Part shown: positions 1 through 64,000 of the stretch, one piece after another
Layout: every line of letters starts with the position of its first letter
Position numbering within the stretch: position 1 is the first letter of the stretch
NCBI GenBank assembly: GCA_004431415.1
Contig: QPMI01000081.1
Coordinates: forward strand, 22,346 to 86,345
Direction: 5' to 3'
Length of the DNA: 64,000 nt
Source of the DNA: Cyanophora paradoxa CCMP329
Lineage: Eukaryota; Plantae; Glaucophyta
Translations under genes and position numbers: made by a program
The notes under the pieces: model-generated
What the model was told of the DNA's origin: nothing
Seen by the model: only the letters and a program-made list of their open reading frames with translations
The model's database searches: none

Positions 1-3000
1 CTGGCCTCCTAGCGTTCCTTCTAGGCTTCTGGCCGAGTCCGTTTTAGCCGGGCCTCGCTGGTTCCTCGAGGAGTCCCAGCAGGCGAGCCTCTCTCTAGCC
101 TTCCATGGCCCCCTTCTGGCCCCTCCACGCTTCTATCCCTAGCTTCCCTTCAAACCCGCTCTTTCTAGCCTAGCGAGCCGATTTCGTCAAGGAGTCCCAG
201 CAGGCGAGCCCTCCCCTGCCCCGGAGCTAGCTCCTTCCAGCCTCTCCAGCTCCTAGCCCTAGCTTCTAGCTCCACGCGTCTCTTCTAGCTTCCTCCAGCC
301 TCTAGCCCCTAGCGGGCGAGCGGTCGCCTATAGCCGAGTTCCTCAAGGAGTCCCAGCAGGCGAGTGGCAGATCGGCGCCCTTCTCTAGCTGGCCCGGCGC
401 CCTCCTCTAGCTGGCTCCTCAGTGGCAGATCGGCGCCTCCTTGTAGCAGGGCCCACGCCCCGGCCGACGCGCATTCTTCCTGCCTGACCTACCGCCTCGA
501 AGCCCGCTCTCGGCCTGGACCTCCTCGGCCTCGGTCTCGGCCGCGCTCCTCTGCGCCGGTCCAGAGCCTCGGCGGCTAGCCTCTAGCCTCTAGCCTCTAG
601 CATCTTCGGAATGCGATCCTTCTAGCCGCCAGCTTCTAGCCGCCGCCCGAGCCCTCCAGAGCGCTACAGTTGTCTGGATCAAGAAGCGCCTCATCTGATC
701 CATCTGATCCTCAGATGTACCTGCACTGGAGCCGGGCGGCGCACCTGGAGGCGGAGATCCAGCGCCTGGAGGCCGGCTGCGCCGCCGGCTCCCGCCCCAC
801 CGACGCCGCCCCGCCCCCGGAGGCCCCCGAGCCCCGTGCGCGGAGCTCAGCGTTTCAAAGCTTTTTAAGATCGCCTGGCGCTCTAGCCTCTAAGATCGCC
901 TAGCGCTCTAGCTTTTTTTAAAGCCATGCCCTCTAAGCGCCGTGAGGCGGCCTGCTCCGCTGGCTCCCGCCCCACCGACCGAGCCTCGTGCGCTCAGCTC
1001 AGCTCTTAGCCTTCTAGGCCACGCTTGAGCTTGGCTCTCTTCGCTTAGTTCCGCTAGGACAAGCCCAGCGAGGAGAATCCCTAGCTTTCTATGGCGCCCC
1101 ACCGCCGGATCGGATCCTCTTTTGAGCTTGGCCCAAACTTATCTCTTTAAGATTCTTCGGAGCTGACTGGGGTCCTGGCAGCGCCGGACGCGAGCCCGGA
1201 GGCCCGACCCGACCGGGTCTCCCGCGGGGAGCTCAGCGCCGCCTGCAAGGCGCGCCCGCCCCTCTCCGCCCGTCCCGCTGGCTTCTTCTTCTTCTTCGGT
1301 TCTGATTCTGGTGTACCGTACCCCCCCCCCCCCCCCGCAGCTCGACCCCGGCTTCATCTTCGACTTCGACGTCAGCGGGGGCCACTTCTCCTGGCTGGGG
1401 GGTACGCCGCAGCCGTCCTACCGACACCCGCGCGCTCTCCTCCGTGCAGTCTATTTATAGCGTTCCGCAGGGTACCACGCGGAGCTGAGCGAGATCGAGG
1501 GCCTGGGCCGCTCCCTTCTGGACCGGCGGCTCCTCCTCACGGACTACCTCCTCCGGCTGGGGTACCTCATGCGCCTCCACGGTCCGTACCCCTCCTCCCT
1601 TCCCCCCCCCCCCCCCCAAAGTCCTCCCCCCGTTTTCTTCTGCTCTGAGCCGTACCCCAGCGCCCGCCCTGGATCTCGATGTGGAGGAGGGGGAGCGGCC
1701 GCCCTGCGCCGCCGACCGCCGCCACTTCATCAAGGTACCCCCCCCCCAAGCCCCCCCCCTTTTCGATCCTTCTTTTCTTGATCTTTTTCCCACCCACCCC
1801 CCAAAACAGACGGTCATGGAGAAGGCGTTCATGATCCTGGGTACCGTCCTCAAGTATTGGGGTACCGAATCGAAGGAGCCGCCCCCCTCGGAGCGGGACC
1901 TCGACCCCAGTGCGCCCCTCTCGCGTTATCGTGTACCCCTCCCAACCTCACATGTCGCGCCGCAGCGAACTGGGCGCAGCGGGTGCACCACTACTGGTAC
2001 TCCAACTTCGCGCTTGCCCTCACGCCCTCCCGGTGCGCTCTAGCCTCTTCCCTCTCTGTCCCGGCAACCTTCTTGTGACGCCGTCCGCCCGCCCGCCCGC
2101 TCAGGCCGCCGCCCTCCGAGAAAGACGGGGGCAACAAGGACGAGCCGGGCGCCCTTTCCGTCCCGAAGGCGAGCGCACCAGCGCTTATTATCATTCCGCT
2201 CTTACGGTCCTGCAGGTCACCGGGGAGACGCTGAGCCAGATCGCGTGGACCACCCTCCACCAGATCCGCCTGTACCTCGGCGCTGGCGACCTCTGCAAGC
2301 GGTCCGCGATCTCCGCCTTGCCATCTCTCTCCTCCTCTCTCATCTCCTTCCTTCCTTACTCCGCCTCGAGCAGGTACATCGAGCTGTGCAAGCAGTGGGT
2401 GGAGACGCAGTGGCACCTCCGGGACACGCAGGTCCGCCTACGCCACGTCAAAACCAAACAAACCAACCAATCAACTTCTAACGTCTTCCTTCCCTTGCAC
2501 AGGAGCACCTCTCAGTGCTGCGGTGGGACATGTTCGACCTCGGCGCGCACAGAGCCGAGCGGCAGCGCTTCGAGCAGGCCTGCCGGACGCTCCTCGGCAC
2601 CCTCTGGCTCGACAACTACCGCCGCTGGTGCCCCTTCTCCTTCCTTTCCTTTCCTTCTTCTTTCTTTTCCTTTCTTCCTTTTTGACGCCCTTTCTTTCTT
2701 TTCTTCCTTTCTCCGCAGCCTGTCGGGGTACGTGGAGCGGCAGGCGGAGCGCCTCTACGAGAGCCTGCTGCTGGAGGCCGAGGCTCAGGAGCGCAAGAAA
2801 CGGGAGGAGGAGGAGAGGCGCGCTTTCTCTCTCTATCTTTGAGCTCTGCTCTGCTTCCCTTTGCTTGAGTCTTACGCCTCCGTGGCGCAGGCGGCGGAAG
2901 CGGGAGGAGGAGGAGCGGAAGAAGAAACGCGACGAGGAGGAAGAGAGGCGCGTACCCCTGTGACGTTTGTGGCTCCTTTTCCGCTCCCTCTGCCTTACGC

Positions 3001-5568
3001 GGCGCGTGGGATGCAGGAGAAGAAAGCGGGAGGAGGAGGAGGAGGAGGCGCGCAGGAGGGAGGAGGAGGCGCAGGCGGCGGCGCGGGCGGCCGCGGCCGC
3101 CGCGGCCGCCGTCTCCGCTGCCCCCGGGGACGCCAAGCCCTCGGTGGAGAAGCGCGGGAAGAAGAAGAAGCAGGACGCGCCTCCCGTACCCCCCGCCTCG
3201 GCCCCTGCACCCCCGCCGGCCCTCCTCCCCACCCCCGTTCCCGCCGCCTCGCCGCCGCCCCCCTCTTCGTCGTCTTCCGTACCCCCTCCGGCCCCCGCCC
3301 CCCGCCCCGGCCTGATGCCTCTCATCACTCTCATGTCCGCCAACGCCGCCGCCTCCGCCGCCGCCGCCGCCGTAGGACCGCCCCCCGGGATCGTGACCCT
3401 CGCATCTGTACCCCGGTCCCCTGCGAAGCCCCCGGCGCCCCCTCCCGCGCCCAGCCCCCCCGCGGCTTCAGCCCCCATCCCCTCCCCGGCCCAGGCCCCG
3501 GGCCCCTCGTCCCCCCTCCGGCAGCCGCCCCTGGCCCTCGCCTCGCCCCCCGCCTCCCCCTCCCCCTCCCCCTCCGACGGCGAGGACGACTTCAAGAGCC
3601 TCACCGGTACCCCCCTGGCTTCCCCCTACCCCCTCTTTCACACTCACGCGGCCGCAGGGAGCGTCGCATCGCACGCGGCGGCGCCGGCGCCGTCGGCTGC
3701 GGCGCGGGGGCCCCAGCGGGAGGCCGGGTGCCAGACGGACGCGAGCGGGGCTCCGGAGCGCCTGCCGACGAGGGCGCCGCCTCCGCCGCGGCGGCGGCGG
3801 CGCTGCTGGCGAAGCTGGAGCAGCGGCTCCGCGAGGAGCGCGCCGAGAAGAAAAAGGCCAAAGAGCGCATCGCGGAGCTGGAGGCGGAGCACGCGGCGGA
3901 GCTGCGGGCGGCCGGCGAGGGCGCCGCCCGCCGCGGCGCCGACGTGGAGCGCGAGGCGGCGGAGGCGCGCGGGCGCGTCCAGGCGCTGGAGGCGGCGCTG
4001 GAGGAGGCGAGGCGCGAGGCGCGGCGGGAGCGCGAGGCGTCGCAGCGGCGGGCGGCGGAGGTCGAGGGCGAGCGGCGGCGCCGCGCGGAGGCCGAGGGCA
4101 AGGCCGAGGGCCTCGCGGCGGCGCTGGAGGGCCTCGGGGGCGAGCTCTCGGCGCAGCGGGGCGCGCTGGGCGCCGCCGAGCACCAGGTCCGTGTCAGCGC
4201 GCGCTGCGCGCTCTCTGGGACGGATAGGCTAGAGGGGACACCGCCCGCTTCTGCGGGCACGCCTAGTGCTCTCCACTGCCCTTTCACCTTACAAATCTCG
4301 TCCGGCGCCAGGCGCGGCAGATGCAGGCCGAGCTGGAGGCGCTAAGGCGGCACGTGGCGACGCTTCGGGGCAGCGCGGAGGCGCTGGGCGAGCTGAGCGT
4401 CGCGGAGCTGCAGCAGCTGGTCCAGGGCCTCGTCTTCTCGTTCACGGTGGCCAACCACGCGCTCGCCGCCAAGCTGGGCCAGGAGGGAGGGGGCGGAGGC
4501 GGGGGCGGAGGCGGGGGTGGGGGCGGAGGGCACTTCCCGAACCCGCCATCCCCGCTCTCGGCCCAGTCCTCCTCCTCGTCCTCCTCCTCCTCGGGATTCC
4601 GCCCGGGCTCCAGCGCGGCCACTGCGGCGGCGGCGGCCGCGGCGGCGGCGGTGGCGGCCGCGGCGTCGGGCCAGGCCCAGAACCCCTTCCTCGGCATCTT
4701 CGGCCAGGGCGGCCAGGGCGGCTCGTCCCCCCGGGACGGCCAGCCCGGCGGGGGGGGAGGGAAGGAGGGGGGGTCCCTCTTCCACAACGACCCCCTCCTC
4801 CTGGGAGCCATGCTCCGCGGCGATCCCAAGCCCGGGGGTACGCCGTCGGGCCCGGGGGCCGGGCCCAAGAACGCCGCCCCGTCGCCCCCGCCCCCCAAGC
4901 CGCCCTCCCTCTCCCCGCCGCGCATGGCCGCCCGCCAGGGGCGGCAGCCGCACCCGGGGCAGCGGGGCGCGGGGGGTACGTGGCAGGCCCCGTCCATGGG
5001 GGCCTACGACCTCGCCGGCGGCCCCCTCCCCTCGGAGTACCCCCCGCACGCCGTCGCCCGTGCGTACCCCTCCCGCGTGCGTCCCCTCCGATCGCATTCT
5101 CCTGACCCAGTACCCCGGCAGACTGGGCCGTCTCCGGCCAGGAGGCCTCTCAGCGCCCGCCCGCCGGCGGCAACGGCCCGCCCTTCGTCACGCGCAACGC
5201 CCCACTGCCGGGCTCCGGGGGCGGCAAGCGAGGCGTTCTCGGGTGAGCGTACCCCTCTCGTCGGCCGATCCGACGCCGGCATCCGAGCCCGGCGCCAGGT
5301 CCCAGGGGGGGTACGGGAGGAGGAGCCCCCCGAACGGGGACCCCCGGGACGGCTCCGCCCCCCCTTCCCTCTCCCCCCCTGGCGGCGCCCCGGAACGCTG
5401 GGGCATCCCGCAGCATTCGGGCCTGGGGATGGAGGGCCTCTCTATGGGGGCGGTGGGCCCCGAGGCGCCCTACCTGAAGGGCGTACCCCGGGGCGGGGCG
5501 GGCGCCGGCCAGCCCCCCGGAGTGCTCTTGGATGCGTCGGGGATGGGGCGGCCCCGCTGACGTTGTAG
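1..5568 (+). CDS. Multi-exon gene, 5'-incomplete; unknown protein with a helical core, a charged coiled coil and Pro/Ala/Gly low-complexity tail
   Basis: Exons bounded by cag|...|gt/gc, e.g. cag|ATGTACCTGCAC (716), VTGETLSQIAWTTLHQIRLYLGAGDLCK, YIELCKQWVETQWHLRDTQ, LSGYVERQAERLYESLLLEAEAQERKKREEEE and coiled coil LLAKLEQRLREERAEKKKAKERIAELEAE. Stop placed at about 5568; terminal exons uncertain. Confidence 0.65.
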
Positions 5569-6345
5569 CCGCCCTGTACCATAGCACCGTAGCTATGCAT
5601 GCTGTAGCCTGGAAGTGGTTTCGCGAGCGGACGCGAGCGAGAAAATTTCAAATTGAAGAGGAAGCATATGCATCACGACTCACGAGCTGAAGGCGAGAGG
5701 GGGTACAGAATCTAGTCAGGGAGCATTCGATCGGCGCACTTGAGCAGACGAGCGCTTCGTAGGCGCGTAGAAGGAGTGGGAACATCGATCGAACTGCAGC
5801 GTGCGGAGCCTTGGCCTTCGAGCGCGGACGGCGGACTTCGGGACGCGATAGGAGAAGATCCTCGCCGGAGCGAGTGCCGGGGGCGCTTTGGAGTCGTGAG
5901 GTGAGCTTCTGCGCGCTTCTGCGTGCTTCGGCGAGCACGGCAGGGCGGGAACTGGTCATGACCAGCGAAGGCAATTGCAAAGCGCAGATGCTCGACACGG
6001 CGCTGTGGCTGCGTGCGAGCGAGGCGCTCTGCTGAACGAGTACAAGGTGCGCGCTTACGTCGGAAAGCGCCGCCTCCGCGGCCCCTTCCGCTGGTAGCTT
6101 ACCGCAGCAATTGCAAGTTTGATTCCATTCGCAGGTCGTGGCTGCGCTGGCCTGCTGTGACCGATCGAGAACAGCTGCAGCTCTAGCGTACTTACGCGTA
6201 CGCCTCGAGCTTCGACTGCAGCCGCTGCAGCTGGCCGCCCAGGACCCTTAGGCCCCCGCGCGCGGCCGGCGCTCCAATCCTCGCGCGCGCAGCTGCAACC
6301 TGAGCTTCCGGCCAGCTGCAGCTTCAGCCATAGCTTATATCAAAC

Positions 6346-9300
6346 ATGAGCTGGGCGTCGGCAGGCGGCTCGGCGCCTGACCCCGACGTCCACGATGAAT
6401 CTATAGCGAGGCAACTGTTGAATTTCAAGCTTGCTGCGGCCGCTCACGATCACGAACGACCGCTTGCTGGCGCCCTGGCAGCGCGCGCCATCGAGCACTT
6501 TCTGGCCGCGGCGGGGACGAAGACGCAGGCCCCATCGTCGACGTCGTGCGCATTTGCCATTCTTGAGCTTGTCTTAATTATCTTCCCAAGAGATGCACAT
6601 CTGCGACGAGAGATGCTTATCGGCCGTGTCGCAGATCAAGCGACGCGGTGCAGGATGTCAGTTCCAGTGCTTCGAAGACGGGGGGAGGCGGATCCGGGCG
6701 CAGCAGGGCGCCGAGTAAGACGGCTGCGTCCAATTCCCCATCCTCTGCACCTGGTGCGGCATCGGTTTTACTCCCAAAATAATGCGCAAGAATCTTTCTC
6801 GGCTTCTAACTAATTTGCACTTGCGCATCCCCTTTAGGTCCGTCTTCTGGATGGGCGCCGACTCTGGTAACCGATGTGGTCAACGAGCTATGCGGCCGGG
6901 ATCGGTCTGGCGCGGGCACCAGTACCCGCCAGGCGCACGGGCGCCGCCGCCTCTTCATGCAGCCGCCTTCGAAGGACGCGGCCGAGGCTCGGGTCATGTG
7001 GGACCGGCTGTCCGCCGCGGACGCCGCGAGCTTCCTCGGCGGCCCCGACGCCGTCATGCCCCTCGCAGCCGTGGCGGAGCAGCTGCAGCGCTGGGGCCTC
7101 GCGTCGGAAGCCGTGGATCGGGTCGCGCGCGGCGTCGTCGCAGCCTCGGCAGAGCCCGACCTGTTCGCCCCGACGCCTTGTCTGCCTCAGCTACCCTTCG
7201 TTTCGACACTCTTCCGCGTCGCCACGTCCTTCACCACCTTGCGGATGAGACTCTCGGACCCCGGATCCCCTCAAGAAAAGGACACTCGAGATGAATTCAG
7301 CGTCGAAGAATTAGACTATCAAGTCTCAGTCGACGGAGACTTGAAGATTCCCAGCGAGATGCTTCGTGCACTGTGGAACGAAGGGGCGCCCGAACTCGTG
7401 CAGCAGCCTCCATTCTTTCGATCAGTATCTGTCCATGTCCACAAGAGCACTGACAGCCCCGGATCATCTGTTGCAGAGGCTGCCGATGTCTCTGGGCCAG
7501 CGGCAGCTGCAGCCAGCTGCAGCGACAGCTCGGACTCAAGAACATCGAGTACTAGTGACTCGGCGGGCCGAGTGCATGGCCGTTTTGCCGCGACAGCCGT
7601 CCACGAACGTCCATGGCCAGTTCTTCAGCTCGCGGGGAAGAAGCAAGCAAAGAGCGTCCCGCTGTTCACCGTGCCAACCGATCCCGACAATTGCAAGCCC
7701 CAGCCACAAAAGCCAGCTGCAGCTGCGACCAGCGTGTTCGGAGCTATCAAATCCACATTTTGGAAGCCGTTAGCGTTTATCACGACGCCCGAGCCCCAGC
7801 CAAAGCCAGCGCCATTGCACTCCCTCGTGGTAATCCAGTGCAGCGCGAGTCCAAAGGACGCTTGTGGTCTTTGGGACGGCGAGCCGGACTGGACTAAGGG
7901 TTCGCGATCGCGACCCTTCGGCTCCGATTTCGATTTCGATGCGTGAGCTTCTAACGCTTCTTTCTGGGTTTTCAGGACGCGTGGTTATTCGCTGGTCGTT
8001 CGATGGCCAATCGCTCGTGGAGGCGCTCACGCTGGCGATGCTGGCGGGGCTTCAGCCTCCGTTCGCCTTCTGCCCCACTCAGATCGACCTGTCCCCCGCG
8101 ACTCGCGCGTTCGAGTGCTCTGGAGTGCGGCCGGCCCTACCGTGCGGCGCCGGTGTGCACTCGGTGGGCGTCATCGCGCTCTCGGTCCAGCTGCTGAGCC
8201 CAGCCAACGTCGAAGCCCTGGAGTGCCGCTTCGCCAACGTCGCTGTGCCCGCCGACCTCCTCGCCCTGAACTTCCGTGCGCTCCGAGTCTCATCATATAA
8301 CTAATACTGTAGCAAAATCTGACGTATCTAACTTCATCTTATCTAACTTACATATGACTAGTACTGTAGCGAAATGTTGCCGCGTGCTGACCTCGCGTGC
8401 TCGCAGCCCCTCGCCAGCCTCCCTCCGGTGGAGGGTGCCGGAGGAGGAAGGGCACGTGCTCGGCCTGTTTCTACTGCGAGGCCGCGCGCGACTTCCCAAA
8501 CCCGGTCCCTTTCCCAGTCACAGCACAGCCCCAGCCCATTGCGGGCATCCGCCCTGCGCATGCATTCGATGCGCGGGCTTCAGCAGACTGGCCCGCGATC
8601 CCAGAAGCGTACAGGTGCTCTTGTCCGAACTCGGCGGTTTTGTTGCTCGCTACACAATATTCATGCATTGTTCGTTTTCGCAGGGGGAAGCTTGTCGAAT
8701 TCATTCAGTTAAGAGTATCCGGTCAGAGCCATGGATCTGATGATCAGCCATCAACTTCCACAGAAGGCAGTCTAAGCTCCCTATACCATTTGCAGGTGCT
8801 CATGTTTCATGCTTCCGTATTTTATTGCTTGAGCACTAGTGCCGAGCCGAACTAACTTTGGGTCCGCAGGAAGGGCGGAATGCCGCCGCTGCAGCCGTTC
8901 GGTCGGCCGAGAAGGATGGCCGCGCCGCGGCTCGAAAGCTTTTCAAGGCTGACGGCTTCCCCGCTTCCGGCTATGTGCGCGTGAACGCAAACGTCGAGCC
9001 GGAGTCCTCGTCTCCCGCTACTGCTAGGGCATCGGTGCCGGCGCCGGAGAACGAGGACGCGAAAGAAGCGAAGCCGCAGTCGCAGCAGCAGCAACAGAAG
9101 AAGAAGAAGGGCGGCAAGAAGAGCAAGAACGTTAACGAGCTCAAAGGCGAGGACGACTTCGACGTCGTTTTCGGGCTCGAGGACGAGGAGCCCACGGGCG
9201 ACAACAGCGAGGAGGCAGATTTCGCAGCCGACCCCTTCCGCGTGCTGCGGTTCCACGCTTCGCGCCTCCAGAACGGGCGCGTGGTGTTCTGGTTTGGCTC

Positions 9301-10704
9301 CAGGTTCGAACCTCGGGGATCCTGATTCCTGATCAGTATATGCGCCCTTGAATATCCGTGATATGTTTGTTCCAACCTTCGCGCCTGCTTTGCACGCAGA
9401 CCCGCGTTTGCCGATCGCGAGGAGTCGACGTCGGCCGACCATCGCCTTTTGATTACTTACGTGGTGCGCGCGGGCTGTTATATATACTCCGCGTCGCATG
9501 CGTCAGTCAGCCGGTTTACCAGTCAGCAGATGCATCCCCTCGAGCACGTCGTCACAGAAGTCCTCCATGGCCTCGCAAAGGCCGAGCCCGGCCTCCTCTC
9601 GAGACATGGCATGCAGTGGGTTATCATGCAGGTGCGGAGCTATTAAATATATATCCCCGCTCAAGAATTCATTCTTCTAGCTCTGTTATAATTAGATAGT
9701 CCCGAGCTTGAGCTTGAATTTATCTCTCTCGAGCGCAGGCGATCGCTGCCTGCACGAAGGGGGTGGCCGAGGGTGTGCTCTCGCGCAAGCAGTGGGGGAC
9801 GAATTCGAAGGGCGGATCCGAGTCCGATCGCGCTCGCGAGGTTGACGTCGAGGAGACGGCGTGGGAGGAGGCCCGGCGGGAGATCGTACTGGGCATGAAG
9901 CTAAAGGGCGGCGAAACCTCGTTGTGCGTTCAATTTAATTTCCAAGGCCTTAATTATAAGCTTAAGTGTAGCGGGTTCGGGCTCGCTGACCTGGAGGGGC
10001 GCCGCAGCGAGCAGCGCCTGGGCTTGGACGTGTACGCGCTCGTTCTGACCGCTCTGCGGGCCATCGTCCGCCGTGTGTTCTCCAAGGTGCGCCCCGGCCC
10101 GGCCCGGCCCGACGCCTGGCCTGCGCCGCCGCCTTGTTCGGGTTGCTGATCATGAGCCCCGGCGGCGGCAGCCGCAAAAGGAGAATGGAGAAGAAGAAGG
10201 AGAAGGAGAAGGGCAAGCTGGGGTGCTCAGAGTCGCTCGAATCGCGCGGGAGCAGGGCCAGGCGCTGGCGCACGTCCTGGGGCGCCTTAAGGAGCGGGAC
10301 GAGGAGCTGGAGGACGTCCCAGCGGCCGTCGTCGAGCTCAAGCGCCGCAAGATCTTGGAGCAGGCGGCCGCGTGGGCGGGCGCCCTGCAGCAGCACATGG
10401 CAGCGCAGACGCGGCTCTCCGGCGCTTGCTTGGAGTTCGCGGAGGCGTCCCACCGGGTCGGCGCGCGCCGCCGCTGGCTCCGCGCCTGCTCGGAGCTGGC
10501 GCTGGCGGCGTGGGCGGAGTGGGCGGCGCCCCGGCTCCGCAGCCTCCTTGAGGGGCGCGCCGAGGCGGCCCGAGAGGCTCTCGTGGCAGAGCAGCCGGCG
10601 GGGGCAGAGGCGGCGGGTGCGCCGTCGTCCACCACGCCGCCGTCCTCCGCCAAGCAGCGGAAGGCGGCGAAAGAGCGGCGGCGCGCGGCGCGGCAGCAGC
10701 TGCA

Positions 10705-10737
<33 letters not shown>

Positions 10738-12980
10738 AGGCGCCGCGGGCCCCGCGGGGCGCAGCAAGCAGGCGCAAGCGGGCGGCGGCAGCAGCAGTAG
10801 CGACGAGGATTCGGACGGCGAGGAAGCTGCGGGCGCGGGCGCGGGCGCGGCGGGGCCCGCGCCATCGTCCGACAAGGCCCATATACATCCCGCGACGCAG
10901 GTGCGCTCGGGATTCCATGCCGCATTGAAATTATATGCGGCAATCGATCGTGAGCGGGCGCGGGCGTGGGCCGCAGCTGCCGGAGGCCGCGGGCGCGGAA
11001 GAAGACCTGGAGATGCGGGAGCTGCGGGAACAGGTGGCGGTGCGCCTGGCCTGTCCAATCTAGAAACTAGCAACTAGAAACTAGAAACTAGAAACCACTA
11101 GAAACTAGAGACTAGAAGACACTAGATCTATATTCTAGCGCGAGCAGGTGGCGGCGCGAATTTTACAGATTATCATAATAATTATGCTTAAGCTTTCCTG
11201 ATCACGATCATGAGCTCTAGCTTGCGCCTTCCGGCTCCTCGATCGCGAGTTCCGTCTGACTCCGGATTCGAACTCTCTGCCGCTCGCGCAGCGGGAGGAG
11301 GCGCTGCTGCGCTCGCAGCGGGCGGCGCTCAAGGACCTCGAGGGCCGCCTCGACGAGCTCGCCGACCGCCGGCACGCCGCCGGCCTCGCGGCCCGGGTGC
11401 GTGCGCTTATAATTAGTTAGCCTATACGCCTTAATTAGATTAGATTATAAATTAGATTAGGAAGATGCATAGATTGCAAACATCTAGATCTAAAGCGATC
11501 AGTACGCTTCCTAGTGATTTTGATTTAGGGTCTTTGAGGTCGAGGCCGGCTGACGCTTATAGAATAAAGGCTGACGCTGACGTCTGAGCCGGACTGAGAC
11601 TAGACGCCTGCGAGAGAGGGGCTCAGTCCGCCGACGTCGTCACTCGTGTTCGGGGCAGGTGGCGGCGGCGCGCGCGAAGCTCGAATCCCTCGCCGCGGAG
11701 GAGGTTCGTTCATCTTACAATCACAATAATAATAGCGTTGCGAGGGGCCTGGCATGGCCTGGCCTTAGGACGTACCCTAGTTTATCTAGAGCATCTAGGA
11801 ATGATCTAGTTCTATCAGAAAGCCTCGCCTGGCCTTGCCTTGCCTGAGGACGTGCTGGCCGGACCTGAGGAGGGGCGCAGGGCGGGGACGGAGAGGAGAG
11901 CGACGGGGCGCTCGGGGCGCGCCTCGCGGCGGCCGAGGCGGCGGAGGCGGCCGCCGCCCGCGAGCTTGCGGCCCTCCGGTGCGCCCTCCCGTCGCTCGAA
12001 GCTCAAGCTTTAGCTTCAAATATATATAGCTCGCTTAAGATTATGCTAAAGCTTCGATTTAGAATTAAGAGGCTTCGAATTCTTCTTCTTCTTGTTCTTC
12101 TAGAATTAGTCGCTTAAAGCTTGGACACCGGAGGGCCGCCGCCGGCGAGCTCGCCGCCCGACTTCTTCTTCTCCGACACAGCCCTGCCTTCTTTCTGAAG
12201 ATGCCCCCTCGCATCGTCGTCTCGTCCGGTCTGACGTCGGCGACACATCCTTCCCTTATTTCCAAAGATGCTGTCTCGTTCTGTCTCTTAGCTCGCGTCT
12301 AGCTTTATTGTATCCTTAGATCCTTATAGCCTTCAATCCTGTCTCTAAAGATCCTTATAATGGACTTAGCTCGCATCGTCGTCTCGTCCGGTCTGACATC
12401 GGCGCCGGGCGGCCCGGGCGGCCCGGGCGCGCGCGCAGAGGGGATCCGGAGGCGCTGGAGGCGCTGGAGAGCGGGCGCCTCCTCGCCCTCCTCGCCGCCC
12501 TCGCCGCCGGCCTCCAGGCGAGCAATTCATATCCACAGCTTTAAGCTCAATCTCGCTTAGGTTCCGCTCCAGTTGAGCTAGTACCGTTTCGCTTTACTCT
12601 TTCTTATTAATTGTGCGCCTCCTCGCCCTCCCTCGATCCTCGCCGCCCTCGGCGCCGCGGCCGGCCTCCAGGCGAGCTCTAGCGACTAATTAATATAGCA
12701 TTCGAAGCGTTATTAGCTGAAGCTCCCTTATATTTCGGCGCCGACTTTAAAACTAAAGCGTTCTTGAAAAGATCTAGAGCGACTCGTTCCTCGCTTCGAA
12801 GCCTTTCGTCTAACTGGAGCTTGGGCGCAGGCGACGGAGGGAATCGACGGCGCGGCTGCCCGGGGCGAGGCGGGGGCCGGGGCCGGGGCCGGGGCGGAGC
12901 TCGAGGGACGCGCGAAGTGCGGGGAGGAGGAGGAGGAGGAGGAAGACGAGTCGGACCTGCTAAGCCAGTGCCTCGCGTAG
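6346..12980 (+). CDS. Large multi-exon gene of unknown function with C-terminal coiled coil and acidic tail
   Basis: ATG at 6346; long open exons at about 6876-7920, 7977-8275, 8870-9300 and 10230-10900; short coiled-coil exons (REEALLRSQRAALKDLEGRLDELADRR); last exon ...GEEEEEEEDESDLLSQCLA-TAG (12980). Joining these into one gene is inferred. Confidence 0.55.
11060..11130. repeat. Degenerate (CTAGAAA)n intronic repeat
   Basis: ctagaaactagcaactagaaactagaaactagaaaccactagaaactagagactagaag. Confidence 0.85.
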
Positions 12981-13433
12981 CGTAATTTAGATTTAGCGAT
13001 AGGGTAGTGCGACACCTCGCAAACAATTCGCTGATGCGGCCCGTGATATCGATGTGGGTGCTGGGGCATCAAAAGCCTTTGGATCCCGTCCCTGCGAGAC
13101 ACTGCTAACTTGAGCCAATTGCAATGGGGCCAGTGCCGTTGGCGCCTCGCGTATACGTAGCTCCAGCTGAAGCCGGCCGCGGCGCCTGTCTCGTGTTTCG
13201 ATAGGGCAGTGCATGCGCAGAACTTTCGCAAACAATATGCAGCTCAATTTCGAGAGCCTGCAGCTCCCTCGCCTCTTCGAATTCCGGCGTGTTTCAGGGT
13301 CGCGGGGCTGCAGCTGGGGCACCAAGCCTTGAGGCGCCTTAGGATCCGGACCGGAGACTCCACCTGCGATATATATAATTTAATTTAGTCATGAACATAT
13401 CTCGATCTGACTATGTTCTGCACTGCGGTAGGT

Positions 13434-16400
13434 GCAGGTAGTTCATTCTAAATTCGTTTTTAATCGATATCTGCGGCGCCCGAGCCGCCACATATATTTC
13501 GCGGCGCTCGACCCGCCATTTTCGCGAAATGTCAGATTGTCGGATCACGCTGAAATCATATGCATGATCCAATGATCAGCGGCACGCAGCAGCAGCAACA
13601 GCCGCCTCCAACGCGGCCGCCGGGCACACATAAAGAAAAACAGCCTTCAGATTGTCCGGCGGCGTACGTTTTGGAGCAGGCGTGGCCTCGCCCGCCCCGC
13701 GCGAAAATGTTCCTATATATATTTCGCGCCAACGGCAGCGGGCATCGTCAAGCGATTCCTCGGTAGCGAATCAGCTCGCCGAGCTCAAGGACCTCTTTGT
13801 TCCGAATTCAGCTGGCTCGAATCATTGAATCCCCGGAGTCAGCTGGCCTTGGCACAAATTAAAATGCCAGGTAGCAAGGAATCAAGGGCGGGACTGCCGA
13901 CTTAGTGTTTTTTTGCAAAAGTGGACGTCGCATTGATCATGATACATCACGGCACATGTATCAATGTTCTACGTGAGGTGCCCTCTCGACCGGTCATGGG
14001 TCGCTCAATATGGGCGGGACTGCCGACTTTAGCTTGGCAATGTTCTCTAGCTAGATTTGTTGTGATTACTTTTTGAATATAAAAAGGCCATATGTAATTA
14101 TAATGCCAGCCACAGCCATTACCCTTCGTAGTCGTACCCCTTTATGCCCAGTAATGCCTGCCAAAGTAATGCCTGCCTACCCTTTGTAATCGTACCCCTG
14201 TATACCCACGATCTTGTACCCTACGACCTGAGCAATCATGATCAGCGACGGGATGACGACGTCGGCATCCCACGGCCGGGCTCGGCGCCGGCGACCCGCG
14301 AAATGCATGGGCAGGGCCTCCTTGCGTTCCCGGGCGATCGCGCATCTCCCGATAACCAGAATGCCGCGATCGACATCGGGTCCTCCGCCAATGAGTGCCG
14401 CGACCCTAACTGCAAATGTAAGCTCGCAAGCTCGTCATCGGGTGAAGTGCGCGCTTTTCTCCCGGCGCGGGCCCCCGGGGTCCACCAGACCATTATCGGA
14501 TATTATTGCAACCTGACGACGCTGCGCAGCCGCGATGCCCGGATTGGCAACGGCCATGCCACGGCTATGCTGCGCCGGCGCCTCACGGGCCGGCGCCCGC
14601 CGCCACGCCGACCCGGGGTCCCGTGCCGCCGCCAGTTCCGACGCCGGGCCCCGCGCCCCACCCGTTCGCCGCTCCCTCGCCCGCAACAGCCCCCGCTGCA
14701 ATCGCGGAGTGGATCTATGGTCAGTGGCATAGATCTCCTCTCATGACTAGGTCCAGCTTGGCGCCCGCCGGGGGGTCCGCCCCGCCCCACGCCCCGCACC
14801 ATGGCCAGCTGCATGCCTGCCCCCCTCGGGCCCGCGCCCCACCCGATGTCCGCTCTTCCCACCGCCGGCGCGGCCGCGCCTTACCCGGTGCCTGTGGCCG
14901 CCTCCACTGCAATCGCACAGTTGCCCCAGTGGTCTTCTAGCCCTGTGCCTCTCGGGTCTTCAGCTGCCCCGGCGCCGGCCTGGGGTCCCGCGGCCGCCCC
15001 GCGGGCGCCACCCGTCCCGCCCCATGGCCAGGCCCGCGGCCGCCCATTCGAACTCAATGCAGCTCCGGCGGCGAGCTTCGCAACTGCGCAACACCAGCTC
15101 CGAGGGCTCGCCGCTCTTCCCTCGAGCTCTACGCCGTACACGGCGCCCTCTTCGTCTTCGGATCCTGCGCCTCTCGGATCCGGACCTGCCCCGCGCGGGG
15201 GGCCGCGGCCGGCGCCGGCTGCGGGTTTCGTCCTGTCTCCTGGCCCCGCCCCGCCTCTCGCCGCTCGGAGCCCAGTGCATATGTAAGCGGCCCCCCAAGG
15301 GTATCATGATCGGAGCCCTTATAGCTGGCTTCCCCGATCTTTTCCCGGACTCGTGGTCGTACCCGTCGCCGCCGACTCGCCGGCTTGCCGAGCCTGCGTC
15401 TCCTTCTACTTCCCTCCGGCGGTTTGCCTCCGGCCTTTGTTCTTGATACCGGACTGCCGCCTTTGCCTTCGTCTTCTGCTTCGCTAGCGCTGGTCGTATC
15501 CCGCCGGCGCCGGCGTATACGTACTTCGTCTTATAGTTTAGTTCGGTCTGGTTCGGATTCTGATCGTAGTGTTGATGATAGAGTTAGTTTCAATACTAGC
15601 TATAGTCCTCGTGCTCGACCTGTTGTTCGCCGTCGTTTGCAGTTCGACTGCCCGCCTCGACCCCGGCCGGCTTTAGTGATTCCTTTGACTGTCCTTTTGC
15701 CTGCTCTTGATCCGCCTGCCGCAGTGCTCCGCCTCCTGTGTCCTCCTCGACCTCGTGCCGTAGCTCTGCCCGGGGATGGATTTGTCATTCAGCACCACAT
15801 TACAGTTTACAGAAACTGTCTCACCACGACGCCTACCATGAATCCTAGGATTGGCACTGAGGCACTTACATCTTTGGAAAATAGGAACCGAAGCTTTGAG
15901 TGCTGGAGGAAGCAGGTAGTTCATTCTAAATTCGTTTTTAATCGATATCTGCGGCGCCCGAGCCGCCACATATATTTCGCGGCGCTCGACCCGCCATTTT
16001 CGCGAAATGTCAGATTGTCGGATCACGCTGAAATCATATGCATGATCCAATGATCAGCGGCACGCAGCAGCAGCAACAGCCGCCTCCAACGCGGCCGCCG
16101 GGCACACATAAAGAAAAACAGCCTTCAGATTGTCCGGCGGCGTACGTTTTGGAGCAGGCGTGGCCTCGCCCGCCCCGCGCGAAAATGTTCCTATATATAT
16201 TTCGCGCCAACGGCAGCGGGCATCGTCAAGCGATTCCTCGGTAGCGAATCAGCTCGCCGAGCTCAAGGACCTCTTTGTTCCGAATTCAGCTGGCTCGAAT
16301 CATTGAATCCCCGGAGTCAGCTGGCCTTGGCACAAATTAAAATGCCAGGTAGCAAGGAATCAAGGGCGGGACTGCCGACTTAGTGTTTTTTTGCAAAAGT

Positions 16401-19400
16401 GGACGTCGCATTGATCATGATACATCACGGCACATGTATCAATGTTCTACGTGAGGTGCCCTCTCGACCGGTCATGGGTCGCTCAATATGGGCGGGACTG
16501 CCGACTTTAGCTTGGCAATGTTCTCTAGCTAGATTTGTTGTGATTACTTTTTGAATATAAAAAGGCCATATGTAATTATAATGCCAGCCACAGCCATTAC
16601 CCTTCGTAGTCGTACCCCTTTATGCCCAGTAATGCCTGCCAAAGTAATGCCTGCCTACCCTTTGTAATCGTACCCCTGTATACCCACGATCTTGTACCCT
16701 ACGACCTGAGCAATCATGATCAGCGACGGGATGACGACGTCGGCATCCCACGGCCGGGCTCGGCGCCGGCGACCCGCGAAATGCATGGGCAGGGCCTCCT
16801 TGCGTTCCCGGGCGATCGCGCATCTCCCGATAACCAGAATGCCGCGATCGACATCGGGTCCTCCGCCAATGAGTGCCGCGACCCTAACTGCAAATGTAAG
16901 CTCGCAAGCTCGTCATCGGGTGAAGTGCGCGCTTTTCTCCCGGCGCGGGCCCCCGGGTCCACCAGACCATTATCGGATATTATTGCAACCTGACGACGCT
17001 GCGCAGCCGCGATGCCCGGATTGGCAACGGCCATGCCACGGCTATGCTGCGCCGGCGCCTCACGGGCCGGCGCCCGCCGCCACGCCGACCCGGGGTCCCG
17101 TGCCGCCGCCAGTTCCGACGCCGGGCCCCGCGCCCCACCCGTTCGCCGCTCCCTCGCCCGCAACAGCCCCCGCTGCAATCGCGGAGTGGATCTATGGTCA
17201 GTGGCATAGATCTCCTCTCATGACTAGGTCCAGCTTGGCGCCCGCCGGGGGGTCCGCCCCGCCCCACGCCCCGCACCATGGCCAGCTGCATGCCTGCCCC
17301 CCCTCGGGCCCCGCGCCCCACCCGATGTCCGCTCTTCCCACCGCCGGCGCGGCCGCGCCTTACCCGGTGCCTGTGGCCGCCTCCACTGCAATCGCACAGT
17401 TGCCCCAGTGGTCTTCTAGCCCTGTGCCTCTCGGTCTTCAGCTGCCCCGGCGCCGGCCTGGGGTCCCGCGGCCGCCCGCGGGCGCCACCCGTCCCGCCCA
17501 TGGCCAGGCCCGCGGCCGCCCATTCGAACTCAATGCAGCTCCGGCGGCGAGCTTCGCAACTGCGCAACACCAGCTCCGAGGGCTCGCCGCTCTTCCCTCG
17601 AGCTCTACGCCGTACACGGCGCCCTCTTCGTCTTCGGATCCTGCGCCTCTCGGATCCGGACCTGCCCGCGCGGGGGCCGCGGCCGGCGCCGGCTGCGGGT
17701 TTCGTCCTGTCTCCTGGCCCGCCCCGCCTCTCGCCGCTCGGAGCCCAGTGCATATGTAAGCGGCCCCCAAGGGTATCATGATCGGAGCCCTTATAGCTGG
17801 CTTCCCCGATCTTTCCCGGACTCGTGGTCGTACCCGTCGCCGCCGACTCGCCGGCTTGCCGAGCCTGCGTCTCCTTCTACTTCCCTCCGGCGGTTTGCCT
17901 CCGGCCTTTGTTCTTGATACCGGACTGCCGCCTTTGCCTTCGTCTTCTGCTTCGCTAGCGCTGGTCGTATCCCGCCGGCGCCGGCGTATACGTACTTCGT
18001 CTTATAGTTTAGTTCGGTCTGGTTCGGATTCTGATCGTAGTGTTGATGATAGAGTTAGTTTCAATACTAGCTATAGTCCTCGTGCTCGACCTGTTGTTCG
18101 CCGTCGTTTGCAGTTCGACTGCCCGCCTCGACCCGGCCGGCTTTAGTGATTCCTTTGACTGTCCTTTTGCCTGCTCTTGATCCGCCTGCCGCAGTGCTCC
18201 GCCTCCTGTGTCCTCCTCGACCTCGTGCCGTAGCTCTGCCCGGGATGGATTTGTCATTCAGCACCACATTACAGTTTACAGAAACTGTCTCACCACGACG
18301 CCTACCATGAATCCTAGGATTGGCACTGAGGCACTTACATCTTTGGAAAATAGGAACCGAAGCTTTGAGTGCTGGAGGAAGCAGGTAGTTCATTCTAAAT
18401 TCGTTTTTAATCGATATCTGCGGCGCCCGAGCCGCCACATATATTTCGCGGCGCTCGACCCGCCATTTTCGCGAAATGTCAGATTGTCGGATCACGCTGA
18501 AATCATATGCATGATCCAATGATCAGCGGCACGCAGCAGCAGCAACAGCCGCCTCCAACGCGGCCGCCGGGCACACATAAAGAAAAACAGCCTTCAGATT
18601 GTCCGGCGGCGTACGTTTTGGAGCAGGCGTGGCCTCGCCCGCCCCGCGCGAAAATGTTCCTATATATATTTCGCGCCAACGGCAGCGGGCATCGTCAAGC
18701 GATTCCTCGGTAGCGAATCAGCTCGCCGAGCTCAAGGACCTCTTTGTTCCGAATTCAGCTGGCTCGAATCATTGAATCCCCGGAGTCAGCTGGCCTTGGC
18801 ACAAATTAAAATGCCAGGTAGCAAGGAATCAAGGGCGGGACTGCCGACTTAGTGTTTTTTTGCAAAAGTGGACGTCGCATTGATCATGATACATCACGGC
18901 ACATGTATCAATGTTCTACGTGAGGTGCCCTCTCGACCGGTCATGGGTCGCTCAATATGGGCGGGACTGCCGACTTTAGCTTGGCAATGTTCTCTAGCTA
19001 GATTTGTTGTGATTACTTTTTGAATATAAAAAGGCCATATGTAATTATAATGCCAGCCACAGCCATTACCCTTCGTAGTCGTACCCCTTTATGCCCAGTA
19101 ATGCCTGCCAAAGTAATGCCTGCCTACCCTTTGTAATCGTACCCCTGTATACCCACGATCTTGTACCCTACGACCTGAGCAATCATGATCAGCGACGGGA
19201 TGACGACGTCGGCATCCCACGGCCGGGCTCGGCGCCGGCGACCCGCGAAATGCATGGGCAGGGCCTCCTTGCGTTCCCGGGCGATCGCGCATCTCCCGAT
19301 AACCAGAATGCCGCGATCGACATCGGGTCCTCCGCCAATGAGTGCCGCGACCCTAACTGCAAATGTAAGCTCGCAAGCTCGTCATCGGGTGAAGTGCGCG

Positions 19401-20271
19401 CTTTTCTCCCGGCGCGGGCCCCCGGGTCCACCAGACCATTATCGGATATTATTGCAACCTGACGACGCTGCGCAGCCGCGATGCCCGGATTGGCAACGGC
19501 CATGCCACGGCTATGCTGCGCCGGCGCCTCACGGGCCGGCGCCCGCCGCCACGCCGACCCGGGGTCCCGTGCCGCCGCCAGTTCCGACGCCGGGCCCCGC
19601 GCCCCACCCGTTCGCCGCTCCCTCGCCCGCAACAGCCCCCGCTGCAATCGCGGAGTGGATCTATGGTCAGTGGCATAGATCTCCTCTCATGACTAGGTCC
19701 AGCTTGGCGCCCGCCGGGGGGTCCGCCCCGCCCCACGCCCCGCACCATGGCCAGCTGCATGCCTGCCCCCCCTCGGGCCCCGCGCCCCACCCGATGTCCG
19801 CTCTTCCCACCGCCGGCGCGGCCGCGCCTTACCCGGTGCCTGTGGCCGCCTCCACTGCAATCGCACAGTTGCCCCAGTGGTCTTCTAGCCCTGTGCCTCT
19901 CGGGTCTTCAGCTGCCCCGGCGCCGGCCTGGGGTCCCGCGGCCGCCCCGCGGGCGCCACCCGTCCCGCCCCATGGCCAGGCCCGCGGCCGCCCATTCGAA
20001 CTCAATGCAGCTCCGGCGGCGAGCTTCGCAACTGCGCAACACCAGCTCCGAGGGCTCGCCGCTCTTCCCTCGAGCTCTACGCCGTACACGGCGCCCTCTT
20101 CGTCTTCGGATCCTGCGCCTCTCGGATCCGGACCTGCCCCGCGCGGGGGGCCGCGGCCGGCGCCGGCTGCGGGTTTCGTCCTGTCTCCTGGCCCCGCCCC
20201 GCCTCTCGCCGCTCGGAGCCCAGTGCATATGTAAGCGGCCCCCCAAGGGTATCATGATCGGAGCCCTTATA
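13434..20271. repeat. Near-identical tandem array A-B-A-B-A (A about 1.89 kb, B about 0.59 kb; periods 2478 and 2469 bp)
   Basis: GCAGGTAGTTCATTCTAAATTCG starts at 13434, 15912 and 18381; identical ORFs at 13560, 16038 and 18507. A ends GAGCCCTTATA at 15323 in copy 1 and 20271 in copy 3. Confidence 0.95.
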
Positions 20272-20630
20272 ATTACTATCATGATCAAGGGTATGATCAT
20301 GACAGGCCTCCGTACGCGCACAGGGTGGTACATGTACAGCCGGAGCAGCAGCCGCCACGCGAGCCAGCCGGTGTTATCGGAGCAGCTGCAGCAGCAATTG
20401 CAAGTGGGACTGCAAGCAGCTGCAGCGAGAATTGCTCATATATGCATGGTTTCTTTAGTGGGCGGCTCTTTGCGATGAGCAAGGAGATCGCGGCGCAGCG
20501 AGAGGAATTCGCGGCGCAGTTCGCGGCGCAGCGAGAGGAAATCGCTGCGGCGAGAGCGGAGATCGCGCGCCTCGGCAGGGAGCTGTACGAGGAGGAAGCG
20601 AGCTCGAGTGAGCTGGCGAGCGATCACTAG
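19250..20630 (+). CDS. Pro/Ala-rich protein with a short C-terminal coiled coil; complete only in the third A copy; start uncertain
   Basis: Pro-rich exons, then intron gtaagc (20231)...gacag, then PPYAHRVVHVQPEQ...SKEIAAQREEFAAQFAAQREEIAAARAEIARLGRELYEEEASSSELASDH-TAG. The stop codon comes from the CACTA end. Confidence 0.5.
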
Positions 20631-23600
20631 TAAAAGGGGGGTCGCCGGAGCCTGTTTCAGCCTGATTAATATCAGGCTAGCCTGATTCGAAAACAGGCTG
20701 GAATCAGGCTGAGCCGCCAGCCTGAATCCAGCCTGATTGCCAAACAGGCTAGCCTGATTAGCTATCAGGCTAGCCTGGTTTCTTTACAGGCTGGACTCCA
20801 GCCTGCACCCAAGCCTAATTCGAATAGTTATCAGGCTGGAGTCGGCTGGTCAGGCTGAATCAGGCTGAGCGCGCCAGCACACATAGAAGCATCGGAACTC
20901 GCACTCTTAATATGATAAGCACTAGTACTAGTACTACGTATACGGTACTGTTCTACATCTAAACATGCAGACGGAATTGAAAAGCGGCAAAAAGGCAGTG
21001 GTTCTCCAGGAGATATTGCGGATCCGGGCCCGCGCTCCTCGCAGGCCGCGGCGCCGGACGCCGCGCTCGGCATGTGGATGTGCCGTGCGGTGTCGCGCAC
21101 GGGGAGCCGCGCGGAGCTGCCCGCGGCCGCCGCCGGGCCGAGACGCCCGTCCTAGGAGATAATGTCAGAATAAGGTCAGACGATGGGTGTTCGGATGGGG
21201 GCGATCTGAAGGCGCGCAGCAGCGCGTATTGAAGAGTTATTTAAGATCATGTATAAAGCTTAAGAGCGGCGCCGTGGCCTGGCAAGCGCGCACCAAAAAA
21301 GCGCGGCACTCCGCTGCAGCTTCGCGTGGAGAGCTCGCCAGGGAAATCTGGACAAGCAGAACTCGAGGTTAGATGCAGACTAGTGCGCGAGGAAAGAGAA
21401 CGCGCCCGCGGCAGCGATTCCCGTGGCCCAGCGGCCCGGCAACTGTGCCAGGAAGTCGTCTCTAAAAGTGATCTGCCGGACCGGATACTATGCTCCATTA
21501 ACTCGTATTGAAGCCCTTTATAAGCCTACGTGGTCGGCCGAAAGTTGATTCTCCCCCCACTAAGGTCTCCGCGGACCTGGGCGAGCTCGGCGACGGGATG
21601 GTCGTACTGGCAAGGAAGCCGCCGGCTCCCGCGCGGCCATTTCGCGAGCATCTGAGGCGAGGATTACGGCAATGCGCAGCGATTGGGGCGGGGGCGCACG
21701 GGTGCGGCCGCGCGGCCATGAAACTGCGGCGGAGGTCGGCGCTCGGGCGCGGTGCGGCAGCGGGCGCGGCTCGCCTGCAATGGGATCGACCGAAGATCAG
21801 TTGTAGCGCGTTCCGCATGCTCGCTGCAGCCAGGCGCTCTCGAGGCTGCAAGGAATCTGCACGACACCGGCAGGCCTGCACGGAATCGCGTCGGGTCATG
21901 CTGAGAGCATGCAAGTGGCATTCTTACATCGACGCAAGATCCCTGTGATGTAGAGCGGAGAGCTGCGCCGAACCTGGGCCCAAATGAGCAACTTCTCCCG
22001 AGGTCGGCGCAGCTGGAGAGCGGCGTTGGGAGCTCGCAGGGACCGATCCAGCGCACCAAGCATCCCACGTAGCTCTCGGGACGCTGCTGGGCGCGAACGG
22101 CCTGCCGCGATGCAGCACTAGATGGGCGACGTCGCCTGCAGCGTCTGTGGAGCTCTCAACCCGTTATAGCTAGCGCCTCCAGTGCATAGATGCGCTCGCC
22201 GCTTGTCTTGCATGCCTCTAGCTAAGAGCGAGGTCTTCGAGCTTGGGTACCAGTTTTGACTGGGGTACACAAACCGCAAATATCGGAGCCCTCGCTGCCC
22301 GCTCCCGCGCCTTGCGGCAGCCGCGGGCGAGCGGAGCGTGCAGCAACCGCCTCTATAGCGTTGCTTGCACCTCGTACGCGTGCAGGTCGGCAGCGAGAGC
22401 GGGCCGCGGGCGGACTTCTTCGAATGAGGTCTGCGGCCCGTCTCCCGCGAGCTGCCGGCCTCTTGGCACACTCGTTGCTGATCATGCAGCGCTAGGAAGC
22501 GGGCAGCTTCCGCCCGGAGCCCCGAACGGCATTGTCCGCAGCCCGCCAGGTCCGATCCGCGAACTCGTGCTCTCGGACGCGCTGCGGTCGCTCTGTGGGC
22601 TATTCTTGCTAATCGTCTCACGCAGGAGTGCTTGACCGGCCTGCGCTCTCGCTTCCGTGGTGACCCGCGGCCGCGACTGCACGACCCGCGCTTCTCGCTT
22701 CCTGCAGCTGCAGGCTGCAGCACGGCGCGGCCGCTCCTCCCGGCCGGCCACTCGCCGGCGCCCAATTCCGGCCGAGGCCCGCTCGCCCTTGCTGACTCGC
22801 GGTTCCAGATCTTTGCCTGCTTCGAGGCGTGCCGCCCCGCGCGACTTCGCCTCGCGATCCTCGATGAAGGTACGCGCTCCTCCCGGCCGGCCGCTCGCCG
22901 GCGCCCGATCCCGGCCGAGGCCCGCTCGCCCTTGCTGACTTGCGGTTCCAGATCTTTGCCTGCTTCGAGGCGTGCAGCCCCGCGCGACTTCGCCTCGCGA
23001 TCCTCGATGAAGGTACGCGCTCCTCCCGGCCGGCCGCTCGCCGGCGCCCGATCCCGGCCGAGGCCCGCTCGCCCTTGCTGACTCGCGGTTCCAGATCTTT
23101 GCCTGCTTCGAGGCGTGCAGCCCCGCGCGACTTCGCCTCGCGATCCTCGATGAAGGTACGCGCTCCTCCCGGCCGGCCGCTCGCCGGCGCCCGATCCCGG
23201 CCGAGGCCCGCTCGCCCTTGCTGACTCGCGGCCCCAGATCTCGCATGCGGGCGACTGGCAGCACAAGCTGCGACGTTCGATGTGGATGCGCATTGGCGAC
23301 CGCCGCCCTCCAGCGCTCCCTTGCTCCCCCGGCGCTACGGGCAGCGCGACGAGGCTAATTGTAATGTCTGGTTTAGTTTCAGTTATTGAATGTTTAGTGC
23401 GTTTAGATGTAGAACAGCGCTTCTCGTATGTGCAATTCGAGTTCGGATGCTTCTACGTGTGCTGGCGCGGTGCTGGGGGCGGGGCGGGGGGTAGCAAGCC
23501 TGATATGAGCCTGATGTTCAAGCCTGTTTGAAGCCTGATTCAAGCCTCATTCAGCCTGATCCAAGCCTGATTCAAGCCTGTTTCAGCCTGTTTCAAATCA

Positions 23601-23714
23601 GGCTGAATCCTCCGAAATAAGGCTGAGCCTGTTTCGCCCAGCCTGTCTCAGCCTTATTTAAGCCTGCTTTAAATCAGGCTGAAACAGGCTCCGGCGACCC
23701 CCTTTTTACTAGTG
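20625..23714. mobile_element. Non-autonomous CACTA (En/Spm, CMC superfamily) DNA transposon, 3090 bp
   Basis: About 43-bp TIRs CACTAGTAAAAGGGGGGTCGCCGGAGCCTGTTTCAGCCTGATT and AATCAGGCTGAAACAGGCTCCGGCGACCCCCTTTTTACTAGTG; 3-bp TSD GAT at 20622-24 and 23715-17; dense subterminal AGCCTG/CAGGCT motifs at both ends; no transposase recognised. Confidence 0.95.
22732..23240. repeat. 143-bp tandem repeat, about 3.5 copies, inside the CACTA element
   Basis: CGCTCCTCCCGGCCGGCC recurs at 22732, 22875, 23018 and 23161; the associated ORF ends at 22938, 23081 and 23224 are 143 bp apart. Confidence 0.95.
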
Positions 23715-24054
23715 GATGGGAGTCCCCGCAGCCCGTGATCGCGAGAAGGATCGATCGATATCATCGAGATCAGCGAATATCATCTTCGAATTCATAATTA
23801 GATCCCGGCCCTCGCTCTTCTTTCTGCCAGTTGGATATCGTAGAAAGATATCGTAGCTATAGGATATAATTACAGCGAGTTCAGATTTCCGCTGAGTCAG
23901 TCCGGACCCTCGCTTGTTTTAGCCTTCAGATCCGGGCCCTCGCTCTTCTTTTTAGATCGCTTAGAAAGCTACCGCAGTACACGAGACGCTGGTTCTGTAA
24001 ATATTGCAAATTGCTCGGTCTAGATCTGAGCCGGCCCGGCCGGGCGGCGTGACG

Positions 24055-26279
24055 TCACGGGGGCGCGAGGTCCTTGCCGAAGCTGATTCCGGCGACTTGC
24101 GAGGCCGCCGAGCCCGGCCGGGCCGCCGCGGCCGCCCCCGCGGCCGCGGCCTCCGTGGCAGGCGGAGGCGTCGGTGCCGGTCGCCCTGCGCCCTCGCCGG
24201 CGGCGCTCGCGCCTGACGCGCGACGAGAGAGGGGCTGGAGGGAGAGGGGCGAGAGCTGGCGGGACAGGGACGCGGCGAGCCCGGGGAACCCCCCCTGGGG
24301 GGGAGGAGGGGGGCTCTGCGGCCCCGTCGGGGGGCTCTTGGTACCCCCCGGCCGCCGCGCCCCCATCAGGTCGGTCACCGGCGTGTCCTTCGTGTACCCC
24401 GCGCCCATCTGGGCCTGGTGGGGGGGAGAAGCGCCGCGGGGGGACCGGGAGCGCCTGGCGCGGCGGGAGCCCGAGTGGAAGCCGGCGCCCGATGCAGGCC
24501 TGTGCTTCCGGACCGGCGGCCGGTAGATCTGGTAGTACCGCTGCAAAGGGCCTCAGGGGGGTACAGTACAATCCGCAAGGAGGCAGGGGTACGGCGCCAC
24601 CTCGAAGATGAGCTTGCAGAAGTCGTCCAAGACGACATCGAGGGACGGCGGCTGCTCCTCGCCCGTGACGGGTACGCGCTCCACCGCCACCCTGGAAGGG
24701 GGGAAGGGGGGGGGGCGGAGTTTCGGTGCGGGTACGGGGGGGGGGGAGGGGGGGAAGGAAGGGTGCCTCACACCGTGCGAGCCCCTCGACGAACTCGGAA
24801 AGGTCCATCTGAGGGGGGTACAGGGTTAGAAAAAGGCTGAATCGCAGCAAGAAAAAGGGAGACGCACGTCTTCGTACGTCGCTTCGTCGACGAGGTTCGC
24901 CTGCGGGGTACGCTCAATCGGAGGGGAGAAGGAGGAAGGGGGAGGTACGGCGGCGCGCCTGGATGAAGCTCGTCTGGACGATGCGCGCCGTCGTCCGCTT
25001 GTGGTCGATGATGCCGAGCTCCTGTACCCGGGCAGGTCGGACGGGAGGGAGGGGGGTAGACGAGGAAAGGGGGAGCAAGGTAAAGGGGATACCGTGAAGA
25101 GCGCGAACCACTCGCGCATCTGAATCGTTTTGAGGCGGTGCTTCATCGCCGGCAGCTCGGGCTGCGGCCTTAGCGTCAGAGGAGCCGGGGGTACAGCGAA
25201 ATCTGCATCGCGGAGGGTACGCAGACACCTGCTTCTGCGCGTAGGTGCGGTATACTTCGCGAAGCTTTGGAAGGTGCCGAGCCACCACCTGCGGCGACAA
25301 GGAAGCTCAGAGGGGGTACGGGGCGGGGAGAGGAGGGGGGTACGCGCCTCCTGGCACTCGGGGGTAGCGAGTTCCGCCCGCAGCAGCTCGTAGCTGTCCA
25401 TTTTGGCGTTCGGCATGATGTCTGGGGTACGCAAAATATTGGGGAGGAATGGATTAGAGCCGGAGGCTGCGGGAGAATGCGGGGGGGGGGGGGTAAGAAG
25501 TGGGGGTACCGCACCGCGGGAGAGGAGTGTAGAGAAGCGCTCCGGGAGGGAGGGGAGGGCCCCGTACCTGAGAAAAAAGCGGGGGAATGAGAACGAAGAG
25601 GGGTACAGGCGAAGAGTTGGAGGGTGGTACGCGCTTGATGTGGGCGACCCGCACGAGGCACTGGATGAACTCGTACAGGAGGAGCTGGTCCGCGCGGTTC
25701 GCCTCGTCCTCCTGGGAGCCAGATCGGGTGGGGTGAGGGGGTACAGGAATCGCGGATAAGGGGGGTACGCCGCGCGCGCACGTCCTGCTTGGGTAGGCCG
25801 TTCTCATCGTACTGACGGTTCGCCATCACGAACGCGACATTTATGGAGGCTGCGGGGGTACGCAAGCTTCAGAAGGGTAGGAAGCGATCTCTGGGGGTAC
25901 AGCAAGTCACCGGCCATGGTTGCGTTCTCGGCGACGCGGCAGTCGTGCATGAGCTTCTCGAACTCGCGCTTGCTCATCGTGAACATCGATTCTGGGGTGG
26001 GGTCGGGTACGCGGTCTCAGAGAGAGGGCGAGGGAGGGAAGGGATGACACTAGAGGGGAGGGGGGGGAAGGGAAGGGGATCTGGGATCTGGAGCGGTGGA
26101 GCAAGGTCGAGAGGCGTATAGAAAGGCCCCTCTAACCCGGCCGGGCCGGCCTAACGCGGCGGGACGGGGCGGGGCGGGGCGGGGGCGGAGTGGCGGTTGT
26201 CGAGGGACCAGGGACCTGTAGCTAGGGGGTAGCTAGGATCTAGGATCTGGGATCGGGAACGAGCGGCGGCCCCGGATGG

Positions 26280-26317
<38 letters not shown>

Positions 26318-28544
26318 CGGGGGGCGGAGGGCGGACCGGCGGAGTGGAGGAGATCCTATGGGGCGGAGAGGCGGAGGGGGGCGGACCGGCGGAGTGGCGG
26401 AGGCGGGGGATGCCGCCCGTCATCAGCCGCGACCTAAAGCTAGGGGGTAGCTAGGGAACCGAGATCTAGGATCTGGGATCTAGAAAGGCGGGGGAGGGCG
26501 CGCCGGCGGAGTGGCGGAGATCCTATGGGGCGGCGATCCTATGGGGCGGTCGCGAGGGCGGAGGGCGGGCCTGCGGAGTGACGGAGGCGGTTGTCCAGGC
26601 GCGGGATGCCGCCCGTCATCATATGGGACCGGAGGGGTAGCTAGGGACCGGAGGACCTATAGCTAGGGCGTGGATCTATAGCTAGGACCGATATAAATCC
26701 TAAGCGGTGGATCTAGGATCTGGGACCCCCCGGCGGGAAAGCCCCGGGGCCGTCCAGCCGGGTTGCCCCGCCTCTAACCGGCTGGGCCGGCGCAACCCGG
26801 CGGGACGGCCCCGGATGGAAAGGCGGGGGCGGGGGCGGGGGGCTCGCCTGCGGAGTGGCGGAGGCGGTTGTCGAGGCGGGGGATGCCGCCCGTCATCAGC
26901 CGCGAGTAGTACCGGAACACCTTCACCAGCGACACTGCGGGGGGGGGGGCGGGGCGCGGGCGTTGGGCGAGGAGAAGGCAGGGGAGCGTGGCTAGCTAGG
27001 TAATGAGGCGGCCTTGTGATGGACAGAGAGATAGATAGATAGATCCCAGGTGCGTTATTTAGTGATGAAGGGAGACCCAGATGGCGCCGGGCGGGCCGCA
27101 CCGAAGTGCTGGGCGGAGAGGCCGCGAAGCTATGAGGCGGTCTAATCGATCTTCTAGATAGATCCTAGTTACATTTAGTTCCGATAAACATGAAACCTCT
27201 TATCTCTATGTATCTAATCTCTTCTCACCGAAGTGCTGGGCGGAGAGGTCGCGGACGGCCTGCAGGGCCTCGGCGCGCCGGTCCACCGCCTCCTTCATGA
27301 TCAGGTCCTGGGGTGAGGGGGTGAGGGGGTGAGGGGAGGGGAGGGGAGGGCTGGGCGAGGGCGGGCGGGCGGTGCAGGGGGCACTGGGCCACTCCAGCCT
27401 AGCCGCCCCGGAGAGCTGGAGTGCAACGGACCTGCAGGTACACCGCCTTCCACATCGCTGCGCGGGGGTGAGGGGGGGTTGAGAGGGGCGTGGGGGGGGG
27501 GGGGGGGGGGAGGGGGGAGGGGAGGATCCGTCTTGAGGTTCTATTTTACGCATGTATACGTAAGGTGAAGCGGAGGCAAGGACGCCGGGACGGGGGGGGG
27601 ATGTGTATTGGGAGGGGTGGGGGGAGGGGGGGGGGGTAAGATAGCGGGAAGCTGGGGTACCGTTGAAGTCCTCGTCGGGCTCGTCGGGAGCCACCTCGGG
27701 GATCTCGAGCTCCTCCTCCTGGATTCGAATTCGAATTACTCAGCTTTGAATTTGAATTTGAATTTTGAATGAGATTTGATCCGGCTCCGGCCCGCACCTC
27801 CTCCTGCTCTCTGTCGGGCTCGCGGATCGTTCGGCTCCGCATCGCGCGCATCGCGTCCTCCTGCGGGCGCGAAGCGTGAGGCGGACGCCGAGGCCAGGGG
27901 CGAGCCGCTGCTGGGCCGGCAGCAGCAGCCGGTACTGCTTCTTCTTTCTTTCCTTCGTTCGCACCCGCTCGAGGTCCTCGTACCAGTTGGGGTTCTCCCG
28001 CCTTCTCCTGAGCTCCGCCTCGAGCGGGTCCTCCACGCCCATCGCCTCGATGTCCCACCCTGCGATTTGATCCGCGCCGCGTCGGCGGCGGCGTTCGCAA
28101 GAGCGCCGCAGGGTCGCGCGAGCGCACATCGGAGCCCCTCGTCGAAGTAGTTGCGGTCCCGCCGGACGTGCGCCGTCGCGCGCACGAAGCCCTTACTGAT
28201 CTCCGAGTCCCCGGGGTTCATCTCCGCGGCTGCGCGGCGCAGGCGCGTCGCATGGCGGCCGGAGCGCAGAGACGAGCAACGCGGCGAGGCGAGGCGGGCG
28301 CACCCTTCATGTACAGGCCCGCCCCCGCGCGGAAGTTGTGGTCCGCGAGGTTGAAGACCCCGCCGTGGCGGTACGTTTCTGCGGGCTGCGGCTCAGCGGC
28401 AGCGCGACGGAGGGCTGAAGAGAGTGGAGTTGTAGGAGGATTCTGCCGGGTTCACGCACCGGCATCGTGCCTGACTGTCGCGTACACGGCGCCCCGAGGC
28501 GCCCGCGGCGGCGGCGGCTCGGCAGGGTCCTCCTCCTCCGCCAT
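24055..28544 (-). CDS. Multi-exon protein with two degenerate EF-hand-like helical repeats, possibly flagellar-associated
   Basis: Start MAEEEDPAEPP at 28544. Repeat 1: LVKVFRYYS...FTMSKREFEKLMHDCRV...LLLYEFIQCLVRVAHIK. Repeat 2: LPKLREVYRTYA...IQMREWFALFT...MDLSEFVEGLAR. Stop at 24055. Family resemblance is from memory only. Confidence 0.6.
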
Positions 28545-28821
28545 CGAAGATGCTCTAGCTAAGCACCAGCCGTCACCAGGACTCCTCGCAGCCTCTCAGG
28601 ATGCCGGGAAGCGAAGACTAGCCACCCGCTGCCCTGGCCTTCCTCGATGGCGCAGATAGATGCCACTTGTTCCTCGCTGATCGTGCGCGCTCCTCGCGCG
28701 CGGGGGAGCACCGCTGCAAACGAGCACTGTGCTTTGACTGTACCCCCACATGCCAACTTCCGAACTTCGCGGCTCAGCACGCATCTGCGACAGCTCGAAG
28801 CACGTCCTACGAGCTAGCGAG

Positions 28822-30068
28822 ATGGAGTCTACGGCGTCAACGTCGTGGCGGGACGCTGTCAAGCGCGCCCACCTCACATTTTACAACTCGGTGATGTACG
28901 CCGGCTGGCTTGTCGTGGCCGTGAAGCTGGGCCTCCTCTTCGTCCGCGAGGGCACCGCCGGCCTTCCGAAGGTCCACGACGCCCTCACCCCGACCATTGG
29001 TCCGCCGCCGCGCCGACTCCTGCGTACGCGTGCGTGTCTGAGCTGAGCGAGCGCGCAGTGCTTCTCCAGAAGGGGGCCATTCTCGAGACAGTGCACTCGA
29101 TCCTAGGTCCGCGCACGCGCTCTCTGGCGCCCTGCGTGCCGCCGCGGCCGCCATCGACGCCGGCGCGTGTCAGGCATCTCGCGGTCGCCCGTGATGGCGA
29201 ACGTGCTCCAGAGCTACGGGCGCAACTTCATCCTCTTCTTCTGCATCGACTACGTGCCCGGCGTCGCGCAGGCGAACCCCTACGCCGTCGCCGCCCTATA
29301 CTTCGGTTCGCTCCCGCAGCTGCGACGACGCCGCCCGCCCGCCCGCCCGCCCGCCCGCCCGCCCGCCCGCCCGCTCGCCGTCTGATCCGCGTACTCTCGA
29401 TAGCCTGGGCATGCATCGAAATCATCCGGTGCGTACGCTTTTCGTGTCCCCCTGTGTGGCCCTACGTCCCGCCGACCTGAGCCATTCAGGTACCCCTTCT
29501 ACCTCCTGTCCGACGTGGGCTTCTGCCCCTCTTTCCTCGAGTGGCTCCGGTGCGGCGTACTCCCCCCTTTCCTCCCTCCCGGCCCGAACCCCCCCCCCCC
29601 CCCCCCCAGGTACACCGCGTTCATCCCCCTGTACCCCCTCGGTGCCGGCGCGGAGGGTGGGCTCTTCTTCCGCCCCACCCCCTACCCCTACCTCCCCGTA
29701 CCGCCCGCGCGCCCGCCCGCGCGCCTGACCCGCCGGCCTGTGCAGCCTTCATCCTGTACAAGAGCCTCCCCGCCATCCAGGCGCTCCAAAACGCCGGGGG
29801 GATATGGAAGCTAACCCTCCCCAACATGGCGAACTTTGCCTGGGACACCGTTTACTACTGCTGGTTCCACCTGGTCGTCGCCTACGCCATGGGTACGCGT
29901 TTTCGAGCGTCGGGAGGGGGGTACGCATTCGTCCTAGTCCGTGACCCTCTCGGCCCGCCCGCAGCCTTCCCGCAGATGTACCTCCATATGTTCTCCCAGC
30001 GGCGGCGCAAGCTCGGCGCCGGCCGCGCCGGCGCCGCCCCCGCCGCCCCGGAGAAGAAGACGCAGTGA
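28822..30068 (+). CDS. HACD: Very-long-chain 3-hydroxyacyl-CoA dehydratase (PTPLA/PHS1/PAS2 family)
   Basis: Spliced motifs LTFYNSVMYAGW, LQKGAILETVHSILG, AWACIEIIRYPFY, WLRYTAFIPLYPLGAGAE (catalytic Y and E), FPQMYLHMFSQRRRKL and a C-terminal KKTQ ER-retrieval signal. Confidence 0.92.
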
Positions 30069-30426
30069 CCTAGTTCTTTCTTTCTTTCAAGTAGCATTAG
30101 GAGTACAGGAAGCAGCGACCTATCGAAATGTAACTACGAAATCGATCTGGCAATGTACAGAGCGCGCCCCGCCCGCGGCCGCGGCCGCGTCCGTCGCATA
30201 GGGGCGGCCGCGGCCGTCGCATAGGGGCGGGGCGCGGCGGCATAAAAGCTCTAGCGCTAGCTAACTGAGAAGAAGCTTAAGAAGGCTGGCTAGAAGGAGG
30301 GGCAGGAGCAGAGCCGCGCGAGTTCGCGGAAGGGGCCAGGGCAGGCGGGGGAGAGCCCTAGTCCTAGTCCTAGTTCTAGGCCTGGGCCGAGGCCGAGGGG
30401 GAGGCCGGCGGGCCCTGTAGCTACAG

Positions 30427-31996
30427 CTAGCGGGCGAGCGGGGTCGGGCTGACGACGAGGGCCTGCCGGGCCGCCGCGCGCTCCGTCAGGCGCCGGTCGC
30501 AGACGGCGCGGATCGAGATCAGCTCCTCGTCGCGCATCGCCTGGAGCAGGAAGAGCACCGCCGCGGAGAGGTACCCCTGGTTCTGCGCGCTCTGGGGGGT
30601 ACAACTGCAAGTCAGAACGAAGGTCGGTGCCGGGCCGCGGGCCGCCCCGCCGCCCCGCGGCGCACCGCCCCTGCGGACCTGCAGCCGCTGACGCTCGGCC
30701 TCGTCGAGAGGGGAGTCCGGCGCCCCCTGCACGGGCGTGATGGGCCGCCACCCGTTCCCGTTCTCCTTCTCCGGCGCCCGCGGCGTCGCCTGCCCGTTCA
30801 GTTGCCCATTCGCCTGCCCGTTGGCCGAGGGCGACTGCGGGCGGGGGTAGGCGTAAGGCGCGGACGGGGTACATGAGGCGCGGGGCGGGGCAGCGCGTAC
30901 CCGGTCGAGGGCGGGGGAGGGCGAGGCGCGCCCCGCGGGGGGGCGATCCACGCCGGCCGAGGAGGGGCGGGCGAAGGCGGCCGGCCGCACGGGACTCTCC
31001 GCGCCTCCGGCCGAAGGCGGCGTCGGGCTGAGGCGGCCCGGGGCCGGCGGCGTCGGGCTCAGGCGGTCCTGCGGGGAGTAGCCTCAGCCAGCGCGGGGCG
31101 GGGCGGCGCGGCGCGGATCGGCGCACGGCTTCGGTGGCGGCGGTACCCCGGCCGGCCCACGGGTACACTCGGCCGTTGTCGCCCTTCGGGAGCTGCGCAA
31201 AAGTTAATGAGTGAGTCGAGCTGGGGAATGGGGCTGGAAGGCTCAGACGAGCGAGCGCACAGGCTTGATGAGGTTGCTGCCGTCCGGCTGCTTCGGGCCC
31301 GCTTCGATCACCGGGGGCGCCACGAGAGGTCCCAACTCCCGCGCCTCTTTCCGCTCCTCCTCCGTCACAGCTGCGCGCGCGCGGGGGCGGGCGGGGCGAG
31401 AGCGGTCAAGATTAGAAAAGCTGCGGGAGAGATTGCGTCCGAGGGAAGAAATCAGGCGCACAGTCGAATCCGATGACTTGGATCTGCGGCGCGCCGCGGA
31501 GGACCGCGATGCGGCATGCCTTATTCCCGAGACGGCGGAAGACCGGGTTGCCCTCGATGAAGACCACTCGGAGGCGCTTGCACGAGCCGAGGTGCGCGAA
31601 CTCGCGCTCGTCCGAGATCTGATTGTGGGAGAGCACGAGCTCCTCCAGGAGGGCGACTGCGCGCCCCCGTTGGGCGCGGGCGAGAGAGAGAGAGACACCA
31701 GAAGAACGCTCACGGTTGCGGAACCAGTGCAGGGTGGAGACGTTGTTGTAGCGGCAGTTGAAGACCTTCAGATTCTTCATGTCGGGGACGACGGGGAGCT
31801 GCGGGCGTGCACGTGGGGCAAACCGTCAGACGAGCGCTGGCTGTGCCCCGCGCCGCGGCCGGAGGCCCACCTCATCGACGCGCTCTGCTTCATTGATAAC
31901 GAGGCCGTTGATGAAGGCCTTATCGATGCTCTCCGGGCCGGCGACCTTTTCCTTCAAGTGCCGGTCGTTGTACAGCATGAACGTGAGCGCGACCAT
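30427..31996 (-). CDS. Leucine-rich-repeat protein, CFAP410/C21orf2-like
   Basis: LRRs MKNLKVFNCRYNNVSTL, LLEELVLSHNQISD and LRVVFIEGNPV; LRRcap-like RIAVLRGAPQIQVI...VTEEERKEA; low-complexity linker; C-terminal YLSAAVLFLLQAMRDEELISIRAVCDRRL resembles the CFAP410 C-terminal domain. Confidence 0.72.
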
Positions 31997-32259
31997 CTTC
32001 GCTGGTTATAAACAGCTCTCTCTCGCTGCGCGTGCGTGCAACTCCGGTGTGCTGGGACAGAGCTCCCTGAGGAGGCTGAACGCTGACGACGCTGAGCGAG
32101 CAAGTGCCGCGGTCGAGGCTCTGGTGGCGAGTCATGCTGAGGACCGGAAAGCGATCGGGTGCAAAAAGAAGCGGAGCGGCAGCCGGTCTCCGCGAAGCGG
32201 TGTCTTTGCGTTTTTCGCGTACCCGAGCCCGACTTTTCCCCTGGCTGGGGTACACCGCG

Positions 32260-33886
32260 ATGGCGGAAGGAAGCGGCTCTGCGGCGAAGCAGGACGCCGC
32301 CGCGTGGCGGGCGCAGGTGCGCGGGTCTTCTCCGCGACCGCGCGCCGCCCGCCGACCGCGCGACAGCTTTTCCGAGAAATCGCGGCCTCCACGATAGCTG
32401 GAACGATACACGCGGCAATAGAGCAACCCCTGGTCATTCCAATCGAGGCGGCCATTACGCAGACGCAGGTCAATGGCAAGCGCTTCAGTCAAAACTTCAA
32501 AGGTTCGCGCCGTCGATCGATATCCGGGTCGTCCACGCCGCTCAAGCGCCGGCGCATGAGCGCAGAGCTGTGGAGGCAAAGAGCTCTCTACAGGTCCGCG
32601 ACGCCGGCCGCTAGCTAATGATTCGGTCGGAGCGCGCCCTCACCCGCGCTCCAGGAGCTTGCCCGTCGCAATGGTCGGCGCCGTGCCGAAGCGGACGCTT
32701 CACTACGGCATCCTCGTCTTCGTGACGGATCTCTTCGTTCCGGACGCGGACGGCGACGTCCGCAAGGCGAACCCGGCGCAGGCGGCCCTCGTCGGGACGC
32801 TCACGGGCGCGATGGAAGGTCCGCCCGCCCGCCCGCCGCCGCCCCGCCGGCCGCCCGCTCATCTGACGCCGATGCGCAGTCTGCGTGACCAACCCGAGTC
32901 CGCCCTCGCCCTCGCCCGCGCCCGCCGCCGCCCGCCGTCCCGCCGCTCACGCGCGCCCGGGGCCCGCCCGCCCGCAGTCAACATGGTGAAGTTCCGCCTG
33001 CAGCGGCCGGAGTGGGGATACACGGGCGCATCCGATGCCATTAGGAAGGTACAAGCATACCCCTGGGCGGGCGGGCGGGCGGCGGCGCGCCGGCTCACGC
33101 GCGCGCGCCCGCGCTCTTCAGATATACCACACGGAAGGCCTCTCGGCCTTCTGGAAGGGTTCCATGTGGACCGTTGCAAGGAACAGCATATTCAACGGCG
33201 TCATGATGGCGACGTGCGCGATCCCGTACCCCCCTTTCCCCTCCCTCTCGTCCGCCCCCTCCTTAGCCCCACGCAGCTTCCAGCTGCTGTTCGACGGGCG
33301 GGGCGGCGGTACGCAGCACGTCGCCCGCAACACGCTCGCGGGTAGCTTCGGGGGCGTCATGGGCAGCATAGTGAGGCGCGCTGCCCCCACTGTACCCCCC
33401 TCCGTCTCTCTTGACCCCCGCCCCGCGCCCGCAGCTACCCCTTCGAGATGGCGCGGAGCGCGAAGCAGCACAACGTTAGCTTCAAAGAGGAGATATGGGC
33501 GCAGGGACCCCGCCGCATCTTCTCGGGGTGGGTACCCGGCGCCTGCCGCCTCGTCGTCACCAGCAGGTCCGCCCCGCCGCCCGGATCAAATTCAAATTTG
33601 ATCGCTCGAATCTGATCTGACTCATCTGAGCAGTATCATGGGGTTCCTTCTGCCTCAGCTGAACGCGTTCAGCCGGGCCCTTGTATTCGGGGACCAGCCG
33701 CCCGCCCCGTCCTCCCCTAGCGCCCGCCCCTCCGCCTCCCCCGCCGCGCCAGCCGCGCCAGCCGCGCCAGCGTCGACGTCACCGGCAGTACCAGCAGCAG
33801 CGGCGGCGGCGGCGGCGGCGACGGCAGCGACGGCGCCAGCGACGAGCGGCGGCGGAAGCTCAGGGCCGGCGAGTGGGAAGAGGTAG
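32260..33886 (+). CDS. Mitochondrial carrier (SLC25) family protein
   Basis: Three Px[DE]xx[KR]-like signatures (PIEAAITQTQ, NP.NMVKFRLQ, YPFEMARS), IYHTEGLSAFWKG and LAGSFGGVMG; includes a micro-exon of about 18 nt near 32880. Confidence 0.88.
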
Positions 33887-34350
33887 GCGGGCGCGCGGGC
33901 AGGCCTAGGCAGGCTGGACAGCGCAGCAGGCAGGCAGGCAGCAGGTCTAGGCTCTTTTCATGCAGACGCAGCGCCGACGTGTGACAGGCGCTTGTGTAAC
34001 CTATCGCAGGATTTCAAAAAAGCTAGCTGGATAGCTAGCGCTGGCCGCGGTGGCCTGCCGTCGGCCCTCCCGCCAGGGTCGGCGAGCCGGGGGCCGGGGC
34101 GGGTGGCGCCTGGCGCCCGGCGCCGGCGAGGCCCAGGAGGGGGATTGAAGGCTCGGCAGCCGACCGGGTGGGAGTCGCGGGGCCGGGCGGCCTCGTGTTG
34201 CGGCTCGACCGAAATTTGAAAAGCCACGAGCAGGCCTAGGAAGGCCGGCACTGTGTGGCCGGATCCGGAGGGGTACGCCTGCAGCTGGCCCAGTACCAGT
34301 GGAGCCGTGCAGGAGGAATGGCAGGGGTCCCGGGTAGGGCGGCCGCCCCG

Positions 34351-35723
34351 TCAGGTTGGGCGCAAGTCGAGGGCGGGGGGTACGGGCGCCGCCGGCCGCG
34401 CCGCGGCCCTGTGCCCCACGAAGCTGAGGTACCTGAGGGGGATACCGCTCAAGTCCGGAGAGAATGAGCAAATTAAATCAACAGGGCGCACGCGGTCCAA
34501 AAGACGGAAGCGACGGACAGGACGAGCATCCTGTACTCCGCCGGCAGGAACCCGAAGTTGACCGCTGGGGGGTACGCGCGTCGGCGAGGAGCCGAACGGG
34601 GTACCGGGTACATAGCGGGGTACAGCATTCGCACCGTGGACGGCGGGCCAGAAGCAGAGGGAGTTGAGATAGGAGGGGAGCCACTCGGCTTCGAGCTTCG
34701 CCTTGACCTCCTCCGGGATGCGGCCCGCGTCGCCTTCCAGAGCAACGTCTACGGCGCGCACTGCGGGGACGGGGGGTACGGGGTACGTCGGACCGCCGGG
34801 GGTGGGGGGGAGGGGGGGGGGGCGGCGGGGAAGGGGTTACTGGGGCACCGAAGGAGAGGAAGAGGAAGTTGATGACCGGGGAGAGGAGCGCCGAGTTGAT
34901 GCAGACCTTTCGCGCCACGTTGCCCCAGCCTGCCGCCAGGAGGTCAGGTGGGGGGGGCGCCGGGGCGGGGTGGAGGGGGGGGGGTAGAGGGCGAGAGGAC
35001 AGGACGGCGGGGACTCGGGAAGTCGACGTACCCCCGCTCGTCGGGAACCTCCTGTCGAGGTACCTGTACCCCCGGTGGGCTTCTCGGCGGCCCCGGGGGC
35101 GCCCGGTGGGGGGCTACCGCACCCGTAGAAGAAGTGGCCGACGGGCCCGTTGAAGCAGAAGCCCCACGCGAAGAGCTTCGCGACGCGGCGCGGGTCGTGC
35201 TTCCCCTCGATCCGCTGCGCTACGACGTCGCCCATCGCGCCGATGACCGCCGACTGCACCGCTATGGTCCTGCGCGCGCGCGGCGTCGCGTCGGCCCGAA
35301 AGCATGGCCAGAAAGCGCTAGCTGCGCAGGCAAGCAGAGGCGCGCGCGCGCGAACCGGAGCGGGTGACGGGCCAGCACTTCCTTGTACCAGGACCAGAGA
35401 CCGGAGGGCGAGAAGGAGAAGCCGCCGCCGCTGCTGCCGCGGGAATTCGAATGTGTGCCGTCGGATTCGCCCTCGCCTGCCCCCGAGCTCGAGCTCGAGC
35501 CCTCGCGGCTCTCATTCTGTTCGCCGCTTGCGTGCGCGGTCCGCGTGTCTGCACCTGGACTTGCGCACCTGTCGGCCGCCGCGTCCTTGACGTCGGTTCG
35601 CGCTCGCGCTGTCGCCGCGAGCTGCCCGCTGACAGCGCGGCTGCTTAGCCGCCTGCAGTTGGTCGCTGCTGCCGCTGCTGTGACGCCGCGCGCTCTGCAC
35701 AGCGCGTGCGCGCCAGCCGACAT
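34351..35723 (-). CDS. Mpv17/PMP22 family membrane protein with an N-terminal extension
   Basis: Spliced motifs LWSWYKEVLARHPLRT, GAMGDVVAQRIE, RRVAKLFAWGFCFNGPVGHFFY, SLCFWPAVH, NFGFLPAEYRMLV and YLSF; stop at 34351. Confidence 0.9.
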
Positions 35724-36804
35724 TGCGCCATCCGGCCGCGGCAGGCGCCATTGCGAATGCGAGTCCACCGCGCCCCGCCACGTGCTCGCGCCCAGCCGCG
35801 TGGCGCTCAGCGAGGAGCGCATCGGTCGCCGCTCGAGCTCGAAGGTCGTGCGTCGATATCGTGTACCACCGAAAACTCGGCGAAAAGGGGGGGTACCGGT
35901 GGGCGGTCACATGACTCCCCTCGCGGCGAACGCATAACGTTACCTGACATCGCGACGAACGTTAACGATGTCAGGCAAACGCATAACTCATTTCCTTCAC
36001 CACCCGGCTCGTGTCGATGGCGCCGGCGGACTTCCGCTCCCTCCTGGAGCCTGCACGCAAGCTCCACGCAGCGTCGACCCGTCTGCACAGCGCGGCGACG
36101 ACGGGCCGGACGTTCTGCGTGGGCCCGGCGCCGATTGGCGCCTCGCCCGTGGAGCCTTACGTGCACCGCCTCCTTGCCGCGTACACCAAGCTCGTCGAAC
36201 GTGTTAAGCACGCCGAAGGCATTTTCGCCGACGTGATTAAGCTGCTCGGTGCGTATCATGATCAGTGCCTCCATCCCCGCGGCCGGCCCGGCCCGGTCCG
36301 ATTCGAAGCTGATCGCTCTCGCTGCGCAAAAACCCAGCGAGGACGGGCGTCCACATACACTCGAGCTTCATCAAAAACCATGAGCTTCATCAAAAACCCG
36401 CACGCCTTCCTCTACCTCAAGTCCGACATCGGTGCCCGCCCGCCCGCCCGACGCCGCCCCGCGGCCTGCGCACCGAGCGCCGCGCGCGCAGGGGCGCCGC
36501 TGTGCACCGGCGTGCAGTTCCTCGCCGAGCGCGTCATCGGGCTCTCGGAGGCGGCGCGGGGCGCCTTCTGGGAGCTCGTCCTGCACGAGACCTGCATGGG
36601 GTCCATGGGCCTCCTCCTCTAGATCTGCGCCCTGCGCGAGGGGGCGGCCCTCAAGCGGGCGACGCCGGCCCGGCGACGTGCCTCGGCGGGCGGGCGGGCG
36701 GGTGCCTCGCCGAGTTCTACGCGGGGGCGCTGGTCCTGCTCGCCGGCCCCTGCCCGGAGGGGCTCCGCTGCCCTCGCCGAGCGCCACGTCGACGCCGGCC
36801 GCAC

Positions 36805-37008
36805 GGAGATAAGGGTTGAGGGCCTTATGGGGTGGCGGTCACTGAGGACGCGTAGCGCGAGGAAGTTGACGACGACACGCCCGTCGAGGTGCTCGCGCTT
36901 CGCGCCTCGAGGTCAGAAGATAGAAGGCCGCCGCTCCGCCCAGGAGCCCGCCTCGCGCTACGCGTCCTCAGTGACCGCCACCCCATAAGGCCCTCAACCC
37001 TTATCTCC
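36805..37008. mobile_element. 204-bp Mutator-like MITE
   Basis: 58-bp perfect TIRs GGAGATAAGGGTTGAGGGCC...GCGCGAGG at 36805-36862 and 36951-37008; 11-bp TSD GCCGGCCGCAC at 36794-36804 and 37009-37019. Confidence 0.88.
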
Positions 37009-37555
37009 GCCGGCCGCACGGTGCCCGCCCGCCCGCGCCGGCCCGCCGGCCCGCCGGCCCCCGCGCTCACCGGCCCCGCAGCTCGACGGGTCGAGGCTCC
37101 CCAGCGACATCGCCGACGGCATCTCCAAGGCGTTCGTCGGGCGCAACCGCAACAAGTTCATCCTCGCCGTCGAGGCGGTGCGCCCGCCCCGCCGGCGCGC
37201 CCCCCGGAGCGCGCCGACGCGGGCACACTGCGGCAGCGGGTCGGCTTCCTGCCGCTCAAGGCCCGCGACGCGCCGCGGAGCGTCTTCGACCTGCTGAGCC
37301 ACCTGAAGGCCCTCGCGGGGCTGGTCAAGATCCGCCCCGGCGAGCCGGAGGACTGGCTCTTCGACCCGCCCCGCCCCGGCGAGCAGCAGGTGGAGAAGCC
37401 GGCGGCGCTCTTCGGGAGCGAGGCGGGCAAGAGCCTGCTGCTCCTGCGCATGCCGCTGGTCGTGGCGGAGATCTGGACCGACGAGCTCTCAGTCTTCGTC
37501 CGCTTCCTCGGGGCCCGGCCCCCGCCTGGGCCGCCTGCCGCGCCGCCGTCCTCGA

Positions 37556-37631
37556 CGCCCTGTCAACTTCCGCCTCGCGCTACGCGTCCTCAGTGACCGC
37601 CACCCCCCTAAGGGCCTCAACCCTTATCTCC
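37556..37631 (-). mobile_element. Solo TIR of the same MITE family
   Basis: Reverse complement of the MITE left end, including subterminal AAGTTGAC, ending TTATCTCC; flanked by a 14-bp direct repeat GCCGCCGTCCTCGA at 37542-55 and 37632-45. Confidence 0.85.
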
Positions 37632-38475
37632 GCCGCCGTCCTCGAGGCCGTTGTGCGCGCCCCGCCGCCCCCCGCGCCTCGCGCCGCCGCCGACGCGGCG
37701 CAGGGCCAGGCGGAGGTGGACAGGGCTCGCCAACCTCTCCGCGCAACCTAGGCGTGCTTCCGTTCAAGAAGCGGCGGCGTCCCCCGTTCTCGAGGCGCAG
37801 AAATGCGCGCACCTCGCGGGCGCTGTCGTACGTCAGTTCCCGTCAACCTCTCCGCGCACGCCGACCCCATCGCCCTGCGGCTGCGCGTCGCGGCGGCCTC
37901 CGGTGCGCCCCCGCCCCCGGCGCCACCGCCGCCGACCGCGCCGGCCCCGCGCGCAGCCCGGGAGGAGTAGGCCGCTCTTCTTCCTCCGGAGCCTGCAGCT
38001 CGCAGTGTACACGGCTCTCATCGAATCCTCCGAACCCTGTAGTTCCGAGTCAGTTCTCATTTTCGAGCCCATTCTACTCATATGCGTTCACGTTTTACCT
38101 CTTAAGCTCTTTTTATAACATATACTTATTATAACTATGTAAATCGCGATCGTCTTTTGTGTACATCTTGTCCTCAGATATTACTTACATCGCCCACCGT
38201 ATATGTACATGTGCCATGTATAGCTTCGATCGATCATGATCAGGCGATTATTAGTTCCTGCAATAGCTAGCGCTGTTATTTTCACGCAATACTATGATAG
38301 CTAAAATGTATTAATGCAGAATGAATACTGCTGATGAATCTTATAATGCCAGAAGAAGAACTGCAAATGCCATGATAAAGATTATAATTAAATATAATGC
38401 TTGGAACATTCGAATTAGCGCTGCCACAGCTGCAGCTATATAGCTAGCTCCCAATCGAGCAGCTCGCGAGCCACA

Positions 38476-38546
38476 GAATTTGAATTCGGAATTTTGTTTT
38501 GGTGAATTTCCGGCCACAGTCTCTAAACACCAGCACTGCGGGGGCT
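38476..38546. repeat. Dispersed ~70-bp repeat; inverted copy at 63157-63230
   Basis: TTTTGGTGAATTTCCGGCCACAGTCTCTAAACACCAGCACTGCGGGGGCT is the near reverse complement of AGCCCCCGCAGTGCTGGTGTCTAGAGACTGTGGCCGGTAATTCACCAAAA. Confidence 0.85.
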
Positions 38547-39402
38547 GCCCAGGGGGCATAAAGACAAAAAAGCAAAATAACTAAGATAAGAGCACGAAGA
38601 AAGATAAGACAAAGAGCCAAAATCGACAATGAAAAAGAAAAGACACAGGGCTCGAGACAGATCGAGAAGAGACGACAAATCGAGCAGATCGAGCGACAGA
38701 GAAATTCGGAATTTTGAATTCATAGAAAAACTGACACGTACACATGTTCACTCATGATCAGCTTCACTGCCCGGCCCGATTGGATCTGCAGAGTCGAGCT
38801 ACGGATTCAGAGGAAGACAACGTTGACTAAGAAAACTAATCATCCAATGACTAAAAATATCTGTGTATAGCTACATCTAAAAGACGATATGGAAATGACC
38901 TTCAAGGATCACAGAATACGGGGGTCGATGGGACTAGTAGTAGTCTAGTACTAATCATAAGAGTAGACTGTGATGACGCCAAAGAACCAGCCTAGTGACC
39001 GACCTATTAAGTAGTAAAGCAGCCGAAAGAAGCACCACTAGAACTAGACTAGTACTACAACTCACTAGGCCTTGAAGCAAGCTAGCCGACGCAGTGATCC
39101 AAAATGTGTTAGGCTGCTTCAATTGCAAGGTGTGCTAGGCTGCTAGGGCTGCCAGACTGCAGCTGTACATAATACACGCACTGTAGATCCACGAGTTCCT
39201 GCAATTATGCAGCTATAGCTATAGAATCAAACTTCCGCATGCCTGCGGACGTGAAACGACATATATCCCGGGTCCGATGTGGCAGCGAGGGAAGAATTGA
39301 AAGAATATACATAGATATCCCTGGCCTGGGCTCGAGCCCGTGCCCTCGAGCTCCGGGGCCTGCACCGCGGCCGCGGCGGCGGCGCTTGCGCCGGCGCCGG
39401 CC

Positions 39403-39642
39403 TCACATGAAGCCTCCGATGGCGCCGCCCCCGTTGGAGGCGCGGATGCGCGACAGGGTCAGGATGACCGCCGAAATGAGCGCCGAGGCAACTCTGCGAA
39501 CGAAGTGCAAAGTCAGAAGGGGTTGGGGGTTGGGGGTTGAGGGTTGGGGTCAGGTTTGAGGGTTGGAGGCGGGACCCGCGGGGGTTTCGGAGGGGAGAAG
39601 AGGTGGGGGGGAGGGGCGAGGGGTTGGGGACGAAGGGTGTGT

Positions 39643-39673
<31 letters not shown>

Positions 39674-41739
39674 GGGGGGGTGAGGGGAGGGGGTGCTGGG
39701 GAAGGTGTGGGGAGGGGGTAGGCGTTGGGTTACTGTGCTCACACTCGCAGCAGATTTCTGCGCGCATACACGCACGGACGTCAGCGAGGCCTACCCGTAC
39801 ACGCGTGACGCAGGAAACAAATCGGACGCACACGTCGGCCCTCATTCCAATCATCTGCCCGCGCACACGCAATATTTAGTTTCAGATGACGAAATTAAAC
39901 CGAACATTCAAAAACGCTGACCGTCTCTGGGTGGAGCCGGTGGTCCCGCTGCGAGAGGGAGGAGAAGCGCATGTATAAGCGGCAGGCAGCTTTTAGTGAT
40001 CTTCATCACAAGCGGCAGGCAAGCGGCGAGAGGGGGGCGCGCGCGCGTATATATGAGTGGCAGCTTTCAGTGGCAGCTATGCATATGGAAGCTCCTGTTT
40101 GCAAATCAAACGGACTCGCCTGGATGTGGCGCTCGCAGAGGGCGATGAAGCGGAGGCAGGGGCAGTGGAGGATGCTCTCGCGGCAGAGGGGGCACGCCTC
40201 GGCCGAGACGCGCGCCGCCGCCGCCCGCGACTCGTCCGCCGCCGACCTGAAGGGGCCGGGGGCCTCCGCGTCAAGGCGAGCTCAAGGGCGCTGTGGCAGA
40301 GCGCGCGGTGCGGTACGGTGCAGGCGGCGGCCGCGCCCTAGCCTCCAGCTTGCTGGGCTCCCTCTCAAGATCTAGACTAGATCAGCCCTCTACTAGGCTA
40401 TACTTAGATTGCAATTGCAATCTACAGGCTAGATCCAGGAGGCTAGATCGCGATCTAGGCCCTACTCCGTCTAGGCAGTTGTCGGGCGGGGCGGGGCGGA
40501 GCGGACCGGAAGCCGAGGGAGACGGCGGCGCCGGAGGCCTCGAACTTCATCGCTGCGAACATCGCCCGCGCGCTCGCCTGCGAGACGTCGTCAGGCTGGG
40601 CGGCCTAACCCGAAGGGAGCGGGCGGGCGGGGCGACCGCGGGGCTCGCCTGGGTGGCCTCCTCGAGGCGGAGGTTGAGGTGCGACAGGAAGAAGCGGTGC
40701 TGCGCCCCGTCCCGAGCCGCGCGCGTCAGACTCGGACGGTCCGGGCGAGTCGGGCTCTGCACCTGGAAGACGAGCTGGTTGCAGCGGGCGCCGAAGAACA
40801 TGCAGGCGATGAGGCAGGAGCCGAAGAAAAGCAGGTCGATGAGCGAGAGCACGTAGAACATCTGCGGTAGAGTCGGTCAGAGCGCCAGCTATAGAGTCGG
40901 CGCTGGCCGTGGTGCCTGTTGGCCCGCCCTGCTATTCCCAGCGGTCATCTAGAGCGCTGGCTAGAGAGGCCCGGCCGCCGGGCCGTCTAGATCACCAAGA
41001 ACATAGAACATTGAGGTCGGAAGCGCTGAGCGCCGAAGCGGGCGCGCCTGGGGGACGCCCGCTATAGAACTAAGAACACAGAACATAGAAGAACCTAGAA
41101 CAGAGCTCTAGGGCACCACCTAGAACATATATAGAACACATATAGCTAGCTCTAGCTCTAGGGCACCTAGAAAATTAAGAACATAGAACATAGCGCCGAA
41201 TTCGAAGCGGGCGGGCGGGCGGGCGCGCCTGGGGGACGGCGGTGTTGTCGACGGTGACGACGGAGGCGTACAGGACGACCCCGAGCAGCCCCACCAGGCA
41301 CACCGCCACCCTAGAGCAGGTAAGAGCGGGGATGAGGAGAGGGAGGGTGGGGGGGAGGGGGGTAGCACATGGAGAGGAAGACGGCGAGGCGGACGGAGAA
41401 GCGCCAGCCGAGGTGGCACACCACCTGCCGAAGCCGCGCCTGCACGCGCGATCAAATTAGGAGGACGAGCAGAGATCAAATTGGGGCGAGCTACGTACCC
41501 AGGCGAGGATGTTGCAGGGGCTGAGGAAGTCGAGCTGGAGGGAGGCGGCGCCGCCCCCGGCCCGCTCCGCCCGGCGCGCCTCCCCGGGCCGGCCCTCCCC
41601 GTACATCTGCGTACGTATACCCCTCAGGCCCGGGCGGGGGGGGAGAGGAAGGGAGGGGGGTACGCGCCTCCTCGAGGTCGTCGTCCCCAAACTGCTCGAG
41701 GCAGAAGATCTCGCCTGGGGAGGGGGGGGGCGGGGGGGG

Positions 41740-41838
<99 letters not shown>

Positions 41839-44800
41839 TCGGAGTAAGCGAGGGGGAAGGGGGGGGGGAGGAGGGGAGGAGGTACCGGCGGCGCGGAGCC
41901 AGCGGTGACGCCGGCGCGCTTGCATCACTGCCACCAGCGACAACGGCGCTGCGTGCGGGAGGGGGTACGTCATAAGAAACCGCCCAAAAGGAGGGAAGAC
42001 GCCTGCGGATGAAGGGGGTACCGATGAAGAAAAACATGATAAAGAAGCCGCCAATGATCATGCAGCTGCGCGGAATCACGTTAGCTATAGGGCCGATCGC
42101 GGCCGTGCAGGAGCGCATGATCAATTTGGGGGGGGGGGGGGAGGGGGAGGGGAGGGGAGGGGGGGGCCGCGTTCGGGCCGAGGCCTAAGCTAAGCCGGGC
42201 CGGGAGTCCAGACTCTATTTCTCAATCCAACTTTGAAAGCTTCAATTCGGGAAGTCCGACGCGGGCGCATGCACGCACCCCGAGATGAACTGGACGCGCC
42301 AGGACTGGTCCCAGAGGCGCCGCGCGTTGTCCTCCACCAGGATGTACGGCAGCGAGATCTGGACTGCGCGGCGGGGCGGGGCGGGGAGATCAGACGGGGC
42401 TCGGTCCGCCCGACGAAGTCTGTCAGAGCGCACAGCACGCGACGGTGAGGCGGATGACGGTGTCCAGCGAGCCCTGCGCACGGGTACACCAAATTAGATC
42501 GGACCGATCAAATCGGGTCGGATCGGACCGAATCGAACCGTGGGCATCTAGGGCTAATTCTAAGACAGAGCCTCGGAGGCGGCGAGCTAGCGCTTCGAGG
42601 CGTCTAGCAGAGGCGAGCTAGGGTTCTAGCCAGGCGAGTGGCGGGCGCCTAGCCTAGACGTTCCTAGGACTAGGATTCAGGACCTCTCGCCTTCGCCCAC
42701 CTGGACGAAGGCGTGGGTATCTAGGGCTAAGACGGAGGCGGACGAGCTGCAATTATCTGGTGGGATGGGAGCGGCTGCTACCATGGCCAGGGGTGGAAGC
42801 ACGAATTAGAGTGGATTGGATCGACGCCCAGCTCCAACTAAGCGCGCGGCGCGGGCGGGCGCCCTAGGCCTCGCCCACCTGGAGGAATGCGATCGTGGTG
42901 TCCTGCCAGCCCCGCCCGAGGCCCGCCGCCTTCCGGTACCGCTTCTGCTCCGTGTCCGACGACTCCATCAGCAGCTGCGAACGAAGTGAGCGGGCGAGCG
43001 GGCGGGCGGGCGGGCGGCGCGAGCTAGAACTGTTTTCGAGCTCGTTTACTATAGCAAGAGCTTGCTAGCTAGCTAGCACTTCAACGCTGCTATAAAGTGG
43101 GCGGGCAGGTGAGCGGGCGAGCGGGCTAGCTTTCGCTCTTTCTAAGTTATTCTGCGCGCGTGTAGTTATGTACGTTAGATATATATGCTGACCTGGAGGA
43201 GCCAGAGGTCGAGGGGGACGACGACGCTCTGGCCGGAGCACTGCGAGCGGCACATGCGCGGGACGGTCCGGACCTTCGGGGGCGCGGGGCCGTCTCAGCT
43301 CAGAGACGGGGGCGGGGGGCGGGGGCGGGGGCGGGGGGCCGGGGACGGGGGCGGCGCGGTTAGAGTTGATAAAGGACACCGAACGCGTGCCAGGCACGCG
43401 TGCCAGGGTAGCCTGACAGGGCAGAGCCTTAAGTCTACCGCCACACCTAAGCCACTATCTTAGGCTATCTCTCCATGCGCGGGACGGTGCGGACCTCCGA
43501 GCCCCGCTCGGGGCTCGCGAACAGCGCCAGCCGCAGCGCCCGCCGCACCTGCGCGCGCACAAAATCAAAATGTGATATACAAGTTCGAAGCCTAGTCCTG
43601 TGTGACATGATAGCACATGAGATCGAGATCAATCCTAGGCCTACACTGTGACATAAGATCGAGGCTAGCACATCAGGAGACGCGCCGCTCTTAGAGAGGC
43701 GAACACTTCTTTTGTATCTCGGGGCGCGATTTGATCGGGGCGGACCTCGCCGACGGAGTTGCGGAAGTAGAGGGGGGAGCTTAGACTTTGTCCTCTAAGA
43801 GAAGCTAGAAGCTAATATACTCTAAGAGAAGCTAATGTACCTCGCCGACGGGGTTGCGGAAGTAGAGGGGGAGCTTGGGGTCCACTCGGACGCGGGCGCA
43901 CGTCTCCTCGATCTGGCCCTTCGCCGTCGACGCCGCCAGCGGGAGCCACCTGCGGGCGACAGGACAGGGCCAGGGGTCAGACCGGCCTCGCAGGCGCTAG
44001 ATCTAGATTAGGCCGCCGGGGTTTAAGGAGAGCGTCATCATGAGACGAGCTCCGACGTCCGACGGCGCCAGGGGTTAGGACGTCCTTGCACACAAGTAAA
44101 AGCTAGGCCCTTGACGAGGGCGAGCGAGGGATGAGAGCGGCTTCGCAAGTGCTAGATAGGACCCGATGCTAGTCTCTATGTTTCTTAGAGGGCGTCCGAT
44201 CGCTTATTATTGTTTACCGGAAGCTTAAGGCGGACGGGCGCGGACCCGAAGAGGAGCTCCTCGGAGCGGCAGACTCTAATAAGAGGCTAGTGTCGACTCC
44301 TACATATATATCTAGCTTATCTTCGCTCAAGTCTAACTATATTCGTTCATAGTATATAGTATATGTTCTATATGTTTCTTAGAGGCGTCGTCGCTTATTG
44401 TTATTACTATATATGGGCGGACCCGAAGAGGAGCTCCTCGGAGCGGCAGAAGTCGGCCGAGAGGGCCCCCTTCATCGACTTGGCGTACAGGCTCTGCGGC
44501 CGGAACCCGTACTGCGGAGGGGGGGGGGAGAGGAGGGCCCGATACCGATCAGCGGCGAGGACTCGATCCGTTTGAAAGTGGAGGCCCTGAAGAGCGCAGA
44601 GGAAGAAGAAGAAGAAGCTAAGCGCCCGCGGCCGGTTGCCGGTCGCGTGTATATATGGCGCGGCTTTCGATCTGATCTCTAGATCCGGTCCGATCCGATC
44701 CGATCCGATCCGATCCGAGCGGACCTTGATGGCGACCATGACGCCGCGGATGGTCATCATGGCGAGGAAGAGGAAGAACTCCGCCGCCTTCGCCACCCGC

Positions 44801-46729
44801 TCGTTCTGCGCGCGGGGGCGGTGAGGAGGGGTGGGGGGTGGGGGGGTGGGGGGCGGGAGGGGAGGGGAGGGAGGGGAGGGGGAACGGGGGGAAGGAGTAT
44901 TGGGGCAGGTGCAGAGAAGGAGAAATGCATGAGGCCGGGGGTCGGATGGCGGGGGTCGGGGGAGGGAGAGGGGCCGATGGGGCTGGGGGGGAGAAGAAGG
45001 CGGGCGGGGGGGGGGTACGGCTACCGGCTGCAGGAGGAAGAGGTACCCGCAGACCGCGAGGAACGGCGTGGTGGAGGCCATCCAGATCGCCTGCGTTCGC
45101 ACCGGCCCCGTCCCGCGCGCTATAATTAGACCCGGCGCTCCAGGGGTACGTGAAATCTTGTAGAGGCGCACGGGGACCATCCAGTAGAGGCCCCAGAAGT
45201 GGCGCTGGCGGATGGCGGGTACGCCGTACAGCGCCACAAAGAGCGGCAGCGAGGCCGGGAAGAGCCTGCGGGAGGGGGAGGAATTCAGACGGGGTGGGGT
45301 GGGTGGGGGGGGGGGGGGGGGGGGGGGGGGGGGAGGGCGGGGAGCCGTAGTGGTCGCGGCGCGGCGCAGAGTAAACCACGCGGGTGGATTAGATTCGCGG
45401 CCCCAGGATTAGGATTAGATTAGATCAGGCCCAAACGTAAGAGGAGCGTGCACGTAAGTGGATAGGGGGCGGGGGGGGGAGGGAGAGGGAGGGGTGGGGA
45501 GTGGGAAGGGCGTGCGCGTCGGATGGATGGATGGAGGGGGCGGGCGGCGGGAGAGGTGGGGGGGGGGGGGGGCGGGGGGGGGGGGCGGGGGGGGGAGGGG
45601 AGGGGGCGCCTCAGCGCGGGGCGCACATGTGGACGGCGAACTCTCGGAAGAACTGGCTCCAGTGCACCTGGCCCCGGGCCCACGATCAGCACAGCGCTAG
45701 ACTTTATGATCACACAAGAACACAATCTCAGTAGTAGGAACAACAGAATCGAATTGTAAGAGAGAGCGGGCGCCGGGCCGGGCCGGGCCGGGCGGGGCCG
45801 GGCCGGGCCGGGCGGACCTTGATCAGGAGGTTGAGCTTGAACGAGCGCTCGAGCCGGCGCTCCTTGGCCGCCTCGTCCTCCAGCGCCTCATCCCCCCCCC
45901 TCTCCAGCAGCGACGACCCCTCGTGGTGGGAGGAGGCGTCGTGAGGGGCGTGCGCGGGCGCCGGCTCGACGTCGACGCCGCGGAGCTTCAGCTCGAAGCT
46001 GCCGCAGCGGGGCACGCAGGCCGGCCAGCCGAGCTTGGGGGGTACGTGCGCGTAGTGGCCCTCCAGGGGGCTGCAGCTGAGGGGTACGACGTTCACCGGC
46101 GCGGCGGATCCGGACGCGACGGAGCTGGCGGCCGTGTGCTCACTGGAGTCCGCCGACAGCCGCGGTCCGAGGTCCAGCAGGGGCTGGCTGGGCGGGCGGC
46201 TGAAGCTGGATCTGGAGGCTCGCCGCGCCGGCTGCGACTGCAGTCGCGGCGCGTGTTCGGGTCCGGAGCCGAGCGCTGCGGCCGCCGCCGCGGGGTCCGA
46301 CGGGCCCCAGGGCAAGGCATGGTCGGGCACGCGGCCGGGCACTCCCGAGACGCTCGGGCGGGGCTCGGACCCGGCCGCGGACCCCGTCTCCCACCTTTTG
46401 GACGGGGACAGAGGCAGCCGCGATCTCCCGGGGGGAAGAGGAGGGTGCTGCGCTGCAGCTGCAGCAGACGTGGGCAGCTGCTGCATGCGCGGCGCCGGCT
46501 GGCCATACGTATACGCTGCGGGTGCCGGCTCTATGTCTTCAAGCTGCAGCTGCGCGTGCAGGCCGCAGCTGGCGGGCCACACTTGGCCGTGGCCTGTCTC
46601 GACGCTGGGTCCGGCGGCCGAAGCTGCACCCGCGGGCGCTGCTGGCGGGCGGCCATCGGCAGCTCCCCGCTCAAAAGCAGCTGGGGCAGAGCCTTCCGAG
46701 GCTGATCCGCCTACAGCCGCCGCTGTCAT
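39403..46729 (-). CDS. Multi-pass membrane protein with PHTF-like C-terminal region
   Basis: Hydrophobic exons FPASLPLFVALYG, EFFLFLAMMTIRGVMVAIK|YGF, LQLDFLSPCNILAW|ARLRQVVCHLGWRF, MFYVLSLIDLLFFGSCLIACMFFGARCNQ|HRFFLSHLNL and RVASALISAVILTLSRI...GFM-TGA. PHTF resemblance is from memory; some internal exons are uncertain. Confidence 0.6.
41742..41836. repeat. (GA)n microsatellite, about 47 units, intronic
   Basis: Pure GA run flanked by G tracts. Confidence 0.97.
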
Positions 46730-47516
46730 CCTTCAAGCTGCGGCTGCACCGCGGCTGCAGCGATCCCGGAGAACGCGTGAGCACCGTACGCGTCTGCGCC
46801 ACACCAGCGGGCGGACCGTGCTCACGGGACCGAAGTGACCGAAAGGAAGTAGTTCAAACGGCTGGTGCGGTTGCAAGTCAGGCGTGTGAGAGGCAAGACC
46901 CGCTGAGCGCTGGGAGGCGCGCGGAGGAGCTGCTGCTGCTGATGGTGCTCGCAGCTGCAGCTGCTGAAGTTGCAACTTGCAACGTGCAAGTTGCAAGTTG
47001 CAACGTGCAAGTTGCAACTAGCCTAGTAGAGGCGAGTTGGAGCTGTCACCGTGTGACGTGCGCGGCAGATCTCGCGTCCGCAAAATCTATCATATACCCC
47101 TCAGGCCTTTTTTTCTGGAGGCGGCCCCGCCGCCGGGCCGTCGGTCACCGGGTACCGGGCCGGACCCGCACCGCGGCCGGGCCGTCCGGCCCGCGGATCG
47201 ACGCTCATGGTCAGATCTAGATCTAGATCTAGCACTGACTCACTGAGTCAGTGACAGTGAGCGCTCGCCTACCACCTACCACTAGCGCGCATGGGGGCGC
47301 CCGGCGGCCGCGGCCGGCTGGGCCGGCGCGGCCGCCGGGCGCCCGGCCGCGGCGAGGCCGCGGACCGTCACGTGCACGCGCCGGCGCGCGCGGGATCATG
47401 ATCGATATCATCAGATCGATATCAGTCATTGCCACGTGCATGCACAGTGCGCACACGCTGCGCCGCGTTTGCGCTTGCTTAGTTCAGAGTCGGAAAGTCG
47501 ATCAAGAGCGCTAGCT

Positions 47517-48007
47517 TGTTGAGCTAGAAATCCCCCATTCCGGTGCCCTAGGGGTGGCACGGGATTCTAGACAACAGGTTTATAGAGTGACTCTGACCTG
47601 CAGTGAGTGCAAGACCGGCCCCAGCGTGATGCAGGTTCAGCAGTATAACAGTACTCGTAGATTTGATCCGACAGAGTTTCACTACTCTAGTCTCTCTACT
47701 AGGCCGATCTCCGGGAATGGCAAAATCCCTCTCAACACGCACGCGCCGGGCTCTTGAAGCCCTCACGCTGTCGTCCGAAGCTCTCATGATCAGATCATAT
47801 GATCCGGTCAGACGGCTCAGACATATGAAAAGCGAGCCGCTGGATTCGAACCCGAGTCTCTAAGTACGCCGAAGCGAACTGCCGGAATTGAACCCGGGTC
47901 TCTACGAACGGCAAATTCTCTAAGGCTGCAGCCGCCTAAGATTTCGCCCGCGACATTCGTCGCAGCAGAGAAAAGCCGTCCTCGGCGCCTGCTACCCCGC
48001 CCGCGAC
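47517..48007 (-). repeat. 3' LTR (439-bp core 47517-47955; match to the right end extends to 48007)
   Basis: 47517-47955 is the reverse complement of 52097-52535 with one mismatch seen; 47712-48007 is directly repeated at 52551-52846. Confidence 0.9.
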
Positions 48008-49910
48008 GTTCGTCGCAGCAAAATGCGAGGCCTAGCATATGTAAACGTAAATCAGGTCCTGAAACCTCAGTACCACGAAGAGGTCAGGCAAGAAAATATA
48101 TATGGATACGAAATCCGACACTGAAGGCTGCAAAAGTAAAGCCCTCTGAGAACCTCGGAAATGCCTGCGTGCGAAATTCAGAAGACGTGTATATATAATG
48201 AAAAGTGACCGAGGCGTTCTAACGCCCTGACGGCCCTAGCAGCACGAAGGCTGCACTAAATCTAGCAGCGCGAAGGCTGCACTACCTAAATCAGAGAAAA
48301 TCAGAAACTGGCAGAATATAACTAAAGCTTCACATCTAGAGCTCAGAAAATATTTTCGAAGCTCATGTACAAGCTAAACTCAACGATATGAAATCGCGAT
48401 CACGATCAATATTCTAAAATAAGAATATCGATGTATCGATCGGAAATCGAACAGCTCAAGCTGCGTACTGCTGCTTGGCTTACTCGCCGCGCGCTGCGGC
48501 TGATATGTACACGATTTGTACAAATGCTTCGAGCTCCAGCTGCGGGTGCCATGAAGAACGCCGACAGCTGCATACATACGCGTTGCAAATGCGAGAAACG
48601 CAAGTATGTATAATGAGAGGTCGCTGCAAGGTGCGGCCATGCTTGAACCAGCATCGCCAGCACGACTCTCTCGACGAGGGGCAGTCTTGATTTGGGAATG
48701 ACAGCGCCCTCGTGGACTTGCCGTGGACGTTGGCCTTGCAGACGCCGCTGCTCCTTCAACGTCGGCGAAGTCTGGCCCCTCCGGCCTGCGTCTGAATCTG
48801 TAGACGGCGAGAAAACGAGGGAGCCCTGTACATCCAAACGCGGGCGCCGCCGCGACGAGTACATCCAAAATTTCCGCTCGTAATCTCCGAACCGCCTGAC
48901 AAGATCCTCCGCCGTTCGACCCGAGAATTAAATTGCGGCCGGACGCACAGCTAAGGTGACGGTTGCTGTGTGCCCGCCGGCGGTAGGTGCGATTGCACGT
49001 CGAGTCCGAAGACCCAGAAGGTCCGCCGGGGATGCTCTATCCTCCGCCGGGTCAGGAGCACGACCAGAGCCGGTGCCGTCCGTAGCCAACAGGAGATTGT
49101 GGCGTCCCACTCCCCCCCGAAGGCCAGGCGACTTCCACACCCTTCCGTCGTCCCCTCCTTGATTCCAAGCACGACAAAGGCCGGTTCCATCCGACCATGG
49201 GAGGTGCGCTTGCCTTGTCGTCCTCTTTCTTGTTGAAGTCAAGCCCGCTCCTCACGAGACGGACTGCATCTCGACGACGCCGCGTCGAGACACGCGTGAC
49301 TTGAGTGTAGTAACCCCACGGCGACGATAACGCTGAGCTCGCGTCCGTCTGATGCAGGGCCGATTCCGGTCTCGTCGGATGGGTGTCAACCGGTCCAGTG
49401 CTGTCCTGAGCGCCCTCCTGTCACGAGCAGGTCCGCGCCTCGAGCGAGACTTCGGGCATCCCACCCTCCACGGTTGTCCTCCCGCTCACGACTGTCCACA
49501 GCGCCCTCCTGGGTTCTTCCCATCCTGGCCAGGGCATGGGCAGGTCCGCGCCTCGGTCGTGAACGCCGGTTCACCGGATCGGAGCGACGCCTTCTCCAAA
49601 TTGTACAAATTCACGAATTCGAAGTCCGACCAGACCAAGCTCCTGGTCATGATCATAATCAAGTCACGGTCAATCCAGACCTTCAATGTCAGAAGAAAGG
49701 CCGTCGCTGTCGCAGGTGCGCGCAGTCCAGCACCGCGAAGCTGCCACCGCTCCACCCTCAACTTGAGAAGTGCAGCTGAAAATCACAAGTATACGCCACC
49801 ACGTCGCAGGGACCACACCCCTCTTCGCGACGATATAAATCCTCATTCCTCCTCCGCTGGTCTTTTAATTCGCTTCACAGGCGGAGACCGAACCGCCATG
49901 GCGTATACTT

Positions 49911-51092
49911 TCACTTCGCGCCCGCCAGACTGCCGGAGCTCCGATATTTCTCGAGCTCCTGCTGACAGGCTGAATATTGCACTTGCAGCTGGTTCAACTC
50001 CCGTTGAAGTCGCTTGCTACAGACGGCAGTGTTGTGCGAGCCGCTCTTGCATTCATCGCACCAACGAGGCTGTCCGCCGCCCTGACTTGAAATTAACTTC
50101 AGCTTCTTGCTGTCGGGCTCCTCGATCGCGACGTCGTCCTCCTCGAGGCGATGACGATCAGGGAAGGCGGAAAGTTGAGCAACAGGAGCTCTTGCCGCTG
50201 CAGTAGAAAATTGATTGTCGGTCCTTGCTTGCTGCAATCGACTCTCGAGCGCGTTGCGCGACCGAACTCGACTGAAGAATTCGCGACTCCACTCCGCCAG
50301 ATTATTTCTGGAGCCCTCCGGAATTTTACTCGTGAGCTTGATCATTGACGGTGAAGTGATCGAATCCGACGACATTATTTCCGCGATCAACATCTCGTCG
50401 GAGAACGAATCCTGAAGCTGCAGTAGACGACGAAGAATAACAACATTATTTATAAAAGCTTGCGCATCCAGCTCAGATGGATTTTCCAGCGCAGAGAAGC
50501 GACGTCCCGCCGTCTTGATAGTATTCTTCAGAAGCTCGAATTTGTTGCCAGGTACCAAGCCGAGCAGTTGCTCACGAATTTGGGCCCACGACGTCATGTC
50601 CAAGTCGCCGTTGCCCGACTTCGTAGTCATGGCTCCCAGCACAGCCGTAGAGAAGGATCCATGCACAGGGTCACTTAAGCTTGCCGAGCGTTGCAGCGAA
50701 GACAGTGCAAGCTCTGCCAACGTCTTGTCGGGGTCTGTGTATGTCGGAGGCCGGACACAAATTGTTAAACGTTCCAGCGACTCGACCCACGACAGTACAC
50801 CCGTATTAGTCAAAGGAGGAATTTTCTCCTTGAATTCTCGCAGCTCGTGGTGACGTGCTTGCATGTCCAGGTTGCCAGTTAACGCGTCCAGTGCGTTCTT
50901 CAACGTGTTCTCGACTGCAGCAGCGGCTACCGCTGCCGGGGCCGCAACAGGCGCCGGAGCTGGTACCGGTGGTGCAACTGGAGCCGGAGGCGGAGCTGGC
51001 GCAGGTGCAGGAGCAGGCACTTGCACTCCATGGCCAGCCGCCCCGTGGCCGCCGCGTTGGCCGCCGCCCCTGCCCCGTGTACTCGGAGCCAT
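49911..51092 (-). CDS. gag: Gag-like protein, 393 aa, intronless, with CCHC zinc knuckle
   Basis: CDECKSGSHNTAVC matches CX2CX4HX4C; capsid-like VLSWVESLE and SWAQIREQLL; lower GC than host genes; lies between LTR sequences. Confidence 0.85.
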   Translation of the reverse strand: MAPSTRGRGGGQRGGHGAAGHGVQVPAPAPAPAPPPAPVAPPVPAPAPVAAPAAVAAAAVENTLKNALDALTGNLDMQARHHELREFKEKIPPLTNTGVLSWVESLERLTICVRPPTYTDPDKTLAELALSSLQRSASLSDPVHGSFSTAVLGAMTTKSGNGDLDMTSWAQIREQLLGLVPGNKFELLKNTIKTAGRRFSALENPSELDAQAFINNVVILRRLLQLQDSFSDEMLIAEIMSSDSITSPSMIKLTSKIPEGSRNNLAEWSREFFSRVRSRNALESRLQQARTDNQFSTAAARAPVAQLSAFPDRHRLEEDDVAIEEPDSKKLKLISSQGGGQPRWCDECKSGSHNTAVCSKRLQRELNQLQVQYSACQQELEKYRSSGSLAGAK

Positions 51093-52096
51093 GGAGAACT
51101 TGAGCTAGACACGTCCGCCCGCCGCTCGATACCGCGCGCCGTGGTACTAGTGTAGGCCCGCGCGCCCCTCGACTCCGAATAGTTTATTCAGACGTCGACT
51201 CGTGTGCCCGTTCAGTCGCAGACGAGGCTTGAGAGTTGCGAGTTCACTTGCGACAGCACTAGCTCCACTAGTACAGAAGCTTAAGTGCGCTCGGCCTCGC
51301 AGCGAAGCGCCGGCTGCTCTTGCCGAGAGCCGCTCACGGTCGACCGCGCCGCGCGCAGCCTCCCCGCCGGTGCGCCGCCGCGCGCGCGCCGCGACACGCC
51401 CAGCGCGCCGCGACCCCGGCCCCGATAGCGCGCCCGCCGATGCGCCGCGCGCCCGCGACCGGCGCGCACGCGCTCGCAGGCTCGAGCTCCCGGCCGCAGG
51501 TCCGCCGGCGCGCAGCCGGGATGCCGGCGCGCGCCCTGGTTCCGGATCCGGCGCTCCGGATCCGGCCCGCGGCGCTCCGCGGATCCGGGTCTCGCGCGAG
51601 GTGCAGCGCCGCGCCGCGCCGACCGTCGGACGAGCCGCCGATCTACAGCCCGGTCTGCAGTGCAGACGCTGCGACGAGCGAGCGGCGATCAGCCCTGCGA
51701 CGCGCGCGAGGCGCCTAGATCTAGAGCCCCGGAGCTAGCCCGGCTAGCCGCGACGTCGACGTCGTCGCTAGTGGCGCCCGGCGGCCGGCATGCGCGCGCA
51801 CGCGCCGCGCGCGCTATAGCTAGCGACGCCGGGTCCGGAGCCCAGCGCTAGCCCCAGTCGCGACCCAGGACGGATTGCAAAGGGATGTATACGCATCTTT
51901 AAGCAACGCGTAGGCGCGATGGCGCTGGCGGCAGCGTCCGCTCACCCGCGATAGGTTGCGCCGAGCGGGAAGGGGTTGGACGAATGCGCGAAACGGTTCT
52001 GGTCAGCGCACGGCGACTTCTGAAGGCACAGCGACTATGCGCATGAAATGAACGCGAGGCGAAGCTCGCTCGGCTAGCTCGCAGAGCCAGCGTTCG

Positions 52097-52535
52097 TGTC
52101 GCGGGCGAAATCTTAGGCGGCTGCAGCCTTAGAGAATTTGCCGTTCGTAGAGACCCGGGTTCAATTCCGGCAGTTCGCTTCGGCGTACTTAGAGACTCGG
52201 GTTCGAATCCAGCGGCTCGCTTTTCATATGTCTGAGCCGTCTGACCGGATCATATGATCTGATCATGAGAGCTTCGGACGACAGCGTGAGGGCTTCAAGA
52301 GCCCGGCGCGTGCGTGTTGAGAGGGATTTTGCCATTCCCGGAGATCGGCCTAGTAGAGAGACTAGAGTAGTGAAACTCTGTCGGATCAAATCTACGAGTA
52401 CTGTCATACTGCTGAACCTGCATCACGCTGGGGCCGGTCTTGCACTCACTGCAGGTCAGAGTCACTCTATAAACCTGTTGTCTAGAATCCCGTGCCACCC
52501 CTAGGGCACCGGAATGGGGGATTTCTAGCTCAACA
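52097..52535 (+). repeat. Inverted LTR copy, 439 bp, TGTCGCG...CTCAACA
   Basis: Reverse complement of 47517-47955. Confidence 0.95.
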
Positions 52536-52538
52536 ACT

Positions 52539-52557
52539 TGGGGGCTGCTGCGGGAAT
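52539..52557 (+). promoter_or_regulatory. tRNA primer-binding site, tRNA-Pro-like
   Basis: TGGGGGCTGCTGCGGGAAT starts 3 nt after the LTR terminal CA and parses as the complement of CCA, discriminator C, a 7-nt acceptor stem, a 5-nt T stem and the T loop; resembles the TGGGGGCT start of Pro PBSs. Confidence 0.8.
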
Positions 52558-52856
52558 GGCAAAATCCCTCTCAACACGCACGCGCCGGGCTCTTGAAGCC
52601 CTCACGCTGTCGTCCGAAGCTCTCATGATCAGATCATATGATCCGGTCAGACGGCTCAGACATATGAAAAGCGAGCCGCTGGATTCGAACCCGAGTCTCT
52701 AAGTACGCCGAAGCGAACTGCCGGAATTGAACCCGGGTCTCTACGAACGGCAAATTCTCTAAGGCTGCAGCCGCCTAAGATTTCGCCCGCGACATTCGTC
52801 GCAGCAGAGAAAAGCCGTCCTCGGCGCCTGCTACCCCGCCCGCGACAAGCTATAGT

Positions 52857-53246
52857 TCAGCTAAGCTTTAAGGCGACCGGTCCGGTCCTCTCCATCGCCA
52901 GCAGCTCTGGGCGACCGCGGCCGCCGCCCCCCGCTACGTATACATACGCGTTCCGCAAACTAAAAAAGAAATCTAGGTCCAGTGCTACTAGATAGCTATA
53001 GATCTCACTTATCAGAGTCTGCTGCTGCTCGAACGAGGCGACGGCAGGGGCCGGAAGCTCTAGAGGGGCGATCGACGTCGAGTCCAGTGGAGCCCCAAGC
53101 ACCCCGCCGCCGCCGCCGCCGGCGCGATCCGTGGGCGCGGAGAGCCCAGGCCGAGCAGGCGGCCGGCCGGCGAAGGGAGGGCAAGGGCACCGGGACGGAC
53201 CCGTGGGAGCGCTGAAAGCTCGAAGTTGGCCCTGGTCCGCCTGGAC

Positions 53247-53295
<49 letters not shown>

Positions 53296-53912
53296 GCCCT
53301 AGAGGGCGCCCAGGGCATTCCGCCGCGGCGGTTCGTGGCCTTCTGAACGCGCAGCTTACGGGAAGCCGCGCGCGAGACGAGGGGCGCCCGCGCCAGGGCG
53401 GGGTAGTGGTCCTCAGTAAGTGCGCCCCCCGCGCGCTTCCCACCTCTACGGACTCGGACCGGGCCCTCAGCACCCTCCGCGGCCCGCGAAGGGCGCTTTG
53501 AGCCACAGGGGCAAATTCCGGCCACGGGCTGGCCCCAGCAGCGCCCTGAAACCTGAAAAAAAGATCGGTGTCGGTTCTACCCCTTCGGGATTCGAAGTAA
53601 CACGGCGGGGTGCGCACCGTTGGATTCGGCTTGCTCGAGAGTGGCGGGCGAAAGTTCAACGGGGTCCTGGGGCGAAGATCGGGTCCGGAGGGGTAGGGGG
53701 GTACACGTGCTTTTGACGCACCCCGACGGCGTGCCGCACATCGATCGATCGGGAATGACAAGGAGATTCCAGCGAGGCGATCGTTGGGACTCATCGGCGC
53801 CGTGGTGGAGGGGTACATAGAAAAAACTGTTGGGCGGGGCGTTGAGAGAGACGGGGAGAGGCTCAAAGATGGCAGTGCGGGTCTTAAGCGCACCTGGATA
53901 TCGCGAGGACAT
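52857..53912 (-). CDS. Possible small spliced gene of unknown function
   Basis: ATGTCCTCGCGATATCCAG|gtgcgc followed by several cag|...|gt-bounded segments; no recognisable domain; 3' end unclear. Confidence 0.3.
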
Positions 53913-54610
53913 CCGGCTGTGATCGTGCGGGGTCGGATGGAGTCTGCATCAGCCTCCGCCTGAGTCGACGGGCGTTCCGCAGGCGCCCGGCGGCCCTCCA
54001 GCCGCTTCCCGAAAAAGCTTCCCGGGCGCCTAACGCACTCTGTCAGAATTTCGACTCAGAGGCGACCGTCGGACCCAAGAGCGCGCCGCGGCTGCCATCA
54101 GGTGCGCGCCAGCAAGCTCGGAGGAGAGGCGGAGCGCGACCCGGTCAGAGCCGCGCGGGGGACTAGCCTATTGCGCAAATCCGCATTTGCATTGCGCGGT
54201 GCTGTATCGGTGCTGCATGGGCGGCGCAAGATGCTGCCGGCGGAGCCAAGTCAGGAGGCGCGCCTGCGGCACTCCGGGGCTTGTTCAAACCTTGAAAGCG
54301 CATGAATTGCGCCTGGTCCGGCCACGGATCGGTCGGCGGCAACTCCCACCTTCGACAGACCTCGACGCCGGGCCAGGGCGTACGCTGCGCTAAGGCGTGA
54401 CAAGTTGCTGGAACGCAAAACAACGCATGGGTTGTTATCAACGTCGTCGAATCGATCGCTTCAGCGAGGTTCGGTGAACTTCGATCAAGAAGAGGGGTAC
54501 AGAAGAGGCTTGCAACAAGCCGCGACCTTCCAGTTTCCAGCGCGTAGAATGCAGTCGTCGGAGCGTCGAGCGCAGCAGAAGGCGACTCCGTTCGAGCCGC
54601 AACGCGAGCT

Positions 54611-57600
54611 ATGGTTTTGGGCTTTCTGCGGCGCGGCCGAGCTCGAGGAGCCAAGCACGGGCACGGCGAACCGGCCGAAAACAAGCTCAAAGATGAGCAC
54701 GAGGCGCCGTTCGGCCTGGAGCTCAACCCGCTCTTCACGAGCGGAGATGCATATGCGCCGCATGCGCAGCTGCAGCTCGGCTTCTCGACGAGCGAGCTTC
54801 TGCGAGTCCGAAGCGTGCAGCATCAGCAGATTGAGTCGTCGGGTCACCTCGCGCACTTGTACGCGCTCCTGTCCATGGCCAGCTGCAGCGATGTCGACGA
54901 GCAGCGCCTCCCCGCCTTCGTCGAGGAAGAGTACGCCGGCGACGTGCAGGCGGCACTGTCGGATCTCCGCCGTCTGTGCACTGGGAGTGCGCGTGCTCTT
55001 TACACGCATCGGTGCTCTTCGAAGCGCTGACAACCCCTGCAGTGGTGAACACGCTCAAGCAGAAGGCCGTGCTCGATCATGGAGACCTCGCCGAAGCGAG
55101 CGCTCTTATCCACACCGGCGACCGCGAGCTGTGCCGCTCGGTGCGCCTGCGCTCGCGTCCGCGGCCGCGGCCGGTGGCATGGGAGTCTTCGTACGCCGCG
55201 CCATGGCCAGAGCCTGACGGCGGCGCACGAGCAGATGGTGAGCGTACTTCTTGAGAAGGCCCGGTCAGCAGCGCTGGTCAAGACGGACGTGCTCTGCGCG
55301 CTGGCCTGGACGCTCGGCCGCTTGCCGAAAGGTACACTTGGTTCAGCAGACTTCGACGTCCTCGTCGAGTTCTGCATGGGTCACGTACGTATACGCCTCC
55401 GGGATCCGAGCCGCACCGTCGCACCGCGCGGCTGATGCTCTAAGCTCGCAGCTGGAGCAGTTGCGTCGCGCCGACGTGGGGGAGGGTACGTCGCTCGCGC
55501 GGCTCGAGCTGGTGGCCGCAGCCTTCGATGCCCTGGACGGGGACAGGGGGCCAGGTCCGCCCCCGCCGCGGCTTCCACGTGCACGTGCATGGTCCTTTCT
55601 AATTTGATCGCACGGGCAGCCGAATCCACGTGGGCGCTGAGCTTCGACAAGCGTGTGCGGCCCGTAACCGAGCTCCTGGAAGAGGCGCTGTCAAGGTCGA
55701 CCAAGCACGGCGCCACGCACTGGCGCGCAGAGGCCGCCGCGCTCGCGGCCCTACAGGCACGCCTCCGACCCCGCTGTCGCGCGCCCGCTGATGAAACGTC
55801 CGCCGCGCGCCCTCCCAGGCAGTGGCACACGCCAAGTCCGACTTCGACCGGTTCGGCGACGTGGTTCGGCGCGCAGCGGCCGCAGGTGCGCTTTCTAGCT
55901 CGGTGCGCCTGGTTCGGGGGTTTCGGCTTGACTCGTGGTGCGCAGGGCGCGTGCTGCAGAGGCTGTACAGTGCGGGCCGCGTGGTTCTGCAGGGCGTGGC
56001 GAGCTTCGGCGCGACTGCCATCGTCGACCTGCTCCTCTTGGCCAGGGCCCGTGCCGCGCCGCGCGGCCGTCCCACCCCCGGTCCGAGACTCGCGAGCGCT
56101 CACTTCTCGTGCAGGAGTACGCGACGGGAGACGCGACGGCGGCTCTTCGCGAGATGTGGAGCGATGTAAAGGCTGTGGCGGCGAAGGACGGACCGCGAAA
56201 GACAGCGCCGTGGTCCGATTCCTTCATGGCCGCGCCGCTCTTCAAGATCATGATCTGACGCACCGGCACGGGCGTCGCAGGTACGCGCAGGCGAGGCTGC
56301 TCGCGGCGCTGGCGGCGGGCGGCGGGCTCGGCGAGATGAGCTCGCTCCTCGCCGACGACAGCGGCTCTGGCATCCTTCAGCAAGCTGCCGCCAGCAGGCC
56401 GATCGCTCTCGCCCTCGCGGCGGCGCTCGTGCGGGTGCGAGCATACAGCGAAAGCGTTCAGTGGCCCCGTCTAATAATGCTCCATCAGATCGTGGAGTGC
56501 AGCTCGTGGGAGCAAGGGACGCCCGGCATCAATGGCGAGGTCGCCGTCGGGTGGCTCCTCGATCTGGCCCGCGGCGCGGCCGCGCTGACCGAGCGCCGCG
56601 GCGAGGGCGCGCTCTCGGTCGCTGTTGCGGCGCTGGCGACGGTGGCGGGCACGGAGGGGGTCGACGCGGCCGCGTCCGCGGCGCTGGCGTCGCTGCGTCT
56701 GCTGTCGAAGCTCGGCGGGGCGGGGGCGGACGCGGTGCACGCGGCGGCGCTGCGGATCCTGGGCTCGGCGCCGCCGAGCTGCTGCAGCGGCCGCCCGCGC
56801 GGCGGTTCCCGGTCGCCCTGCCCCGGCTTTCTTCGGCGGCCGGCGCTCGCGGTGCGGGCGCCGAGCTGCTGCGCGCCGCCAAGGCCCTCGCATGGCCCCC
56901 GCCGGACCCGCTCTGCACGGTGCGTCTCGCTACGCTCCAGCCGCGCCTTCGATTATCATGCTCACGCCCCCCGCAGTACGCGCAGTCGGAGGTGGCCTCT
57001 ACACGCGACGCGCTGTCGCTCTACGTGCCGCCGCGCGCGACGACGGACCCCTCGCAGCGGGAGGTCGTCGACCTGTTGGAGTACACCGCCGGCTTCATCC
57101 GCCGAACGGCCGGGGACCCGGGGGGCCATGGCCAGCCGCCGGCGGGCCAGTCGGTGCTGCTCATCACGGGCGACCCCGGCAGCAGCAAGTCGACCTTCCT
57201 CAAGTTCCTGCACCGCGAGGCGTGCCGCCAGCTGCAGCGCCAGGCACAGGCGTGCGCGGGCTCGCCCTTGCCGGCGGTCGCGACGGTCTGCGTGCGCCTG
57301 GCGAGCCTCGGCAGCGGCGGCGCTTGCGGCGGCCTGCGGCGCGTCGTGGCAGAGCAGCTCGGCCTCTCCCCCGTCGAGCTGCCTTTCGTCAGGGACAGGT
57401 CAGACCAGACCTTTCCGTGCTTTCCACCGCCACCGTATGCCTCAGCAGCTCATGGACTCCTGCACAGGCGGGGTCTCGTGCTCCTTCTCGACGCGTACGA
57501 CGAGCTCGATGCAGACGTCAATCTTTGGATCGCAAACGAATTAGAGAAGTGGGCGTCAGCCGCTGTCATTACTTGCAGGTCAACTTACGTCGCTTCAAAG

Positions 57601-60600
57601 TTCAAGCGCTCGCAGGTGCGTGCCGTGTCGGCGGCACGCGGCACCGCTACCCTGCGCGCAATATTCAATGGCTGACTTTATAGTTTGCGGCGCTGCAGGA
57701 AATATTCGCGCCCGACCCAGTCAACGCCAGGCGGCTGGCGGAAGTTCGCATGCACTTGTTCGGTCCCGAACAGGTGTGCGGCTTCATTTTCGCATCCAAA
57801 TGAATATCCGAAGCAGACCGGGTGACCATGTGCAGGTTGCCGAGTACCTGGAGCAGTACGTCCGCCTGCACGGCAGCGAGACCGGCTGCGGGTGGACTGC
57901 GCAGGACTACCAGCGCCACATCGCCGCCACGCCGGGCGTCTCCCAGCTCGTCGAGAACCCTTTCACGCTGAGGCGAGCTCGCGGCCGGCTCCTGCCGGTT
58001 TCGCCCGCGGCCGCGGCCGGGCTCTCGTCTTTTGATTCCGATCCGCAGCCTCGTGGCGCGCTTGCTGCCCGCTGTCGTTGAAGAGCGCGAGCGGTTCGGC
58101 CACCCGCGCCACCGCACTTGTCCATTCTCGCCACTGACTGACGAGGACCGTGGCCAAAAGCGGCAAAGGCGGTCAGGCCGCGGATCTGTTGACATCGGTC
58201 GAACTCTACCGGCGCTTTGTCGACGATTGGCTTCGGTCGCAGTGGACGAAGAAGATCAGCAGCTCCGCCGGCGGGGCCCGATCCCGGCCCGACGCAGCCG
58301 GTGCGAATCCGCGTGCGCGTATCCGTGCACCCCGCCCCCCTCCTCCATCGCTGACGGAGCTTGGCAGCGAGTTGGGAATCGGAAGATTTCGTCGAATGGG
58401 CCAAGGATCTGTGCCGTGAGCTCGCCGTCAACATGTACCGGGCGCGCCCCGCCCCGACACCGCTTAAGCATCCAGTGGCTGACTGCTTTCGCAGGCGGGC
58501 ATCTCAGAAGTGGTGTACGGCGCCCCGAGGAGGGCGCCGCGTCGCGGAGAGCAGGCGCCCGCGGCCGTCGCTGCTCCGCCCACGGGGCACGTCGGTCGCT
58601 GCGTGGAGCTGATCGAGGGCAGCAAGGACAGCCTGGACAAGTTCGTGGCGGACTCGTGCGGGCTGCTCGTGCTGTCGCGCGGCGCCGGCGACGGCGACGG
58701 AACGAAGCACGTCCGCTTCCTTCACAAGGCGCGCCTTTCGAAGCTCCCCCGTCTCTCTCTCTCTCTCTGTCTCTCTTCGCCGGCCCTTACGTCCAAGGCA
58801 GACACTGATGGAGTTCTTCGTTGTCGATGACGATTACAGCGCGTTCGTGAGGGTGCGATCGATGGCTCGAATATCTGAAATTCCAAGAGTTGAGAGCGAT
58901 CGCGAGTAACGGGACCGTGCAGGCGCTGCGCGCGACTTCTGGCCTTGTAGAGCTGGATATCTCGAGCTCCTTCCGCGCATCGCGCCGTGGATCGCTGTCC
59001 GTGTCCTCGGGCGCCGACGCCAGGGAAGCAGACTCGGCTGCGGACGACCTTCTTAGCGTGAAGTGCGGGCTGCGCGGGCGCGGCGCGCTCCGCCGCGCCG
59101 CATGCACGTCTGAAAGTCTCCTCCAGGCTTCTGACCTCCGAGCCCAAGATCCTTCACTTCTTGGCCGAGCAGTGTGCCGCGGACTTAGAATTTCGCCAGG
59201 CACGCGCCGTGCGCGCCACGTCTGTACGTGGCGTTAACTGACGGTGGGCGGGCGGGCGCAGCGGCTGCTGCGGCTGGTCGAGGCGAGCCGCACGGACGGA
59301 TCCGTCGTCGCGGCCGCCAACGCGCTGACCATCTTGAACTATGGTGCGCTTGGGCGAACTGCGCAGCAGGACGTGCGGGAGCCAACGCGCGCGCATACGC
59401 AGCGGGCCAGAGCTTCGCTGGCTGCGATTTGCGCGGGATTCGCGTGCCTGGGGCTGGTCTGCAGCGGGTGGAGGCGGCGGGGGCAGATCTGCGCGGGGCG
59501 GACCTCACCGGTTGCAACCTGGACCGGGCGAATCTCGCCGGCACGGACTTGCGCGGGACAACGTTGAGCGGCTGCGACGTCGCCGCGAACCCCGCGCTGC
59601 TGGGACACGAGGGGGACGTCGTCTCAGTGGCCATCACAGCCGTGCGCACCAAGTGTTGTACACGCCCCCTTAAGATACTAGAGCGAGTGGGCGTGCAGTG
59701 GCCGGGCGCTAGAGAGCACCAGGCGGAGCGCAGCGGGCAGACCAAATACTTGGGCTAAACTCTAGATGAGATCAAATCTAATGCCGACTGCAACTATAAG
59801 CAGCTCGAAGACTGCAGCTATTTGCTAGGCTAATAAGTGGCCATCGCCGCCGTGCGCACCGCTTCGCGATCGCCCTCTTGCTCTGTGTCGCACTGATCAT
59901 GAAGCGCTGCAGGATGGCCGGCGGGCCGTCTCCTGCGGCGGGGACCGGGCGCTGAGGGTCTGGGACCTGGAGCTCGGGTCCGAGGTGGCGCGTCTCCCGC
60001 AGAGCAAAGCCGAAGAGAAGTGGGAAGTGAGCCCGTTCTCCGCAGTCGCTGTCACCGCGGTGAGTGCGCGGCCGCCTTGTGTTTAATTTCCATCGCGGTT
60101 GGATGCGGCGCTGACTTGGCGGGGCAGGACGGCGCGCTCGCCGTGTCTGGCAGTTGGGACATGACGGTTCGGGCGTGGGACCTCCGGAGCAACGCAGAGA
60201 TCCACCGGCTGCTCGGCCACGAAGGCCCCATAAACTGCGTCGCCGTCACGCCGGTTCGCTGCACCGTGTGTACGGATTGACGATCGGCCGTGTCGGTTGT
60301 GCTAACAAAGAAGCGTATTCGCCCCAGAACGGTGGCTTCGCTCTGACGGGGAGCGACGACGAGACCGTGCGACTGTGGGACCTGGCGACAGGGATCGAGA
60401 AGCAGCGCCTGCGAGGGCACGAGGACAAAGTCACTTCCGTGGCCATCACTGCGGTGCGCGAACGATGCTTGCGTAATTTATAAATGCGCATCGATTGATG
60501 CTGATATGAGTCTGGCGCACGGGGTTCGCGATCGAAGGACGGCAAGTTCGCTGTGACCGGAAGCGAGGACCAGACAGTCAGGGTGTGGGATCTTGAGCAG

Positions 60601-63012
60601 GGGAAGGAGACGCTGAGCCTGCGAGGCCACACCCGCGGCATCACTTCCGTTTCCGTTACAGCGGTGAATTCTTTGAGGGGGGGCTCTGATTACACTATTG
60701 CAAATTTCTGATCCACTCATTTGCTCTTGGCATTCAGGACGGGACGCGCGCCGCGTCCGGCAGCCGTGACAAAACGCTGCGCGTCTGGGACTTGAAGAAG
60801 GGCTCTGAGCTAATGATTTTGAAGGGTCACGAGGGCGCCGTCCTTTCCGTGTCGATCACCGCTGTGCGCGACTTCGTGACGCTGCTTTCCCTTTAATTCG
60901 CTGCTCGAGCTCTTCCTGATTCCTCGACGCGCACGTGCAGGACGGCAGGCGCTGCGTGTCGGGCAGCGCGGACCGCACGGTGCGCTGGTGGGACGTGGAC
61001 AAGGGCGGCGAGCTGCGGCAGCTGCAGGGGCACGAGGAGCGGGTCCTCTCCGTCGCAGTGACTCCGGTGGGCCGCGCCCAAGCTTAAGCTTCAGCTGCAG
61101 GCGGACATGTACACCGGTACCGCGCTAACTCGCGAGGTGCTTTACTTCGCAGGATGGGCGGAGGGCTGTCTCGGGAGGGTACGACAGGGCCGTCCTAATG
61201 TGGGACCTGGACGCATGCGGCGGAGCCGGCGGCGAACCCCTCCGGGCGCCCGGCCACGACGACTGCGTCAACGCCGTAGCCCTCGCGCAGGCGAGCAAGT
61301 CGGGCGCGATCGCTCCATCTACTTCGTGTCACGCCTTTGAGCTTGCACGCAGGACGGGAGGCGGGCCGTCTCCGGCGGGAGGGACAGGGCGCTCTGCGTG
61401 TGGGACGTGGAACGCGGCTCCCAGCTCCTTCGCCTGAAGGGCCACGACGACTGGGTCTTCTCCGTCGCCCTCACGGTGGTGCGGGGGACGGCGGCGACGG
61501 ATGGGACCGGCTAGCTAACTCTCCGCATCGCTCACGCACGCTCTCAGGATGGCAGGCGCGCCGTGTCTGGCGGGCGAGACAAGGCCGTCCGGCTGTGGGA
61601 CCTAGAGACTGGCGCCGAACTTCTCACTCTTAAAGGGCACGAGCACTGGATCGATGCCGTTGCCGTAACGGACGTGCGCGCTTCGCGACCGCCGCGGCCG
61701 GCGCCGCACCGCTGGCGCCGCAAGGCAAGCGGCGAAGCTCACACGAAATCGATGGCAGGATGGCAAGCGCGCCGTCTCGGGCAGCAGGGACAAATCGATT
61801 CGGATCTGGGATCTGGAGCGCGGGCTCGAGCTGCGGTCTCTTCTCGGGCACGAGAGCACCGTCAACTCGGTAGCCATCGCGAGGGTCAGTCGGCTTGATT
61901 CGAATCCGGCCGCGGGATCCGGCCGTGCCGCTTGCGCTGTTTGCCAATTAATATTTCGGCTCGCGCGCGCGCACGCAGGACGGGAGGCGGTGCGTGTCCG
62001 GGAGCTGGGACAGGACCGTGGCTCTCTGGGACCTGGAGAAGGGCGCCCGGCTGCTCTGCCTCCAAGGACACACGCGCGGCGTCAAATCCGTGGCGATATC
62101 CGCGGTGCGCAAGACGTTGCGCAGGCTGCGGATCGAAGCCGCTGACAAAGGATCAGGATGGGAGGCTGGCCGTGTCCGGAAGCATCGACAAGACCGTGCG
62201 CGTGTGGGATCTGGAGAGGGGCGCCGAGCTGCACACCCTGGAAGGGCACGGCGAGACCGTCTTTGCCGTCGCGTTGACTGCGGTGCGCGCTCCATGTTGA
62301 CTGTGTCTGACAATAGATCTCTGCGCTCCTCGCGCGCCCTCTCACTGAAAAAGAAAATGCACGCACGCGTCTCCGCAGGACGGGAAGAAAATCATCTCCG
62401 GCAGCCGGGACAGGACCGTGCGCGTCTGGGACTCGGAGACGGGTGCCGAGCTCAACGTGCTGAGAGGCCACGACGCACCTGTTGTCGCGCTGGGCGTCAC
62501 GCCGGTGTGTTTAATATGGCTGGACAGATCTAGAGCCGATACGCATCTGAGCGCGTCTCTTATTTCGATGCAGGACGGGCGGCGCGCGGTGTCTGGGAGC
62601 TGGGACAAAACTCTACGAGTGCACGACTTCGAAGCCCCGCCCAGCGATGCGCCAGCGCCGGCCTCGCGCGCGCCGCACGGGGCCATCTGCCCGCGCCGGA
62701 TGGCCCACACCGAAGCCATCCGCTTCGAGGCGACTGGGGCCAAGGCGCGCGCCCCGCCTTCGATTTCGAATTCGCCCGCCCGAGTGCAAGCTCTGACGCG
62801 TACGATGACGCCGCCCCTTGCGCACGCAGTTCGACTCGACGACGTCTCTGTCGCCGCTGCTGGCGGTCTTGCTGAGGCAGCTCGGCGCGACGTCGGTGGA
62901 GACATGTACATCGGAGGCGACCATAGCAGCGGGGTCGGCGGCGCCTGTCTGTAGCCAGATACGAACGTACGACTGGTGCTCTTGGCGAGAGTCTCGAACT
63001 CGAAGCTCGTGA
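54611..63012 (+). CDS. NLR-like STAND protein: helical N-terminus, NACHT NTPase, pentapeptide repeats, 14 WD40 repeats
   Basis: Walker A LLITGDPGSSKSTF, Walker B LVLLLDAYDEL, AVITCRSTY, VENPFTL and VRFLHK; AANALTILNY followed by pentapeptides (ADLRGADLTGCNLDRANLAGTDLRG); GH...WD repeats at 59600-62630; tail LSPLLAVLLRQLGA. Start codon inferred. Confidence 0.9.
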
Positions 63013-63156
63013 GATCGATTATCATAGTATAAATTTTTTGTTGTGATTCAATGATTGTACATGTGCGTCTAGCGCTGTGTGCTTAACTGTGATGTATCTC
63101 TCATAAATTCGAGTCATACGTATACGTATACTTTTCGTGCACATGAGTAATCCCGA

Positions 63157-63230
63157 AGCCCCCGCAGTGCTGGTGTCTAGAGACTGTGGCCGGTAATTCA
63201 CCAAAAACCAAAATTCAGAATTTCGAAATT
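63157..63230. repeat. Dispersed ~70-bp repeat; inverted copy of 38476-38546
   Basis: Direct alignment by eye with a few substitutions and indels. Confidence 0.85.
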
Positions 63231-63915
63231 ACTGAAGTGGAGCAGTATACGTACCGGCCGCGGGAGTGTGAATGAAAAGTTGACCGGTACCAGTACTAGT
63301 AATGTGATTGTGTTTCATGGAATGAAAAAAAGAATCTATTCATCTCAGAGTCTATTAATCTCGAAACTCGATCACTGCTGAGCTGATCACTGATCGTGAG
63401 TCATGAATTGAATCGATGATCATGATCAGAAGTGGCATTGGAGGGGCCGGCCCAGTGACTTTATGCTTGTGCGCAAGAACGCCCTTCGGTCCGAGCCTCG
63501 GAGCCTGTTAGCTGCTCAAAGAGCGGCTCGAATTCCGAAGTTCGAAGGCGTGCTTGACATCGCAGCTGTTCGAGGCCCGGAGCTAGGTCCGCAAGGCTAA
63601 CCAAGCAAGAAAGAAGGGCCGCCTGGCTTCCAGTCCCTACTACCGAGGCTTAGCTATCACGAGACGCAAAAACTACAGGCCTGGGCCTAGAAGCGCGGCT
63701 TTAGGTTGAGCTTGAGCTTCGTCGTAGCTATAGATTTAATTTAGCTATCCTGCAAGCTATCCTACGACCTAAGGCTTAGCTGAGAAACCAAGAATTATAA
63801 ATAGCTAGAGCGGTTTTTAATGCGCATGCGCTCGCAAAAAAAGTTGCTGCTCTCCCGCCTACGACCTAAGGCTTAGCTGAGAAGCCAAGACTAGGCTAGG
63901 CTTAGCTATAAATAG

Positions 63916-64000
63916 CTAGAGGCGGGGCTCGAAGGAGGCGACGAAGACGTCGCCGTCGGCGGAGAAGTCGGCGGGGCGCCAGTCCTCCCCCAGCAGCCAC
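63916..64000 (-). CDS. 3' end of a gene entering from beyond the window
   Basis: Host-like codon usage, WLLGEDWRPADFSADGDVFVASFEPRL-TAG. Confidence 0.45.
   Translation of the reverse strand, partial: WLLGEDWRPADFSADGDVFVASFEPRL

Follow-up and report, generated by a model that had tools for sequence, protein, structure and literature searches.

A WD40 array with one intron per unit in an NLR-like gene of the glaucophyte Cyanophora paradoxa: probable origin from an old spread of exon cassettes

The Cyanophora paradoxa gene tig00000334_g24114 (g24114) encodes a helical–NACHT–pentapeptide–WD40 protein, and successive WD40 units of this protein are separated by 14 phase-0 introns at one shared codon. 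It is probably a fixed, constitutively spliced NLR-like STAND gene with a 7+7 WD40 sensor, whose array would derive from an old spread of exon cassettes. The gene lies in the stretch of 64,000 nucleotides analysed here (the window). In assembled RNA contigs at depth 4–8 it is spliced in order, and signs of recent repeat turnover are present in sister genes and absent from g24114.

Gene architecture and register of the WD40 exons

The hand model of the gene (Table 1) agrees with database protein P0001 except for one annotated 28-aa piece, omitted by the RNA contigs, which was dropped because three RNA runs join 59641 to 59913. The N-terminal domain, over which no RNA contig aligns, is common to at least nine paralogues (E 1e-38 to 1e-56), while Pfam gave no family above cut-off for it and the Atlas no match. 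In the following region the best Pfam match is NACHT (profile positions 2–165 of 167, E 1.5e-4), whose 22.1 bits lie below the cut-off of 26.7 that is passed by paralogue P0021 and Mortierella P0023. The region aligns with both proteins (E 4e-48 and 6e-33, respectively), and these alignments, the NACHT match and the WD40 array support the NLR-like NACHT–WD40 (STAND) architecture that an earlier note on this DNA had read from the sequence. The Walker A motif of g24114 is atypical; the variant is family-wide and retains the Lys and Ser/Thr. A C-terminal motif in the last coding exon is weakly common to P0009, P0018, P0002 and P0006 (phmmer E 3e-4 to 4e-3).

The 14 WD40 exon starts of the earlier note were recovered, each preceded by AG and opening on D/N-G, together with its lengths (126 nt in 11 exons, 147 nt in exon 1, 138 nt in exon 7) and phase 0 for all introns between WD40 exons. 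A 14th in-register intron, at 59642–59912 after the part-repeat 59597–59641, is additional to it. The random chance of 14 introns falling at one position of a 126-nt unit is about 5e-28. Non-repeat exons of the gene have a median of 132 nt, which makes 126 nt an ordinary size, and 14 of the 24 non-repeat introns are also in phase 0; therefore, the shared register alone is special. The description of one exon per WD40 module is correct as to register but not as to blade: each exon covers strands b–c–d of a blade together with strand a of the blade that follows, according to the structure model and known WD40 topology.

The predicted model of the WD40 region (pLDDT 85.7) matches double propellers and contains 14 units, in agreement with the double propeller (7+7) that had been proposed. 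Its top structural match is the highly repetitive double propeller PDB 2YMU (E 4e-56, TM 0.81, 35% identity over 574 columns), a likeness of structure only that has no bearing on genes or splicing. In the model, exon 7 lacks strand d and falls under pLDDT 50, and it is probably the crossover between the two propellers. Exons 1 and 7, with their own lengths, look position-specialised. Since the 14 units form 7+7, skipping an exon would disturb the propeller.

Table 1. Features of g24114 (positions in the window)
Feature	Position	Strand	Description	Evidence
Whole gene	54611..63012	+	39 exons, 1848 aa	Hand model
N-terminal domain	54611..56919	+	About 550 aa, Ala/Leu-rich, probably helical, 11 exons	
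NACHT NTPase and helical region after it	56977..59343	+	Walker A GDPGSSKST, Walker B LLLDAYDE	RNA contigs cover part
Pentapeptide-repeat exon	59403..59641	+	Ends in first WD40 part-unit (GH to strand a)	PF00805 E 4e-16; RNA
First WD40 part-unit	59597-59641	+	Inside pentapeptide exon	HMM match
First in-register intron	59642..59912	+	Phase 0, 271 nt	RNA joins 59641 to 59913
WD40 exon 1	59913..60059	+	147 nt, without GH	Exon analysis, RNA
WD40 exon 2	60128..60253	+	126 nt	Exon analysis, RNA
WD40 exon 3	60328..60453	+	126 nt	Exon analysis, RNA
WD40 exon 4	60538..60663	+	126 nt	Exon analysis, RNA
WD40 exon 5	60738..60863	+	126 nt	Exon analysis, RNA
WD40 exon 6	60941..61066	+	126 nt	Exon analysis, RNA
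WD40 exon 7	61153..61290	+	138 nt, Gly-rich insert, GC donor	Exon analysis, RNA
WD40 exon 8	61353..61478	+	126 nt	Exon analysis, RNA
WD40 exon 9	61548..61673	+	126 nt	Exon analysis, RNA
WD40 exon 10	61759..61884	+	126 nt	Exon analysis, RNA
WD40 exon 11	61979..62104	+	126 nt	Exon analysis, RNA
WD40 exon 12	62157..62282	+	126 nt	Exon analysis, RNA
WD40 exon 13	62379..62504	+	126 nt	Exon analysis, RNA
Exon 14	62574..62744	+	171 nt, final part-unit (strands b, c) and tail, GC donor	RNA, HMM
Last coding exon	62830..63012	+		RNA joint 62742/62828

Transcripts and divergence within the array

The RNA evidence consists of assembled contigs from two samples (four runs, depth 4–8), a form in which rare isoforms are dropped. 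Thirteen WD40 joints occur at the predicted places, 11 of them in all four runs or absent from single runs only. One contig has exons 2–14 in order, and the lengths of contigs X15 (1807 nt, exon 2 to the last exon) and X18 (1381 nt, exon 5 onward) fit the inclusion of every exon. The joint 58701/61685 is a false join, with one side of 22 nt and non-splice ends.

The earlier note had envisaged combinatorial exon use. It is improbable that a repertoire of propellers arises by alternative splicing, with phase-0 exons skipped or combined, perhaps under infection only. The 13 internal exons are all symmetric in phase 0 and could be skipped in frame, precedents exist in brown algal ROCO LRR exons and NLRP3 exon 5 (PMC11378527, PMC6642158), and low RNA depth and assembly into contigs conceal minor forms. 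However, the mRNA is seen in order only: no exon-skipping joint appears among the joints listed for the four runs (depth 4–8, with 11 joints outside that list), and contigs span 9–12 junctions unbroken. A skip would leave 13 units, yet 14 are kept in four of the five complete family members. There is no surplus cassette in the 64 kb, and the skip of NLRP3 exon 5 inactivates the protein and creates no new specificity (PMC6642158).

A search of both strands of the 64 kb with protein and DNA profiles recovered only 15 coding pieces and no spare or inverted WD40 exon. The introns are mutually unrelated (best score 24, against a shuffle maximum of 25), as the earlier note had cautioned. In intron 59642–59912, a 24-nt segment at 59838–59861 echoes the end of the exon with its donor, and a repeat fragment lies at 59753–59821. 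The WD40 units are 52% identical to one another, and their exons share 51–68% nucleotide identity, with a longest exact shared stretch of 15 nt. Identity at four-fold sites is 0.40, against 0.36 by chance, and dS is saturated, so that dN/dS is inestimable. The top self-identity over 100 aa is 62% in g24114 versus 83–92% in P0002, P0006, P0009 and P0020, which places g24114 below the level used for HET-E (at least 85% over 100 aa) and P0006, P0009 and P0020 (88–92%) above it. Units lying farther apart in the array are not clearly less similar (rho -0.17, p 0.09), and units seven places apart (i/i+7) resemble each other no more than the average pair, so that the array gives no evidence for doubling of a whole propeller. 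From these comparisons, the duplications look old and the copy fixed.

Little probability is therefore left, by the divergence just described, to the view that g24114 still diversifies in DNA, through unequal crossing-over or cassette exchange with paralogues, and varies between strains. The pattern is present in paralogues, where the units of P0006 and P0009 are intermixed, and the 24-nt duplication could be counted in its favour. On the other side, such strongly diverged exons, whose longest run of identical bases is 15, offer scant template for recombination, the nearest unit of other sampled genes is at most 74% identical, and 99% of words are found in fourteen DNA runs, perhaps all from one strain. 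The near-chance four-fold sites, the unrelated introns and the lack of a spare exon in 64 kb speak against ongoing shuffling at this gene. The ordinary WD40 gene built by ancient exon duplication, which the earlier note had set against its own proposal, largely describes g24114 but not the family.

Paralogues, distant relatives and the origin of the array

The family is expanded (over 20 members), with TIR-family matches (PF13676) in several paralogues. Among five complete members, g24114, P0002, P0009 and P0018 have 14 units and P0006 has 17. The WD40 units of paralogues are 66–84% identical and cluster by gene or subfamily in the unit phylogeny (22 label changes versus 53 when shuffled), clearly so for P0002, P0020/P0013 and P0006/P0009, the last two intermixing. 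The units of g24114 are scattered on long branches (a single clade is not rejected, p-AU 0.30), none of them more than 74% identical to its closest unit from any other sampled gene. Gene-model inserts of P0013, P0018, P0019 and P0020 lie at the same unit boundary in the protein models, and those of P0020 are alike among themselves; paralogues thus appear to carry introns at the g24114 boundary.

The codons under selection in HET-E (7, 9, 25 and 27; PMC1805685) correspond to unit positions 34, 36, 10 and 12, which are the most variable positions in the homogeneous paralogues. Relative to other non-core sites, variation at these four top-face sites is 2.2–6.5x in paralogues and 1.3x in g24114 (p 0.015, with a core set chosen after the data were seen). 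The variable top-face residues pointed out earlier therefore do sit at HET-E-equivalent sites, but their excess in g24114 is just 1.3x.

Mortierella P0023 has the same domain order (NACHT–pentapeptide–WD40) and aligns with g24114 at 26% identity over 98% of the NACHT–pentapeptide region. Unlike g24114, it has an intronless WD40 array and a canonical Walker A, and its ARM_5 domain has no detectable likeness to the g24114 N-terminus. Mortierella and three agaricomycete NACHT–WD40 genes have 0–1 intron inside the array, which suggests that the intron is a lineage-specific addition. Three metagenome contigs from another eukaryote have an intron at the same unit boundary, and its ends are 96% identical between units, which demonstrates duplication of cassettes in that organism. 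The junction pattern had no match in viral or prokaryote collections.

According to the old-cassette explanation, one phase-0 intron would have been gained in one WD40 unit of an ancestral family member. The exon-plus-intron cassette would then have spread through the array as nearly identical units recombined by unequal crossing-over and gene conversion, in the manner of the fungal HET-E/NWD genes. This turnover would be recent in several paralogues and long stopped in g24114, whose exons may have diverged afterwards in a position-specific manner. It is very improbable that the 14 introns were instead gained separately at a repeated proto-splice site of a pre-existing array. Unrelated introns, an intron-dense genome and a second eukaryote with an intron at the same boundary would be compatible with such gains, but the codon before the WD40 introns is mostly GCG/CCG, not AG. 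Furthermore, the 14 units have no intron away from the shared position, although elsewhere in the gene an intron comes about every 135 nt, and the near-identical metagenome intron ends also speak for cassettes.

With an intron in each unit, repeat exchanges can be dated and traced by intron sequence, which is impossible in the intronless fungal arrays. In this series g24114 is the old, frozen end and serves chiefly as a control, the younger paralogues being better targets. There is a slim chance that the Cyanophora family forms a splice-assisted repertoire of recombined cassettes, in which surplus-cassette genes (P0006, with 17) or g24114 under challenge splice subsets. This would give a single-celled alga different propeller surfaces, and the same boundary elsewhere would imply a shared system.

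Putative receptor function and comparison with known systems

A receptor function is fairly likely for g24114. By analogy with Apaf-1 and HET-E, the propellers would keep the NACHT domain closed until a ligand at unit positions 10, 12, 34 and 36 frees it; nucleotide exchange would then lead to oligomerisation, and the N-terminal domain would signal. It is rather unlikely that g24114 is a STAND scaffold acting on an endogenous partner, of immune-like ancestry but not a non-self sensor. The frozen array, the weak top-face excess, the low and steady expression in culture, the atypical Walker A and the lack of a known effector domain would suit a scaffold, whereas the Walker A variant is shared by the family with its Lys and Ser/Thr kept, and the TIR matches and the size of the family argue for a receptor. 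A search of the literature, with few subscription journals, found nothing on NLR-like genes whose WD40 units each have an exon of their own, nor on the Cyanophora NACHT–WD40 family in a glaucophyte; it found no paper on the APAF1 extra repeat, and this parallel was kept out of the evidence.

The fungal NWD/HNWD proteins (Podospora HET-D and HET-E; PMC1805685, PMC4986451) likewise combine NACHT with an array of 42-aa WD40 units, and their selected codons fall on the positions most variable in Cyanophora paralogues. However, g24114 differs in its internal conservation (62% versus 85%), its intron per unit, its pentapeptide repeats, the lack of a HET domain and its glaucophyte host. The exon-shuffling receptors of the Ectocarpus type also carry one sensor repeat per fixed-length phase-0 exon, their TPR exons encode 42 aa as the g24114 WD40 exons do, and both are candidate algal immune receptors. 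In contrast to them, g24114 forms a closed WD40 propeller instead of an open solenoid, has no spare, inactivated or inverted exons, and gave no sign of alternative splicing at depth 4–8. In a unicellular archaeplastid, the Cyanophora family appears to unite top-face diversification of the HET-E type and the arrangement of exon cassettes known from repeat genes of brown algae and ciliates.

Known LRR exon-array genes resemble the Cyanophora family in their one-phase, fixed-length exons from cassette duplication and in having young homogeneous genes beside old diverged ones, but their exons are in phase 2 and free in number (1–51), versus mostly 14 in Cyanophora. The LRR exons of vertebrate NLRs, as in NLRP3 (PMC6642158), make the sensor domain strictly exon-modular, as it is in g24114.

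Exon and intron layout of the g24114 array

The NACHT–pentapeptide–WD40 gene g24114 was built by hand as 39 exons encoding 1848 aa (54611-63012), in which the introns upstream of 57080 and the intron 58094-58160 are predicted only. The N-terminal region, about 550 aa, is common to the paralogues and bears no family name, NACHT is the best Pfam match, slightly below cut-off, and the gene also carries pentapeptide repeats and 14 WD40 units. One predicted intron of 53 nt (56735-56787), very GC-rich, without a clear branch point and adjoining a short duplicated stretch, agrees with the public gene model.

The 14 WD40 exon starts listed in the earlier note were all exact, each preceded by AG and beginning with D/N-G. 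Its exon lengths (126 nt in 11 exons, 147 nt in exon 1 and 138 nt in exon 7) and its phase 0 for every WD40-exon intron were likewise recovered. These exons are separated by introns of 52-96 nt, with a GC donor at exon 7; GC donors occur in 8 of the 38 introns of the whole gene. Because an extra intron (59642-59912), preceded by a part-repeat closing the pentapeptide exon, adds to the array in the same register, 14 introns share one codon boundary, with a chance probability of about 5e-28. Exon size and phase alone are ordinary for g24114, with a median of 132 nt in non-repeat exons and phase 0 in 14/24 non-repeat introns. The exon-per-WD40 feature is real.

The double propeller proposed earlier is supported by the predicted WD40 structure (single-sequence model, pLDDT 85.7), which matches double propellers, best 2YMU (TM 0.81). 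One exon corresponds to strands b-c-d of a blade plus strand a of the following blade. Exon 7, at the array midpoint, has a Gly-rich insert with poor order in the model, which would fit a crossover between two propellers.

The database protein P0001 (Cyanophora paradoxa tig00000334_g24114 in EukProt) is identical to the hand-built model residue for residue, but for 28 aa at the first repeat boundary. This piece, from intron portion 59829-59912, is included in the public models P0001 and P0014 and is spliced out in three RNA runs; it is probably a wrong annotation or a minor form. A 24-nt direct repeat of the exon end and donor (22/24 alike) flanks 186 nt of the same 271-nt intron. The arrangement resembles an insertion accompanied by a long duplication that left a second donor-like site behind.

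Splicing and age of the array

The earlier note saw in the modules a candidate for diversification by splicing or shuffling. Assembled RNA contigs of depth 4-8, from which rare forms are dropped, were compared over 57080-63050; they come from four probable RNA runs that cover two samples and two studies. All 13 in-order joints were found at predicted GT-AG or GC-AG sites, and no exon skip appeared among the joints listed, a set that excludes 11 weaker ones. A 1807-nt contig spans everything from exon 2 through the final exon, and a 1381-nt contig starts at exon 5, their coordinates being consistent with inclusion of every exon. The full-length in-order form is thus the main one, although minor forms could exist, and diversification by exon skipping finds no support at this depth.

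The array is also old. Its 126-nt exons share 51-68% DNA identity and 52% protein identity, with a longest common exact stretch of 15 nt, and their introns, as the earlier note cautioned, are mutually unrelated, aligning no better than shuffles. Identity at four-fold sites is 0.40, where chance would give 0.36; synonymous sites are saturated, so site-wise dN/dS is not estimable. Spare, broken or inverted exons are a hallmark of shuffling in Ectocarpus (PMC3341825), whereas no such WD40 exon turned up when both strands of the window were searched with profiles. Together with the near-chance four-fold sites, this argues against ongoing shuffling at g24114.

Paralogues and relatives

The searches recovered over 20 paralogues in Cyanophora. 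Within-gene unit identity is 66-84% in P0002, P0006 (g17934), P0009, P0018 and P0020, compared with 52% in g24114, and the fungal threshold for highly conserved repeats (85% identity over 100 aa) is reached in P0006, P0009 and P0020. In a tree built from 76 units over 42 columns, with many of its forks open, paralogue units cluster by gene or subfamily, those of P0006 and P0009 intermix, and those of g24114 sit on long branches. The HET-E codons under selection, 7, 9, 25 and 27 (PMC1805685), correspond to unit positions 34, 36, 10 and 12, given the 18-residue spacing of conserved sites. These positions are 2.2-6.5x as variable as other non-core positions in paralogues; the top-face variation claimed for g24114 is present, but reaches only 1.3x.

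Exactly 14 units occur in g24114, P0002, P0009 and P0018. The retention of this number in separately homogenised arrays speaks for selection on a 7+7 fold, which argues against free exon skipping. P0020 is cut short at 11 units. P0006 has 17, one of them just 34 aa, versus 14 in relatives, and is the strongest candidate for carrying surplus cassettes. In four paralogue gene models, additional pieces of peptide fall at the same unit boundary, and those of P0020 resemble one another; judging from protein models, they may be read-through of homologous introns. Units 3 and 10 of P0002, seven apart, have an insert in common, and units 5 and 12 of P0018 pair on the tree (99/91), a hint that whole propellers were duplicated or converted. 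The g24114 exons 4 and 11 both have TRG after GH, and i/i+7 pairs in this gene are overall no closer. P0005, P0016 and P0017 have a divergent, non-homogeneous propeller-like domain after the pentapeptide repeats; sensor type varies on one chassis.

The closest relative outside Cyanophora is a Mortierella NACHT–pentapeptide–WD40 protein, P0023 (26% identity, E 6e-33). Its WD40 array is intronless, and the arrays of three agaricomycete NACHT-WD40 genes hold no more than one intron each, in contrast to one per unit in g24114. The Walker A motif is GxxGxSKS/T, not GxxGxGKS/T, in g24114 and every motif-positive Cyanophora member (P0002-P0022), and canonical in P0023. A spliced 126-nt unit pattern, which itself selects for the g24114-type boundary, matched nothing in prokaryote or viral collections but hit three short metagenome contigs that share the boundary and have units 90-97% identical. 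Intron ends are 96% identical between units in two contigs. The introns of the contigs differ from those of g24114 in being long and rich in GT, so another eukaryote is the probable source. The contigs demonstrate that the boundary occurs elsewhere without indicating its frequency, and either shared descent or convergence could explain it.

Origin of the layout

The likeliest origin is a single intron gained by one unit of a HET-E-like array and then copied through that array by the recombination that keeps repeats of this kind homogeneous. The layout would be a by-product of DNA-level turnover, without need for a splicing role; turnover would be recent in several paralogues and have ended in g24114, the static copy of the family. 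Domain order and family expansion suggest a receptor function.

Repeat-per-exon arrays have been described in Tetrahymena (PMC6564038) and vertebrate NLRs (PMC6642158), brown algae have them as g24114 does, and fungi have NACHT-WD40 receptors with variable top-face sites, as in the Cyanophora family. Each ingredient is thus known singly in other systems; the literature search found no report of the exon-per-repeat NACHT-WD40 combination for WD40, nor in glaucophytes. Elsewhere in the window, a gag-like ORF adjoins an LTR about 2 kb upstream of g24114, and large tandem duplications occur.

Features in the window and in JGI metagenome contigs
Feature	Location	Remark
Tandem duplications	14144-20478; 22118-23293	repeated unit near 22100-23300
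Near-identical ORFs	14801; 16716; 19185	
Gag-like ORF, 393 aa, with adjoining LTR	49911-51092 (-) and 52092-52847	CxxCxxxxHxxxxC knuckle
Walker A, g24114	57169-57195	
24-nt direct repeat	59628-59651; 59838-59861	
RNA-matched segment	59753-59821	matches RNA contigs that are abundant (depth 27-55) and derive from elsewhere
Near-identical 126-nt WD40 exons, metagenomes	L002:444-569; L003:248-373 and 849-974; L004:1638-1763	same boundary, homologous intron ends; in first L003 unit WD40 pattern fades before unit end (may be a decayed cassette)
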